A stretch of 64,000 nt of DNA, taken from the NCBI GenBank assembly GCA_016288795.1, contig JAEELI010000017.1:85856-149855 (forward strand), read 5' to 3'. Positions 1 to 64,000 of the stretch are shown here, piece after piece. Below the pieces are notes generated by a model. That model saw only the letters and a list, made by a program, of their open reading frames with translations. It ran no database searches and was not told the origin of the DNA. How positions within the stretch are numbered: position 1 is the stretch's first letter; the number at the start of each line of letters is the position of its first letter. The DNA comes from Bacillales bacterium. GTDB taxonomy: Bacteria; Bacillota_I; Bacilli_A; RF39; UBA660. Made by a program: the position numbers and the translations under genes.

Positions 1-56
1 AAGACTTTGATTCTATCATTAACAAATTAAAAACCATTTTTGGTATTCATGAAATT

Positions 57-1025
57 GTGTTAGCGTATAAACTCGATAATAAAGATCTTAATATAATAAA
101 GCAAAATATTATTGAGTTATTAAAGAATAAAACATTTTCTACTTTTAAAGTTGAAGTTAAAAGAAGTGATAAGGATTATCCAATAGATGGAATGCAATTA
201 AGAAAAGATTTAGGAGCTCATATTTTAAAGAATATTTCTAATATAAAAGTAGATGTTAATAATCCAGAATTAGTGGTTAATATAGAAATTAGAAAAAAAG
301 AAGTTTTATTATTCTTTGATAGTATAAAAGGTTTAGGTGGATATCCAGTAGGAACTCTAGGTAAAGGGCTTCTTATGCTTAGTGGAGGAATAGATTCTCC
401 AGTTGCGGGTTATTTAGCTATGAAAAGGGGAATAAAATTAGAAGCCATTTATTTTGAAAGTCCTCCACATACAAGCGAGGCTGCCTTAAATAAAGTTAAA
501 TCTCTAGCTAAATTATTAGCCAGTTATAATAGTGATATTAAACTACATATTATTAATTTTACTGAAATACAAGAGAATATATATAAAAATATACCTAATG
601 ATTATTTAATAACCATTATGAGAAGAATGATGTATCGTATAAGTGCAATTATTGCTTCTAGAAATAATTGTAAAATAATAGTTAATGGAGAATCTATTGG
701 TCAAGTTGCAAGTCAAACATTAACAAGTATGAACGCAATTAATTCAGTAGTTAATATTCCGGTAATAAGACCCCTAGCGTGTTTTGACAAATTAGAAATA
801 ATATCTCTATCAAAAGATATTAATGCTTATGAAACAAGCATATTACCTTATGAAGATTGTTGCACTATATTTGTTCCAAAACATCCAGTGATTAATCCAG
901 AGAAAAGCAAATGTGAAGAATATGAATCATTAATTCCCTATGAAGATATGATTTATAGAGCTATAAAGAATAAAAATACAATTAAGATAACTAGTAAAGA
1001 AACAAACTATAGTGATTTATTATAA
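57..1025 (+). CDS. thiI: tRNA 4-thiouridine synthase ThiI (THUMP + PP-loop ATPase)
   Basis: PP-loop motif SGGIDSPVA in translation; length and domain order typical of ThiI. Confidence 0.85.
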   Translation: MLAYKLDNKDLNIIKQNIIELLKNKTFSTFKVEVKRSDKDYPIDGMQLRKDLGAHILKNISNIKVDVNNPELVVNIEIRKKEVLLFFDSIKGLGGYPVGTLGKGLLMLSGGIDSPVAGYLAMKRGIKLEAIYFESPPHTSEAALNKVKSLAKLLASYNSDIKLHIINFTEIQENIYKNIPNDYLITIMRRMMYRISAIIASRNNCKIIVNGESIGQVASQTLTSMNAINSVVNIPVIRPLACFDKLEIISLSKDINAYETSILPYEDCCTIFVPKHPVINPEKSKCEEYESLIPYEDMIYRAIKNKNTIKITSKETNYSDLL

Positions 1026-1068
1026 GTATTATTAAGCATAAGCAAACCATAATAATAATGGTGATATT

Positions 1069-1245
1069 ATGTTAAATAATAAAGGAATAGATTTATCTAA
1101 TGAGGATAATAGATATAGAATAAAAGAATTATTAAATCCATATGAGTATAACATTGAAAGAAATAATTCTTCCATAGATGAATCTCAGAAGAGCATATAC
1201 AAAAGTATATGCCACAGTTCTAGAAATATAAAAGCAAAAAAATAA
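1069..1245 (+). CDS. small hypothetical ORF (58 aa), not in ORF track
   Basis: ATG at 1069 to TAA at 1243-1245 in intergenic gap between thiI and the CapA-family gene; no recognisable motif. Confidence 0.2.
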   Translation: MLNNKGIDLSNEDNRYRIKELLNPYEYNIERNNSSIDESQKSIYKSICHSSRNIKAKK

Positions 1246-1270
1246 ATATATAGGAAGCCAAGGAGTTATA

Positions 1271-2452
1271 ATGAAACTAAAAAAGAAGTTTAAAATATTA
1301 ATAATAATAATTGTTATATGCCTTGGTTTTTGTTGGCTTTTAAAACCTAAAGATTCAAAGATTAAAGATATCACAGATTTAGAAAAAAAAGAAATTAAAG
1401 AAGCTAAAAAAAGTATTAAACTAACTTTAGTAGGAGATTTGCTCTTTGAATCTCCATTTTATAATGCAGTGAATAAAGGCTATGATAAAAATGTATATTT
1501 TAGTTTAGTTAAAGATTATTTTAAAGAAGATAACTTATCCATAGGTAATATGGAAGTAGTTATAGGAAATGAAAATTTAAAAGTAAGTGGAGATGGCTAT
1601 AACTTTTGTGCTCCAGAATACATAGGGGATTTAGTTAGTTCTTTAGATTTTGAAGTTTTAGGAACTGCTAATAATCATGCGTATGATCGAGGAACTGATG
1701 GTGTCTATTCTACTTTAGATTACTTTAGAAATAAAAGTGACATAGTTCCAATTGGAACTCATAAAAAAGAAGATTCTAATAGCTTTAATATTTTGGATAT
1801 AGAAGGAATTAAAATAGGTATTACCTCTTGGACTTATGGCACTAATCAAAAACCCCAAGGAGATAATATAGAACTTATTAATTATTATAAAGATATTAAT
1901 TCTAAAGAAATATATAAAGATAAAATAAAAGAAGAGATTAAAGAATTAAAAGAAAAAAGTGATATAGTTTTAGTTATTATTCACTGGGGGAATGAATTCA
2001 CCTTTAAACCAACTCAAGAGCAAAAAGATATAGCTTTATTCTTAAGTGAACTAGGAGTAGATATAATATTAGGAAGTCATTCCCACTCAATTCAGCCAGT
2101 GGAGTTTATTAATAATAAAACCATAGTTTTTTACTCTATGGGTAATTTTACTTCTCAGGATGATGATATAGCTAGAACTCCTAAGGGACAAGAAACTTTT
2201 GATAATGCTTATCAATTCGGTTTATTATCAACTTTAACCATAGATAAGAATAAAGATAGTATTAGTATAAATAATATTAAAACAAATATTATAGTTAATT
2301 ATTTTGATAAAGATTTAAATAATTTTAAATTAATTCCTTTAGATAAATATACCAAAGAATATGAAGAAACTCATTATAGGTATGGTTATGGTTTAACAAA
2401 AGATTTTATTTCAAAAACATATGAGGATGTAGTAGATGAACAATATAGATAA
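1271..2452 (+). CDS. CapA/PgsA-family metallophosphatase-like protein (poly-gamma-glutamate capsule synthesis family), N-terminal membrane anchor
   Basis: N-terminal TM helix; motifs LTLVGDLLFES and GTANNHAYDRG characteristic of CapA family. Confidence 0.6.
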   Translation: MKLKKKFKILIIIIVICLGFCWLLKPKDSKIKDITDLEKKEIKEAKKSIKLTLVGDLLFESPFYNAVNKGYDKNVYFSLVKDYFKEDNLSIGNMEVVIGNENLKVSGDGYNFCAPEYIGDLVSSLDFEVLGTANNHAYDRGTDGVYSTLDYFRNKSDIVPIGTHKKEDSNSFNILDIEGIKIGITSWTYGTNQKPQGDNIELINYYKDINSKEIYKDKIKEEIKELKEKSDIVLVIIHWGNEFTFKPTQEQKDIALFLSELGVDIILGSHSHSIQPVEFINNKTIVFYSMGNFTSQDDDIARTPKGQETFDNAYQFGLLSTLTIDKNKDSISINNIKTNIIVNYFDKDLNNFKLIPLDKYTKEYEETHYRYGYGLTKDFISKTYEDVVDEQYR

Positions 2453-2798
2453 TATATTATTAAAATTATCTAAATCTAAATTTAGAAGTAGTTTTAAATT
2501 AAAAGATAAAGATATAGAGTATATAAAAGATAAAGGATTAAATGTTATAGAAAAACATGCTTATGATTTTATTAAATCAAGAATTGCTCCCGAAAATCCT
2601 CCCAATGATGGCAAGCAAACGCCCACAAAAGGCCATCCTGTATTTATATCTCAACATGCATGTGCTTGCTGTTGTAGAGAGTGTTTATATAAATGGCATC
2701 ATATACCTAAAAATAAAGAATTAAATTCTAAAGAAATTGATTACATAGTTAGAGTATTAATGACATGGATAAAAAAAGAATATAATAATCATTTATGA
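2436..2798 (+). CDS. small Cys-rich conserved hypothetical protein (possibly DUF4186-like)
   Basis: CACCCRECLYKWHHI cysteine cluster; overlaps upstream stop (coupled); family assignment from memory only. Confidence 0.3.
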   Translation: MNNIDNILLKLSKSKFRSSFKLKDKDIEYIKDKGLNVIEKHAYDFIKSRIAPENPPNDGKQTPTKGHPVFISQHACACCCRECLYKWHHIPKNKELNSKEIDYIVRVLMTWIKKEYNNHL

Positions 2799-2844
2799 TT
2801 TAAACAAAAAATGATATAATAAAAAAAGAATAGAAGGTGATAAG

Positions 2845-4356
2845 ATGGCTATAGAAAAATATATTAATGATACTTATGACATGGTTTTCGACCCAATCCC
2901 ATCTTATCCGGGTATTTGGACCTTTAAAGCTGAAAATTTAGCTAAGAATGCCATAAAACAAGATGGTAAAAATTTATTTCAAGAATACTATGCCAAATAC
3001 TATGCAGAATTAAATAAAACATTCAAATATTTGAGCATTTTAGAAAATGGTTTTATTAGTTCATCTAATTATTTTTTAGAATTTTTATCAAATAATAACA
3101 ATAATCGTATTGGTAGAAATCTTAATTTTAATAAAGTTAAGTTTTTTATGGCTTTAGAAGGTTTATTGAATGATGAAATAGATAGGCATGGAAAAACTAA
3201 TGAAGAACATAGAATGATGATAAGAAACTTAGCAGAACATCTAGACGATAATTATGAAGCATTAAACTCGTTCTATTCTGAGGCCATGCGTCATAAAAAA
3301 GAGATTATTAAAGATATATTAGATAATCAAATTCAATCTTCCTATTATGATGTAGCTTTGAAAGATTATGAGCAACACAATTTAAGTGTTGATTTTTCTC
3401 AATACATAAAAAAATTATATGATATCATAGATGATTTCCAAACTGGCTTATTAAAACTAGAAGATTATTTTGATAGAAACTTGGATGTTTCTGAATTATA
3501 CAAATGTTTTGATCCAGATAGATTTTATCTATTATTTGGAGTAATTATATATGAACATAATCTAGAATCGGAAAAAAGAAATAAAAAATTAGCTAATAAT
3601 TTTAATTATTTAAGAGAATATTTTCTGAAAGTTCAAGAAGTTTATAAAGAAGATAAAAGATATAATCCAACTGTTCTTTATGAATGGAAAGATGGCAAAA
3701 AAGAAAGAATAAGTCAAAGAGAATTAGAACGTAGATATTTAGAAATGAAACAAAGACATCCAGAAGAAAAAGAAGTGATTTTGCCAACTGTAGATAACAG
3801 TGATTATTATAAAAATATTGATTTAATAGAAAAAATAGAGAAAATATATGATGATGATATTAAAGTGAATTGGGAATTTTTACCAGCAGGAGAAGGTATT
3901 AAGAAAAGTGATAATAGAGAATCCTCAGTTCAAAGAGATAAAAAAGTAATAAGTGTAAATGATGTTAATTTAAGAATAGAAATAATGGAACATTCAGGAT
4001 TCATTGGCAAGCCAATTAAAGGTAAATCATCATTTTCTAATTATTATGCTTTTATTTATCCAAATGGAAAAGTAATACTAGAAAAGTTTTGGGAAAATGA
4101 AAATGAATTAATACCATCTGTTAACAATGCTACTTATGTAATGACAATAGATCATTTTATGGAAATGAGTAAGATGGCAAAAATAGATTTAATAGAATAT
4201 ATGAAAAAATTTCCAGATATGGGGATGAAAAGAATATTTCATACATCAATAGATAATTGGCAAAAGAATCTATATAAAGAAATAAATGGTAGTTATAGAA
4301 TAGATGATGCCATTAGTTTTATTAATAGTTTGAGGAGTGAGTCTTTAGATGATTAA
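2845..4356 (+). CDS. hypothetical protein, 503 aa, no recognisable domain
   Basis: long uninterrupted ORF with RBS-like GAAGGTG upstream; cytoplasmic (no signal/TM); no motif I can assign. Confidence 0.5.
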   Translation: MAIEKYINDTYDMVFDPIPSYPGIWTFKAENLAKNAIKQDGKNLFQEYYAKYYAELNKTFKYLSILENGFISSSNYFLEFLSNNNNNRIGRNLNFNKVKFFMALEGLLNDEIDRHGKTNEEHRMMIRNLAEHLDDNYEALNSFYSEAMRHKKEIIKDILDNQIQSSYYDVALKDYEQHNLSVDFSQYIKKLYDIIDDFQTGLLKLEDYFDRNLDVSELYKCFDPDRFYLLFGVIIYEHNLESEKRNKKLANNFNYLREYFLKVQEVYKEDKRYNPTVLYEWKDGKKERISQRELERRYLEMKQRHPEEKEVILPTVDNSDYYKNIDLIEKIEKIYDDDIKVNWEFLPAGEGIKKSDNRESSVQRDKKVISVNDVNLRIEIMEHSGFIGKPIKGKSSFSNYYAFIYPNGKVILEKFWENENELIPSVNNATYVMTIDHFMEMSKMAKIDLIEYMKKFPDMGMKRIFHTSIDNWQKNLYKEINGSYRIDDAISFINSLRSESLDD

Positions 4357-4822
4357 TAATGGTATGTTTATAAGATTATTAGAATGTATTAATAATGATA
4401 GAGAAGCTTTTGATTTATTAGTTAAGGCGGATAATACTTTGGGATTAGATATGACTACCGAAGATATTATTAATTATTTGGAGTTTACTAATGTTAATTC
4501 TTTATTATCTAAAGAATTAACTAGTCATATCATTATAACTGAAGGAGATATATTAAGTGTTTTAAAAATAGTTCATGATATAGTTAGTTACAGAGGAGAT
4601 TATATTCTATTTATTAATGAGGATAATGCTGGCACAATTACATATTTAGTAAATAAATCTAATGATATATATGGTGAATATAATTTAGATGTTAAGATTA
4701 ATATTGATTATAGTGCTAATTATAATAGATATGTAGATTCTTCTGTAGATATAATAGGTAGTGAAATATTTGTTAAGACAGCATCTAAAGATTTTAATAA
4801 TCCTAATTTAATAATAGTGTAA
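4349..4822 (+). CDS. hypothetical protein, 157 aa, translationally coupled to upstream ORF
   Basis: ATG overlaps upstream TAA (ATGATTAATAATGG); no recognisable domain. Confidence 0.45.
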   Translation: MINNGMFIRLLECINNDREAFDLLVKADNTLGLDMTTEDIINYLEFTNVNSLLSKELTSHIIITEGDILSVLKIVHDIVSYRGDYILFINEDNAGTITYLVNKSNDIYGEYNLDVKINIDYSANYNRYVDSSVDIIGSEIFVKTASKDFNNPNLIIV

Positions 4823-4898
4823 ATAAAAGTAAATAAAATTAAAAAAATATCTAATATAGATATTTTTTTGTTAGAATTATAGATAGGAGAGTGGTTTT

Positions 4899-5627
4899 AT
4901 GTTTGTTGGAGAAGATCCAATTCATATTAATGCAGAAAAAGGAAGTATTGCTGAACTTGTTTTAATGCCAGGAGATCCTTTAAGAGCTAAATACATTGCT
5001 GAAAACTTCTTAACTGACGCTAAAGAAGTATGTAATTTAAGAAATATGTTAGGTTATACTGGAATTTATAAAGGAGTAAAAGTATCAGTTATTGGTTCAG
5101 GCATGGGAATGCCTAGTATGGGAATTTATTCTTGGGAACTATACCATTATTTCAATGTTAAAAAAATAATCAGAATAGGAACTTGTGGAGTAGTTAGTCC
5201 TGAAGTTAATGTTCCAGAATTAATACTTGCTGAAAAAGCCTATAGCGAATCTAACTTCGCTTGGACTTTTGATAATTATGAAGGTCATATTACATATCCA
5301 TCTAAAGAATTAAATGATATTATTTATGCGAAAAGTAAAGAACTAGGTCTTAAGATACATGTTGGAGATGTAACAACAATGGATGTTTTTGGACCATATA
5401 TAGATTATGATAGAGTTCTAGATAGAATGCCTAAAGACTTAAAAGTTATTGGGGAAGAAATGGAAGCATATGGTTTGTTTCATATAGCTAAACATTTCAA
5501 TCGTGAAGCATCATGTATTTTAACTGCAGTTGATTCTAAATTTAGTGATGTAGTTCTAAGTGGTGAAGAAAGACAAAGTAGTTTAAATGATATGATTACT
5601 TTAGCTTTAGAATCTATTATACAATAA
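4899..5627 (+). CDS. deoD: purine nucleoside phosphorylase, DeoD type
   Basis: PNP family-1 signature region GSGMGMPSMGIY, length 242 aa, GGAG RBS. Confidence 0.8.
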   Translation: MFVGEDPIHINAEKGSIAELVLMPGDPLRAKYIAENFLTDAKEVCNLRNMLGYTGIYKGVKVSVIGSGMGMPSMGIYSWELYHYFNVKKIIRIGTCGVVSPEVNVPELILAEKAYSESNFAWTFDNYEGHITYPSKELNDIIYAKSKELGLKIHVGDVTTMDVFGPYIDYDRVLDRMPKDLKVIGEEMEAYGLFHIAKHFNREASCILTAVDSKFSDVVLSGEERQSSLNDMITLALESIIQ

Positions 5628-5985
5628 ACTTATGACGATTCGGTAAGTTAAGAGAGATAAAGAATTCTTTAGTCTCTCTTTTTAAATGACCAATTTTACC
5701 AATTAATTCACTATCTAAAGGCTTTCGATAATGATTTATCTCCAAGAAAAGCAATTGCCACTCTAGATATAAATCATAATTAATTTGTTCTATTTTATGT
5801 AAAAGTTTATGACTAGTTCTGGATAGAATAGCGCCATTATCTACAGATTCAATGCCCCCATTTCTTTTTTCTAATATATGATGATAGGAAACATAATTCT
5901 TTTGAGTAATTTTATATCCCATCCAATCAGTTTTAGGATTTCCATATATCCTCAACATATCTTCCATAATTTGTCTATTTTTCAT
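5617..5985 (-). CDS. small HNH endonuclease-family protein
   Basis: YHHI...NGG...N...L.RTSHKLLH arrangement resembles HNH nuclease core (His-Asn-His). Confidence 0.5.
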   Translation of the reverse strand: MKNRQIMEDMLRIYGNPKTDWMGYKITQKNYVSYHHILEKRNGGIESVDNGAILSRTSHKLLHKIEQINYDLYLEWQLLFLEINHYRKPLDSELIGKIGHLKRETKEFFISLNLPNRHKFIV

Positions 5986-6054
5986 ACCAAATACCTCTGA
6001 GTTGATATTCTAACACACATTTAAAAATAAAAAAATACTTGTTTGCAAGTATTT

Positions 6055-7410
6055 TTATTTATTAAATAAATTTATTAGAGTAGTGAATAATTTCACTAAA
6101 TTATCTAAATCATTTTGATTTTTAGCTTCACATCTAAGAGTAATATTTGGACCAGTATTACTACATCTAACGTATGCCCAAGAATCTTTAAACATAACTC
6201 TTAAACCATCTATTTCCATTATCTTATAATTATTATTCAAACAGTATTTTTTAATGTTTTCAATAACTTCATATTTTTTAGTATCTGGGGATGCAAACTT
6301 TTCTTCTGGAGAATTTAAATAATGGGGAATAGTTTGCACAAGTTCACTTAATGTTTTATCTGTTTTAGAAAGTATTTCAATTAATCTTAGGGAAGAATAC
6401 ATTGCACTTTCTGTTGAAAATAATCTATCATTTAAAGAAATGTGGCCAACATATTGGATTCCCAATGGAATATTATCTTTTAAAACTTTTTCTTGAGTAT
6501 AACTTGATCCAGTTCTACATATAACTGGTATTCCTCCTAACCTTAAAACCTCATCTTTAAAAGAATCAGAAGATTTAGCATCATATAGAAATGATCTATT
6601 TTTTACTTTATCAATAATATTCCTAAGGATAATTATTCCATAATCTTCGATTGCAACTCGATTTCCTTTTTCATCTACTATGCCAATTCTATCGCCATCA
6701 CCATCAAAACCAATACCTAAATCAGCGTGTATTTCTAAAACTTTGGCTTTTAATTGATCTAAATTACTTTCAATACTTGGATCAGGGTGGTGATTAGGAA
6801 AAGAACCATCGCTTTTCTCATTAATAATTGTTAAATCTATATTTAATTTTTCATAAATATCTCTTGCTATAGTAGTGGTAACTCCATTAGCAGGATCTAA
6901 AACAACTTTAATTCTTTTTTTACCAAACTTTAAAGTATTAATAACATATTCTATATACTCATTTCTAATATCTCTATGTTCAATACTTCCTTTTCCATCT
7001 TTAAATTCGCCCTTTTCAATATATCTTTTTAAATCTTGAATCATCATTCCTCTAGCATTTGCGTATTTATCAAAAGAAAATTTAAATCCATTATCATCCT
7101 TGGGATTATGGCTTGCTGTAATCATAACACCAAATAAATCATTAATATGACGAGCGTAGTAATTCATTGGGGTAGTAGTTAGGCCATAATCAATAACATT
7201 AATACCGGTTTCTAATAGACCTTTTACCATGCTATCATGTAAACTTGGACTTGATAAACGGTTATCATGAGAAAGAACACAAGCATCTTGGCCTAAGAAT
7301 TCTTGTAGAAAAGAGCCATAACCTAAACCAAGCTTATATGCTACTTCTTCATTAATCTCATCTGGATATTTGCCTCTAATGTCGTATTCACGAAAAATAT
7401 TATCTTTCAC
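6055..7410 (-). CDS. phosphohexomutase (phosphoglucomutase/phosphomannomutase/GlmM family)
   Basis: active-site Ser motif TASHNP, metal-binding GFDGDGDR, 451 aa. Confidence 0.8.
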   Translation of the reverse strand: MKDNIFREYDIRGKYPDEINEEVAYKLGLGYGSFLQEFLGQDACVLSHDNRLSSPSLHDSMVKGLLETGINVIDYGLTTTPMNYYARHINDLFGVMITASHNPKDDNGFKFSFDKYANARGMMIQDLKRYIEKGEFKDGKGSIEHRDIRNEYIEYVINTLKFGKKRIKVVLDPANGVTTTIARDIYEKLNIDLTIINEKSDGSFPNHHPDPSIESNLDQLKAKVLEIHADLGIGFDGDGDRIGIVDEKGNRVAIEDYGIIILRNIIDKVKNRSFLYDAKSSDSFKDEVLRLGGIPVICRTGSSYTQEKVLKDNIPLGIQYVGHISLNDRLFSTESAMYSSLRLIEILSKTDKTLSELVQTIPHYLNSPEEKFASPDTKKYEVIENIKKYCLNNNYKIMEIDGLRVMFKDSWAYVRCSNTGPNITLRCEAKNQNDLDNLVKLFTTLINLFNK

Positions 7411-7499
7411 ACTAATCCCTCACTTATTATAAGTTTATCACAAAATAAGAATAATTCCTAGTTGACTTAAATAATATTTTTGCATATAATTGATAATGT

Positions 7500-7730
7500 A
7501 ATTTTTAAGGCGGAACAAGACAAGTAAATTAAAATAGTTTTAAGAGAGTTAGTGATTGGTGAAAACTAATAAATGATGTTTAATTTATATCACTTGGGAG
7601 CTAATTATTTGAAATATAGTAAAATAATTCGTTGATGGCGTTAACATATAGAGATGAATAATTCATGAATTAAGGTGGTACCACGGGTTTACTCGTCCTT
7701 AAGTTATGAATTTTTTTAATTTTTAGAAGG
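7500..7730 (+). promoter_or_regulatory. T-box riboswitch leader of ileS
   Basis: Stem I element AGAGAGTTAGTGATTGGTGAAAACTAATAAATG; T-box sequence AATTAAGGTGGTACCACGG at ~7669-7687 followed by U-rich terminator. Confidence 0.75.
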
Positions 7731-7737
7731 GTGATTT

Positions 7738-10700
7738 ATGAAAAATTTTGAAAGTCTAGATGGAAGAGAAGTTCATTTAGTAGAAAAAGACATTCGCGAA
7801 AGATGGCAAAAAGAAAATATATTAGATAAATGTATTGAGAACCGAAAAGATAATGATAATTGGGTGTTTTATGATGGACCAATTTATGCTAATGCAGCTC
7901 CAGGTATCCACCACGTATTTGCTAAAACAATTAAAGATGCTTTTTGTAAATATAAAACAATGCAAGGATATCGTGTTTTAAGAAAGATTGGGTTGGATAC
8001 CCACGGATTACCAATTGAAGTTAATGTAGAAAAGAAATTAGGTTTTACAAGTAAGGCTGATATTGAAAAATTTGGAGTAGAGAACTTTTGTAAAGAATGT
8101 AATAAAGCAACAGCAATCAATATTGGAGAAATAAATAAAGTTACTGATATGATGGGCCAATTCATTGATTGTGATAATCCTTATGTAACATGCTCAAATG
8201 ATTATATAGAATCTGAATGGTGGATTATTAATGAATTAAATAAAAAAGGATTAATATACCATGGCTCTAAGGTTTTACCTTATTGTCCTCGTTGTGGAAC
8301 TGAACTTTCTTCAAATGAAGTAGCTCAAGGTTATGAAAGTGTTTCTGTAAATACTGTCATAGTGCCATTTAAATTAGTAAATGAAGATACTTATGTACTT
8401 GTTTGGACAACTACACCTTGGACATTAATGGCAAATGTGGCACTTTGCGTTAATCCAAGTTTAGAATATTTAAAAGTTCAATCAATGGGCTATAACTTCA
8501 TTGTTGGAGCATCTCTAGCTAATTCTGTTTTAGGAGATGAATATGAAGTTTTAGATAAATATAAAGGCAAAGACTTAGTAGGATTAAAATATGAACAATT
8601 ATTACCTTTTGTTAAAGTAGAAGGAAAATCTTTTGAAATAGTTGCTGATAATTATGTTACAGATTCTGATGGAACAGGTATTGTTCACATAGCTCCTGCA
8701 TATGGTGAAGATGACAATCGTGTTTGTCGTGAAAATGATATTACTTTTATAAATCCAGTTGGAAAAGATGGAAAATATAATGAAGGTCCTTGGAAGGGTA
8801 GAGTTGTTACATCTTCAGAGTTAGAATTAGATATTATTAAATATTTAAAAGAAAATGATAAATTATTCAAAAAGATTAAAATGACTCATGATTATCCACA
8901 TTGTTGGCGTTGTAAAGAACCATTAATTTATTATGCTAAACCAGCTTGGTATGTAAAAAATACTAAATTAAAAGAAGAAATAATAAAAGAAAACAATAAA
9001 ATTAATTGGTTCCCAGCATATGTTGGTGAAAAACGTTTTGGTAACTGGTTGGATAACATGATTGATTGGAGCATTTCTCGTAATCGTTACTGGGGATGTC
9101 CACTTCCTATTTGGACTTGTGAATGTGGAAACTTTGAATCAATTGGTTCATTAGACGAATTACAAGAAAGACTAATTGAAGATATAGATGTTAGAAAAAT
9201 AGAATTACATAGACCTTATGTAGATGATTTACATATAAAGTGTTCTAAATGTGGAAAAACAATGGAAAGAGTTAAAGATGTTATGGACGTTTGGTTTGAC
9301 TCAGGGGCAATGCCATATGCTCAATTCCATTATCCATTTGAAAATAAAGAGTTATTTGAAAGTCAATTTCCTGCAGATTTCATTGCCGAGGGAATAGATC
9401 AAACTAGAGGATGGTTCTATGTTTTACTAGTAATATCTACACTATTAAGTGGTAAGTCTTCATTTAAAAATGTTGTTGTTAATGATATGATGCTAGATAA
9501 AAATGGCAAGAAAATGAGCAAATCACTTGGTAACATTGTTAATCCAGTGGATATTATGACTAAATATGGAGCAGATGAAGTTAGATTCTATTTAATGTAT
9601 GCCAGCCCTGTATGGACACCATTAAAGTTTGATGAAGAAGGCATAAAAGAAGTTCATTCTAAATTCTTTAATCCATTTAAAAACACTTATAATTTCTTCA
9701 GCATGTATGCCACTACTGATAATATTGATATTAAAGATTGTCAAATTGCAGTTAAAGATAGGGAAGAAATTGATAAATGGTTATTATCAAGATACAATTC
9801 TTTATTAAAGAATGTTTACAATAGTTATGAAGAATACGATCTAAATAAAGTAGTTAAATATGTAACAAACTTTGTATCCGATGATTTATCTAATTGGTAT
9901 ATTAGAAGATGCCGTAATCGTTTCTGGGGAAGTGAATTGAATAATTCTAAAAAATCAGTTTATATAACTACTTATGAAGTTTTAGTAGGATTATCAAAGA
10001 TAATCGCTCCAATAACTCCATACATTTCTGAAGAAATATATACAAAACTAACTAAAGAATATTCTGTTCATACTTCAAATTTTCCTAAATTTGATGAGAA
10101 ATTGATAGATTTAAAACTAGAAGAAAAAATGGATTATGTTAGAAATTTAATTTCTATGGGAAGAATGGTTAGAGAAGAATCTAAAATTAAAGTTAGAACT
10201 CCATTAAGTGAAGCAATTATAGATAAAAATATCTATGATAAAATATCTGATTTAATACCATTAATAGAAGAAGAATTAAATGTTAAAAAGTTAGTTAAAG
10301 AAGATAATCTATCTAGGTATATGAATATGACTATTAAACCAAACTACAAAGTAGTTGGGCGTATATTCGGTTCTAAATTAAAAGAATATGAAGAATTCTT
10401 AAGTTCTTCAGATATAGATGAATTAAATAAAGAAAATGTAGTATTCAACGGAACTACTATAACTAAAGATATGTTTGAAGTTAAAATATCTTCTAAAGAA
10501 GGATTTAATGTTGGAGTTTTAAATAATCTATTTATAGTTTTAAATACTAATTTAACTGAAGATTTAATAAATGAAGGTCATGCTAGGGAATTCGTTTCTA
10601 AGATTCAAAACATGCGAAAAGAAAATTCATTTGAGATTAGTGATAGAATAAATATTTATTATAGTAGTTTAGAATTTAAACCAATAGTTGATCATTTTGG

Positions 10701-10815
10701 AGATTATATTAAAAAAGAAACTTTAGCAATTAATATAGTTGAAAAAGATAACTTAAAAAATGAATTATCTGTTAATGGCATAAAAGTCCTAGTAGATATT
10801 GAAAAAGCAAAATAA
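7738..10815 (+). CDS. ileS: isoleucyl-tRNA synthetase
   Basis: HIGH-type motif (PGIHHVFAKT), KMSKS motif, 1025 aa, zinc-finger Cys clusters. Confidence 0.92.
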   Translation: MKNFESLDGREVHLVEKDIRERWQKENILDKCIENRKDNDNWVFYDGPIYANAAPGIHHVFAKTIKDAFCKYKTMQGYRVLRKIGLDTHGLPIEVNVEKKLGFTSKADIEKFGVENFCKECNKATAINIGEINKVTDMMGQFIDCDNPYVTCSNDYIESEWWIINELNKKGLIYHGSKVLPYCPRCGTELSSNEVAQGYESVSVNTVIVPFKLVNEDTYVLVWTTTPWTLMANVALCVNPSLEYLKVQSMGYNFIVGASLANSVLGDEYEVLDKYKGKDLVGLKYEQLLPFVKVEGKSFEIVADNYVTDSDGTGIVHIAPAYGEDDNRVCRENDITFINPVGKDGKYNEGPWKGRVVTSSELELDIIKYLKENDKLFKKIKMTHDYPHCWRCKEPLIYYAKPAWYVKNTKLKEEIIKENNKINWFPAYVGEKRFGNWLDNMIDWSISRNRYWGCPLPIWTCECGNFESIGSLDELQERLIEDIDVRKIELHRPYVDDLHIKCSKCGKTMERVKDVMDVWFDSGAMPYAQFHYPFENKELFESQFPADFIAEGIDQTRGWFYVLLVISTLLSGKSSFKNVVVNDMMLDKNGKKMSKSLGNIVNPVDIMTKYGADEVRFYLMYASPVWTPLKFDEEGIKEVHSKFFNPFKNTYNFFSMYATTDNIDIKDCQIAVKDREEIDKWLLSRYNSLLKNVYNSYEEYDLNKVVKYVTNFVSDDLSNWYIRRCRNRFWGSELNNSKKSVYITTYEVLVGLSKIIAPITPYISEEIYTKLTKEYSVHTSNFPKFDEKLIDLKLEEKMDYVRNLISMGRMVREESKIKVRTPLSEAIIDKNIYDKISDLIPLIEEELNVKKLVKEDNLSRYMNMTIKPNYKVVGRIFGSKLKEYEEFLSSSDIDELNKENVVFNGTTITKDMFEVKISSKEGFNVGVLNNLFIVLNTNLTEDLINEGHAREFVSKIQNMRKENSFEISDRINIYYSSLEFKPIVDHFGDYIKKETLAINIVEKDNLKNELSVNGIKVLVDIEKAK

Positions 10816-10887
10816 TAACCTTAACGGTTATTATTTTTTTGCTAGTTATTTTTATGTAATTAATTTATAATAGAACTAGGTGATTAT

Positions 10888-11799
10888 ATGAAAGATAAAA
10901 GAGTAGTATTTATGGGAACACCAGAATTTGCTTTAGAGCCATTAAAACTACTAATTGAAAAAACTAATGTAGTTTTAGTTGTAACTAAAAAAGATGCTCC
11001 TGTAGGAAGGAAAAAGATTCTTTCGCCTACACCTGTAAAGAAATTAGCTTTAGATAATAATATTCCGGTGTTTACTCCGGATTCTATAAAAAAAGAATAT
11101 CAAAAAGTTATAGATTATAAACCTGATATTATTATAACTTGTGCTTATGGAAAAATAATTCCTAAAGAATTAATTGATTATCCCAAATATGGTTGCATAA
11201 ATATTCATGCTTCATTACTTCCAAGTTATAGAGGGGCTGCTCCAATGCAATGGGCTCTAATAAATGGAGAAAAAGAAACAGGGATTACTCTTATGTTTAT
11301 GGATGAAACTATGGATACTGGTGATATTATTGGGACTATTAAATATAAAATAGAAGATAGTGATGATATAGGAATATTACATGATAAATTAAGTATATTA
11401 GGAAAAGAATTATTAGATAAAAATCTCAATGATTTATTAACTAATAATGTTAAAAGAATAAAACAAGATAATGAAAAAGCAACATATGCTCCAATGATAA
11501 CTAGAGAAATGGAAGAATTAGATTTTAATAATGAGGGAATAAATATAATTAACAAAATTAAAGCATTTAGTCCATGGCCTTTAGTTAAAACATCAATTTT
11601 AAATGAAGAGGTAAAAATAATAAAGGCTCATTATGAAAAGAAAAAAAGTGAAATAAACAAAGTATATTGTGACAAAAATTCTTTAGGAATCGGTTGTTTA
11701 GATGGTATAATTTATTTAGATATTATTAAACCAGTAGGTAAAAATAGTATGAATATTAAAGATTATCTAAATGGCAAAAAGGGTGATTTAAATGGATAA
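10888..11799 (+). CDS. fmt: methionyl-tRNA formyltransferase
   Basis: N-terminal MGTPEFA and formyltransferase core HASLLP motifs; 303 aa. Confidence 0.85.
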   Translation: MKDKRVVFMGTPEFALEPLKLLIEKTNVVLVVTKKDAPVGRKKILSPTPVKKLALDNNIPVFTPDSIKKEYQKVIDYKPDIIITCAYGKIIPKELIDYPKYGCINIHASLLPSYRGAAPMQWALINGEKETGITLMFMDETMDTGDIIGTIKYKIEDSDDIGILHDKLSILGKELLDKNLNDLLTNNVKRIKQDNEKATYAPMITREMEELDFNNEGINIINKIKAFSPWPLVKTSILNEEVKIIKAHYEKKKSEINKVYCDKNSLGIGCLDGIIYLDIIKPVGKNSMNIKDYLNGKKGDLNG

Positions 11800-12436
11800 T
11801 GATCGTTTTAATGCTTTAATAAGATTTGGTTTATGGATAGCATTTATTGTGGTTTTAGTAGTTATAGCTAGAACATCTCCACAAGTGAAAAAAGAACCAA
11901 TTATTAGTCCTGAGGTAGAAGAGAAAGAAGAAAAAACTGATTTATCTTTAGAAGAGATTTTAAATAACATAAACAATAATTATAGTTACGAATATACTAT
12001 TAGAATTAAAAACTTAGAATATACATATGTTGGAACTAAAATGTTAGATTCTAATGGAAATAATAAAGAGTATGGATTTAGAACAATAAAAAAAGAGAAT
12101 GCTACTGATAGTGATTATTTTGAATACTTTATAGATAATAATTGGACTTATGAAGTTAAAAATGGTGGTTTAGATAAAATAGATAATTCTAAAATATATA
12201 ATGGTATTAATGCTGATAACATAGACTTAAATAAAATAAAAGAGAGTATATTAGATATAGAATATACTCAAAATGATAAAGAATACACATATAATTTAGA
12301 TAAAAAAACCATTGTTATAATAGTCGAAGAAAATAACATCTTTAGTGTTAAAATAGAAGATTCAACAGGAACTTATGATTTAGTATTTAATGATATTAAT
12401 AATATAAAAGAAGTTAATTATAAAAAAGATAATTAA
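11792..12436 (+). CDS. membrane-anchored hypothetical protein (N-terminal TM, Asn/Lys-rich extracellular part)
   Basis: overlaps fmt stop; single N-terminal TM helix; no motif. Confidence 0.4.
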   Translation: MDNDRFNALIRFGLWIAFIVVLVVIARTSPQVKKEPIISPEVEEKEEKTDLSLEEILNNINNNYSYEYTIRIKNLEYTYVGTKMLDSNGNNKEYGFRTIKKENATDSDYFEYFIDNNWTYEVKNGGLDKIDNSKIYNGINADNIDLNKIKESILDIEYTQNDKEYTYNLDKKTIVIIVEENNIFSVKIEDSTGTYDLVFNDINNIKEVNYKKDN

Positions 12437-12443
12437 TTTAGTT

Positions 12444-12935
12444 TTAATTAAATTTAACAGTTATATATTTATTTACAGTGTATAATTCCTGAACGCTTCT
12501 TATTATTTGATTAGCTAAAGAATTATCATGTTTATTTGAGGCAATGACAATACTAATAGTATTGTCTTTTATTTTCACAAAAGAATCTAAACCGTGTTTA
12601 TTCTTAATAGTCATTTTAATTTTATTTTCTTCTGAAGAATTATCATTTAATTTTTGCATATCATCATATGCTTTATTCTTTTCTTCTAGAGAAGTCTCAG
12701 AATTTAATAATACATCTTGATATTCTTCTAATAGAGTCTCTCTTTCTTCTTCTTTTTCTACTTCCAATGCAACCAATTCATCAGATTCACTAATTTCAAT
12801 TACTTCTTTAGATAAATTATCACTTTCAGTTTTAAGAACTTTGGCTGCTTCGTCCCCAATACTAAGATAATAAAGTCCTAGTATAAGAATTAAAGAAAAA
12901 AGAGTTACAAACCATAGATTTTGTTTATTTATCAT
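12444..12935 (-). CDS. membrane-anchored acidic coiled protein, hypothetical
   Basis: N-terminal TM then Glu-rich segment; divergent from bacteriocin ABC transporter. Confidence 0.4.
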   Translation of the reverse strand: MINKQNLWFVTLFSLILILGLYYLSIGDEAAKVLKTESDNLSKEVIEISESDELVALEVEKEEERETLLEEYQDVLLNSETSLEEKNKAYDDMQKLNDNSSEENKIKMTIKNKHGLDSFVKIKDNTISIVIASNKHDNSLANQIIRSVQELYTVNKYITVKFN

Positions 12936-13047
12936 TATTATTTCTCCTAGTCTAATAAATAGTATGATTTTTTTTAAAAAAAATTACATTCAAAAAAAGG
13001 AAATTAACCTCAAGCATGCAAACATTAATAGTGAAGGGAGGAAAAGG

Positions 13048-15117
13048 ATGAAAAAAATAAAGCCTATTTTGCAAAGAGATTTAAAAGATTGTGGTGTTTG
13101 CTCAATGGAGTGGATAATTGAATACTATGATGGTTATGTTTCGTTGGAAAAATTAAGAGAAGATACTTGCACAAGTATCAACGGAACAACAGCTTATCAT
13201 ATAGTTGAAGCCTTTAAAAAGTGGGGATTTGATTCAGTGGGAGTTTTGGTTAATGATTTATTATCGCCCAGTGTTAAGTTTCCTTGCATTGCCCATTTGT
13301 CTTTAAAAAATGGTTTAGAACATTTTGTCGTTATCAAGGAGATATCTAAAAACACAATATATATAATGGATCCAGGTGTTGGCGATATCAAATGGACAAT
13401 CAAGTATTTTTCGGAATTGTGGACTGGACATCTCATAATGGCATATCCAAGAGAAAAGATTATTAAAATGGAAAAAGAAATACATATTAGTGATTTATTT
13501 ATCAAAATTATTAGAAACGAAAAAAGTCTTGTTAAAAAAGTGATAGCCACTAGTATGATTTGGACTATTTTGTTAATTATATCAAGCTATTATTTAAAAA
13601 TAGCAAGTGCTTTATTAACAGAAAATTCTTTATTATTAAAAATAATTATTATAATCTTTGGGATAGTAATTATTATTAAAGTTTGGTCTTTATTTGTTCG
13701 ATCTTATTATGAAAATCATTTAAGCAATTTGGTTGATACTTATATTTATCCAGAGTTTATTCGGCATCTTTTTTTCCTTCCTTTAAAAAGTATCAAGAGT
13801 AGAACTACTGGGGAAATAATTACTAGAGTAAGTGATTTATCAAATATAAAAAGCTTATTCTCTGATATTTTTGTGACAGTTGTATTGGACTCATTAATGA
13901 TACTTATATCCGGTATTATTTTATTAACTATTAATACAAAGTTATTTGCGATATTAATAATATTTATAATTATTTATTCCTTAATTGGGATAATTGTTAG
14001 CAAGATAATGTTTAAAAAAATAATGGCTAATATCAGCTATCAAACAGATTTTAATGGTTTCTTAGTTGAAGCAATTGAAATGTTTGAAAGTGTTAAAAAC
14101 TTAAATTGTTCAGATATTATTTTAAATGTTATAGAAAATAAACTATCAAAGTATTTATTAAGTAATTATGAGTTTATTAATTTTTTTAACAAAAGTAATT
14201 TTGTTAAAGAGTCATTATTAGAATTATGTCTATTTTTAATTAATTCTTTAGGCTTATGGTTAGTTTATTCTCAAAAACTCGCTATAATTGATTTGTTTAC
14301 TTTTAATATAATTATTTCATATTGTTTAGATCCTGTGAAAAATATTATAAACATGTTACCAAAGTATAATTATATAAAAGCAACATTTAAGAAAATCGAA
14401 GAGTTTATCGAATTAGAAGAAGAAAAAATTAATTCTAATAGTGTGATAGATGTTCAAGGGGATATTGTCTTTAGTAATGTAGGTTATTCCTATAATAATT
14501 ATGATTATTTAATAAATGATTGTAATTTAACAATAAAAAAAGGAAGTCATGTTTTATTAAATGGTCCTTCAGGTATAGGAAAATCTACTATATGTAAACT
14601 TATTTATAAAGAAATGGAACCTACTAAAGGAAATATAATGATTGGAAACAATAATACAAAAGATTTGGATATGACTAGTATTAGAAATAGTGTTTTGTAT
14701 ATTGGACAAAATGAAGAGATATTTACAGGTAGTATTAGAGATAATATTGTCTTAAATAGGAAAATATCTGAAAATGAATTTCAAACAATTTGTGATTTGT
14801 GTGAAATTGAAGAGATAGTTTCAAAAAAAGAAATGCGCTTTAATTCTTTAATTGATCCATCTTCCAAAACTATATCCGGCGGTGAGAAACAAAGAATAGT
14901 TTTAGCAAGAGGGTTACTTAAAAGAGCCAATATTATAATTTTAGATGAAGCTCTTTCAGAAGTGGATGAAATGTTAGAAACAAAGATTATTGGTCAACTT
15001 AGGAAACATTTTCAAGACAAAACGATTATTTATATTTCTCATAAGAATCAAATTAATAACTTTAATGACACAATTAATTTAGGAGTTAAAAATGAATTAT
15101 TACAAAATAAATTATGA
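13048..15117 (+). CDS. bacteriocin-processing ABC transporter with N-terminal C39 peptidase domain (double-glycine leader cleavage/export)
   Basis: C39 catalytic Cys context QRDLKDCGVCSM; six TM region; Walker A LNGPSGIGKST, signature ISGGEKQRIVLAR, Walker B IIILDEA; start moved to ATG 13048 after GAAGGGAGG RBS. Confidence 0.85.
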   Translation: MKKIKPILQRDLKDCGVCSMEWIIEYYDGYVSLEKLREDTCTSINGTTAYHIVEAFKKWGFDSVGVLVNDLLSPSVKFPCIAHLSLKNGLEHFVVIKEISKNTIYIMDPGVGDIKWTIKYFSELWTGHLIMAYPREKIIKMEKEIHISDLFIKIIRNEKSLVKKVIATSMIWTILLIISSYYLKIASALLTENSLLLKIIIIIFGIVIIIKVWSLFVRSYYENHLSNLVDTYIYPEFIRHLFFLPLKSIKSRTTGEIITRVSDLSNIKSLFSDIFVTVVLDSLMILISGIILLTINTKLFAILIIFIIIYSLIGIIVSKIMFKKIMANISYQTDFNGFLVEAIEMFESVKNLNCSDIILNVIENKLSKYLLSNYEFINFFNKSNFVKESLLELCLFLINSLGLWLVYSQKLAIIDLFTFNIIISYCLDPVKNIINMLPKYNYIKATFKKIEEFIELEEEKINSNSVIDVQGDIVFSNVGYSYNNYDYLINDCNLTIKKGSHVLLNGPSGIGKSTICKLIYKEMEPTKGNIMIGNNNTKDLDMTSIRNSVLYIGQNEEIFTGSIRDNIVLNRKISENEFQTICDLCEIEEIVSKKEMRFNSLIDPSSKTISGGEKQRIVLARGLLKRANIIILDEALSEVDEMLETKIIGQLRKHFQDKTIIYISHKNQINNFNDTINLGVKNELLQNKL

Positions 15118-15502
15118 TAAATTACTTAATATTAGACAAAAGAAATATTTTTTAGGACTAATGATTTTAATAATGATATTTACTGTTTCTATAATAATAA
15201 TATCTTTGATTGAATTTGATAGTTGGAATGATGTCTATGGTATATATAGCAATAATAGATTACATATAAAGATAAATAAAGCACTTTCTGATGTAGTTAA
15301 AAACAATAAATCTTTAGTGTTCAATCAAAAAATTGTTAATTATAAAATAGATAAATATTTAAATGATGAAATTATAGATAATTATATATATCAAAATATT
15401 GATTTAATTGTTGATAATAATTTTGCGGAAGATGAAATTGTCTTAGTATCTTTTAAAAGTAAAAAGACACTAGGGAAATATATTTTTGAATTATTTAAAT
15501 GA
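15092..15502 (+). CDS. short membrane protein coupled to the C39-ABC gene (truncated accessory-like or immunity candidate)
   Basis: overlaps ABC stop; cytoplasmic N-term + one TM (FLGLMILIMIFTVSIIIISLI) as in LcnD/ComB N-termini but only 136 aa. Confidence 0.4.
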   Translation: MNYYKINYDKLLNIRQKKYFLGLMILIMIFTVSIIIISLIEFDSWNDVYGIYSNNRLHIKINKALSDVVKNNKSLVFNQKIVNYKIDKYLNDEIIDNYIYQNIDLIVDNNFAEDEIVLVSFKSKKTLGKYIFELFK

Positions 15503-15511
15503 GGAGGTAAT

Positions 15512-15652
15512 GTGAGTAAGTTAGATAATGAGGAAATGTTAAATGTTAAAGGTGGTGGAGCGGCCTTATTAACAGCTTTTGAAGTGACAAGTATTTTTAT
15601 ATTTGTTATGGGGTTTATAAAAGGTTATAAGAAAGCCCCTAGATGTCCATAA
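15512..15652 (+). CDS. double-glycine-leader bacteriocin precursor 1 (46 aa, GTG start; not in ORF track)
   Basis: GAGGAGG RBS; leader MSKLDNEEMLNVKGG with hydrophobics at -4/-7/-12/-15 and EE at -8/-9; mature GAALLTAFEVTSIFIFVMGFIKGYKKAPRCP. Confidence 0.7.
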   Translation: MSKLDNEEMLNVKGGGAALLTAFEVTSIFIFVMGFIKGYKKAPRCP

Positions 15653-15661
15653 GGAGGTAAT

Positions 15662-15796
15662 ATGTTAGATAACGAAGAATTATTAACTATTACTGGTGGT
15701 GCTTTTAAATTAAAACTTATCAGTATAGTTGGTGGATTTGTTGTATTTCTAATCGGGGTTGTAGATGGAATTATAAATCCTAAAAAATGTAATTAA
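15662..15796 (+). CDS. double-glycine-leader bacteriocin precursor 2 (44 aa; not in ORF track)
   Basis: AAGGAGG RBS; leader MLDNEELLTITGG; mature AFKLKLISIVGGFVVFLIGVVDGIINPKKCN. Confidence 0.75.
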   Translation: MLDNEELLTITGGAFKLKLISIVGGFVVFLIGVVDGIINPKKCN

Positions 15797-15806
15797 GGAG
15801 GTATTT

Positions 15807-15968
15807 ATGTTAAGTAGTGAAGAATTGCTAGATATTAAAGGTGGATCATGGACTGCAACATTGTTAAATGCTGTTTCTCGTCTAATTACTACAATGTTGG
15901 GTTTAGGCCAAGTTTTTGGTTCATCTGTCAGAAGAGTAGTAACAGGAAAAACATGTAAAATTAATTAA
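15807..15968 (+). CDS. double-glycine-leader bacteriocin precursor 3 (53 aa; not in ORF track)
   Basis: AAGGAGG RBS; leader MLSSEELLDIKGG; mature SWTATLLNAVSRLITTMLGLGQVFGSSVRRVVTGKTCKIN. Confidence 0.75.
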   Translation: MLSSEELLDIKGGSWTATLLNAVSRLITTMLGLGQVFGSSVRRVVTGKTCKIN

Positions 15969-15997
15969 TCGTAATTTTACAAAACTTTGCTTTTTTG

Positions 15998-16026
15998 TTG
16001 TCAAATCAATTTGCTAGTGTTATAAT
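15998..16026 (+). promoter_or_regulatory. sigma-A-type promoter upstream of rpsU
   Basis: TTGTCA, 17-nt spacer, extended -10 TGtTATAAT. Confidence 0.5.
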
Positions 16027-16056
16027 ATCTTCAGTTAAAGGAAGGGAGGGCGAATT

Positions 16057-16242
16057 ATGACAAAGGTTGTTGTTCAAAACGGCAATATTGATGGTGCACT
16101 AAAGAAATTTAAAGCTAAGGTTGCAAGAAGCGGAGTCCCTTCAGAACTTAAGAAAAGAAAATTCCATGTTAAACCTGGAGTTGAAAGAAGAATAAAAAAA
16201 GAAGAAGGAATTAAAAATTCTCATAAAAAAAATCATAATTAA
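16057..16242 (+). CDS. rpsU: 30S ribosomal protein S21
   Basis: 61 aa basic protein, GAGGG RBS, conserved S21 N-terminus and position next to yqeY. Confidence 0.9.
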   Translation: MTKVVVQNGNIDGALKKFKAKVARSGVPSELKKRKFHVKPGVERRIKKEEGIKNSHKKNHN

Positions 16243-16244
16243 GG

Positions 16245-16691
16245 ATGGTTAAAATGTTAGATAAAATAAATGAAGATTTAAAAAGTGCTTTAAAAAGTGG
16301 TGATAGATTTAGATTATCAGTGTTAAGAATGATTAAAAGCGCTCTTCAATTAGAATCTATAAGTAAAAAAGAAGAATTGTCTGATGCTGATATTTGTAAT
16401 GTTTTAAAGAAACAAGTTAAACAAAGAAATGAATCTATTAGAGAATATGAGGAATTAAATAAATCTAGCGTTGTTGCGGATTTAAAAAAGGAAGTAGATA
16501 TTATTAATGAATATCTACCTGAAGAAGCTTCAATTGAACAAATAAACGAAGTCATTGATAAAGCATTCGCAGAAATAAAACCAACTAGTATGAAAGAAAT
16601 GGGATTAATAATGAAATATGTTTCTTCCAACTTAAGCAATGCTGACAATGGAAAAGTAAGTGAAATTGTTAAGAAAAGACTTAGTAATTAA
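16245..16691 (+). CDS. yqeY: GatB/YqeY domain protein
   Basis: 148 aa, conserved rpsU-yqeY synteny, YqeY-like sequence. Confidence 0.75.
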   Translation: MVKMLDKINEDLKSALKSGDRFRLSVLRMIKSALQLESISKKEELSDADICNVLKKQVKQRNESIREYEELNKSSVVADLKKEVDIINEYLPEEASIEQINEVIDKAFAEIKPTSMKEMGLIMKYVSSNLSNADNGKVSEIVKKRLSN

Positions 16692-16727
16692 GTCTTTTTT
16701 CATTTCTATAATAATATATTATTATAG

Positions 16728-16982
16728 ATGAATGGATTACATATTAAGGGAACATTGAAAAGTTTTTTATATGATTTAAATAATTTCATAACTATATATG
16801 ATAATTATTTATATGTATTTAATTATCAAAGTTTAAATAAACTGAGTTCTAAAAAGATAGAACTAGATTTTAGTAATTGGAAAATAGTAATATATGGCGA
16901 AGATTTAAATATAAGACAAATGACTAAACAGGAATTGCTACTACAAGGGACTATATTGAAAGTCGAGTTTAATTATGAATAA
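16728..16982 (+). CDS. YqfC-like sporulation protein (84 aa)
   Basis: size and position upstream of yqfD-like gene as in Bacillus yqfC-yqfD. Confidence 0.4.
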   Translation: MNGLHIKGTLKSFLYDLNNFITIYDNYLYVFNYQSLNKLSSKKIELDFSNWKIVIYGEDLNIRQMTKQELLLQGTILKVEFNYE

Positions 16983-18126
16983 TAACTTAGTTAGAGTAAA
17001 GATAAGAACTAGTAACTATTATAAATTGTTATTAAAAATATCTAAAATGGATATATCAATTTTAGATATTGATAGATATAATAATTATGTAATCATTAAG
17101 ATAACCATTAGTGATTACGAAAAAATAAAAAATGTTTTACAAAACTACAATATAGAAATATATGATGTATTAGGAATTATAAAAATTAAAAATACTATTT
17201 TTAAACATTTAGTATTTTTTATATCTTGTCTTTTAGCTATTAGCTTATTATTCATCGCAAATAATATGATTTTTAAAATCAATATTATTTGCTCTAATGA
17301 AGAAATAAAAGAAATTATTCTTGAGGACTTAAATAGGTTCAATTTAAGTCCAATGCATTTCAAAAAAAGGCATAAAGAAATAGAGGGCATAGTTAAAGAA
17401 ATAACCAAAAAGAATAAAAACCTTATAGAATTTTTGGAAATAGCATATGATGGTCTAATTATGAATGTAGTAGTTCAGGAAAGGATGAACTATATTAGCA
17501 ATAAAGAACATCCCTTTTGTGATATTGTAGCAAAAAAAGAGGCTAAAATAGTAGGAATTAATATTCAAAAAGGAGAAATGTTAAAAACCATTAATGATTA
17601 TGTTTATAAAGGAGAAACTATAATAAGTGGTACAATAAAACATAATGATGAAATAAAAAATACAGTATGTGCCCAAGGGACTATTTATGGAGAAGTATGG
17701 TCTAAAGTAATTATTAATTATCCATTAGAAGAAGAAAGTATTATATATACAGGTAAGAAAAGATATAATATTGAAATAAAAAGCAATAATGATGAATATA
17801 TGGTTTTTAAAAGCAGGGTAAAGTTTCCCAAAAAAGAAAAAGAAAGAATCTATACATATAATAATTTTGAAATAAATTTAGTTAAAGAAGTTGAAACAAA
17901 GAAAATAATGAAAAAACTTAGCGAAAAAGAAGCTTTAAATAAAGCATTAACTAGGGCATTACAAGCAATTAAAATTAAATTAAATTCAAATGAAGAAATA
18001 AAATATCAAAAAGTTTTGAAAAAAGAGATAAATGATAGTAAAATATACTTAGAAGTGTTTGTGATCACAAAAGAAATAATAGGGGAAGTAAAAATACTTG
18101 AGGAGGTAGCTGGTAGTGGTATCTAA
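16975..18126 (+). CDS. YqfD-like (stage IV sporulation-type) membrane protein
   Basis: 383 aa with single TM near residue 80-95, overlaps upstream stop, synteny. Confidence 0.45.
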   Translation: MNNNLVRVKIRTSNYYKLLLKISKMDISILDIDRYNNYVIIKITISDYEKIKNVLQNYNIEIYDVLGIIKIKNTIFKHLVFFISCLLAISLLFIANNMIFKINIICSNEEIKEIILEDLNRFNLSPMHFKKRHKEIEGIVKEITKKNKNLIEFLEIAYDGLIMNVVVQERMNYISNKEHPFCDIVAKKEAKIVGINIQKGEMLKTINDYVYKGETIISGTIKHNDEIKNTVCAQGTIYGEVWSKVIINYPLEEESIIYTGKKRYNIEIKSNNDEYMVFKSRVKFPKKEKERIYTYNNFEINLVKEVETKKIMKKLSEKEALNKALTRALQAIKIKLNSNEEIKYQKVLKKEINDSKIYLEVFVITKEIIGEVKILEEVAGSGI

Positions 18127-18742
18127 GTTAATACTTAAAATAATAAACAGTGTATGGCCAATGATGATGGTATTTATCGTTGTTATATCTTTACTAAGAT
18201 TCTTTTACTTAAAGAATCATCGTGAAAAGTTTTCTTTTTACAAAGAATTTTGGTATGTCTTAGCCATCATGTATATATGGTTATTATTTGAAATATTAAC
18301 TATGACTGAATTAAATAGCACAAGTGGCATTAATTTAGTCCCTTTTTCAGAAATACTTCGTTATAAAATAGGAACTAAAATGTTTAATTATAATGTTTTA
18401 GGAAACATTATAATATTCATTCCCTTCGGTTATTTAGTTGGTTCCTATGTAAATTCTAAAAACATATGGCCAGTTTTATTAACAGCCATTTCTACCAGTG
18501 TAGTAGTTGAATTTGTTCAATTAAGAATAGGTAGAAGTTTTGATATTGATGATATTATTTTAAATATCGTCGGAGCAATTATTGGTTATATAGTGTATAA
18601 AGGATTAAAATGGCTTAATAAGAAGTTACCAGATTTTTTGAAAAGCGAGTTAATAAAAAATCTTATATGTATATTAATAATCGCATTATTCTGTATATAC
18701 ATATTTGGTTATTGGGGAGTTGTATTTAATGCTGGATTATAG
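18116..18742 (+). CDS. VanZ-family membrane protein
   Basis: multi-TM, motif GNIIIFIPFGYLVG typical of VanZ-like proteins. Confidence 0.55.
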   Translation: MVSKLILKIINSVWPMMMVFIVVISLLRFFYLKNHREKFSFYKEFWYVLAIMYIWLLFEILTMTELNSTSGINLVPFSEILRYKIGTKMFNYNVLGNIIIFIPFGYLVGSYVNSKNIWPVLLTAISTSVVVEFVQLRIGRSFDIDDIILNIVGAIIGYIVYKGLKWLNKKLPDFLKSELIKNLICILIIALFCIYIFGYWGVVFNAGL

Positions 18743-19187
18743 TATTACAAATGAATATGGTTACAATAAGGATTATAGTTATTTAGATGATGCAATCAAA
18801 AGAACTTTAAAACATGAAAAAATAGATAATGCTAATTTTAGTGTAGTGTTTGTAGATAATGAAAAAATACAATATTTAAATAAGAATTATCGAAACATAG
18901 ATAAGGTTACTGATGTTATATCATTTGCATTTGAAGATAATGAAAGAATAATATATAATAATATGAGGTTTTTGGGAGAAATATATATATGCATACCAAA
19001 AATGATAGAACAAGCAAAAGAGTATGGTCATAGCGAAGAAAGAGAATTAGCATTCTTAACTGTTCATGGATTATTACATTTGCTAGGATATGATCATATG
19101 ACTAAAGAAGATGAAAAAATAATGTTTGGATTACAGGAGTTGATATTAAATGAAGATGAACGAACAAAAAGAAGTAGGATTAGTTAG
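18729..19187 (+). CDS. ybeY: rRNA maturation endoribonuclease YbeY
   Basis: metal-binding motif HGLLHLLGYDH; start set at MLDYS to avoid overlap artefact. Confidence 0.8.
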   Translation: MLDYSITNEYGYNKDYSYLDDAIKRTLKHEKIDNANFSVVFVDNEKIQYLNKNYRNIDKVTDVISFAFEDNERIIYNNMRFLGEIYICIPKMIEQAKEYGHSEERELAFLTVHGLLHLLGYDHMTKEDEKIMFGLQELILNEDERTKRSRIS

Positions 19188-19545
19188 AAATGCTTTAAAT
19201 AAATGCAAATATACAATGCAAGGATTAAAATACTGCTTTAGAAATGAATCTAGTTTTGTTTTAGTAGCATTTTGTGGCTGTTTAATTATAATCCTAGGAA
19301 TTTGTTTTGATATTTCATTTTTAGAATGGGTATTTTCTTTTGGAAGTATGGCTTTAATTATGATAATTGAACTATTAAACACTGCAATTGAAGCCACTGT
19401 AGACATGGTTACACAAGAGTATAATGAATATGCGAAAATTGCTAAGGATTGTGGTAGTGCAGCAACTGGATTAATGAGTATTTTATCTATTGTAGTTAAT
19501 CTAATAATTTTTATTCCATATATTATAAAATTCATAATAAAATAA
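19150..19545 (+). CDS. dgkA: diacylglycerol/undecaprenol kinase (DgkA family)
   Basis: 3-TM small kinase, position ybeY-dgkA-era conserved. Confidence 0.7.
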   Translation: MKMNEQKEVGLVRNALNKCKYTMQGLKYCFRNESSFVLVAFCGCLIIILGICFDISFLEWVFSFGSMALIMIIELLNTAIEATVDMVTQEYNEYAKIAKDCGSAATGLMSILSIVVNLIIFIPYIIKFIIK

Positions 19546-19564
19546 AAAATATCTATTACTGGGG

Positions 19565-20455
19565 ATGATTAAATTGAAGAGTGGTTTTGTTAGTATTGTT
19601 GGTAGACCAAATGTTGGTAAATCAACATTAATAAATTGTATAATTAATCGTAAAATTGCTATTACAAGTCCCGTTTCTGGAACAACAAGAAACTTAATCG
19701 AGGGCATATATAATGATAGTGATGTACAAATAATATTTGTTGATACCCCAGGAATATCTAAACCATTGAATAGATTAGGGAAAGTTTTAAATAAACAAGC
19801 ATATTCCCAAATGCAAGATGTAGATGCAATATTATTAGTAGTGGATATTGAGTCAGGGATTGGTAAAGGAGATAAATATCTAATGGATCAATTATTAGAT
19901 AATCATATCCCAGTTATATTAGTTATTAATAAAATAGATAAAGTATCAAATGAAACATTAATCATGGCAATAAATGAATTTAAAGATTATCATTTTGCCG
20001 AGATTGTTCCAGTATCAGCTTTAACTAATGACAATGTTGCTCACCTAATTAGAGTTATAACTAAATATTTAAAAGATGATGTGCAATATTATGATAAAGG
20101 AACTTGGACAAGTAACTCAGTTCCATTTATGGCATCTGAACTTGTTAGAGAAAAATTACTTCAAAATACTAATGAAGAAGTTCCTCATGCCATTACTTGT
20201 CATTGCACTAACATAGATTATAAAAAAGATATTATAAATATTAATGTAGATATAATTGTTGATAGACAAAATATCAAAAAAATAATTATTGGTCATAATG
20301 GGGAAATGTTAAAGAAAGTTGGAACTTTAGCAAGACAAGATTTAGAAAAAATGTTTGGTAAGAAAGTTTATCTAGAATTATATGTTAAAGTAATAGAAAA
20401 TTGGAAAGATAAAGAAAGATACTTAAAAGAGCTTGGCTTCTTTGATAATGAATAA
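19565..20455 (+). CDS. era: GTPase Era
   Basis: G1 GRPNVGKST, G3 DTPG, G4 NKID, C-terminal KH domain; 296 aa. Confidence 0.9.
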   Translation: MIKLKSGFVSIVGRPNVGKSTLINCIINRKIAITSPVSGTTRNLIEGIYNDSDVQIIFVDTPGISKPLNRLGKVLNKQAYSQMQDVDAILLVVDIESGIGKGDKYLMDQLLDNHIPVILVINKIDKVSNETLIMAINEFKDYHFAEIVPVSALTNDNVAHLIRVITKYLKDDVQYYDKGTWTSNSVPFMASELVREKLLQNTNEEVPHAITCHCTNIDYKKDIININVDIIVDRQNIKKIIIGHNGEMLKKVGTLARQDLEKMFGKKVYLELYVKVIENWKDKERYLKELGFFDNE

Positions 20456-20500
20456 AAAATTCATCACCTTCTCAATATATAAGTAGGAAGGTGATTTTTT

Positions 20501-20581
20501 ATGAATAAAAAAGAAGCTTGGGACAAGTTTAAAAAAACTGGTTCAATTATTGATTACTTAAACTATAAAAGAATAAAATAG
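20501..20581 (+). CDS. YqzL-like micro-protein (26 aa), not in ORF track
   Basis: MNKKEAWDKFKKTGSIIDYLNYKRIK resembles YqzL family (W..F..TGSID.YL) and sits between era and recO as yqzL does in Bacillus. Confidence 0.4.
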   Translation: MNKKEAWDKFKKTGSIIDYLNYKRIK

Positions 20582-20635
20582 ATTGTTGTTTAATAAAGGC
20601 ATTTATGCTATATTAAAAATATGTAAGGTGTCCAT

Positions 20636-21919
20636 ATGAAACGGAAATTAATTCTACTATTATTATTTTTATTAATTGGTATTTTTACATTTACTTTAGC
20701 ATTTGCTCCCAAACGTATTGAACTCTTTGGTAAGATTTTTTTATCTAATTCTACAGAGTTAAAATTGAATGATGTAAATGTTAATTCCATTTCTAATTTA
20801 ACTAAAGAATTGGTTAATTTTACGGATTTAAAAAAAGTTGATTTCGGTAAAAATTATATTAAAATTGATGATTACAATGAATTAATTAAAAAGTATCCTA
20901 AAGTCCATTTTAATGCTTTAAAAATTTATAATATTTATAATGAAGATATTAAAGAAGATGCTTTAGCTATAGATTTTAATAATACTAAAGTAGATGATAA
21001 ATTAATAGATTATTTAGTATTGTTTCCCAAATTAAAAAAAGTTAATTTATCTAATCAAGAACTATCTTTAGATGAAGAATTAGATTTAATGAATAGGTAT
21101 TCCAACATCGATTTTTTGTTTAATGTTCCCATTGGAAGCAAAAAAGTTTTATCTAACGTCTCCAAATTAGAATTAGAAAAAGAAACTATAGATGATGTTG
21201 ATTCATTTTATAAATCATTAAAAGTTTTATCTAAATTAACTTATTTAAAATTAGGGTATTCTAATTTAAGTAATGATGTCCTAGGGAAAATGCAAAAGGA
21301 TTTTCCTAACATAAAAATATCTTGGACAATTAAAATTGGAGTTTGGCATATTAATACTGATGATGTTGCATTTTCTGTGTTAATATCAAATTTTCCTTAT
21401 AAGAGATTAACTTCAGCAGATTTAGAATTTTTAAAATATTGCCCAGACTTACAAGCTTTAGATTTAGGACATCAAAGGATAACTGATTTAAATGTAATTG
21501 TTGATAACTTGCCAAATTTGAGAGTATTAATATTAGCTGATAATAAAATAAGTGATTTGACACCATTGAAAAAATTACAACATTTACATTATTTAGAACT
21601 ATTTATTAATGATATAACCGATATAAGTCCTTTGGAAGCTAATAAAGAACTAGTGGATGTTAATTTATGCTTTAATAGAATTACTTCTATCGAATCTTTA
21701 GAGAATTTACCAAAACTAGAAAGAGTTTGGTTAGTGGGAACCAGAGTTCCAGATAAAATAGCTAATGATTTTACTTATAGACATAAATCAATTGAATTAG
21801 TTCGGCATGGAATTGGTTCAACCGGAAATGGTTGGAGAACACATGAACGTTATGATAGTATGATAGATATGTTTCATAAGCGAAACTATATTAGTGAAAA
21901 CTTTAGTAAATTTGGTTAG
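20636..21919 (+). CDS. secreted leucine-rich-repeat (internalin-like LRR) protein
   Basis: signal peptide MKRKLILLLLFLLIGIFTFTLAFA; repeated LxxLxLxxNxIxDLxPL units (LQALDLGHQRITDLN..LRVLILADNKISDLTPL..). Confidence 0.6.
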   Translation: MKRKLILLLLFLLIGIFTFTLAFAPKRIELFGKIFLSNSTELKLNDVNVNSISNLTKELVNFTDLKKVDFGKNYIKIDDYNELIKKYPKVHFNALKIYNIYNEDIKEDALAIDFNNTKVDDKLIDYLVLFPKLKKVNLSNQELSLDEELDLMNRYSNIDFLFNVPIGSKKVLSNVSKLELEKETIDDVDSFYKSLKVLSKLTYLKLGYSNLSNDVLGKMQKDFPNIKISWTIKIGVWHINTDDVAFSVLISNFPYKRLTSADLEFLKYCPDLQALDLGHQRITDLNVIVDNLPNLRVLILADNKISDLTPLKKLQHLHYLELFINDITDISPLEANKELVDVNLCFNRITSIESLENLPKLERVWLVGTRVPDKIANDFTYRHKSIELVRHGIGSTGNGWRTHERYDSMIDMFHKRNYISENFSKFG

Positions 21920-21928
21920 GGTGGTTTT

Positions 21929-22660
21929 ATGATTACAAAAGTAGAAGGGATAATTCTTACAGAAACAAAGTATGGTGAAACGTCGAAAATAATTAATGTT
22001 TTAACTAAAGAACGTGGTTTAATAGGCATAATGGCTAAAGGCGTTTTAGGTGCTAAGTCGAAGTTAAGAGGAGTAACTAATAAACTTTGTTATGGAACAT
22101 TTAATATTTATTATAAAGAAGATAAATTATCGACATTAGTTTCTGTAGACATTATCAATCATTTTAAAAATATAATGAAAGATATTGTTTTAATTAGTTA
22201 TGCATCTTATTTAAGTGAACTTGTTAATCAAGTTCTAAAGCAAACCAATAATAATGATATTTATGATGATTTTATTAATAGTTTATTAAAAATAGAAGAG
22301 GGATTAAATCCCATGGTAATAACTAATATTTTAGAAGTAAAACTATTAGATTATTTAGGAGTTGGTCTTAATTTAACTGGATGTACAATATGTGGTAGCA
22401 AAAAAGATATAGTTACATTATCTAGTGAAAAAGGTGGTTTAATATGTAAAAATTGTTACCAAGGAGAAAGAATATTACCAATAAGTTATGTAAAAATATT
22501 AAATATGTATTACTTAGTAGATATTAAAAGTATATCTACATTAGCATTAAAAGATAATATAATAAAAGAGATAAATAATTTTATAAATAGTTACTATGAT
22601 GATTATACAGGATTATATTTAAAGAGCAAAGATTTTCTAAAAACTATTGAGAAATTATAG
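21929..22660 (+). CDS. recO: DNA repair protein RecO
   Basis: OB-fold N-term and CxxC...CxxC zinc finger (CTICGSKK..ICKNC), 243 aa, era-recO synteny. Confidence 0.8.
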   Translation: MITKVEGIILTETKYGETSKIINVLTKERGLIGIMAKGVLGAKSKLRGVTNKLCYGTFNIYYKEDKLSTLVSVDIINHFKNIMKDIVLISYASYLSELVNQVLKQTNNNDIYDDFINSLLKIEEGLNPMVITNILEVKLLDYLGVGLNLTGCTICGSKKDIVTLSSEKGGLICKNCYQGERILPISYVKILNMYYLVDIKSISTLALKDNIIKEINNFINSYYDDYTGLYLKSKDFLKTIEKL

Positions 22661-22750
22661 AAAGAGTATTAGTGGTGAGTACTATTAAGATTAAGTATTA
22701 ATTTGCTAATTAATACTTTTTATTTTATACTATACTTAGGGTGATAAATA

Positions 22751-23392
22751 ATGGCTGATATGGTATTCAAGTATAGTGCAATGAATGGTGGAAAAACATT
22801 AAATATATTGCAAACTATATATAGTTATGAAGAGAATAACTTTAAGGTAGTCTTAATTAAATCTATTAAAGATACTAAAGGGAAAGATAGTGTTTTATCT
22901 AGAAATGGTATGAGTAGAAAAGTTGATATACTGTTAAAAGAAGATGAATCTTTATTAACTGAAAAAAATTATAAAAAATACTATACCGCCAAAGTTATTT
23001 TGATTGATGAGGTTGAGTTATTGAGCAAAGAACAAGTAAAAGAATTGTGGACAATATCTCATTTAATAAATATTCCAATTATTTGTTATGGATTAAAGAG
23101 CAATTTTAAAGGTGAGATATTTGGTGATGGAATATCTCAAATATTTGCTATGGCTGATCACATAGAAGAAATAGGAAGTAGTAGTCTTTGTTCATGTGGT
23201 AAAAAAGCAATCTTTAATGCAAGAAAAGAAAATGATAAATGGCAAGATGTTGGACCAGATATTGTAATAGATGATGGAAAAAACAAAAATATTTGCTATG
23301 TTCCTTTATGTTCTGATTGTTACCTAAAATATGTTAAAATAAGTTCTCCAGAAACAAAAAAATTAGCAAATTTAGTTGAAAAAATAAGATAG
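22751..23392 (+). CDS. tdk: thymidine kinase-like protein with divergent P-loop
   Basis: TK-like layout: P-loop-like SAMNGGKT, VILIDEVELL (cf. IDEAQFF), C-terminal zinc ribbon CSCG...CSDCY. Confidence 0.5.
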   Translation: MADMVFKYSAMNGGKTLNILQTIYSYEENNFKVVLIKSIKDTKGKDSVLSRNGMSRKVDILLKEDESLLTEKNYKKYYTAKVILIDEVELLSKEQVKELWTISHLINIPIICYGLKSNFKGEIFGDGISQIFAMADHIEEIGSSSLCSCGKKAIFNARKENDKWQDVGPDIVIDDGKNKNICYVPLCSDCYLKYVKISSPETKKLANLVEKIR

Positions 23393-23395
23393 GTA

Positions 23396-23540
23396 ATATA
23401 TAATTTTTATATAAAAGTGATGACGGGGGTGGAATCCCAGAGCTATATAGTAAATGAGATTCTTCTAAGAATAATTAGGGTGGAACCGTGGTTATATATC
23501 ACCCCTAGAGATTTTTAGAAGTTTTTTCTTTAAAGGAGAG
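23396..23540 (+). promoter_or_regulatory. T-box riboswitch leader of glyQS
   Basis: T-box sequence AATTAGGGTGGAACCGTGG at ~23473-23491 followed by terminator/U-tract. Confidence 0.7.
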
Positions 23541-23545
23541 ATATT

Positions 23546-24922
23546 ATGGAAAAATTAACAATGGATGAATTGGTAAATTATTGCAAGCAATATGGATTTA
23601 TTTACCAAGGTAGTGAAATATATGGAGGACTTGCTAATGCTTGGGACTATGGTCCTTTGGGAAGTTTATTAAAACAAAATATTAAAAATGCTTGGTGGAA
23701 AAAATTCATTCAAGAATGTTCATATAATTACGGATTAGATTCAGCGATACTTATGAATCCTAAAGTATGGGTTGCTTCAGGACATGTAGCGTCATTTTCT
23801 GATCCTTTAATTGATTGCAAACATTGTAAGAGTCGTTTTAGAGCAGATAATTTAATTGCAGACGCTACTAAGGGTAGCATCAATGGAGATGGACTAAGTT
23901 CTGATGAATTAGTTGAGTTAATTAAGGAAAAAGATATTAAATGTCCTAAATGTGGTAATAAAGATTGGACTGGAATAAGAAAATTTAATTTATTATTTGA
24001 AACATATCAAGGAGTAACTGAAGATGCTAAGAATAAAGTGTATCTTCGTGGAGAAACAGCCCAAGGAATTTTTGTTAATTTTAAGAATGTTGAAAGAAGT
24101 ATGAGAGCAAAAATTCCATTCGGAATAGGACAATATGGTAAAAGTTTCCGTAATGAAATAACTCCAGGTAATTTTATATTTAGAACTAGAGAATTTGAAC
24201 AAATGGAATTAGAGTTCTTCTGTTTGCCAGGAACTGATTTGGAATGGTTTGGTTTTTGGAGAGCTTATTGTTTAGATTTTTTGAAATTATTAGGAATTAA
24301 TAAAGATAATTTAAGATTTAGAGATCATAAAAAAGAAGAATTATCATTCTATAGCAATGCTACTACTGATATAGAGTATAATTTTCCGTTTGGATGGGGA
24401 GAACTATGGGGAATAGCAGATAGAACTGATTATGACCTTGGGGTTCATATGGAATCTTCTGGCGAAGATTTAAGAGTTATTAATCCAGAAACTAACGAAA
24501 AGTATTTACCTTATGTTATTGAACCCTCTGTGGGAGTAGATCGTCTTCTACTAACAGCTATATGTGATGCTTACTCTAAAGAACTAGTAGATGATGAAGA
24601 AAGAGTAGTTTTAAAAATAAAACCATATCTTGCTCCAATTAAAGTTACTGTGCTACCTTTAATTAAAAAGATTCATGGTGAAAAAGCTTATGAATTATAT
24701 GAAACATTAACTAAATATTTCTCATGTAGTTATGATGATGCAGGTAGTATAGGAAAACGATATAGAAGAAGTGATGCGGTCGGAACACCTTGGACTATTA
24801 CAGTTGATGATGAGACTTTAAACAATAATGTAGTAACAATTAGAGATAGAGACACAATGAAACAAATATCTCTAAATATTAATGAAATAAAAGATTATGT
24901 TGAGTCAAAAATAGTCTTGTAA
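23546..24922 (+). CDS. glyQS: glycyl-tRNA synthetase (alpha2 type)
   Basis: class II aaRS motifs, 458 aa, zinc-ribbon insertion, T-box upstream. Confidence 0.9.
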
Positions 24923-24971
24923 AAAACAACTTTATTTGATATTATTAAGTAGTAATCTAGGAGGAATAAAA

Positions 24972-25382
24972 ATGGCGCTAGGAAAGATAAAAAAATGGTT
25001 AAAAGAAGATGAAGATGCTGATGTAGTTGGAACTGAAGACGAATTTTATTCAGTTTCATCAGAAACTGCACTAAAAGAGGCAGATAAAGTTGGTAATCAA
25101 ATGATTCTATTAGAACCAAGAAGTTTTTCAGAAGCTCAAGCCATTGCTGATCATTTAAAAAGTCGTAATAGTGTAGTTGTTAACTTAAAAAGAGTAACAA
25201 GTGCCCAAGCAAAAAGAATAATTGACTTTTTAAGTGGATGTATATATGCAATTGGGGGAAATATGCAAAAGATTGGTGTGGGTATATATTTGTGTACACC
25301 TAAGAATGTTAATGTTCAAGGTAAAATAACAGATGATAATGATAAAGCTAAAGCAGGAGCAGAAGACGAATTAGAGTGGTAA
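24972..25382 (+). CDS. sepF: cell division protein SepF
   Basis: start at MALGKIKKW after AGGAGG RBS; conserved SepF C-terminal core (RSFSEAQAIADHLKSRNSVVVNL). Confidence 0.7.
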   Translation: MALGKIKKWLKEDEDADVVGTEDEFYSVSSETALKEADKVGNQMILLEPRSFSEAQAIADHLKSRNSVVVNLKRVTSAQAKRIIDFLSGCIYAIGGNMQKIGVGIYLCTPKNVNVQGKITDDNDKAKAGAEDELEW

Positions 25383-25402
25383 AAGAAACGGTTGTGATAT
25401 AA

Positions 25403-25828
25403 GTGAGAAAATTTAATAATGGTTTTCCAGGTTATAATAAAAATGAAGTAAATTCTTTTGTTAAAAATGTTACAACTGAATATGAAAGTATGCTAGAAAA
25501 GCTTAAAGTTCGTGATAAAGAAATAGAAAATTTAAGAAAGGAATTAGAGCATTATAAAGATTTGGAAAGCACTTTAAATAGAGCTATTTTAATCGCTGAA
25601 GAATCTTCTCATAGCATTAAAAAGACTGCATTTGATGAGTCTAGATTAATAATAGAAGATGCTAAAAAGAATGCTTCTCGTATATTAAATAATGCTTTAA
25701 TTAAAGCAGAAAAGATAGAAAATGAATCTAATTTATTAAAAAGAAAAGTTATTCAATATAAAAAGAGATATAAAAGTATATTAGAAGAACAATTAGATGA
25801 AATAGAAAGATTAGATGTTGAAAATTAG
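25403..25828 (+). CDS. DivIVA-domain protein
   Basis: GTG start; N-terminal FPGYNKNEVNSFV (DivIVA F..GY...EV..F motif) and coiled-coil. Confidence 0.6.
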   Translation: MRKFNNGFPGYNKNEVNSFVKNVTTEYESMLEKLKVRDKEIENLRKELEHYKDLESTLNRAILIAEESSHSIKKTAFDESRLIIEDAKKNASRILNNALIKAEKIENESNLLKRKVIQYKKRYKSILEEQLDEIERLDVEN

Positions 25829-25909
25829 TGTAGGTAACTGCACTTTTTCTTTACTATGTTTTTAAATAATAGTATACTTTATTTAGAGTGTTAAATATTG
25901 GAGGTTTAA

Positions 25910-26698
25910 ATGAAAGTAAGAATTATTAGTGCTTTTATAGCGATTTTAATCTTGATTCCTTTTGTTTATATTGGGGGACTACCTTTTCTATTTATTATAA
26001 GTATAATAGGTATTCAAGCATACAAAGAAATGTTAGATTTAAAGGTTGCTCATCAGGAAATTCCTAATATAGCTAGATTTCTAGGTTTAGTGGCACTTTT
26101 ATATTTAATTATGAGCAATTATAATGGGCTTTTAATCCCTCAAGTGCTTAGTTTTTCTAAAGTATTAATACCAATACTTTTAGTTTTATTACCTACAGTA
26201 TTTTATGATAAAAATAAATATACGACACAAGATGCATTATATATGCTTGGTTTTATTTACCTTATTGGTTTTTTCTTTAATTTAATTGTAACTATTCGTA
26301 ATAATAACTTATATTTATTACTATATTTATTATGTATAGCTGTTATGACAGATACATTTGCATATTCTATAGGTAGTTTAATAGGCAAACATAAGATGTC
26401 ATTAATAAGCCCAAATAAATCTTGGGAAGGTTCAATAGCAGGATTAATTGGAGGAACAATCACATCTTTAATAGTGTATCAAACTTTAATAAATCCAATT
26501 AGCATAAAAATAGTTATTGTCACAATAGTTTTATCCGTAGTAGGTCAATTGGGAGATCTATTCTTTAGCAAGATAAAAAGAGAAAATGACATAAAAGATT
26601 TTTCTAATATTATGCCTGGTCATGGTGGAATATTAGACCGTATTGATAGTTTATCATTTATTACATTTGCTTATGTAGCAATCATGTGGTTTATTTAA
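25910..26698 (+). CDS. cdsA: phosphatidate cytidylyltransferase
   Basis: multi-TM, C-terminal CTP-transferase signature region SKIKRENDIKDFSNIMPGHGGILDRIDS. Confidence 0.8.
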   Translation: MKVRIISAFIAILILIPFVYIGGLPFLFIISIIGIQAYKEMLDLKVAHQEIPNIARFLGLVALLYLIMSNYNGLLIPQVLSFSKVLIPILLVLLPTVFYDKNKYTTQDALYMLGFIYLIGFFFNLIVTIRNNNLYLLLYLLCIAVMTDTFAYSIGSLIGKHKMSLISPNKSWEGSIAGLIGGTITSLIVYQTLINPISIKIVIVTIVLSVVGQLGDLFFSKIKRENDIKDFSNIMPGHGGILDRIDSLSFITFAYVAIMWFI

Positions 26699-26711
26699 GG
26701 AGATTGATAAT

Positions 26712-27755
26712 ATGTGGTTTTTAACATTATTATTATTTATATTTATTTTAGGAATAATAGTTTTAGTTCACGAAGTAGGACATTTTTTATGGGCTAAAAA
26801 ATTTGGCGTATTTATTTATGAGTTTTCTATAGGTATGGGACCAAAGATATGGACTAAAAAAGGAAAAGATGGAATCAATTATAACATTAGAGCATTGCCA
26901 ATAGGAGGCTTTGTTGCAATGGCTGGTGAAGTCTATGAAGATGATAAGGAAGTTCCTAAAGAAAGATGCCTATGTAATAAACCAGTATGGCAAAGAATTA
27001 TTGTTATGGCTGCTGGAGTTATAAATAACTTTATATTAGCCATTATTTTATTATTTGTTTTTGGTATTTGGAATAGCACAACTTTTGATACTAAAATAAA
27101 TGTTATGAAAGATTATCCAATGGCTGAAGCTGGTATTGTTAATGGTGATAGAATTGTTGCAATTAACAATCATAAAGTTCACAATTGGGATGAAGCTCAA
27201 ATAATTTTATATTATAAGAATAAAAGTGAGAATTATAATTTTAAAATTAAACATAAAGATGGCTCAGTTGAAGATTATAAAATAACTCCTAAAGAAGAAG
27301 AGGATGCTAAGGGTAATAAAGTAAAAGTATTTGGTATAGTTGTTAAACAAGAAAAAACAAAAGGATTATGGAATAAAATAAAGTTTGCGTTCCAAAAGTT
27401 TTGGTCAATTGTTAATGTTATGTGGTTAACGATAGTAGGTTTAATAACAGGCAAAATATCAGTATCGGCATTATCTGGCCCTGTAGGAATATATTCAGTA
27501 GTTGGTCAAAGTATGAAATATGGATTATTAAATGTTATTTATTTAGTTTCATACCTATCAATTAATGTTGGAGTAATAAATATATTACCATTCCCAGCAT
27601 TTGATGGTGGTAGAATATTCTTCCTAATAATAGAGAAAATTAAAGGAAGTCCAGTTAATCAAAAATTTGAGAATTGGTGTCATACAATTGGATTTATATT
27701 ATTAATGTTATTAATCCTATATGTAACAATTCATGATGTTATAAATTTATTTTAG
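26712..27755 (+). CDS. rseP: RIP site-2 zinc metalloprotease (RseP/RasP family) with PDZ domain
   Basis: HEVGHF zinc motif in TM1, PDZ region, cdsA-rseP synteny. Confidence 0.8.
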   Translation: MWFLTLLLFIFILGIIVLVHEVGHFLWAKKFGVFIYEFSIGMGPKIWTKKGKDGINYNIRALPIGGFVAMAGEVYEDDKEVPKERCLCNKPVWQRIIVMAAGVINNFILAIILLFVFGIWNSTTFDTKINVMKDYPMAEAGIVNGDRIVAINNHKVHNWDEAQIILYYKNKSENYNFKIKHKDGSVEDYKITPKEEEDAKGNKVKVFGIVVKQEKTKGLWNKIKFAFQKFWSIVNVMWLTIVGLITGKISVSALSGPVGIYSVVGQSMKYGLLNVIYLVSYLSINVGVINILPFPAFDGGRIFFLIIEKIKGSPVNQKFENWCHTIGFILLMLLILYVTIHDVINLF

Positions 27756-27773
27756 TTATGTTATAATAAAGGT

Positions 27774-27850
27774 GTTCTTGTAGCTTAGTTGGATAAAGCG
27801 GATGCCTCCGACGCATCAGATTGAGGGTTCAAATCCCTCCAAGAACACCA
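27774..27850 (+). tRNA. tRNA-Arg (anticodon CCG), CCA encoded
   Basis: cloverleaf folded by hand: acceptor GTTCTTG/CAAGAAC, D-stem GCTT/AAGC, anticodon stem GATGC/GCATC with loop CTCCGAC, T-arm GAGGG-TTCAAAT-CCCTC. Confidence 0.85.
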
Positions 27851-27868
27851 TTTTTATTGGGAGGGTTT

Positions 27869-29668
27869 ATGGATAACGAAAAAAAATTAAAAATAGTTGA
27901 AAGCATTAAAAAGGGAAGTAACATCCTGTTGGAAGAATATAAGATTAGTGAGTCGGATTTATTGGATATATCTAATATTCTTTTACAAGATAGTAATTTT
28001 GAAGTTAAAGAATTAATAGATATTATATTGAATAATCCAATAGGAGAAAATTGTGATTGGAATATTGGTAGCCTTTTACAACACTTTGATTATAGTGAAA
28101 TAGTTGAGGCATTATTAAATGTTAAACCAAACAAAAGAGGATACTTATATGATTCTATAGGATTTTGTTGGGCAATGGGTGAATGTCCATACAAGGATGA
28201 TGAGGTTATCCAATTTTTATATGAGGTTATATATAATAGTAGAAATCCAGAAGCTTGGTGGAGAGCTGGATTTGCTTTGGAAAAGATAACTGGAAAAAAT
28301 GCAATTAATAATTTAAAAAGAAGTTTAAAAAATAATGAAACTATTTCGCTTCAGGAAAGTTTGAAAGATTTATCAAATAAAAAGAACATAATTAATATAC
28401 TTTTAAAATCTAATAGTAGTGCTATTAAAGATGAAGTTTATCCAGCATTAAAAGAAAAGTTTAATGAATCAACTACTGAAAAAGAACTTATAAATATAAT
28501 ATGGTTACTAGGAAGATTACGCTTGTATGATAGAGAGATGTTAGAAAAATCGATGCAATTATTAGATACCACCAAGAGTTACGAAATGAAATATTATATT
28601 TTACAAGCAATGATTGATGATCCGAAAAATATGTATTTGGAGCATTTTAAAAAATACCTTTATTCTGATGATAAATTAATTAAAAAGATGGCTATTGCTG
28701 GTATAGGAGAAATTGGAACTAGCATTGAAGCAATGGAATTAGAAAAAGCATTAGAAACAGAGAGTGATCCTTCAGTTGTCTCTTCATTGACCAAAGCTAT
28801 TTACATGATTAAAGGAAATTATTTTAATGAAAGAAACAATTATATTCGAAAATATATGGTTAATGAGAATGGATTAATCGGTGATGATTCAGATAAATGG
28901 TATGCTGATGCATCAATTTACAATTTGTTTTCTGAAGCCGAAGATCCACAAAATTTATGCTTTTCAATGATTTTTAAAAGAATATTACAAAGCAAATTAG
29001 AAATTAACAATCCTATAGATTTAGCAACTGGAACTGGTCGTGCAGCCAAATATGTACTAAATAATATTCCATATACAGGAACGCTATATGCTGTAGATTA
29101 TAGTCAACAAATGTTGGATTATTTTGAGAGAACCATAAATAGACAAAAGTATTATGTTAAAAGTATAGAGTTAGTTCATTCAAAGATACAAGATTTTAAA
29201 TTGCCAAATTATGAAAAGTCATCATTTATTATTAGTTCTTTTGGGTTCCCAAGTAAAATAACTGACGAAGAAAGATGCTTTGAAGAATTAAATAACGTAT
29301 ATGAACTACTTTCTGATGAAGGAGTATTTGTCACTTTAGGATGGGACGAAACGTTTAATGATGACTTAAATAATATGTGGTATAAGTATATCCCTGATAA
29401 TATAAAAGCTTCTAATTTTGAAGAATGGAGAAGGGCAAGGGAGAGTCTAATTAAGACGCCAAGAAATTGTGATTTAACTTGGTATAGAACTAATATAAGA
29501 GTTCCTTTATTATATGATACTTTAGAAGAAACAATTAATGTAATGGGACATTTGTTTGGAAGAGATGCTGCTATAGAAATATTGAATAATAAAAAAACCA
29601 TGTGGTGGATGTCTTTAGGTATTACTTGGGATACCAAAGAGAGTTTGGCTAGAGCGTTAAAGAAGTAG
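27869..29668 (+). CDS. fusion protein: N-terminal alpha-helical (HEAT-like) repeat region + C-terminal class I SAM-dependent methyltransferase
   Basis: start moved to MDNEKK (GGAGGG RBS) because track start overlaps the tRNA; MTase motif I-like IDLATGTGRAAKYV and post-I acidic AVDYSQQML. Confidence 0.5.
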   Translation: MDNEKKLKIVESIKKGSNILLEEYKISESDLLDISNILLQDSNFEVKELIDIILNNPIGENCDWNIGSLLQHFDYSEIVEALLNVKPNKRGYLYDSIGFCWAMGECPYKDDEVIQFLYEVIYNSRNPEAWWRAGFALEKITGKNAINNLKRSLKNNETISLQESLKDLSNKKNIINILLKSNSSAIKDEVYPALKEKFNESTTEKELINIIWLLGRLRLYDREMLEKSMQLLDTTKSYEMKYYILQAMIDDPKNMYLEHFKKYLYSDDKLIKKMAIAGIGEIGTSIEAMELEKALETESDPSVVSSLTKAIYMIKGNYFNERNNYIRKYMVNENGLIGDDSDKWYADASIYNLFSEAEDPQNLCFSMIFKRILQSKLEINNPIDLATGTGRAAKYVLNNIPYTGTLYAVDYSQQMLDYFERTINRQKYYVKSIELVHSKIQDFKLPNYEKSSFIISSFGFPSKITDEERCFEELNNVYELLSDEGVFVTLGWDETFNDDLNNMWYKYIPDNIKASNFEEWRRARESLIKTPRNCDLTWYRTNIRVPLLYDTLEETINVMGHLFGRDAAIEILNNKKTMWWMSLGITWDTKESLARALKK

Positions 29669-29685
29669 GTTAAAAAGAGGTAAAT

Positions 29686-30252
29686 ATGAAAGAAATAGAA
29701 ATACTAGTTGAAGTTTTTGATGAAAAAGCTAAAGTTAAAAGGGCCTTAAAAAAGTATAATTATAAAGGTATAAAAAAAACTATAGATGAATATTATTATG
29801 ATCCATTAAGGAGTGAACTAAAACCTGATAAAAACAACAAAATTTATAATTGCTTACGAGTTAGAGAAAAAGATGGTATTTATTCATTCACATATAAAGA
29901 TGATGTGTATGAAAATGGTATATGGATATATTCTAACGAGTATGAAACTATAGTTGAATCAAAAGACATAGTAAAAAACATAATTGAAAAATTAGGATTA
30001 ATAAAGTTTATAGAAATCAACAATAAAAAAGAAACTTATGTAACAGATAAGTATGAAATAGTATTGGAAGATGTAAAAGATTTAGGATTGTTTTTAGAAG
30101 TAGAATCAGTTTCTAAAGACGAAGATGTTTTAAAAGTAAAAAAAGAAATACAAGAGTTTATTGATTCTCTAAATATCAAAGTTTCTGAAGAATTAAATAT
30201 GGGAAAACCAGAGATGTTTTTAAAAAAACATAACATAAAAATAGATAATTAG
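29686..30252 (+). CDS. CYTH-domain (triphosphate tunnel metalloenzyme / CyaB-like) protein
   Basis: N-terminal EIEIL (ExExK-like, Lys replaced) and C-terminal YEIVLEDVKDLGLFLEVE matching CYTH end motif. Confidence 0.55.
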   Translation: MKEIEILVEVFDEKAKVKRALKKYNYKGIKKTIDEYYYDPLRSELKPDKNNKIYNCLRVREKDGIYSFTYKDDVYENGIWIYSNEYETIVESKDIVKNIIEKLGLIKFIEINNKKETYVTDKYEIVLEDVKDLGLFLEVESVSKDEDVLKVKKEIQEFIDSLNIKVSEELNMGKPEMFLKKHNIKIDN

Positions 30253-30329
30253 TATATATCAATAAGCAGATGCTATACTGAATGCACTAGAAAAACAATA
30301 TATTAGCAACTTAGAAAGGTCGTGATAAT

Positions 30330-31052
30330 TTGAAAACATATATTGTTTTAGATGAATCTGGAGCCATGCATTTAAAAAATGAAAGATATTTTATAATCGG
30401 TGGCTTTGTTACTCAAGAATTACATAAAGTAACCTCAGCTCACAAAAGGGTTGAAGCTGTAGTAAAAAGAATTAAAAATATTCCTTTGAATAATAGAGTA
30501 GAATTAAAATCTTCAAAAATAAGCTTTAGTCAACAATTGATGTTTATAAATGAGTTATTATCTATAAAGGGAGTAATTCCAATAGTTATTATTGTTGATA
30601 AAGATAATTTAACTAGATTTACAGCTTCAGAGAATATGGCTTATAATTTCTTTGTTAAAAATATGCTAAATTATTTATTTAAATGTCCAATTAAACTATT
30701 AAAAAATAAAGATATAGAATTAAGAGTAGATAACCGGAGCACTTCTGTGAAGGCTAGAAAAGATTTAGAAACATTTTTAACTTGGGAGTTTGAAAAGAAG
30801 AAATTAGATTTAAAAGTGCACTACCTAAATTCTAAGTATAATCGTGATATCCAAATGGCTGACTATATTGCTAATATGTTTTGGAAAAAATATAATTCTC
30901 CTAAAATAGAAATAACATCAAGAATAAAGAAAATCAAAAAAATATATATATCCAAATTTCCTTACAAAGATTTTGGTAAAAATCCTAGTTTAAGAGAGAA
31001 AACTATTGTTAATTATAACAATAATGATATAATACTTAAAGAAGACCTTTAA
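30330..31052 (+). CDS. DUF3800-like protein (TTG start)
   Basis: N-terminal YIVLDESG motif typical of DUF3800; family call from memory. Confidence 0.45.
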   Translation: MKTYIVLDESGAMHLKNERYFIIGGFVTQELHKVTSAHKRVEAVVKRIKNIPLNNRVELKSSKISFSQQLMFINELLSIKGVIPIVIIVDKDNLTRFTASENMAYNFFVKNMLNYLFKCPIKLLKNKDIELRVDNRSTSVKARKDLETFLTWEFEKKKLDLKVHYLNSKYNRDIQMADYIANMFWKKYNSPKIEITSRIKKIKKIYISKFPYKDFGKNPSLREKTIVNYNNNDIILKEDL

Positions 31053-31106
31053 GGAGTATCGAATTAATATAAATAAGTTCTAATCGTATGTTAAGTACGA
31101 GATCCC

Positions 31107-31150
31107 TTGGGCAAGAAAAGTAACCTGTAAAGGTTATTTTTCTTTGCCTA
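31107..31150. terminator. long imperfect hairpin between DUF3800-like gene and pcrA
   Basis: GGCAAGAAAAG ... CTTTTCTTTGCC arms enclosing nested palindrome AACCTGTAAAGGTT. Confidence 0.4.
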
Positions 31151-31216
31151 AAATATAGTGTTTTTAATGACTTGAATGTTAGAAAATGATATAATTTATC
31201 TAGAGGTAGATGGCTC

Positions 31217-33303
31217 ATGAATAATTATTTAGACAACCTTAATAAAGAACAATTGCAAGCAGTAAAACATATAGATGGACCTTGTTTAGTAGTGGCAGGA
31301 GCAGGTTCTGGTAAAACTAAAGTCTTAACAACTAGAATTGCTTATTTAATAAATCAGGGAATACCAAGTGGTTCTATTTTAGCTATTACTTTTACTAATA
31401 AAGCTAGTAAAGAAATGAAAGATAGAATTAATAAATTAGTCGATAACAATTATGCTTTTGTTGGAACATTTCATTCTTTTGGATTGAGATTACTAAAAGA
31501 AAACTATGAAGAAGTAGGATTACATAAAAACTTTACTATTCTAGATAGTGATGATGTTTTATCTGTTATAAAAAAAATAATGAAGAATTTAGATATTAAT
31601 ATTAAAGAGATATCTCCATCATACATTAGAAATAGAATTAGTTTTATTAAAAATGAGATGCTAACTGATGCCGAAATAACCAGATTTTTTGATACTGAAG
31701 TAGAAAAAATAGCAGCAAAAGTCTATTTCGAATATGAAAAAGTTTTAAAGAAAAATAATGCCGTTGATTTTGATGATTTGTTAAAAAAACCAGTTGAATT
31801 GTTTCAAAAGAATGATGATATATTAAATAAATATCAAGATAAGTATCAATACATATTAATAGATGAATATCAAGATACCAATGAAGTTCAATATAAACTT
31901 GTTAAATTGTTGGCCAGTAAATATCGTAATATATTTGTAGTAGGGGATCAAAACCAAGCAATTTATGGTTTTAGACAAGCTAATTATAAAAATATTGTAA
32001 ATTTTGAAAATGATTATGAAGAGGCTAAAGTATTTGTTTTAAATCAAAACTATCGTAGCACAACTAATATATTAAATGTTGCTAATTCGGTTATTTCTCA
32101 TAATGAACATCGTAAAGAAGTAAACTTGTTTAGTGATTTAGGTGAAGGCGTTAAAATAAAATATTTAAGAAGTAATGATGATAAGCAAGAAGTAAATATA
32201 GTTGTTAATGAAATAAAAGACTTATTAAATAATGGGTATAAAAAAGAAGATATAGCGATATTCTATCGCACTAATGCTCAGTCAAGAATATATGAAGAAG
32301 CAATGTTAAAAAATAATTATGCTTATAAAGTAGTTGGAGCGTTTTATTTCTATAAAAGAAAAGAAATTAAAGATTTAATTGCTTATTTAAGATTAATTAA
32401 TAATCATGATGATGATGTAGCATTAAAAAGGATTATTAATGAACCAAAAAGAGGTATTGGTTTAAAGACTATAGAAAATCTAGAAAAAGAAGCAGAGAAT
32501 AATCAAACATCAATATTTGAAACAATATCTAAAGGAAAAGAATTAGAATTTAAAAAATTGATTGAAACTTTAACCAAAGATAGTGAATCACTATCACTTA
32601 CAGAAATCATAGATAATGTTTTAGATAAAACTGGAATGAAAGATAGTTTATCTAATATGAGTACTGAAGATATAGATAGATTAGATTATTTGATGGAATT
32701 TAGAAGTATAACAGAAGAATATCAAAATAGAACAGGAAGTGTTAATCTTCAAGATTTCTTAGATGAAATAAGCCTAATATCAGATATATCAGAACATAAA
32801 GAAGAAAGTGATGCAATAACATTGATGACTTTGCATTCTGCCAAGGGCCTAGAGTTTAAAGTAGTGTTCATGGTAGGAATGGAAGATGGTTTATTACCAC
32901 ACTCTAATTCATTTGATGAAAAAGATGGGATTGAAGAAGAAAGAAGATTATGTTATGTTGGTATTACAAGGGCTAAAGAAAGATTATATTTGACTAATGC
33001 TAAATATAGAATGCTCTATGGAAAAGATATTTCTAATCCACCATCTAGATTTATTGCTGAAATAGATAAAAAATATTTAGATTCAAGTGAACTACAAGGA
33101 GAAGAAAATAGATTAAATAAAGAATTACTGTATGGTGATGATAATGAAATATATAAATGTGGAGATGTAGTTAATCATTTATCATTTGGTAGAGGCGTAG
33201 TTATATCACATGATGAGAGATTTGTAACCGTGGCATTTAATAAAAGATTTGGAATTAAGAAATTTTTAAAAAACTATAAAGGTTTAATAAAGGAGGAAAA
33301 GAA

Positions 33304-33307
<4 letters not shown>
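31217..33307 (+). CDS. pcrA: ATP-dependent DNA helicase PcrA (UvrD family)
   Basis: Walker A AGAGSGKT, helicase motifs, 696 aa, upstream of ligA. Confidence 0.9.
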
Positions 33308-36210
<2,903 letters not shown>

Positions 36211-36224
<14 letters not shown>

Positions 36225-36369
36225 TAGCTTCTCTTGCACTAATAATTACTTTTTTACCATCAATTGTTTTCTTTTGTAAATTTGGCTTTTGAACCATTTT
36301 GGTAGCATTTAAAGCATGACTTCTTTTATTACCTGTTAAAGGTTTTTTAGTTGTAATTTTCTTTGCCAT
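36211..36369 (-). CDS. rpmB: 50S ribosomal protein L28 (52 aa; absent from ORF track)
   Basis: reverse-strand translation [52 protein letters not shown] matches L28 (GNxxSHAxNxTKR..PNLQ); GGAGG RBS. Confidence 0.8.
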
Positions 36370-36557
36370 AGATAGAAAGCCTCCTTTTTCTCTTTAAAAA
36401 TTTTACTATATTATATATGATATGTCAAATGTTTTGCGGGAATTAGCAATTAAAAAAAGGAAAATTATTTATTCAAAACAAACATTAATATTAGGGGGGA
36501 TAAGATTATAGATTACTATGGGGAAATTATGTTATAATTACATTAAGGAGGGTTTAC

Positions 36558-39419
36558 ATGATTGCGCCATTAAAAGTAACAACCGATTTCAGTCTTTTAA
36601 AAAGCTTAATTAAAATAGATGACTTAATTAGTTTTTGCATTGAAAAAAACATTAAAGAATGCGCAATCTGTGACTCAAATCTTTTTGGAAGCATAGAATT
36701 TTATAAAAAATGTATTAGTAATAATATTAAACCAATAATAGGTTTAGAATTAAATATTAATGATAATATAATTTATTTATATGCTGAAAATTATGATGGA
36801 TATAAAAATATGTTGAAGATTAACTCTTTAATCTTTGATGGTTTAATAACTATAGATATTCTAAAAAAATATAAGGAAAATGTTTTATTGGTTGTTCCTT
36901 ATAAATATATAAATATAATCGATACTTTGGATTTTTATAATAATAGATATATTGGCTATAAAAATGAATATGAGGAACAAAATAGTTTAATTAAAGGTGA
37001 AAATGTTATTTATATTAATGACATTAAAGTTTTAGATGCAAAAGATATAAAGTATTTGAATTATTTAGATAAACTAGCCGAAAGAGAAGAAGTTAATTAT
37101 CAAGATTGTTATTATAATTCTAAAATAGAAGAACCTCCTAAAAATAGAGAGGTCATATCTAAATTAAATTTAGAAATGCCTATTAATACATACTATATTC
37201 CAAAATATAAAGAAAATATTGATTCATTTGAATTATTATCTAAACTATGTTTTAAAGGATTACAAAAGAGATTAAATAATAATGTAACTCCTAATTATGT
37301 TGAAAGATTGAAATATGAGTTATCAGTTATAAATAAGATGGGATATGTGGATTACTTCTTAATAGTGTATGACTATGTTTTATATGCTAAAAAGAATAAT
37401 ATATTAGTTGGCCCAGGAAGAGGAAGTGCCGCGGGTTCTTTGGTTTCATATGTAATAGGAATTACAGATATAGATCCAATTAAATATAATTTATTGTTTG
37501 AAAGATTTTTAAACTATGAAAGAGTATCTATGCCAGATATAGATATTGACTTTGAAAATTTAAAAAGAGAAGATGTTATAAATTATGTTAAGAATAAATA
37601 TGGACATAATAATGTCTCTGGAGGATTAACTTGGACAACATATAAAACTAGATTAGTCTTGAGAGATGTTTCTAAATTATTAAAAGTAGATGATAGATTA
37701 TTAAATAAGTTTATTAAAGTTGTAAATAGGGATATTTCTTTAAGTGAAAATCTTAATAAAAAAGAAGTTAAAGAATATTTAAATAGTTATAGTGAATTAA
37801 AGAAAGTATATGAAATATCACTACACTTAGAGGGGTTAAAGAAAAACATTTCTACTCATGCTGCTGGTATAGTAATTGCAGATCGTCCTTTGGATGATAT
37901 TATCCCTATGTATAAAAAAGAAGATATATATTTAACAGGAATAGATTTAGTATTTTTAGAAGATATGGGGTTATTAAAGATGGATTTCTTAGCTATTAGA
38001 AATCTCAGCACTATAAGTGCAATTATTAATAAGATAGATAATTTTAAATTAAGTGAAATTCCTTTAGATGATAAGCATGTTTATAAATTATTTTGTGAAG
38101 CAAAAACAGATGGGATATTTCAATTTGAAACCTACTCATTTAAAAATATATTACCAAAGTTTAGGCCAAAGAATTTTTCAGAATTAATTGCATTGATTGC
38201 CTTAAATAGGCCAGGTCCTTCTCAAGAATTAGAGTCATATATAAAAAGAAAAGATAATAAAGAAAAAATAACTTATTATCATGAGTCATTAAAAGATATA
38301 TTAGAAGAAACTTATGGAGTAATAGTTTATCAAGAACAAGTTATTAATATTTTAGTTAGGGTAGCTAAGTTTAGCTACGCTGAAGCTGATAATATTAGAA
38401 GAGCTATGTCTAAGAAAAAAGAAAGTATTATTCTAGAAGAAAAAGATAATTTTATAAAAAGAGCCACAGCGAATGGTTATAGCACTGATATAGCTAATGA
38501 TATCTTTAATCATATATTAAAGTTTGCTTCTTATGGATTTAATAAATCCCATAGTGTTTCATATGCGACAGTATCTTATTGGATGGCATATTTAAAAGTT
38601 CACTATAATACATTATTTACCTTTGAATTACTAAACAATTCTTTAGGTAGTAGTGAGCAAATAAAAAAATATTTAAATGAGTTAAAATCTAATGATATAA
38701 AAATAGAAAAAACAAGTATTAATTATTCAGAAAAAAGATTTGGTATAAAGTATAATTATTTGTTTTTACCATTTAAATTAATTAGAGGTTTTCGTTCTGA
38801 GACTATTGATAAAATAGTAAGTGATAGAGAAACCCTAGGCATTTATAAAGATATATTTGATTTCTTTGGAAGAACATCTACTTTCTTAACTAGAAATGAA
38901 TATATTATGCTAATAAATGCCTCTGCTTTAAGAGAGTTTAAAATAAACAACAAGACCTTAATGGAGAATTTAGACAGTTTAATTAACTATGGCTCTATCT
39001 ATAATGAATTAAAAGAATTTGCATTGAAACCAGAAATTAATTATAAAGATGAATATGAAGAAAATAAACTTAGAGATAGTGAAATAAATAGTTATGGTTT
39101 CTTTATTAGTAATCATCCAGCTAGTAAATATAATGGTCAAGATATTGTCAAATTAAATAATATTAATAATCATCTATTTAAGAATATAATTTGTTATGTT
39201 ATGGTTGAAAGCATTCACTCAATTAAGACTAAAAAGGGTGAAGATATGGCATTTTTGACAGGTAGTGATGAAACAGGCTATTGTGATTTTACTGTGTTTC
39301 CAAAAAACTATAATTTATTACAAAATATAAATAAAAATGATATTATAAAAATATGGGGTCAAGTTTCTAAAAGATATGATAAAATTAGTGTGGTTGTAAA
39401 TAACATCATAAAGGAGTAA
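36558..39419 (+). CDS. dnaE: DNA polymerase III alpha subunit DnaE (short, 953 aa)
   Basis: N-terminal PHP domain, polymerase core, C-terminal OB region; AAGGAGGG RBS. Confidence 0.8.
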   Translation: MIAPLKVTTDFSLLKSLIKIDDLISFCIEKNIKECAICDSNLFGSIEFYKKCISNNIKPIIGLELNINDNIIYLYAENYDGYKNMLKINSLIFDGLITIDILKKYKENVLLVVPYKYINIIDTLDFYNNRYIGYKNEYEEQNSLIKGENVIYINDIKVLDAKDIKYLNYLDKLAEREEVNYQDCYYNSKIEEPPKNREVISKLNLEMPINTYYIPKYKENIDSFELLSKLCFKGLQKRLNNNVTPNYVERLKYELSVINKMGYVDYFLIVYDYVLYAKKNNILVGPGRGSAAGSLVSYVIGITDIDPIKYNLLFERFLNYERVSMPDIDIDFENLKREDVINYVKNKYGHNNVSGGLTWTTYKTRLVLRDVSKLLKVDDRLLNKFIKVVNRDISLSENLNKKEVKEYLNSYSELKKVYEISLHLEGLKKNISTHAAGIVIADRPLDDIIPMYKKEDIYLTGIDLVFLEDMGLLKMDFLAIRNLSTISAIINKIDNFKLSEIPLDDKHVYKLFCEAKTDGIFQFETYSFKNILPKFRPKNFSELIALIALNRPGPSQELESYIKRKDNKEKITYYHESLKDILEETYGVIVYQEQVINILVRVAKFSYAEADNIRRAMSKKKESIILEEKDNFIKRATANGYSTDIANDIFNHILKFASYGFNKSHSVSYATVSYWMAYLKVHYNTLFTFELLNNSLGSSEQIKKYLNELKSNDIKIEKTSINYSEKRFGIKYNYLFLPFKLIRGFRSETIDKIVSDRETLGIYKDIFDFFGRTSTFLTRNEYIMLINASALREFKINNKTLMENLDSLINYGSIYNELKEFALKPEINYKDEYEENKLRDSEINSYGFFISNHPASKYNGQDIVKLNNINNHLFKNIICYVMVESIHSIKTKKGEDMAFLTGSDETGYCDFTVFPKNYNLLQNINKNDIIKIWGQVSKRYDKISVVVNNIIKE

Positions 39420-39422
39420 AAC

Positions 39423-42400
39423 ATGGAAGAATTAAAGAGATTTTTAGCATCAATTAATTTTGATTATTGTGATGATTTAAATAGAACTATTATAGATAAA
39501 GTAGTCTTAAAAAAGGATACAGAAACTTATAATGTATATTTAAAAAGCGAAAATGTTTTAGATTACGACTTAGTCATAAGTCTTTTTAATGCTGCCAAAA
39601 AAGGAATTAATGGAACATATAAGTGTTTTATTGAACTTAGTTATGATAATATCACTGATAACGACATTAATGGTTATATTAATCATATTTTAAGCGCTAT
39701 TGTATTTGAACACCCATCTTTAATGGGATTAGAAAACTCATTTAAAAAATTAGAAGATGATATTATTTACTTAGAAGTAGCAAATAAAGACGAAGAAAAA
39801 TCATTAAAAAGATATCGGGCTAAACTAATTAATGAACTTATTAATTTAGGCATTGGATCTTATGATGTTAGTGTCTATATTAATGAAGAATTAGAAAAAG
39901 ATATTAAAAAAGAAATAGAAGAATCTAAGATAGTTAAAATAAATACTAAAGAGGATAATCCAGTTATCTTTGGCTTTCATAAAGATGGGGAAGTAACCCA
40001 AATAAAGAATATAATGGGAGAACAAAAAAATATCATAATAGAAGGATATATTTTTGGAATTGATGAAAGCGTTCGTAAAGGACAAAAAGGAACGGCCTAT
40101 ATTATTAATTTAAAGGTTAGTGATAAAACAGATAGCTTCCTAGTTAAGTTTGTCAGATTTAAAGAAGAAGAGTATAACGCGATAAGAAAAGGTGTTAAAG
40201 TAGGAAAATGGTATAGAATTGTTGGCAATGTTGAAATGGATAACTTCTTAAGACAAATGGTTCTAGTAGGTAGAAGTATCGAATCAATTAATAGTAAAGA
40301 CATTGCAATTGCTGATGATGAAAAAGATAAAAGAGTTGAATTACATGCTCATACAATGATGAGTGCAATGGATGGAGTTATTGATGCTGCTTCATTAGTT
40401 AAGTTTGCTCATTCTCTAGGTCATAAAGCAGTAGCAGTTACAGATCACAATTGTCTGCAAGCATATCCTGATTTATATCATACTGTATGCGACATAAATA
40501 AAGGTATAGAAAAAGAAGAAGATAAGTTTAAAGTTATTTATGGCGCTGAGATGAGTGTTGTTAACAATGAAAATGATTTAATCCACAATTTAAAAGATTA
40601 TTCTTTATTAGAACAAGAATATGTTGTTTTTGATACAGAAACAACAGGTTTTACCCCTTATTCTGATCAAATGATTGAAATCGGGGCAGTAACTATTAAA
40701 AATGGTGAGATATTATCGAGATTTGATGAGTTAATAAATCCAGGAAGAAAATTACCAGAAAGAATTGTAGAATTAACTAATATTACTGATGACATGTTAG
40801 TTGATTGTGATATAGAAGAAAATGTAGTTCAAAGATTTTTAGAATATGTCCAAGATAAACCTATGGTTGCTCATAATGCCAAGTTTGATATTGGGTTTAT
40901 CAGTGCCGCGATGAATAAATATAATTTAGGAGAATTCACTAATACAGTTTTAGATACAATGAGTATGGCAAGAATGCTATATCCTAATTGGCGAAATCAC
41001 AAATTATCAACATTAGTTAAAGAATTGGATGTTCCATGGGATGAATCAGCTCATCATAGAGCAGATTATGATAGTGAAGGCACTGCCATAGGCTTTTATA
41101 AAATGTGTAAAGTTCTCTATAATAGAAATGTTGAAACAACTAAAAAATTATATGATTCTGTTGATTTAGAGGAATTATTAAAATTCTCTAGGCCATTCCA
41201 TATGTCAGTTTTAGTTGAAAACAAAACAGGATTAAAAAACTTATTTAAAATAATTAGTTATGCAAATACTAAATATTTATATAAAGGTGACCAAGTAAAA
41301 CTCCCTCGAAACGAGTTAAACGAACATCGTGAAGGATTACTTTTTGGAAGTGGTTGTGTCAATGGTGAAATATTTGAATCTGCATTTTCAAAAGAAGACG
41401 AAGAGTTAGCTAAAATGATGCAATATTATGATTATATTGAAGTCCAACCACCTGAGGTATATTCATTCTTAGTAGATATGGAAAGTAGCCCTATTAAATC
41501 ACTTGCGGATATTTATACTCAAATTAAGAAAATAGTTCGTGTTGCAGAAGAGGCTGGAGTAATGGTTTGCGCTACTAGTGATGCTCATCATTTAACCAGA
41601 GAAGATAAAATATATAGAGAAATTATTATAAATCAAAAATTTAATGGTAGATTACATCCTTTAAATAAAAGAGATGTTAGAGTTCCTGATATGCATTTTC
41701 GAACAACTAAAGAGATGCTGGATGATTTTGCTTTTTTAGGCGAAGATAAAGCTAAAGAAATTGTTATAGATAACCCAAATAAAATAGCTAGTAAATGTGA
41801 AATAGTTGAAGTTATTATTGAAACCGGGGGAGTTCCATTTTCTCCTAAAATAAAAGACTCAGCTAAAATAGTTGAAGATATGGTATATAAAAAAGCTAAA
41901 GAGTGGTATGGTGACCCACTTCCTGATAATATTCAAGATAGAATTGAACAAGAATTAAAAGGTATTATTGGCGGAGGATTCGATGTAATATATTTAATTG
42001 CCCAAAAACTAGTTAAAAAAAGTAATGATGATGGATTCTTAGTTGGAAGTAGAGGGTCCGTCGGTTCTTCTTTTGTTGCTACTATGATGGGTATAACTGA
42101 GGTTAATCCTTTACCAAGCCATTATCGTTGTCCTAAATGTAAACATAGTATATTTAAAAATGATCAAGGAGAAGATTTAGCAATAGAGTTTGGTATTGGC
42201 TTTGACCTTCCTGATAAAGATTGTCCAAAATGTGGAGCAAAGATGATTAAAGATGGAGAAGATATGCCATTTGCAACATTCCTTGGATTTAATGCAGATA
42301 AAGTTCCCGATATTGATTTAAACTTTTCGGATTTAAATCAAGCTGCTGCTCACGAATATACAAAAGTGTTATTTGGAGAAGATAATGTATATCGTGCTGG

Positions 42401-43748
42401 AACTATAGGAACAGTTGCTGAAAAAACAGCATATGGATTCGTTAAAGGTTATTGTGAAGATAATAATATTATCATGAGAGATATAGAAGTTGAAAGATTA
42501 GCTAGAGGATGTGTTGGCGTAAAAAGAACTACTGGCCAACACCCAGGAGGTATTGTTGTTATCCCTGATTATATGGATGTATTTGATTTTACACCATATC
42601 AATATCCTGCTGAAGATGTAGATGCAGCGTGGAGAACAACACATTTTGATTACCACGCTATTGATCAAGATGTTTTAAAACTAGATATTCTAGGACATAC
42701 TGATCCAACTCAATTAAGAATGTTGCAAGATTTAACTGGAATTGATGTTCGAACAGTTCCATTTGATGATAAAGAAACTATGGGATTATTCTTATCGCCT
42801 AAGCCACTTGGAGTAACATCAGATCAAATAATGAATGAAACTGGAACTCTAGGAGTGCCTGAATTTGGAACTAACTTTACAATAGGTATGTTAAAGGATA
42901 CTAAACCAACTACTTTTGGTGAATTAATTAAAATATCAGGCTTATCTCACGGAACTGATGTTTGGTTAGGTAATGCTCAAGAATTGATAAGAAGAGGAGT
43001 TGTTCCTTTTAAAGAAGTAATTGGTTGTCGTGATGACATTATGGTATTTTTAATTCAATCAGGCCTAGAGCCATTAAAAGCATTTAAAATAATGGAATTT
43101 GTTCGTAAGGGCAAAGCCTCAAAAGACCCAGATGGCTGGGCTAAGCATAAAGAAACCATGCAAGATGCTGGCATTCCAGATTGGTATATAGATTCATGTC
43201 AAAAGATAAAATATATGTTCCCTAAAGCACATGCTGCTGCATATGTTATGAGTGCATTTAGAATTGCTTGGTTTAAAGTTCATAAACCAGCCGAGTATTA
43301 TGCTTCATACTTTTCAACAAGATTTGATGACTTTGAAATAGAAACTATGATTAAAGGTTATGATGCAATTAGAACAAGAATAACTGAAATTATTGGTAAA
43401 GGATATGAGGCCACAACCAAGGAAGTATCTTTATTAGAAACATTAAAATTAGCCCTAGAGGCAACAGCTAGAGGATTTAAGTTTGGTAATATTGATATTA
43501 AAAAAAGTCAAGCAAAGAATTATATTATTGATGATGATGGTAAAACCCTAATATCTCCATTTAGAACATTAGATGGCCTTGGAGATGCTGTTGCCAATCA
43601 AATAGTAGATGAAAGAAGCAAAAAAGAATTCTATTGTATAGAAGATTTCCAAATAAGAGGAAAAGTAAATGTATCTACTATGGATAAATTAAGAAACTTA
43701 GGTGTATTTAAAGATATGCCAGAATCAGCTCAATTAAGTTTATTTTAA
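39423..43748 (+). CDS. polC: DNA polymerase III PolC-type
   Basis: 1441 aa; 3'-5' exonuclease motif VVFDTETTGF, PHP and polymerase domains, Zn finger CPKCKH...CPKCG. Confidence 0.92.
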   Translation: MEELKRFLASINFDYCDDLNRTIIDKVVLKKDTETYNVYLKSENVLDYDLVISLFNAAKKGINGTYKCFIELSYDNITDNDINGYINHILSAIVFEHPSLMGLENSFKKLEDDIIYLEVANKDEEKSLKRYRAKLINELINLGIGSYDVSVYINEELEKDIKKEIEESKIVKINTKEDNPVIFGFHKDGEVTQIKNIMGEQKNIIIEGYIFGIDESVRKGQKGTAYIINLKVSDKTDSFLVKFVRFKEEEYNAIRKGVKVGKWYRIVGNVEMDNFLRQMVLVGRSIESINSKDIAIADDEKDKRVELHAHTMMSAMDGVIDAASLVKFAHSLGHKAVAVTDHNCLQAYPDLYHTVCDINKGIEKEEDKFKVIYGAEMSVVNNENDLIHNLKDYSLLEQEYVVFDTETTGFTPYSDQMIEIGAVTIKNGEILSRFDELINPGRKLPERIVELTNITDDMLVDCDIEENVVQRFLEYVQDKPMVAHNAKFDIGFISAAMNKYNLGEFTNTVLDTMSMARMLYPNWRNHKLSTLVKELDVPWDESAHHRADYDSEGTAIGFYKMCKVLYNRNVETTKKLYDSVDLEELLKFSRPFHMSVLVENKTGLKNLFKIISYANTKYLYKGDQVKLPRNELNEHREGLLFGSGCVNGEIFESAFSKEDEELAKMMQYYDYIEVQPPEVYSFLVDMESSPIKSLADIYTQIKKIVRVAEEAGVMVCATSDAHHLTREDKIYREIIINQKFNGRLHPLNKRDVRVPDMHFRTTKEMLDDFAFLGEDKAKEIVIDNPNKIASKCEIVEVIIETGGVPFSPKIKDSAKIVEDMVYKKAKEWYGDPLPDNIQDRIEQELKGIIGGGFDVIYLIAQKLVKKSNDDGFLVGSRGSVGSSFVATMMGITEVNPLPSHYRCPKCKHSIFKNDQGEDLAIEFGIGFDLPDKDCPKCGAKMIKDGEDMPFATFLGFNADKVPDIDLNFSDLNQAAAHEYTKVLFGEDNVYRAGTIGTVAEKTAYGFVKGYCEDNNIIMRDIEVERLARGCVGVKRTTGQHPGGIVVIPDYMDVFDFTPYQYPAEDVDAAWRTTHFDYHAIDQDVLKLDILGHTDPTQLRMLQDLTGIDVRTVPFDDKETMGLFLSPKPLGVTSDQIMNETGTLGVPEFGTNFTIGMLKDTKPTTFGELIKISGLSHGTDVWLGNAQELIRRGVVPFKEVIGCRDDIMVFLIQSGLEPLKAFKIMEFVRKGKASKDPDGWAKHKETMQDAGIPDWYIDSCQKIKYMFPKAHAAAYVMSAFRIAWFKVHKPAEYYASYFSTRFDDFEIETMIKGYDAIRTRITEIIGKGYEATTKEVSLLETLKLALEATARGFKFGNIDIKKSQAKNYIIDDDGKTLISPFRTLDGLGDAVANQIVDERSKKEFYCIEDFQIRGKVNVSTMDKLRNLGVFKDMPESAQLSLF

Positions 43749-43781
43749 AAACACTTAGATAATTATCTAAGTGTTTTTTTG
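43749..43781 (+). terminator. rho-independent terminator after polC
   Basis: AAACACTTAGATAATTATCTAAGTGTTTTTTTG perfect hairpin + U-tract. Confidence 0.75.
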
Positions 43782-43986
43782 TCTAATAATTATTATTACT
43801 TTTAAGCAAAATAATAGATGCCGTTGTGATACTAGTATTATTACTAGTAACTCAATAGCGTCGCAACAATATAAATTGGCGGCGCGAGAATCACGATGCT
43901 TACTTATATATATGCTATTTTATAAGCATTATCACTTAATTAATATATCTTTTTTATTTATCTTTTCTTATATCTTTGATAAAATT

Positions 43987-44526
43987 ATGTATGAGGATGT
44001 GTTAGTAATGGACAATTTTTATCCAGATAAATATCAAAAGAGTATTTATAGCATAAATTATAAAAAGCTTAAGAAAAATGGTATTAAATGTATACTATTT
44101 GATTTAAATAATACTTTAGTTAGTTATGAATGTGATTATCCTGATGATAAATTAAGAGAATTTATATATAATTTGGGCAAAGATTTTAAGATTATTATTG
44201 TTTCTAATAGTCCTAAAAATAGAATAAGACCATTTAAAGAAATATTAAATGTTGATGCATCTTTTTCATCAAAGAAACCTTTCAGTAAAAAATTTAAAAA
44301 AATAATGAAACTATATAATTTTAAAGATACAGAAATAGTTATGATTGGTGATAGAATAATCACTGATATTTATGGTGGTAATAAAATGAACTTTACAACA
44401 ATCCTAGTTAATAGCGTTAGCGAAAGTGAACCTTTTTTGAATAGAATAGTTAGGCACTTTGATCGTTCAATAATAAAGAGATTTAATAAAAGAGGATTGT
44501 TAATAAAGGGGGAATATTATGAGTAA
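43987..44526 (+). CDS. yqeG: YqeG-family HAD phosphatase
   Basis: HAD motif I ILFDLNNTLV; start moved from 43771 (track) to MYEDV because the upstream part overlaps terminator/low-complexity sequence. Confidence 0.6.
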   Translation: MYEDVLVMDNFYPDKYQKSIYSINYKKLKKNGIKCILFDLNNTLVSYECDYPDDKLREFIYNLGKDFKIIIVSNSPKNRIRPFKEILNVDASFSSKKPFSKKFKKIMKLYNFKDTEIVMIGDRIITDIYGGNKMNFTTILVNSVSESEPFLNRIVRHFDRSIIKRFNKRGLLIKGEYYE

Positions 44527-45400
44527 GTGCATCGGTTGTGGAATAAAACTTCAATCATTTGATAGTGGTAAACTTGGTTGGACAGAAAATCCTAAAAATA
44601 AGTATTGTGAACGATGCTTTAAGACTATTCATTATAATCAAGAAATAGTTGTAAATAATTTTGATAACAATAAAATTATAGATAGAATAAATAAGTTAGG
44701 AATGTTTACTATATTTATTACGGATTTATTAAATATTAATGGAAAATTAATTGAATATTATAAAAGAATTAATAATAAAAAAGTATTAGTAATAAATAAG
44801 TGTGATTTAATACCTAAGAATCTAAAATTAGAGCATATTGAAGATAATATTAAGAAAAGTTATCAAATAGATGAAGAAATATTTTTCGTAAGTGCTAAGA
44901 AAGATTTATATCTTAATAGAATTAAAGATAAATTATTGCTAGAAAAAAACATATTATTATGTGGTGAAACATCCTCTGGAAAGAGCACCATAATTAATAA
45001 ATTAATTGGAAGTTCTTTGACTATTAGTCATTATAATAATACTACCTTGGATTTTATCAGATTAAGTTTAGAAGATTATATTTTATATGATACTCCAGGA
45101 CTACTTATAGATAAAGATAAGAATAGTTATGATAAAATCATTGTTAGCATCAAAAAAATAAACAAAGATTATTTATTAAATATAGATAATATTAAATTAA
45201 TTGTTCAAAGTCCAATTACAATTTTTGGTAATGAGTTCATGAGTATTAAGAGTAAAAAAGAAGAATTAAAGGGAAAAGAAATAGATATTCCAGATAATAG
45301 TGATATAGTTTTAAATAATGGATTTATATATATAAAAAAGGGGTGCAAAGTTCTTTCTAATAAAGATTTAGAAATTAGAAAATCTATTATAGGTGGGTAG
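44519..45400 (+). CDS. yqeH: ribosome biogenesis GTPase YqeH-like (circularly permuted GTPase with N-terminal zinc finger)
   Basis: CIGCG...CERC zinc ribbon, permuted G4 (NKCD) before G1 (GETSSGKST), overlaps yqeG stop. Confidence 0.65.
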   Translation: MSKCIGCGIKLQSFDSGKLGWTENPKNKYCERCFKTIHYNQEIVVNNFDNNKIIDRINKLGMFTIFITDLLNINGKLIEYYKRINNKKVLVINKCDLIPKNLKLEHIEDNIKKSYQIDEEIFFVSAKKDLYLNRIKDKLLLEKNILLCGETSSGKSTIINKLIGSSLTISHYNNTTLDFIRLSLEDYILYDTPGLLIDKDKNSYDKIIVSIKKINKDYLLNIDNIKLIVQSPITIFGNEFMSIKSKKEELKGKEIDIPDNSDIVLNNGFIYIKKGCKVLSNKDLEIRKSIIGG

Positions 45401-45403
45401 TAT

Positions 45404-47125
45404 ATGAGTGTTATAAGAGTAATGAGTGAAAACTTAGCTAATAAAATTGCTGCAGGAGAAGTAGTTGAAAAATGTGCTTCTGTAGTTAAAGAATTGGTTG
45501 AGAATAGTATTGATGCTAAAAGTTCTAATATTAAAATCAACTTACTTAAAGGTGGCTTAGAAGAAATAACTGTTATTGATGATGGTGTTGGTATGGATGA
45601 AAGTGATGCTGAATTAGCATTTCAAAGGCATGCCACCAGTAAGATTTATAAAGATGACGATTTATTCTTTATTGGCACTTTAGGCTTCAGAGGTGAAGCA
45701 TTACCTTCCATAGCAGCAGTATCTGAAGTTATTTTAGAAACTTGTAAAGAAGATATTGGAACCCATATACATATTAAAGGTGGAAGTTTAGTTGAAAAAA
45801 AAGCTGCTAGTGCTAGAGTTGGAACAAGAATAACTATAACCAATTTATTTTTTAATACTCCAGCAAGATTAAAGCATTTAAAAAGTGAAACTGGAGAATT
45901 AGCGGGAGTAGTCCAATTTATTGAGAAATTAGCCTTAGCAAAACCAAATATTGGTTTTGCCTTGACTAACAATGATAAAGTATTAGTTAAAACTACTGGA
46001 AGTGGAGATTTATTAAAAACAATTCATGAAATATATGGATTAAATGTATCTAGTAATATGATGGAAATAAAAAGCGTTAATGATGATTTTGAAATAAGAG
46101 GATATATAAGTAAACCTTCAGTCTTAAAAAAGAATAGAAATCATTTTAATACTTTTGTTAATGAAAGATTAGTAAAAAACAATGATATTAATAGAGCAAT
46201 TAATGATGCTTATGGAACATACAAACATGAAGGATATTATCCAATTGTAGTTATTAATATTTATACAGATCCAACTATAGTGGATGTTAATATTCATCCA
46301 ACTAAACAAGATGTTAAAATTAGTAAGATTAATGATTTAACAAAGTTAATATATGAAACAATTAAAGAAACATTATATAAAAATTTACTGATACCTGATG
46401 CTTTGGTTGATGATAAAAACGAATCTTCAAGTATTAATGATGAAGTAGATAATAAAAAAGAAGTTAAACAATTTGTTATGGATTTAGCTTCAGAAGAAGT
46501 TGCAATAGAAGAAAAAGAAGAAAAAAACATAGAATTAAAAAAATTAAAATTATTTCCAGTAGCACAAGTTCATGGAACATTTATTATAGCCGAAAATGAA
46601 GAGGGAATGTATATAATAGATCAGCATGCTGCTCATGAAAGAGTTAACTATGAAATGATTACTAAAGAGTTTAAGCAAAGTGAAGTTCAAGTTACAGATT
46701 TATTAGTTCCCATTACTATTGAATTATCTCCAAGTGATTATTTAATATTTATGGACAATAAAAATGTTTTAGAAGAGTTAGGGTTTAAGTTTAGTGAATA
46801 TGGTATAAATACTATAGCGATAAAATCGCATCCAACTTGGTTGAAGATGAATTATGAAGGAGATAATTTAAAATATATTGTAGATTTATTATTAGAAACT
46901 GGTTCTAATTTTAGTAAAGAAAAATACTTAGATAGTTTAGCCAAAATGGCCTCTTGCAAGATGAGTGTTAAAGCTAATGAGCATTTAAGTTTAAAACAGA
47001 TGGAAAAATTATTAGATGATTTAATGAAATGTGATAATCCATACAATTGTTGTCACGGAAGACCATCCATAGTTAAATTTAACAATTATGAATTAGATAA
47101 AATGTTCAAAAGAATATTGGATTAA
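45404..47125 (+). CDS. mutL: DNA mismatch repair protein MutL
   Basis: GHKL ATPase N-terminus (IRVMSENLANKIAAGEVVE), C-terminal dimerisation with CCHGRP endonuclease-type motif. Confidence 0.9.
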   Translation: MSVIRVMSENLANKIAAGEVVEKCASVVKELVENSIDAKSSNIKINLLKGGLEEITVIDDGVGMDESDAELAFQRHATSKIYKDDDLFFIGTLGFRGEALPSIAAVSEVILETCKEDIGTHIHIKGGSLVEKKAASARVGTRITITNLFFNTPARLKHLKSETGELAGVVQFIEKLALAKPNIGFALTNNDKVLVKTTGSGDLLKTIHEIYGLNVSSNMMEIKSVNDDFEIRGYISKPSVLKKNRNHFNTFVNERLVKNNDINRAINDAYGTYKHEGYYPIVVINIYTDPTIVDVNIHPTKQDVKISKINDLTKLIYETIKETLYKNLLIPDALVDDKNESSSINDEVDNKKEVKQFVMDLASEEVAIEEKEEKNIELKKLKLFPVAQVHGTFIIAENEEGMYIIDQHAAHERVNYEMITKEFKQSEVQVTDLLVPITIELSPSDYLIFMDNKNVLEELGFKFSEYGINTIAIKSHPTWLKMNYEGDNLKYIVDLLLETGSNFSKEKYLDSLAKMASCKMSVKANEHLSLKQMEKLLDDLMKCDNPYNCCHGRPSIVKFNNYELDKMFKRILD

Positions 47126-47185
47126 TATAGCATTTTTATTGAAAATATAAAAAAATTATAATAAAATAAGTCTAGGTGAGGAAAA

Positions 47186-47629
47186 ATGATAAAAGAATTT
47201 AAAGAATTTATTTCAAAAGGTAATGTTATGGACATGGCAGTTGGTGTAATTATAGGTGGAGCTTTTGCTTCAATAGTTACAGCACTTACTGATTCATTTA
47301 TTCAACCATTACTAAATTTAATTGGAGGTGCAGAAGTAAAAGGAACTATTCCTCTAGGTAATACAGGGGAAGCATTAAATTATGGTTCGTTTATTACTGC
47401 AGTTATTAATTTCTTAATTATTGCTTTTATATTATTCTTAATAATTAAAGCATTTAATGGAGCTAGTAAAAAAGCAGAAGCAAGAATTGCAAAGATTGCT
47501 AAAAAGACTGGTAAATCAATTGAAGAAGTTAAAGCAGAAGAAACTCCAGCAGTTCAAAAAAGTGATGAAGTTATTTTACTTGAAGAAATTAGAGATTTAT
47601 TGAAAAAAAATTCGAAAGGAAATAAATAA
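47186..47629 (+). CDS. mscL: large-conductance mechanosensitive channel
   Basis: [31 protein letters not shown] classic MscL N-terminus. Confidence 0.85.
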
Positions 47630-47838
47630 TGTTACAAAACATATTATATTTAATCGGGGGATTAATAGTTGGAATCATTATTGGTTTTCTAATTGCTAGA
47701 TTAATTATGAAAAAATATTTGACTAAGAATCCACCAATCAATGAAAAAATGATTGAAACTATGATGAGCAGCATGGGAAGAAAACCTAGTCAAAAACAAG
47801 TTAAACAAGTAATGAACCAAATGAATAGAATAAAATAA
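47629..47838 (+). CDS. UPF0154/YneF-family small membrane protein
   Basis: 69 aa; [39 protein letters not shown] matches YneF family core. Confidence 0.6.
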
Positions 47839-47874
47839 TATTATTAAATTGAAGACGAAAGAATAGTAACAATA

Positions 47875-48060
47875 ATATATTTTAAAAGAGAATTAGTGGT
47901 TGGTGAGAACTAATAAATAGTTATTGTGAATCTACTTTTAGAGAGTGTTCAAAAAACACCGGAGAAATAATCCGTTAAAAGTTAATAAGTAATATATGGG
48001 ATGGTACCGCAGAATTGCTCCTTGAGTAGTTTTGTGGTCCTTTTTAATAGAAAGGAAATA
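47875..48060 (+). promoter_or_regulatory. T-box riboswitch leader of serS
   Basis: Stem I AGAGAATTAGTGGTTGGTGAGAACTAATAAATAG; T-box GGGATGGTACCGCAG at ~47998-48012. Confidence 0.7.
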
Positions 48061-48062
48061 AT

Positions 48063-49352
48063 ATGATAGATATTAAATTAATAAGAGAGAATAGAGAATT
48101 AGTTAAAGAAAATATTAAGAAAAAGTTTCAAGATAAAAAATTGCCTTTAGTTGATGAAGTATATAATTTAGATATAGAATTTCGTGAATTAAAAACTAAA
48201 GCAGATAATTTAAGAAATGAAAGAAATAGTTTAAGTCAAGAAATTGGCTTATTAATGAAAGATAAAAAAATAGATGAAGCAAACAAAGTAAAAGAACATG
48301 TTAAAGAGATTAATGAAGAAATACCTAAATTAGAATTAGAAGAAGAAAGGCTATCTAATGAAATAAAAGAAAGAATGATGGTTATTCCAAATATTATTGC
48401 CGACGATGTTCCGATTGGTAAAGATGATTCTGAAAACGTTGAAGAACAAAGATTTGGTGAACCAGTTGTGCCATCATTTGAAATACCTTATCATGCAGAT
48501 ATTATGGCTTCATTTAATGGTTTAGATAAAGAATCAGCTGGAAAAGCTGCTGGAAATGGTTTTTATTATCTAATGGGAGATATTGCTAGACTTCATTCTG
48601 CAATATTAACTTATGCTAGAGATTTTATGATTGATAAGGGATTTACATATTGTATTCCTCCATTCATGATTAGAAGTGATGCAGTAGATGGAGTAATGAG
48701 TTTTGAAGAAAAAGAAAATATGATGTATAAAATAGAAGGAGAAGATTTATATTTAATCGGAACTTCTGAACATTCAATGATTGCTAAGTATAAAGATCAA
48801 TTATTAAAAGAAAGTGATTTACCAATCACAATGACTTCATATTCTCCTTGTTTTCGTAAAGAAGTTGGAGCTCATGGTATAGAAGAAAGAGGAATATATC
48901 GTATTCATCAATTCGAAAAACAAGAAATGATTGTTCTATGCTTACCAGAAGAAAGCGAAAAATGGTATGAAAAAATGTGGAATTATTCTGTTGAATTATT
49001 TAGAAGTTTAGACATACCAGTTCGTAAGTTGGTTTGTTGTTCTGGAGACTTAGCTGACTTAAAATATCGTTCATGTGATATAGAAGCATGGAGTCCAAGA
49101 CAACAAAAATATTTTGAAGTATGTTCTTGTTCAAATCTAACTAGTGCTCAAGCAAGAAGAATGGGTATACGTTACAAAAAAGAAGATGGCAACAAAGAAT
49201 TTGTTCATACATTAAATAATACTGTAGTAGCACCTCCACGTATGTTGATTGCTTTTCTAGAAAACAATCTATGTGAAGATGGTAGTGTTAAAATACCTGA
49301 GGTCTTAAGACCATACATGGGTGGAAAGGAATTTATAAAGAAAAATAAATAA
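48063..49352 (+). CDS. serS: seryl-tRNA synthetase
   Basis: N-terminal coiled-coil arm, class II motifs, 429 aa. Confidence 0.9.
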   Translation: MIDIKLIRENRELVKENIKKKFQDKKLPLVDEVYNLDIEFRELKTKADNLRNERNSLSQEIGLLMKDKKIDEANKVKEHVKEINEEIPKLELEEERLSNEIKERMMVIPNIIADDVPIGKDDSENVEEQRFGEPVVPSFEIPYHADIMASFNGLDKESAGKAAGNGFYYLMGDIARLHSAILTYARDFMIDKGFTYCIPPFMIRSDAVDGVMSFEEKENMMYKIEGEDLYLIGTSEHSMIAKYKDQLLKESDLPITMTSYSPCFRKEVGAHGIEERGIYRIHQFEKQEMIVLCLPEESEKWYEKMWNYSVELFRSLDIPVRKLVCCSGDLADLKYRSCDIEAWSPRQQKYFEVCSCSNLTSAQARRMGIRYKKEDGNKEFVHTLNNTVVAPPRMLIAFLENNLCEDGSVKIPEVLRPYMGGKEFIKKNK

Positions 49353-49590
49353 TTATTTTTCTTTTTTTGTCGAATAAATAGAAGTTTTGATAACCTTTGT
49401 CGAAGGTATTGCAACATCAAATAATTAAGTCTATAGTTAATCATGAAAGCGGGGATTTGGTTGATTTCATATTAACTATTTTCTTTTATTTTTAAATATT
49501 GTTCTACCCTTACTAAATATCCTAATTTCAACAACCCGCTTTCATATTTTACTTTAGTATGATAAAATATCGGGGATAGGAAGTGTTATT

Positions 49591-50994
49591 ATGCATTTAC
49601 CAGATTTGAATGTTGCTAAGGATAGAACTAAAAAAGAGAATATATATATTGATTTAAATGAAAACTATAATAAAGTTTTTTCTAATAAAAAATATTTTTT
49701 AAGAACTTATGGTTGCCAAATGAATGTTCATGATAGTGAACAAATAAGACATTATTTGGAAACCTTGGGCTTAAAAAGCACAGATAAGATTGAAGAAGCA
49801 AACATAGTTGTTTTGAATACTTGTGCAATTAGAGAAAATGCTAGGGATAAAGTAGTTGGATTCTTAGGGAAATGCAAATATTTAAAAAAGAATCATGAAG
49901 ATTTTAAAATTATTCTTACTGGTTGTATGAGCGAACAGCCAGATTTTATTGAACTTATTCAAAAAAAACATCCATATGTGGATGTTGTCATTGGAACTCA
50001 TAATATTCATCAATTACCTAAATTACTTATAAATAATAACCCAAAACAAGATATAGAGGTATATTCTAATAGTGATGAAGTTATTGAAAATATTCAATAT
50101 GCTAGAGATTCTAAAATATCTGCTTGGGTTAATATCATGTTTGGCTGCGATAAGTTTTGTACATATTGTATTGTTCCATACACAAGAGGTAGAGAAAGAA
50201 GTAGAAAACCAGAAGAAATTATTAAAGAGGTTAAGGATTTAAAAAAGAATGGTTATAAAGAAGTTACTTTACTTGGTCAAAATGTTAATGCCTATGGAAA
50301 AGACATTGGTGAGAAGTTTAGTGATTTATTAGAGAAAGTTGCTCAAACAGGTATTGAAAGAATAAGATTTGTAACTTCTCACCCCTGGAATTTTACTGAT
50401 GAAATGATTGATGTGATCGCTAAGTATAAAAATATAATGCCTTATATCCATTTGCCTATTCAATCTGGAAGTAATGAAATATTAAAAAGAATGAATAGAA
50501 GATATACTAAGGAAGAATACTTAGAATTGTTTAATAAAATGAAAAAGAAAATTAATAATGTTTCTATTACAACGGATATAATAGTGGGATTCCCTGGTGA
50601 AACTGATAAAGATTTCCAAGAAACATTAGATGTTGTCCGAAAATGTGAATTTGATGGTGCTTATACTTTTATTTTTTCACCTCGAGAGGGAACCCCTGCG
50701 GCTAAAATGAAAGATAATATATCTTTAAAAGAAAAAGAAAAAAGATTACATGAATTAAACGAAGTAGTTAATTATTATGCTAATAAAAGTAATCAAAAAT
50801 TATTAAATAAGACCTTGGATGTCTTAGTCACTGGAGTATCAGATAAAGATAATAATAAATTATGTGGCTATACTGAAGGAATGAAATTAGTTAATATATC
50901 AGGGCCTAAAGACATCATCGGTTCGATAGTAAAGATTAAAATAACAGACGCTAAAAGTTTTAGCTTAGATGGAGAATATGTAGATGAAAGATAA
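49591..50994 (+). CDS. miaB: tRNA-i6A37 methylthiotransferase MiaB (radical SAM)
   Basis: MTTase N-domain RTYGCQMN, radical SAM CDKFCTYC, TRAM C-terminus. Confidence 0.85.
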   Translation: MHLPDLNVAKDRTKKENIYIDLNENYNKVFSNKKYFLRTYGCQMNVHDSEQIRHYLETLGLKSTDKIEEANIVVLNTCAIRENARDKVVGFLGKCKYLKKNHEDFKIILTGCMSEQPDFIELIQKKHPYVDVVIGTHNIHQLPKLLINNNPKQDIEVYSNSDEVIENIQYARDSKISAWVNIMFGCDKFCTYCIVPYTRGRERSRKPEEIIKEVKDLKKNGYKEVTLLGQNVNAYGKDIGEKFSDLLEKVAQTGIERIRFVTSHPWNFTDEMIDVIAKYKNIMPYIHLPIQSGSNEILKRMNRRYTKEEYLELFNKMKKKINNVSITTDIIVGFPGETDKDFQETLDVVRKCEFDGAYTFIFSPREGTPAAKMKDNISLKEKEKRLHELNEVVNYYANKSNQKLLNKTLDVLVTGVSDKDNNKLCGYTEGMKLVNISGPKDIIGSIVKIKITDAKSFSLDGEYVDER

Positions 50995-51568
50995 AATAGA
51001 ATTAATAAATAAAAGTATTGCCGCTAGTTTATTAATAAGCCTTGGCAATTATGCTTTATTAAAGTTAGGCAATCCAATTGGACCAATAATATTTGCCTTT
51101 GGATTGCTAGGGGTATGCTATATGGGCCTTAATTTATTTACCGGTAAATGTGGTTTTATATTTCAAGATAAAATTAAAATAGTAGATATATTATTAATAT
51201 TATTATTTAATTTAATTGGAGGATATTTATTTGGTTTATTATTTAGTTTTACAGATAAAGAATTAATAAGTGTAGCTATTAATAAGATATCCACTTGGAG
51301 TTTCTCCTTTTCATATTTTAGCAAATCATTCTTATGTGGAATTATAATGTATATTGCAGTTTATATGTATAAAAAAGGAACTCCTTTGGGAATAATATTT
51401 GGTATTCCGTTATTTATCTTCTGTGGTTTTCAACATTCCATAGCAAATATAATAACCCTAGGTGTTGCTAGATCATTTAATTTTTCTATAATCATATGTA
51501 TATTGGGTAACCTCTTGGGTTCATTATTTATATGGTTTATATCTAAAGACATAAAAAAATCCTCATAA
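50984..51568 (+). CDS. short formate/nitrite-transporter-family-like membrane protein
   Basis: 194 aa multi-TM; GFQHSIANI resembles FNT family GFEHSIANM loop; overlaps miaB stop. Confidence 0.35.
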   Translation: MKDKIELINKSIAASLLISLGNYALLKLGNPIGPIIFAFGLLGVCYMGLNLFTGKCGFIFQDKIKIVDILLILLFNLIGGYLFGLLFSFTDKELISVAINKISTWSFSFSYFSKSFLCGIIMYIAVYMYKKGTPLGIIFGIPLFIFCGFQHSIANIITLGVARSFNFSIIICILGNLLGSLFIWFISKDIKKSS

Positions 51569-51580
51569 GAGGATTTTTTA

Positions 51581-52183
51581 TTATCTATTATAGAATTCAA
51601 CGATTAATTGTTCATTAATTTCGCTATTAAGTTCATTTCTTTCAGGAACTCTAACATATTTACCATTTAATTTTTTGTTATCAAATTCTAAATAAGCTGG
51701 AACATTTCTTTTATCTTCAAGAGAAACTTGAATAGCTGGATGATTAATTGAGTTTTCTTTTACAGAAACAGTATCACCAGGCATAACACGATAAGAAGGA
51801 ATGTCTACTTTTTTACCATTTACTAAAATATGACCATGATTTACAAGTTGTCTTGCACCACGACGAGTTCTAGCTAAACCTAAACGATAAACAATATTAT
51901 CCAATCTAGATTCAAGTAACATAAGTAAGTTTTCACCAGCAATACCATGCATTTTTTGAGCTTTATCAAAAACTTTATGGAATTGTTTTTCAGTTAAACC
52001 ATACATAAATCTTACTTTTTGTTTTTCTTGTAATTGAACACCATATTCTGATGATTTCTTTTTACGATCCTTGCCATGCATTCCAGGAGCATAAGGACGA
52101 CGAGCCAAATCTTTACCATTTTCTAAAGTAGAAAAAGCCAGTCTTCTAGATTTTTTGTAAGCAGGTCCAGTATATCTTGCCAT
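51581..52183 (-). CDS. rpsD: 30S ribosomal protein S4
   Basis: [16 protein letters not shown]-terminus; start trimmed from track (MERRYF...) to canonical MARYTGP with GGAGA RBS. Confidence 0.9.
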
Positions 52184-52438
52184 AAAATATCTCCTTTCCA
52201 TTAAATTACAAAATTATTTAGTTTTTATCTTAAAGATATCATAGGGAGTTTCAATTAATTTCACTTAGGCAGTCTAAGTTACTTTATTATTTAAGAAACA
52301 CATTATAATTCTTTAAAATAACTGCCAAATCAAATTGCATAATTATTATACTATATTTCTTCGTAATGTCAAATAGAACCTTATTTTAAACTTGTCAAAA
52401 AATATAAGATATGGTATATTATATATGCACTTGGAAAT

Positions 52439-52515
52439 GGCGCTGTAGCTCAGCTGGCTAGAGCATCCGGTTCATACCCGGCAGGTCGAGAGTTCGAATC
52501 TCCCCGGCGCTACCA
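52439..52515 (+). tRNA. tRNA-Met (anticodon CAT), elongator type, CCA encoded
   Basis: hand fold: D-arm GCTC-AGCTGGCTA-GAGC, anticodon loop TTCATAC, T-loop TTCGAAT, G1:U72 so not initiator; Ile2-lysidine tRNA not excluded. Confidence 0.8.
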
Positions 52516-52526
52516 TTTTATAATTA

Positions 52527-52552
52527 AAGTTCTATTTATAGAACTTTTTTTA
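52527..52552 (+). terminator. terminator after tRNA-Met
   Basis: AAAGTTCTATTTATAGAACTTTTTTT hairpin + U-tract. Confidence 0.6.
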
Positions 52553-52623
52553 TTAAATCAATTAAAAGATATACTATACTTTTTTATTGAATATATAATA
52601 TAATTATTTAGAAAGAGGTCAAT

Positions 52624-54360
52624 ATGATAAAGACATTAGCTAAAAGTATTAGAGAGTATAAAAAAGAATCGATATTATCATGTGTGTTGATTGTTATCGA
52701 AGTAATAATGGAAGTTATTATTCCTTTAATAATGGCTTTTTTATTAGATGAGGGCATTCATAAAGGTAATAAAACAGTAATTTGGCAAAGTAGTTTTTTA
52801 TTACTAATTGTTGCTATTATTTCTTTAGTATGTGGAACTATAGCTAGTTTATTATCTGCTAAAGCAAGTTGTGGTTTTGCCAAGAACCTAAGGAAAGATA
52901 TGTATTATAAAGTTCAGGATTATTCATTTTCTAATATAGATAAGTTTTCTTCTTCAAGTATCGTAACTAGATTAACCACAGATGTTTCTTATGTTCAAAT
53001 GGCATATCAAATGATTATTAGAACAGCTCTTAGAGCGCCATTTATGTTATTATTCTCTTTAATAATGGCTTTTTATATTAATAGTAAAGTTGCTTTAATA
53101 TTTTTAGTAGTTATGCCATTTTTGGCAATTGCGCTCTTCATTATTAGTTCTAAAGCGCATCCAATATTTAGGGAAGTATTTAAAACTTATGATGATTTAA
53201 ATACTGTAGTTCAAGAAAACGTTCGTGGAATTAGAGTAGTTAAATCTTATGTTAAAGAAGATTATGAAAAAGAAAAATTTAGTAAAATATCTCAAAAAAT
53301 ATTTACTAAATTTAGTAAAGCCGAAAAAATCGTAGCATATAATGCTCCGGTTATGCAATTAAGTATGTATACCTGTATCTTATTAATATCTTGGTTTGGT
53401 TCCAAATTAATTGTTGGAGGTTCATTAACAACGGGAGAATTAACTAGTTTATTCTCCTATACTGGAGCCATTTTAACTAGTTTAATGATGTGTTCAATGA
53501 TTTATGTTATGTGTATTATTTCTTGGACAAGCGCTCAAAGAATAGTAGAAATTTTAAAAGAAACCCCAGATTTAACTAATCCAACTAATCCAGTTCAAAA
53601 AGTTCTAGATGGAAGAATAGAATTTAATAATGTAACATTTAGCTATGCTAAAGATGATGAAAAACTAAGTTTAAAAAATGTAAGTTTTAAGATTAATTCT
53701 GGAGAAGTAATAGGGATAATCGGGGGAACTGGTAGTTCAAAATCAACTTTAGTTAGTTTAATAAACCGTTTATATGATGTAACTAAGGGTTCAGTTTCAG
53801 TTGGAGGAGTAGATGTTAAAGATTATGATTTAGCATCACTACGTGATGGAGTATCAGTTGTATTACAAAAGAATGTATTATTCTCGGGCACAATTATTGA
53901 AAACTTAAGATGGGGAAATAAAAATGCAAGTCTAAAAGATATAAAAAATGTATGTAAGATAGCTTGTGCCTCTGAGTTTATTGAAAATCTTCCAAATAAA
54001 TATGAATATGTTTTAGACCAAGGAGGAACCAATGTATCTGGAGGTCAAAAACAAAGATTATGTATAGCAAGAGCATTATTAAAAGAGCCAAAAATATTAA
54101 TATTAGATGACTCAACTAGTGCAGTAGATACTGCGACTGATGCTAAGATAATGGATGGATTAAGTAAGTATTTGCCTAATGTTACTAAAATTATTATTGC
54201 TCAAAGAATATCTAGCGTAGAAAACGCGGATAGAGTTATTGTTATGGATAAAGGAAAGATTAATGATATTGGAACTCCAGAAGAATTATTAAAGAAAAAT
54301 AAAATTTATCAAGAAGTATATAATTCGCAAAAGAAAGGAGCTAACAATAATGAAAAATAA
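52624..54360 (+). CDS. ABC transporter permease/ATPase (type I exporter, half-transporter A)
   Basis: 6-TM domain then Walker A GGTGSSKST, signature VSGGQKQRLCIARAL, Walker B ILILDDSTSAVD. Confidence 0.85.
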   Translation: MIKTLAKSIREYKKESILSCVLIVIEVIMEVIIPLIMAFLLDEGIHKGNKTVIWQSSFLLLIVAIISLVCGTIASLLSAKASCGFAKNLRKDMYYKVQDYSFSNIDKFSSSSIVTRLTTDVSYVQMAYQMIIRTALRAPFMLLFSLIMAFYINSKVALIFLVVMPFLAIALFIISSKAHPIFREVFKTYDDLNTVVQENVRGIRVVKSYVKEDYEKEKFSKISQKIFTKFSKAEKIVAYNAPVMQLSMYTCILLISWFGSKLIVGGSLTTGELTSLFSYTGAILTSLMMCSMIYVMCIISWTSAQRIVEILKETPDLTNPTNPVQKVLDGRIEFNNVTFSYAKDDEKLSLKNVSFKINSGEVIGIIGGTGSSKSTLVSLINRLYDVTKGSVSVGGVDVKDYDLASLRDGVSVVLQKNVLFSGTIIENLRWGNKNASLKDIKNVCKIACASEFIENLPNKYEYVLDQGGTNVSGGQKQRLCIARALLKEPKILILDDSTSAVDTATDAKIMDGLSKYLPNVTKIIIAQRISSVENADRVIVMDKGKINDIGTPEELLKKNKIYQEVYNSQKKGANNNEK

Positions 54361-56197
54361 TAAGAAATTTAACTTAGGAACTGTTAAAAGATTATTGAAA
54401 TATATGGCTAAATATAAAGTTCAATATTTTATAGTTTTAATATGTATTATAATCAGTTCCATTGTTTCAGTTATGAGTCAAATGTTTTTAAAATCACTAA
54501 TAGATGATTATATAACTCCTTTATTAGCAGAGCAAATACCAATATACACTAATTTACTTAAGTTTTTAGGTTTTGTTTCAATATTATATTTAATAGGAAT
54601 ATTATCTACATTCATCTACAATAGAATAATGGTAAATGTATCTCAAGGAGTTCTTAAAAATATTAGAGATGATATGTTTAATCATATGCAAACATTACCA
54701 ATATCGTATTTTGATCAAAATACCCATGGTGATATTATGAGTAGATATACAAATGATACTGATACATTAGAACAAATGGTTAGTCAAAGTATGCCTGCTT
54801 TAGTTAGTTCAATTATTTCCATAGTTACTGTATTTACATCTATGTTAATATTGAATATACCATTAACCTTAGTAGTAATTTTAGGTATTTTTGGAATGAT
54901 ATCAGTAACCAAGGGATTAGTTAAAAAAAGTGGATTATATTTTGTTAAGCATCAAAATGCCCTTGGAGCTTTAAATGGTTTTGTTGAAGAGATGATAGAT
55001 GGACAAAAGGTTATTAAAGTATTCAATCATGAAAATATATCTAAAAAAGATTTTGATAAATTGAATGAAAAATTATATGAGACAAGTAGTAAAGCTCACG
55101 GCTATAGCAATATGATTGGACCAGTAACTGTTAATATAGGTCACATGTTATATGTATTCATTGCTTTAGTTGGAGGTCTAATGGCCATTAATGGTGGATC
55201 GTTTACTCTTGGAGCCATTGCGTCTTTCTTAGCTTTAACAAATAGTTTTACTAGACCTATTATGCAAATAACTAATCAATTTAATTCAATAATCAGAGCC
55301 CTAGCTGGAGCAGAAAGAATATTCAATTTAATGGATGAAAAATCAGAAGAGAATACTGGATCAGTTGTTTTGGTTAACGTTAAAGAAAAAGATGGCAAGT
55401 TAATTGAAACATCAAAATCAACGGGAGCTTGGGCTTGGAAAAGAAATAATGAATTAATTCCTTTAAAAGGTGATGTTAGATTTTATAATGTTCATTTTAG
55501 TTATGTTGAAGGAAAAGAAGTTATTCATGATATATCACTTTATGCTAAGCCAGGGCAAAAGATTGCTTTTGTTGGTCAAACTGGCGCAGGTAAAACAACT
55601 ATATCTAATTTAATTAATAGATTTTATGATATAGATTCTGGTGCTATAACTTATGATGGTATAGATATAAAAGAAATAAATAAATTAGATTTGAGAAAAT
55701 CTTTGGGAATTGTTTTACAAGATACTAATTTGTGGACAGGAACAATAATGGATAATATTCGTTATGGAAGAGATAATGCAACTGATGAAGAGTGTATTGA
55801 AGCGGCAAAACTTGCTAATGCCGATTCATTTATTAATTTATTACCAGAAGGATATAATACTTTATTAACTGGAAATGGTGCTAATTTATCTCAAGGACAA
55901 AGGCAGTTATTAGCAATAGCAAGATGTGCAGTTGCTAATCCTCCGGTAATGATTTTAGATGAAGCAACTTCATCAATAGATACCAGAACAGAAAAAATAG
56001 TTCAAGATGGTATGGATAGATTAATGAAGGGAAGAACTGTATTTGTAATAGCTCATAGATTATCAACTATTCAAAACTCTAAAGCAATAATGGTTATGGA
56101 AAATGGACGCATTATTGAAAGAGGAGAACATGAAGCATTAATAAAGGAAAAAGGCAAGTATTATAAACTATGGACCGGAGTTCTAGAATTAGATTAA
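54350..56197 (+). CDS. ABC transporter permease/ATPase (type I exporter, half-transporter B; heterodimer partner)
   Basis: overlaps upstream stop; Walker A GQTGAGKTT, signature LSQGQRQLLAIARC, Walker B MILDEATSSID. Confidence 0.85.
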   Translation: MKNNKKFNLGTVKRLLKYMAKYKVQYFIVLICIIISSIVSVMSQMFLKSLIDDYITPLLAEQIPIYTNLLKFLGFVSILYLIGILSTFIYNRIMVNVSQGVLKNIRDDMFNHMQTLPISYFDQNTHGDIMSRYTNDTDTLEQMVSQSMPALVSSIISIVTVFTSMLILNIPLTLVVILGIFGMISVTKGLVKKSGLYFVKHQNALGALNGFVEEMIDGQKVIKVFNHENISKKDFDKLNEKLYETSSKAHGYSNMIGPVTVNIGHMLYVFIALVGGLMAINGGSFTLGAIASFLALTNSFTRPIMQITNQFNSIIRALAGAERIFNLMDEKSEENTGSVVLVNVKEKDGKLIETSKSTGAWAWKRNNELIPLKGDVRFYNVHFSYVEGKEVIHDISLYAKPGQKIAFVGQTGAGKTTISNLINRFYDIDSGAITYDGIDIKEINKLDLRKSLGIVLQDTNLWTGTIMDNIRYGRDNATDEECIEAAKLANADSFINLLPEGYNTLLTGNGANLSQGQRQLLAIARCAVANPPVMILDEATSSIDTRTEKIVQDGMDRLMKGRTVFVIAHRLSTIQNSKAIMVMENGRIIERGEHEALIKEKGKYYKLWTGVLELD

Positions 56198-56294
56198 ACA
56201 AAGTATTTAATACTTTGTTTTTTTATACCGATGTGTATTGATTCTCGAGTGTGTATATGGTATGCTTTAAATAGTAGGGTAATGGGTAATAAAT

Positions 56295-58328
56295 ATGAAT
56301 CCAATGATAAAAAAAATTGCTATATATTTATTAACTCTAGCAGGTATATTAATGGTATTTATAATGCCCATGACATATGCCTATTTTAGTGTGCAAACAA
56401 ATAATAATTCATCGTCATTTTTAATTCAAAGTAGTATAGAAGAAATTCGGCCTGATATAACAATCAATATAAATGGAACAGTAAACAAATCAGCTAATTA
56501 TACAAGAAGTATAAGTTGTTCAACAGGAGCAACCCCATATTGGAATAGAAAATGGGATAGTTTAGTATTTAGTAATGTTGCAGATGAAGAAGAGGAATGT
56601 GGCTTAACTTATACTCAGGATACTAGTAATCATAGTAGTGCACTACTTTCTACAGTAGTTCAAAACAATGCTGCAGATAATACTAATCTCTTTTTATTAG
56701 ATTATTCTAATTCTGTTGACAAGACATCTCTTTTAGGGAATGTTCAACAATTTGATAGTTCTAGTAATATTGATACTCCATCAACATCAGGTATAGGTTC
56801 AATATCAGTATGGAGTTTAAATGCAAATAATGAATATCAGGCAAATCCAAGTGCAATGACATATAGTGGGAATAGATATTACCATATATACGCAACAGTT
56901 TCGGAAAATGGGTATTATCGAGTGTGCTATACAATTTCAACTGGAACATCCTCCACTAGTAATGGTATACACATAGGCGTTAACTCAACAAGAAAAAGCG
57001 TTGAGTATGCATCACAGTCACAAAGCGTATCGAATTGCGCTGATATAGGCGGTCTATCTATTTATGATAACATAAACATATCTGTATATAGAAAATCTGG
57101 TACAACCATGCCTACATTTTCTTTTAAAATATATAAATATTCTGGAACAACAAATAAAACAAGTAATTTGAATTCTACGCAATTTCATAATTCGACTTCG
57201 ACAGCTACGAGCGGAACATCATTATCTATATGGAGTTTGAACGCTAATAATGAATATCAATCAGATCCTAGCGCAATGACATATAATGGATCGAGATTTT
57301 ACCATATATATGCTCAAGTTCCAGAATTAGGCTACTACCAAGTGTGCTACACTATTAATTCTGGAACTGGAAGCACTAACAACAAATTGATGATAACATT
57401 GAATGATGTATCTAAAACTTCTATAAATTCATCTCAAAGTGACACAGTGACCGGGTGCTTTTATTTGGGATTGCTGGACACAACAGATTATGTCAATATT
57501 TCCCAATATAGATATAGTTCATATACATCTCCAGTAATGACATGGAAATTGGAAGAAGCATCCCAAACCACAAGTATTAATGCTGGATACCATTATTATG
57601 GTTCAAATCCAAACAATTATATATGGTTTAATAATGAAATGTGGAGAATTATAGGGCTGGTCCCAACATGCACAAGTTCAAATTGTGGAACTTCAGCAAA
57701 TCTTGTTAAGATTATAAGGAAATATCCGCTTTCATCTTTATTGGCCTATGATGCAAAGAGTTCGGGGAATAGCAGCACCTGGGGGGATAATACTTTGTAT
57801 TCTTTACTTAATGATTATTATTATGGAAAGCAAAATGCAATTTCTACTGACTATTGTAAGATTTTAACAAATAATACCCATAAGAATTGTGACTTTAGTG
57901 AAATAGGAATTAATCCTCAAGATTATTATGGAAGTATGGTAGAGAATGCTTACTGGAATACAGGTCCGGCAAATTTAGATAATATTGTGTCATATTCGGT
58001 TCAATTAGAAAGAGAAAAACAAACAGTTTCTGGACATGTTGGATTAGCAAGTGCTAGTGACTGTGAATTAACTAAAGCAAATTATAAAAGAGTGATAAAT
58101 GGAACATTGCCGAATGAAGAATATGCAAATTTTTGGATGGCTGCGGGATATACATTAAACCCTCAATCATACATAGGACATAATAGCGTTACTACATGTT
58201 CTGAAAGCGTTAGTTCCATTAATTCCAATAATGATGGTTCAATTTTTCCAGTAGTTTATTTATCACCAAATGTGTATGTAGTTAGCGGAACAGGAACAGA
58301 AGCAAATCCATATATAATAGCCAAATAA
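56295..58328 (+). CDS. secreted/anchored Ser-Thr-Asn-rich Cys-containing protein, paralog A (677 aa), unknown repeat domain x2 + conserved C-terminal domain
   Basis: N-terminal hydrophobic segment ending TYAYFS (TasA/CalY SipW-type-like); internal ~120-aa duplication; shared C-terminus with next gene. Confidence 0.6.
   Translation: MNPMIKKIAIYLLTLAGILMVFIMPMTYAYFSVQTNNNSSSFLIQSSIEEIRPDITININGTVNKSANYTRSISCSTGATPYWNRKWDSLVFSNVADEEEECGLTYTQDTSNHSSALLSTVVQNNAADNTNLFLLDYSNSVDKTSLLGNVQQFDSSSNIDTPSTSGIGSISVWSLNANNEYQANPSAMTYSGNRYYHIYATVSENGYYRVCYTISTGTSSTSNGIHIGVNSTRKSVEYASQSQSVSNCADIGGLSIYDNINISVYRKSGTTMPTFSFKIYKYSGTTNKTSNLNSTQFHNSTSTATSGTSLSIWSLNANNEYQSDPSAMTYNGSRFYHIYAQVPELGYYQVCYTINSGTGSTNNKLMITLNDVSKTSINSSQSDTVTGCFYLGLLDTTDYVNISQYRYSSYTSPVMTWKLEEASQTTSINAGYHYYGSNPNNYIWFNNEMWRIIGLVPTCTSSNCGTSANLVKIIRKYPLSSLLAYDAKSSGNSSTWGDNTLYSLLNDYYYGKQNAISTDYCKILTNNTHKNCDFSEIGINPQDYYGSMVENAYWNTGPANLDNIVSYSVQLEREKQTVSGHVGLASASDCELTKANYKRVINGTLPNEEYANFWMAAGYTLNPQSYIGHNSVTTCSESVSSINSNNDGSIFPVVYLSPNVYVVSGTGTEANPYIIAK
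56785..57150 (+). repeat. internal repeat unit 1 of paralog A (WSLNANNEY...YYRVCYTI...)
   Basis: direct comparison of translation; repeated again at 57210-57560 and in paralog B 58780-59135. Confidence 0.6.
57210..57560 (+). repeat. internal repeat unit 2 of paralog A
   Basis: SIWSLNANNEYQSDPSAMTYNGSRFYHIYAQV...YYQVCYTINSGTGST aligns with unit 1. Confidence 0.6.
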
Positions 58329-58347
58329 AAAAGAAAGGAGGAACTCA

Positions 58348-59904
58348 ATGAAAAAGAAATATATATTATTAATTGTAATAGGAATAATATTAACAACATC
58401 TTTATTAATTGTTTTAGTAAGCAAAAATAAATCAAAAAAGTTTGTGCAAGATGGAGTTATGTTTGCAGTAAAAGTAGACGGAGTTCCTCAGGATCATTTT
58501 CCAAATGATGGAAAAAAATACTATGTAGATATAGAATGCGAAAATGCAAGAGGTCAATGGAAGAGAATGCCTGATTCAAATGGTAACAATGATAATTTTA
58601 AAATATCAATAGATAATATAACTGGGGATGTAGAATGTAATGTTGATTTTCAATCAATTAATTTAAATGATAGCGAAGATGAACATTTGCTAAGCAATAT
58701 AATAAAAAATGGTGTAAATGAAGACATTAGTCCCTATAATTCAACTCAATACGATTATAGTGATGCCTATGCAACACCGGAGACTTCAGGAATAGGGAAT
58801 ATAGAAGCATGGAGTCTGAATGCGAATAATGAATATGAATCAGATCCAAGTTTGATGACATACGGAAGTAGATATTATCATCTATATACAACTATTTCTA
58901 TTCAGGGATCATATAGAATTTGTTATACAATCAAGAGTGGAACTAGCACAACTTCTAATAGATTATATGTATTTGTAAATGGAACCAGAGTTGTAAATCG
59001 TCAATCCTCAACTTCAACTGAAATATCTTCGTGTACCAATTTGGGATATCTCGTTGAAGGCTCTGATATTAACATATCTGCATATAAATATAGTGGAACA
59101 TTTCCGGTTATTTCGTTGCGTCTTGAGAAAGTAAATATTGCATATGAAGAGACAGGAGGATATCGATATCAGGGACTCAATCCAAATAACTATATATGGT
59201 TTAATAATGATAAGTGGAGGATTATAGGACTAATTCCAACATGCACATCGTCTGGATGCGCAACATCAAACAATTTAGTTAAAATAATTAAAGTGGATTC
59301 TTCTAAACGAATAGCATATGATGCACATCCTTATAGTAGTTCAAGTGCTGTATGGGGAAGTAATACATTATATTCTTTACTAAATAGTTATTATTGGGGA
59401 AAATTGGATGGAACTAATACTTCATATTGCAGTAATAGCGCAGAACAAAAACCAACCTCATGTGATTTTACCGCTACTGGAATATTACCAAGTGATGACT
59501 ACGGAAGCATGGTAGAAAATGTGTTCTGGAACACTGGAAATGCCGCATCATCTACGGGAAACACTGCAGCTACTTTTTTTGAAAGCGAATCTCAAAAACA
59601 GGATGTTCAAGGACGCGTTGGATTTATAAATTCTAGCGACTTTATATATGCATCTCCTAATTATTCAATTACTAGTGGTCACTCTGAAGATAATTGGATG
59701 TTTATGAATAAAGGGATTCCAACAGTATCTACACGTAGCGATAGACAATTTATAATGGTTTCAGGAAGCAATACTGTTGGTTATAACAATGCTGACTCAT
59801 CTGTTTTGGTTATACCAGTAGTTTACCTATCACCAAATGTTTATGTAGTTGGTGGCAATGGAACCGAGGCTACTCCATACCAAATTGCAAAATATTCTAG
59901 TTAG
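58348..59904 (+). CDS. secreted/anchored Cys-containing protein, paralog B (518 aa), one repeat unit + conserved C-terminal domain
   Basis: signal-anchor MKKKYILLIVIGIILTTSLLIVLV; AWSLNANNEYESDPSLMTYGSRYYHLYTTI...YRICYTIKSGTSTT; C-terminus ...PVVYLSPNVYVVGGNGTEATPYQIAK nearly identical to paralog A. Confidence 0.6.
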   Translation: MKKKYILLIVIGIILTTSLLIVLVSKNKSKKFVQDGVMFAVKVDGVPQDHFPNDGKKYYVDIECENARGQWKRMPDSNGNNDNFKISIDNITGDVECNVDFQSINLNDSEDEHLLSNIIKNGVNEDISPYNSTQYDYSDAYATPETSGIGNIEAWSLNANNEYESDPSLMTYGSRYYHLYTTISIQGSYRICYTIKSGTSTTSNRLYVFVNGTRVVNRQSSTSTEISSCTNLGYLVEGSDINISAYKYSGTFPVISLRLEKVNIAYEETGGYRYQGLNPNNYIWFNNDKWRIIGLIPTCTSSGCATSNNLVKIIKVDSSKRIAYDAHPYSSSSAVWGSNTLYSLLNSYYWGKLDGTNTSYCSNSAEQKPTSCDFTATGILPSDDYGSMVENVFWNTGNAASSTGNTAATFFESESQKQDVQGRVGFINSSDFIYASPNYSITSGHSEDNWMFMNKGIPTVSTRSDRQFIMVSGSNTVGYNNADSSVLVIPVVYLSPNVYVVGGNGTEATPYQIAKYSS

Positions 59905-59998
59905 TAATGCTCTATAAATCATTACTCTTTTCATTTATTTATAAATAATAGAATATTATGTTAAAATAATTATGTAAAAAAAAGAAGAAAGGATTATT

Positions 59999-60886
59999 AT
60001 GGAAAAACCTAAAGTTTATTGGACAAAAGAAATAACTGCAGAGAGTTTAATAAAAATATATGAGGCCCTTGGAGTTACTTTAAAGGGAAAAGTTGGAGTG
60101 AAAGTTTCAACTGGTGAGAAAGGATCTAAAGGATATTTAAAGGCAGATTTAATCGGGCCATTAGTTAAAAAGTTAAATGGAACTATATTAGAATGTAATA
60201 CTGCCTATCCTGGAAAAAGAAACAATGCTAAAGACCATTTAAAAGTTGCCGAAGAGCATGGCTTTACTTCTTTTGCTGAAGTAGATATTATGGATGCTAA
60301 AGGCGATTTTAAAATACCTGTTCATAATGGAAAACATTTAAAATATGATCTAATTGGAGAAAATTTTAAAAACTATGATTCAATAATAAATTTAGCTCAT
60401 GGAAAAGGCCATGCAATGGGAGGCTTTGGCGCTAACCTTAAAAATCAATCAATAGGTATTGCGTCTCGTAAGGGTAAAGCTTATATTCATTCATGTGGTA
60501 AAACAGAGAGTCCAACACTTTGCTGGGTATCTAAACATGATCAAATAGATTTTATTGAAAGCATGGCTGAGGCTGCTAAAGCTGTCAGCGATTATATAAA
60601 AGAAAATAATAAGCAAATAGTTTATATAACTGTTGCCAATGCTTTATCTGTAGACTGTGATTGTGATGCTCACCAAGGAGATCCAGTAATGAATGATATC
60701 GGCATATTTGCATCTTTAGATCCAGTAGCAAATGATCAAGCATTTATTGATGCTATATGGATCAATACTGATCCTGGTAAAGAAGAATTAAAGAAGAGAA
60801 TTGATAGACAGTTAGGTAGAGAAATTCTTCCTTATGCTGAGAGTATAGGATTAGGTTCAACTAACTATGAATTTATTGAAATATAA
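59999..60886 (+). CDS. hypothetical protein, possibly DUF362-like
   Basis: 295 aa; LAHGKGHAMGGFGANLKNQSIG resembles DUF362 conserved stretch; CDCDAH Cys cluster; weak call. Confidence 0.3.
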   Translation: MEKPKVYWTKEITAESLIKIYEALGVTLKGKVGVKVSTGEKGSKGYLKADLIGPLVKKLNGTILECNTAYPGKRNNAKDHLKVAEEHGFTSFAEVDIMDAKGDFKIPVHNGKHLKYDLIGENFKNYDSIINLAHGKGHAMGGFGANLKNQSIGIASRKGKAYIHSCGKTESPTLCWVSKHDQIDFIESMAEAAKAVSDYIKENNKQIVYITVANALSVDCDCDAHQGDPVMNDIGIFASLDPVANDQAFIDAIWINTDPGKEELKKRIDRQLGREILPYAESIGLGSTNYEFIEI

Positions 60887-60973
60887 TCAACCAAAAATTT
60901 AGTTATTCAACTATAAATTTATAGACTATATATATTATAGGATATATAATGTATGTATTGAGAGGAAGTTATT

Positions 60974-61642
60974 ATGAAAAGAAAAGTTGTATTAAGTCTA
61001 GTATTGGTATTATTAATATCTATGACTATGGGGTGTGCTAGTAAAGCTGGTAAAGATTTTAAAGAAGAATATGAATCTGTTAATGGCAAAGAAAACGCTA
61101 AAGGTTCAATTCATCGTGTAATAGAAATTCCTGAAGATAATCCATATGAAAAAATAACTACTGCTGAGTTATTAAAAAAGATTGATAAGAAAGAAACTTT
61201 TTATGTTTATTTTGGTGATAAGTTATGTCCATGGTGTCGTTCTGTTATTGAAAAATCGATCGAGGTTGCCAAGGATAAAAAAGTTAAAAAAATATATTAT
61301 ATTAACATTTGGGATGACGAAGGAAATGAAATATTAAGAGATAAATATGAACTAGTTGATGGCAAACTTAAAAAGACAATTAAGGGAACAGATGACTATA
61401 AAAAATTGTTAAAAATATTTGATAAAGTTTTAACTGATTATAACTTAACTGATGAAAAAGGAGAAAAAATATCTACTGGTGAGAAGAGAATATTTGCTCC
61501 TAATTATATGTTTGTTGAAAAAGGAAAAGTTAAGAGTTTAGTTACAGGTATTTCAGAAAAACAAAAAGAATCTAGAGAAGAATTAACAGATGAAATTTTA
61601 AAAGATGAAGCAAAAATATTTAAAGATTTCTTTAAAAAATAA
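60974..61642 (+). CDS. thioredoxin-like lipoprotein with CPWC motif
   Basis: lipobox MTMGCAS after signal peptide; redox motif CPWC in FYVYFGDKLCPWCRS context. Confidence 0.55.
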   Translation: MKRKVVLSLVLVLLISMTMGCASKAGKDFKEEYESVNGKENAKGSIHRVIEIPEDNPYEKITTAELLKKIDKKETFYVYFGDKLCPWCRSVIEKSIEVAKDKKVKKIYYINIWDDEGNEILRDKYELVDGKLKKTIKGTDDYKKLLKIFDKVLTDYNLTDEKGEKISTGEKRIFAPNYMFVEKGKVKSLVTGISEKQKESREELTDEILKDEAKIFKDFFKK

Positions 61643-61726
61643 TTAAGTAAGAATTAAGCAAGTTATTCTTGCTTTTTTATTTGCTTTGTTATATAATACC
61701 TTCCATATCAAAAAGGGGGTTTTGAT

Positions 61727-62542
61727 ATGAATAATAATAGTTATATAATTACAGATAATATCTTAAATAAAATATCTAGTATTATGAAAAGCTTAGGATC
61801 AATAAGCAATAGTTTTTATGAAGTAAATGTAAATAAAAACTTAAACTATCTATTTAAAATGGAAGGTATAAAAGATGAAGATTTTATATCCAAGTATACT
61901 CAGGTATATAATGATTTAGATAACATAAATATTAATGATTTCTTTTCTAAATTAAAATATCGTGAGTGTAATTTAAAAGATACTTTTACTCACCCAAGAG
62001 TAGAATTAATTCCTAATTTATTTTCTAATTTAAATACCTTCATTAATCACACTGGTGACACTCATCCATTTTTGATGGCATCATTATTCTACTATGGGTT
62101 TATTTTTATTAGTCCATTTGAAGATAACAATCACATAGTAGCAATGGTATGGTTAAATAAATATTTGAGAGATTATAATGAAGCATTTAAATATTTGTCT
62201 TTAGAGTCTTACATATATAAATATAAGGTTGAGTACTATGAGTCATTAAAAAGTGATAAGACATTTATCGATTTTTTATTAAAGATAATTGACTTAGCAT
62301 TAAAAGATTTATTATCTCATCCTATATATATAGAAGATAAGTTTTTGAAAGTTGATAAATTATTAAAGGTTATGGAAAAGAACAAACCAATGACTGCATA
62401 TGAGATAATGAATAAATTAAATATTAAATCTAAAGAAACTTTTAGAAATTCATATTTAAATTATGCCATAGAAGAAAAATTAGTTAATTTAACAGTTCCA
62501 GATAAACCAACTAGTAGGAATCAAATGTATTATAAAGTATAA
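61727..62542 (+). CDS. Fic/Doc-family-like protein with degenerate active-site motif and C-terminal winged-helix
   Basis: HPFLMAS...SPFEDNNHIVAM in place of canonical HPFx[DE]GNGRxxR; C-terminal KPMTAYEIMNKLNIKSKETFRNSYL wHTH-like. Confidence 0.45.
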   Translation: MNNNSYIITDNILNKISSIMKSLGSISNSFYEVNVNKNLNYLFKMEGIKDEDFISKYTQVYNDLDNININDFFSKLKYRECNLKDTFTHPRVELIPNLFSNLNTFINHTGDTHPFLMASLFYYGFIFISPFEDNNHIVAMVWLNKYLRDYNEAFKYLSLESYIYKYKVEYYESLKSDKTFIDFLLKIIDLALKDLLSHPIYIEDKFLKVDKLLKVMEKNKPMTAYEIMNKLNIKSKETFRNSYLNYAIEEKLVNLTVPDKPTSRNQMYYKV

Positions 62543-62546
62543 GATA

Positions 62547-62575
62547 AGAGTCTGACTATAGACTCTTTTTTTTGA
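62547..62575 (+). terminator. terminator after Fic-like gene
   Basis: AGAGTCTGACTATAGACTCTTTTTTTT hairpin + U-tract. Confidence 0.7.
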
Positions 62576-62595
62576 CAAAAATCGACAAAAGACTA

Positions 62596-62623
62596 TTGAC
62601 AAAAAAAAATTATTTGGTAAGAT
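62596..62623 (+). promoter_or_regulatory. candidate sigma-A promoter for sortase operon (second TTGACA 24 nt upstream)
   Basis: TTGACA, 16-nt spacer, TAAGAT; duplicated TTGACA at 62572-62577. Confidence 0.4.
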
Positions 62624-62817
62624 ATGTCCTTAACAGGGGGTTTATGGTTTCTATATGTCTCCATAAATCTAAAAATATATTTAGAAAATATGTATTATTT
62701 TTTAGGCTAACAATATAATAAGTAATGTTGGTCAAACAAATTTTAAAAACATGAATAAAAAACAAAATATTTAAACATTAAATATTTGGATATTTAGAAA
62801 TGGAGATGTAGGTTATA

Positions 62818-63531
62818 GTGAAGAAAAAAATTATTCTTATAAGTTTAGCTTTACTATTAGCAATGATTGAAATTCTAGTTATACCTATAGGTTCAAAAGA
62901 CATTGTCTTATTAGACACGGTAGTGGCGGAATCTAAAAAAGAAAATGAACTAGGATATGAAGTCAAAGCCGCCAAGGAAAAATATAAAAATGATGATATA
63001 GTTGGTTTATTAGAAATACCTAATACCACTTATAGAACTTTAGTCCCGCAGGGAGATAATAATACATTTTATTTATCTAGAGGATTAGATAAAAAGAAGA
63101 ATAAAATAGGAACTCCATTTTTAGATTATAGAGTCGACTTGGACTCATCTAAAAAGTTATTAATATATGGACATAATTCTAGATATACAGAAATGCCTTT
63201 TCAAATATTAGAAGAATATTATGATGAGTCTTACTTGAAAGAACATCGATATATAATTTTAAAAACAGAAAGCAAAACAAATATATATGAAGTATTCTCG
63301 GTCTTCATTGAAACTAAAGATTGGACTTATACCAATATAAAATTTAAAGACGATGATGATTGGTTAGAGCATATCAATAAGCTTAAAGAAAAATCAATTC
63401 ATAAAACTGATATTGAGCTTAATAAGGATGATGAAATTTTAGTTCTGCAGACGTGCTCGACGAAAAAAGAATATTTAAAATTTAAAAAGAAATTTTTATT
63501 AGTTATAGCAAGGAAGGTTGATAATATATGA
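62818..63531 (+). CDS. srtB: class B sortase
   Basis: GTG start; signal anchor; catalytic motifs LLIYGHN (His) and ILVLQTCS (TLxTC Cys) typical of SrtB. Confidence 0.65.
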   Translation: MKKKIILISLALLLAMIEILVIPIGSKDIVLLDTVVAESKKENELGYEVKAAKEKYKNDDIVGLLEIPNTTYRTLVPQGDNNTFYLSRGLDKKKNKIGTPFLDYRVDLDSSKKLLIYGHNSRYTEMPFQILEEYYDESYLKEHRYIILKTESKTNIYEVFSVFIETKDWTYTNIKFKDDDDWLEHINKLKEKSIHKTDIELNKDDEILVLQTCSTKKEYLKFKKKFLLVIARKVDNI

Positions 63532-64000
63532 AAAAGATATTAACTAACATAGTGTTGTTTTTATTAATGTCATTTGTATTTATTCCAAACATTCATGCTG
63601 AAATAAATGTTGATAATGTCAACAATGTAGAAGCAGTTGAAGAAATAGTTACAAGTGATGACTTAATAAATACAGAAGAGGAAATTATTGAGGAAGAAGA
63701 GGAAGAAAAAGAGACAGCTGAAGATGAAGCTGTAGAAGAGTTAACAGACACTGTTTCTGAACAAGCAAATCAAACCGCTGAAACAGAAGAAGTTGGAACG
63801 ACAACTGAAACTGAAGAACCAGTTATGACATTAGCAGCATCTGATAATGCTTCTAGTAATGATGAAGGAAGCGGAAATAATAATTATAATGTTAAATTTT
63901 GGACAAATGATAATAAGCATTATATTGCAGGTGTTGAAAGTGTTAGTCTTTCAACATTAAACGAAAAATTATCTTTGAATATTAATTTAAATAATATTAC
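63528..64000 (+). CDS. secreted acidic protein (Glu/Thr-rich), 3'-truncated at window edge; possible sortase substrate
   Basis: ATGA overlap with sortase stop; signal peptide MKKILTNIVLFLLMSFVFIPNIHA; EEEEEKETAEDE acidic tract. Confidence 0.5.
   Translation, partial: MKKILTNIVLFLLMSFVFIPNIHAEINVDNVNNVEAVEEIVTSDDLINTEEEIIEEEEEEKETAEDEAVEELTDTVSEQANQTAETEEVGTTTETEEPVMTLAASDNASSNDEGSGNNNYNVKFWTNDNKHYIAGVESVSLSTLNEKLSLNINLNNI

Follow-up and report, generated by a model that had tools for sequence, protein, structure and literature searches.

A trimmed, catalytically degenerate SoFic-like protein with a constrained winged helix and a candidate operator at its own promoter

The stretch of DNA analysed here, 64 kb in length and referred to below as the window, encodes a Fic family protein from which the catalytic machinery appears to have been stripped and in which the C-terminal winged helix (wHTH) is the only strongly conserved part. 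We put the probability at roughly one half that this catalytically dead SoFic-like protein is an autoregulatory DNA-binding protein using a tandem array of TTAAGYAAG repeats. On this reading its ancestor would have been a class II SoFic-type Fic AMP-transferase, of which the window protein would be a trimmed descendant, i.e., a former toxin or defence enzyme cut down to its DNA-binding half. Having lost the capacity to modify a target, the protein would rely on the winged helix for its function, with an N-terminal helix probably joining two copies into a dimer, and would bind the 11-bp-periodic repeats at its own -35 element so as to regulate its own transcription, with further regulated sites beyond its own promoter being possible.

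Family membership and loss of the catalytic apparatus

The gene (61727..62542 on the plus strand, stop codon included) starts with an ATG, specifies a protein of 271 residues, and is preceded by a strong Shine-Dalgarno sequence, AAGGGGG, 7 nt 5' of the start codon (61713..61719, plus strand). It is followed by an intrinsic terminator on the same strand (62546..62575, with the hairpin at 62546-62567), comprising a 9-bp stem, a 4-nt loop and a run of Ts; a strong terminator at this position had already been proposed in the first-pass annotation of this DNA and is confirmed. The Fic-like identity proposed there likewise holds in Pfam searches, wherein residues 78-147 match the PF02661 (Fic) profile at 27.0 bits, a small margin over the gathering score of 24, and residues 208-268 match PF21247 (Fic-like_C) with E=5.9e-17. 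The match to the SoFic model of NCBIfam lies far below threshold. A search of 5.8 billion proteins retrieved 88 relatives, most of which are ~330 residues long and carry a canonical HPFxDGNGRxAR motif, and the closest solved structure by sequence is 4rgl_A (E=1.2e-19, residues 90-268). The PHROGs collection yielded no match to the protein, and Rfam models, run over the whole window at gathering scores and over 61500-62900 in E-value mode, returned nothing relevant near the gene.

The AlphaFold2 model, built from a 57-sequence alignment, has a mean pLDDT of 84.6, and a Foldseek search of the PDB with this model returns Fic proteins as all of its top matches, led by 4rgl (E=8.7e-15) and followed by SoFic, CbFic2, 7xux, 7cb8, FICD and IbpA-Fic2. 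A Fic fold is therefore predicted to be retained, and the absence of such a fold, which was to count against the first-pass identification, is not what the model suggests. Fold and profile together place it in the Fic/Fido superfamily and, within this, in the 4rgl/Fic-like_C subfamily.

The winged helix corresponding to the PF21247 match spans 62348..62530 on the plus strand. When the C-terminal 72 residues are modelled alone, they adopt a helix-strand-helix-helix-strand-strand topology with a pLDDT of 89.9, and the resulting model superimposes on the C-terminal domain of 4rgl with a TM score of 0.77 and an rmsd of 1.9 Å; weaker structural matches are to the winged helices of PadR, TubR, MarR/SarZ and Z-alpha. 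This domain is basic (pI 9.7), and the remainder of the protein is acidic (pI 5.5). Such a winged-helix tail had been described as typical of Fic family proteins in general; the tail is indeed present, but is typical only of the SoFic/4rgl-like subset. At the other end of the protein, a helix comprising residues 10-25 (61754..61801, plus strand) is modelled with a pLDDT of ~95 and is conserved with the canonical relatives. We infer that its position corresponds to that of the helix through which SoFic, CbFic2 and CccR dimerise (PMC10628234, PMC9755527, bioRxiv 10.64898/2026.07.09.737422).

Inspection of the multiple sequence alignment places residues 129-140, SPFEDNNHIVAM (62111..62146, plus strand), opposite the HPFxDGNGRxAR motif of 44 canonical relatives, and these residues align one for one with HPFADGNGRMGR of 4rgl. 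In this degenerate loop the catalytic histidine is replaced by serine, the two glycines by asparagine and histidine, and the two arginines by isoleucine and methionine, such that only P130, F131, D133 and N135 are kept. The replacement of the catalytic histidine and of GNGR that was noticed at first reading is thus confirmed; however, the HPF triplet at residues 113-115, which had been read as a part of the catalytic motif, is actually the conserved HPL(I/L) that starts the preceding helix in all relatives.

The degeneration extends to two further elements. First, the flap is deleted: a gap of about 22 residues stands opposite the canonical ESGxFRxGxEGVFDGxxCIF (GxFRxxxxGV) in the alignment with the relatives, and the AlphaFold2 model of the window protein has no hairpin at this position. 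Second, most of the N-terminal inhibitory region present in the canonical relatives is absent from the window protein. What is left of it is a vestigial inhibitory helix at residues 36-47 (61832..61867, plus strand; modelled as a helix at 36-46), wherein LFKMEG occupies the position of the canonical SLAIE[AN], with the serine changed to leucine, the glutamate kept and its arginine partner gone. The (S/T)xxxE(G/N) signature, proposed earlier as a check, is absent from the entire sequence of the window protein, and in six of the nine members of the clade of short relatives described below the inhibitory segment is wholly missing. Judged by its sequence, the window protein thus appears to lack the features that define an active Fic enzyme and a class II auto-inhibited Fic, namely the motif, the flap and the inhibitory helix. 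The loss of AMPylation activity that had been predicted is upheld on the same grounds, and the protein is very probably catalytically dead.

Fic folds serve several chemistries, including those of the Doc kinase and the phosphocholine transferase AnkX, and the pocket of the window protein, which keeps P130, F131, D133 and N135 in its loop, could in principle support a different chemistry or make use of relocated catalytic residues. This is regarded as highly improbable. To our knowledge, every known Fic chemistry needs the motif histidine, and here both the phosphate-binding arginines and the glycines of the anion hole are lost as well, with the loop being different in each clade member. Nor does another part of the protein seem to supply a catalytic motif, a possibility that we discarded: within residues 1-205 the sole polar residue invariant across the clade is H113, the other invariant positions being hydrophobic, which argues against a relocated active site, and neither an intact motif nor any conserved polar constellation that might stand in for one is found. 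The importance of the motif histidine in this type of protein is illustrated by EcSofic, whose H194A variant is non-toxic (PMC12249575).

A clade of short relatives and its genomic setting

Together with the window protein, eight relatives of similar size (P0002, P0003, P0043, P0062, P0076, P0078, P0079 and P0087) make up a clade of proteins of 240-283 residues, all nine of which have the deletions described above in common, with a degenerate loop that is different in each (e.g., KPFNNYNGIIAR, NPFDKENEKIIK and YPYNNKNIRLIS). In a neighbour-joining tree the members cluster on long branches, a grouping to which long-branch attraction might contribute; nevertheless, a common origin is supported by the shared deletions and shared synteny, and the clade is probably monophyletic by these sequence features. 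It is also small: a profile search of 1.84 billion cluster representatives recovered four representatives at 304-350 bits, with the next match, at 231 bits, being canonical. The profile search of cluster representatives additionally identified a second short degenerate group outside the clade (P0126, P0141, P0157 and P0198), and partly degenerate loops are seen in five other proteins outside it (P0090, P0091, P0095, P0108 and P0139). The diversity of these degenerate family members suggests that catalysis has been lost, with the C-terminal domain kept, more than once. In a protein-operator covariation test, no upstream motif common to the three loci of P0126, P0157 and P0198 was found.

When clade members are compared pairwise, they are on average 71% identical over the C-terminal domain and 21-38% identical over the other parts (about 30% in the Fic core), the corresponding values for the canonical relatives being 64% and 55-83%. 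A direct comparison of the window with the clade locus L041 gives 77% identity for the DUF362 protein and 54% for the sortase encoded nearby, and 38% overall for the degenerate Fic protein. The C-terminal residues that are invariant across the clade (S235, K236, E237, T238, R240, Y243, K260, T262, S263, R264 and Q266) fall on the third helix (KSKETFRNSY) and the wing, i.e., the surfaces by which wHTH domains usually contact DNA. These conservation patterns indicate that the Fic core is weakly constrained, enough to maintain the fold, and that selection on the C-terminal domain is as strong as is normal for a functional protein. An uninformative dN/dS ratio of ~0.55, based on seven differences in all, was obtained from L042, L105 and L076, the sole triplet of close relatives. 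As regards the canonical relatives, conservation of the C-terminal domain need not mean DNA binding alone, since the corresponding domain of EcSofic also contributes to toxicity (PMC12249575).

The very fast evolution of the Fic core, at about 30% identity within the clade, and the frequent loss or disruption of canonical members (L020, L025, L027 and L037, along with the scars described below) would be in keeping with a functionless, decaying relic, whose frame is open by chance or which was only recently inactivated. Random reading frames close quickly at 26% G+C, and yet all members of the clade, found in AT-rich genomes of about this composition (~26% G+C), retain full-length ORFs, which disfavours simple decay. 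Indeed, nine or more diverged members preserve the same architecture in such genomes, the C-terminal domain is conserved to the same degree as ordinary housekeeping neighbours, the Shine-Dalgarno sequence, promoter and terminator of the window gene are intact, and its fold is confidently predicted. In light of these observations a relic seems very unlikely.

The degenerate Fic gene is preceded in the window by a gene for a DUF362 protein (59999..60886) and, directly upstream, by one for a thioredoxin-like lipoprotein (60974..61642). After a gap of 275 nt it is followed by a sortase gene (62818..63531, plus strand; PF04203), which is a conserved neighbour in the clade, and by the start of a gene for a secreted acidic surface protein with the signal peptide MKKILTNIVLFLLMSFVFIPNIHA (63525..64000, plus strand), whose start (63525) lies within the end of the sortase gene, overlapping its stop, and whose ORF leaves the window at its end. 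Each of the six clade members that could be evaluated has, next to it, the 5' end of an operon for a sortase and/or a giant surface protein, which is co-directional in L001 and divergent in L002, L041, L042, L105 and GCA_016648615.1. A scan of genome contigs gave 38 loci, almost all with canonical relatives, and none of them contains a homologue of the window sortase. The adjacency to the operon may mean that the genes are functionally linked, or it may be nothing more than inherited synteny; the latter is made conceivable by the fact that DUF362 and PedC-like genes are also conserved neighbours. Separately, a small downstream ORF was considered as a relative of the 47-residue antitoxin EcAS1 and set aside, there being no evidence of homology and the ORF being located behind the terminator of the gene.

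The promoter-proximal array and its distribution

Directly after the stop codon of the thioredoxin-like lipoprotein gene begins a tandem direct repeat, TTAAGTAAG-AA-TTAAGCAAG (61643..61662, plus strand), conforming to TTAAGYAAG with an 11-bp period, which is a candidate for an operator or a cassette-boundary element. A hairpin that would serve as the terminator of the lipoprotein gene (61656..61674, plus strand; a 7-bp stem and then a T run) has the second repeat as its 5' arm and a -35 hexamer as its 3' arm. This hexamer belongs to a promoter candidate of the form TTGCTT-17 nt-TATAAT (61669..61697, plus strand), with the -35 at 61669-61674 and the -10 at 61692-61697, and is separated from the last repeat by 6 nt, just as it is in the canonical relatives. 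Hence, the upstream gap, which the first-pass annotation took to be promoter-less, does contain a promoter candidate, with a conserved repeat array directly before it; the automated scan missed this promoter because its -35 matches at three of six positions.

The array is the sole exact tandem of its kind within the 64-kb window, lying at the gene's own promoter with no second target there. Two to three copies of the repeat are positioned 6 nt before the -35 in the window and in four other clade loci (L001, L002, L041 and L042), and the same arrangement (array, 6 nt, TTGxxx, 17 nt, TATAAT) is seen in about 30 canonical loci, the array-bearing canonical relatives coming from many uncultured Bacilli, Mollicutes-like and Clostridia genomes. 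Across 479 kb of loci there are 40 tandem matches on the gene strand and none on the other, as against an expectation of 0.03 from first-order Markov simulations; nearly all genes of the subfamily have the array ahead of them in this position. A divergent relative, P0084 (L163), from a genome of higher G+C content, preserves the geometry but has four copies of a variant repeat, TATGTAAGAT, with a 12-bp period, placed directly before TTGACT-17-TATAAT.

Three possibilities had been put forward for the protein, namely a pseudo-enzyme, a scaffold or a transcription-factor-like derivative. The last of these is the best supported, since strong conservation is confined to the wHTH, the array abuts its own -35, and the precedents among wHTH-Fic proteins bind their own promoters. 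Direct repeats with an 11-bp period next to a -35 element recall the sites of winged-helix regulators of the PhoB/OmpR type, and by this analogy activation would be as possible as repression. Direct repeats would, on the other hand, suit a symmetric dimer less simply than the palindrome of the CccR type.

A further complication for autoregulation arises from the distribution of the array. A scan of metagenome contigs for two-copy arrays yielded at least 120 loci. Among the 120 matches listed, a gene of the family is located 44-92 nt downstream of the array in about 50, eight of which have a second array at the stop codon, and no Fic gene is present at about 65, some of which are allelic "empty" versions of occupied sites. 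Many of the Fic-less arrays are situated between the stop codon of a gene and a terminator. Among the allelic sites, in L093 a gene for a UvrD-like helicase is followed by the array and a terminator, and in L014 the same site has a promoter and a Fic gene right after the array; the empty allele in L093 still holds the last three Fic codons. A perfect array is likewise found at the empty site of L090 as compared with L009, and some sites retain only about eight terminal Fic codons along with the array and a terminator. A second array is also found at the stop codon of the canonical genes of L003, L019 and L035, with the stop codon inside the array, and the two arrays of one locus share locus-specific peculiarities. 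Given this array-bounded presence and absence, the canonical genes behave as strain-variable cassettes, a behaviour that, as read from the sequences, would fit a defence or toxin gene. At one locus, L160, an expanded array lies beside an integrase-like ORF.

The presence of the array at Fic-less sites means that it possibly marks a junction or scar left by a cassette, or is bound by a different protein, and it could be an operator, a recombination junction, or both. A version of events can accordingly be entertained in which DNA binding is kept by the window protein, but the TTAAGYAAG array is the junction or scar of a mobile SoFic-type cassette, or a site for some other host factor, and the true targets of the protein are located elsewhere, for instance in the sortase and surface-protein operon. 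Paired arrays on both sides of some Fic genes with their common peculiarities, perfect arrays at empty sites, the short Fic remnants and the integrase-like neighbour in L160 all speak for a junction, and the constant association of the six evaluable clade members with the surface-protein operon, in two orientations, speaks for targets elsewhere. However, the spacing of 6 nt between array and -35 is fixed, even though the flanks differ and even where the repeat is a variant one, which points to a promoter element. Further, no array-like site was found, at up to one mismatch, in the promoter of the sortase operon in the window and in L001; direct control of that operon via the same site is hence unsupported, and the adjacency may be no more than the inherited synteny noted above. 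On balance, this alternative is unlikely.

If TTAAGYAAG arrays mark and bound a family of SoFic-type toxin or defence cassettes that are gained and lost in gut Firmicutes, the dead protein might recognise these arrays in trans from a fixed place in the chromosome. As an immunity factor it would then repress active cassettes, whether already resident or newly arriving, much like a prophage repressor, and would regulate itself as well; such a role is a speculative one and distinctly unlikely.

Relationship to known Fic-wHTH proteins

Fic proteins have been studied almost wholly as enzymes, be it as toxins, as effectors or as the SoFic anti-phage system. The locus described here appears to be a natural separation-of-function experiment, in which the active site, the flap and the inhibitory helix have been removed and the winged helix and promoter-proximal repeat have remained under strong constraint. 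If so, wHTH-Fic proteins would have a DNA-binding half that is useful independently of the enzyme. The 11-bp array offers a testable operator candidate for the SoFic-like subfamily in gut Firmicutes, and its pattern of presence and absence suggests how defence-like genes might come and go. A dead enzyme is by itself only mildly surprising, and more is to be gained from following the cassette behaviour and the array found across the family; if self-regulation were all that the protein does, it would represent a modest case of pseudoenzyme exaptation. In a literature search, neither a clade of trimmed wHTH-Fic proteins that lack the flap and the inhibitory helix, nor the 11-bp array, nor the regulation of this SoFic-like subfamily in gut Firmicutes was found described.

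SoFic and EcSofic are class II Fic AMP-transferases with a C-terminal wHTH that act as a single-gene anti-phage defence (PADLOC SoFic), and the window protein has the same order of N-terminal helix, Fic domain and wHTH. It differs in lacking the histidine needed for the toxicity of EcSofic and in having a C-terminal domain of the Fic-like_C rather than the SoFic-like_C family. Against the PADLOC SoFic model, the canonical relative P0009 scores 139 bits (E=5.2e-41) and the window protein 30 bits (E=7e-08). With this weak match and the histidine absent, the window protein would not qualify as a SoFic defence system.

Dead paralogues acting as antagonists are a frequent theme among pseudoenzymes, and this, along with the match of canonical relatives such as P0009 to the defence model, raises the prospect that the C-terminal domain and the scaffold of the window protein work by protein contacts. 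It could thus be a decoy or antagonist that heterodimerises or competes with active SoFic-type toxins, or binds their target or the phage trigger, thereby conferring protection without catalysis. In this regard, SoFic is toxic only when it dimerises and its C-terminal domain contacts the catalytic domain (PMC12249575), and the N-terminal helix is retained in the window protein. The flap with which a Fic protein would dock its target is, however, deleted, no canonical Fic paralogue is encoded within the 64-kb window, and the invariant residues of the basic C-terminal domain map to the usual DNA-contacting surfaces. Taken together, a decoy appears rather unlikely, and DNA binding by the winged helix, with autoregulation through the array, remains the preferred reading.

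The best match by both sequence and structure is 4rgl (Dde_2494), a Desulfovibrio Fic family protein from structural genomics and the parent of Fic-like_C (PF21247). It combines a Fic core with a C-terminal winged helix just as the window protein does, but it has an intact HPFADGNGRMGR and a full N-terminal region in its 343 residues, whereas in the window protein the catalytic residues and the flap are missing and the inhibitory helix is vestigial. AvrB, the Bartonella Beps with degenerate FIC motifs, and clades F3 and D1 share with the window protein a Fic/Fido fold without HPFx[DE]GN[GK]R and a predicted loss of AMPylation. These, however, act as secreted effectors or resemble the toxin Doc, their accessory domains are different, and descriptions of them include no pared-down wHTH protein from which flap and inhibitory helix are both missing. 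Clades F3 and D1, whose motif is non-canonical or absent, are those of Khater and Mohanty (2015), where they were predicted to be inactive (PMC4454073).

The closest functional parallels come from wHTH-bearing Fic proteins that bind DNA. In the class II Fic protein CbFic2 of Coxiella burnetii, the C-terminal wHTH binds DNA and the N-terminal helix dimerises (PMC10628234); unlike the window protein, CbFic2 is an active AMPylase/deAMPylase of histone H3, and its DNA binding is largely non-specific and switches the activity of the enzyme. The SoFic dimer binds its own promoter, less than 100 bp from the start codon (bioRxiv 10.64898/2026.07.09.737422). Similarly, CccR of Yersinia pseudotuberculosis is both a Fic toxin and a transcription factor, whose HTH represses its own promoter and whose regulatory and toxic activities were found by its authors to be independent of each other (PMC9755527). 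With its Fic-wHTH architecture, it provides a functional precedent for a regulator free of catalysis. CccR itself is catalytically active, and its operator, overlapping both the -35 and the -10, is the split palindrome AGATAATCAT-N26-ATGATAATCT, whereas the candidate site here lies 5' of the -35 and is made up of two to three direct repeats spaced at 11 bp. The window protein may thus function in the manner of CccR or SoFic with the regulatory half alone.

A sortase and surface-protein operon beside the degenerate clade

In all evaluable members of the degenerate Fic clade (the window protein and those at loci L001, L002, L041, L042 and L105), the Fic-like gene adjoins the 5' side of an operon coding for a sortase and/or a giant surface protein (62818-64000 in the window), to which it is oriented either co-directionally or divergently. 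A search for homologues of the window sortase among the 38 loci of the genome-contig scan, nearly all of which are canonical relatives, recovered none. At the junction of the two genes in the window (63525-63531), the surface-protein ATG at 63525 lies four bases ahead of where the sortase stop codon ends, an overlap which suggests that the two genes are translationally coupled; the surface protein is also a probable substrate of the adjoining sortase.

The leader of this operon contains a short upstream ORF with a conserved strong Shine-Dalgarno sequence and start codon (CAGGGGGTTTATGGTT), which could be a leader peptide. The window version (62632-62718) is 24 aa long (MVSICLHKSKNIFRKYVLFFRLTI), and that of L001 (4850-4894) is 11 aa long with its stop codon overlapping the surface-gene ATG (ATGA). 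The region of this ORF has no Rfam match.

Further upstream, three TYGACAAAA repeats (62572-62601) precede the operon in the window, namely TTGACA at 62572, TCGACAAA at 62582 and a second TTGACA at 62596, the last acting as the -35 element. The TCGACAAA box 5' of the -35 is retained on the minus strand of L041 (about 5655-5690) and L042 (about 4615-4660), where the opposite strand reads TTTGTCGAA; it resembles a Spo0A box (TGNCGAA). The spore-coat genes CotJB and CotJC are present in the loci of relatives.

Elsewhere, the window carries a T-box leader (7504-7703; 115 bits) directly 5' of a 1025-aa ORF (7738-10815), and two tRNA genes (27774-27847 and 52439-52512). The plus strand carries almost all of the large ORFs and the GC skew is positive throughout, suggesting a leading-strand chromosomal segment.

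The TTAAGYAAG array

Nearly all genes of the Fic/Fic-like_C subfamily, across the window (61643-61662), L001-L042 and the metagenome loci L043-L162, have a tandem 11-bp repeat, TTAAGYAAG(AT), before the -35, in two to six or more copies. In some loci, the array occupies a second position after the Fic/Fic-like_C stop codon. The array is also retained where an allelic site is "empty", lacking the Fic gene (L093 versus L014, L090 versus L009), adjoins residual stubs of about eight Fic codons, and is expanded next to an integrase-like ORF in L160. No array-like site was found at the sortase promoter of the window or L001.

Motif loss and the canonical relatives

A second short Fic-like_C group of 254-261 aa (P0126, P0141, P0157, P0198) likewise has degenerate loops (e.g., TPLSEEEFGVSI), with no upstream motif common to its loci (L165-L167), and several proteins of about 310 aa (P0090, P0091, P0095, P0108, P0139) show partly degenerate motifs (NPFGSNNAIMAR, QPFRDNNDKMAR, HPFSEGNEKMAR). 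The diversity of these degenerate versions suggests that the catalytic motif has been lost repeatedly in the subfamily. The canonical 330-aa relatives behave as presence/absence cassettes in gut metagenomes, and match several PHROG families of unknown function as well as the PADLOC model for the anti-phage defence system SoFic (P0009, E=5.2e-41).
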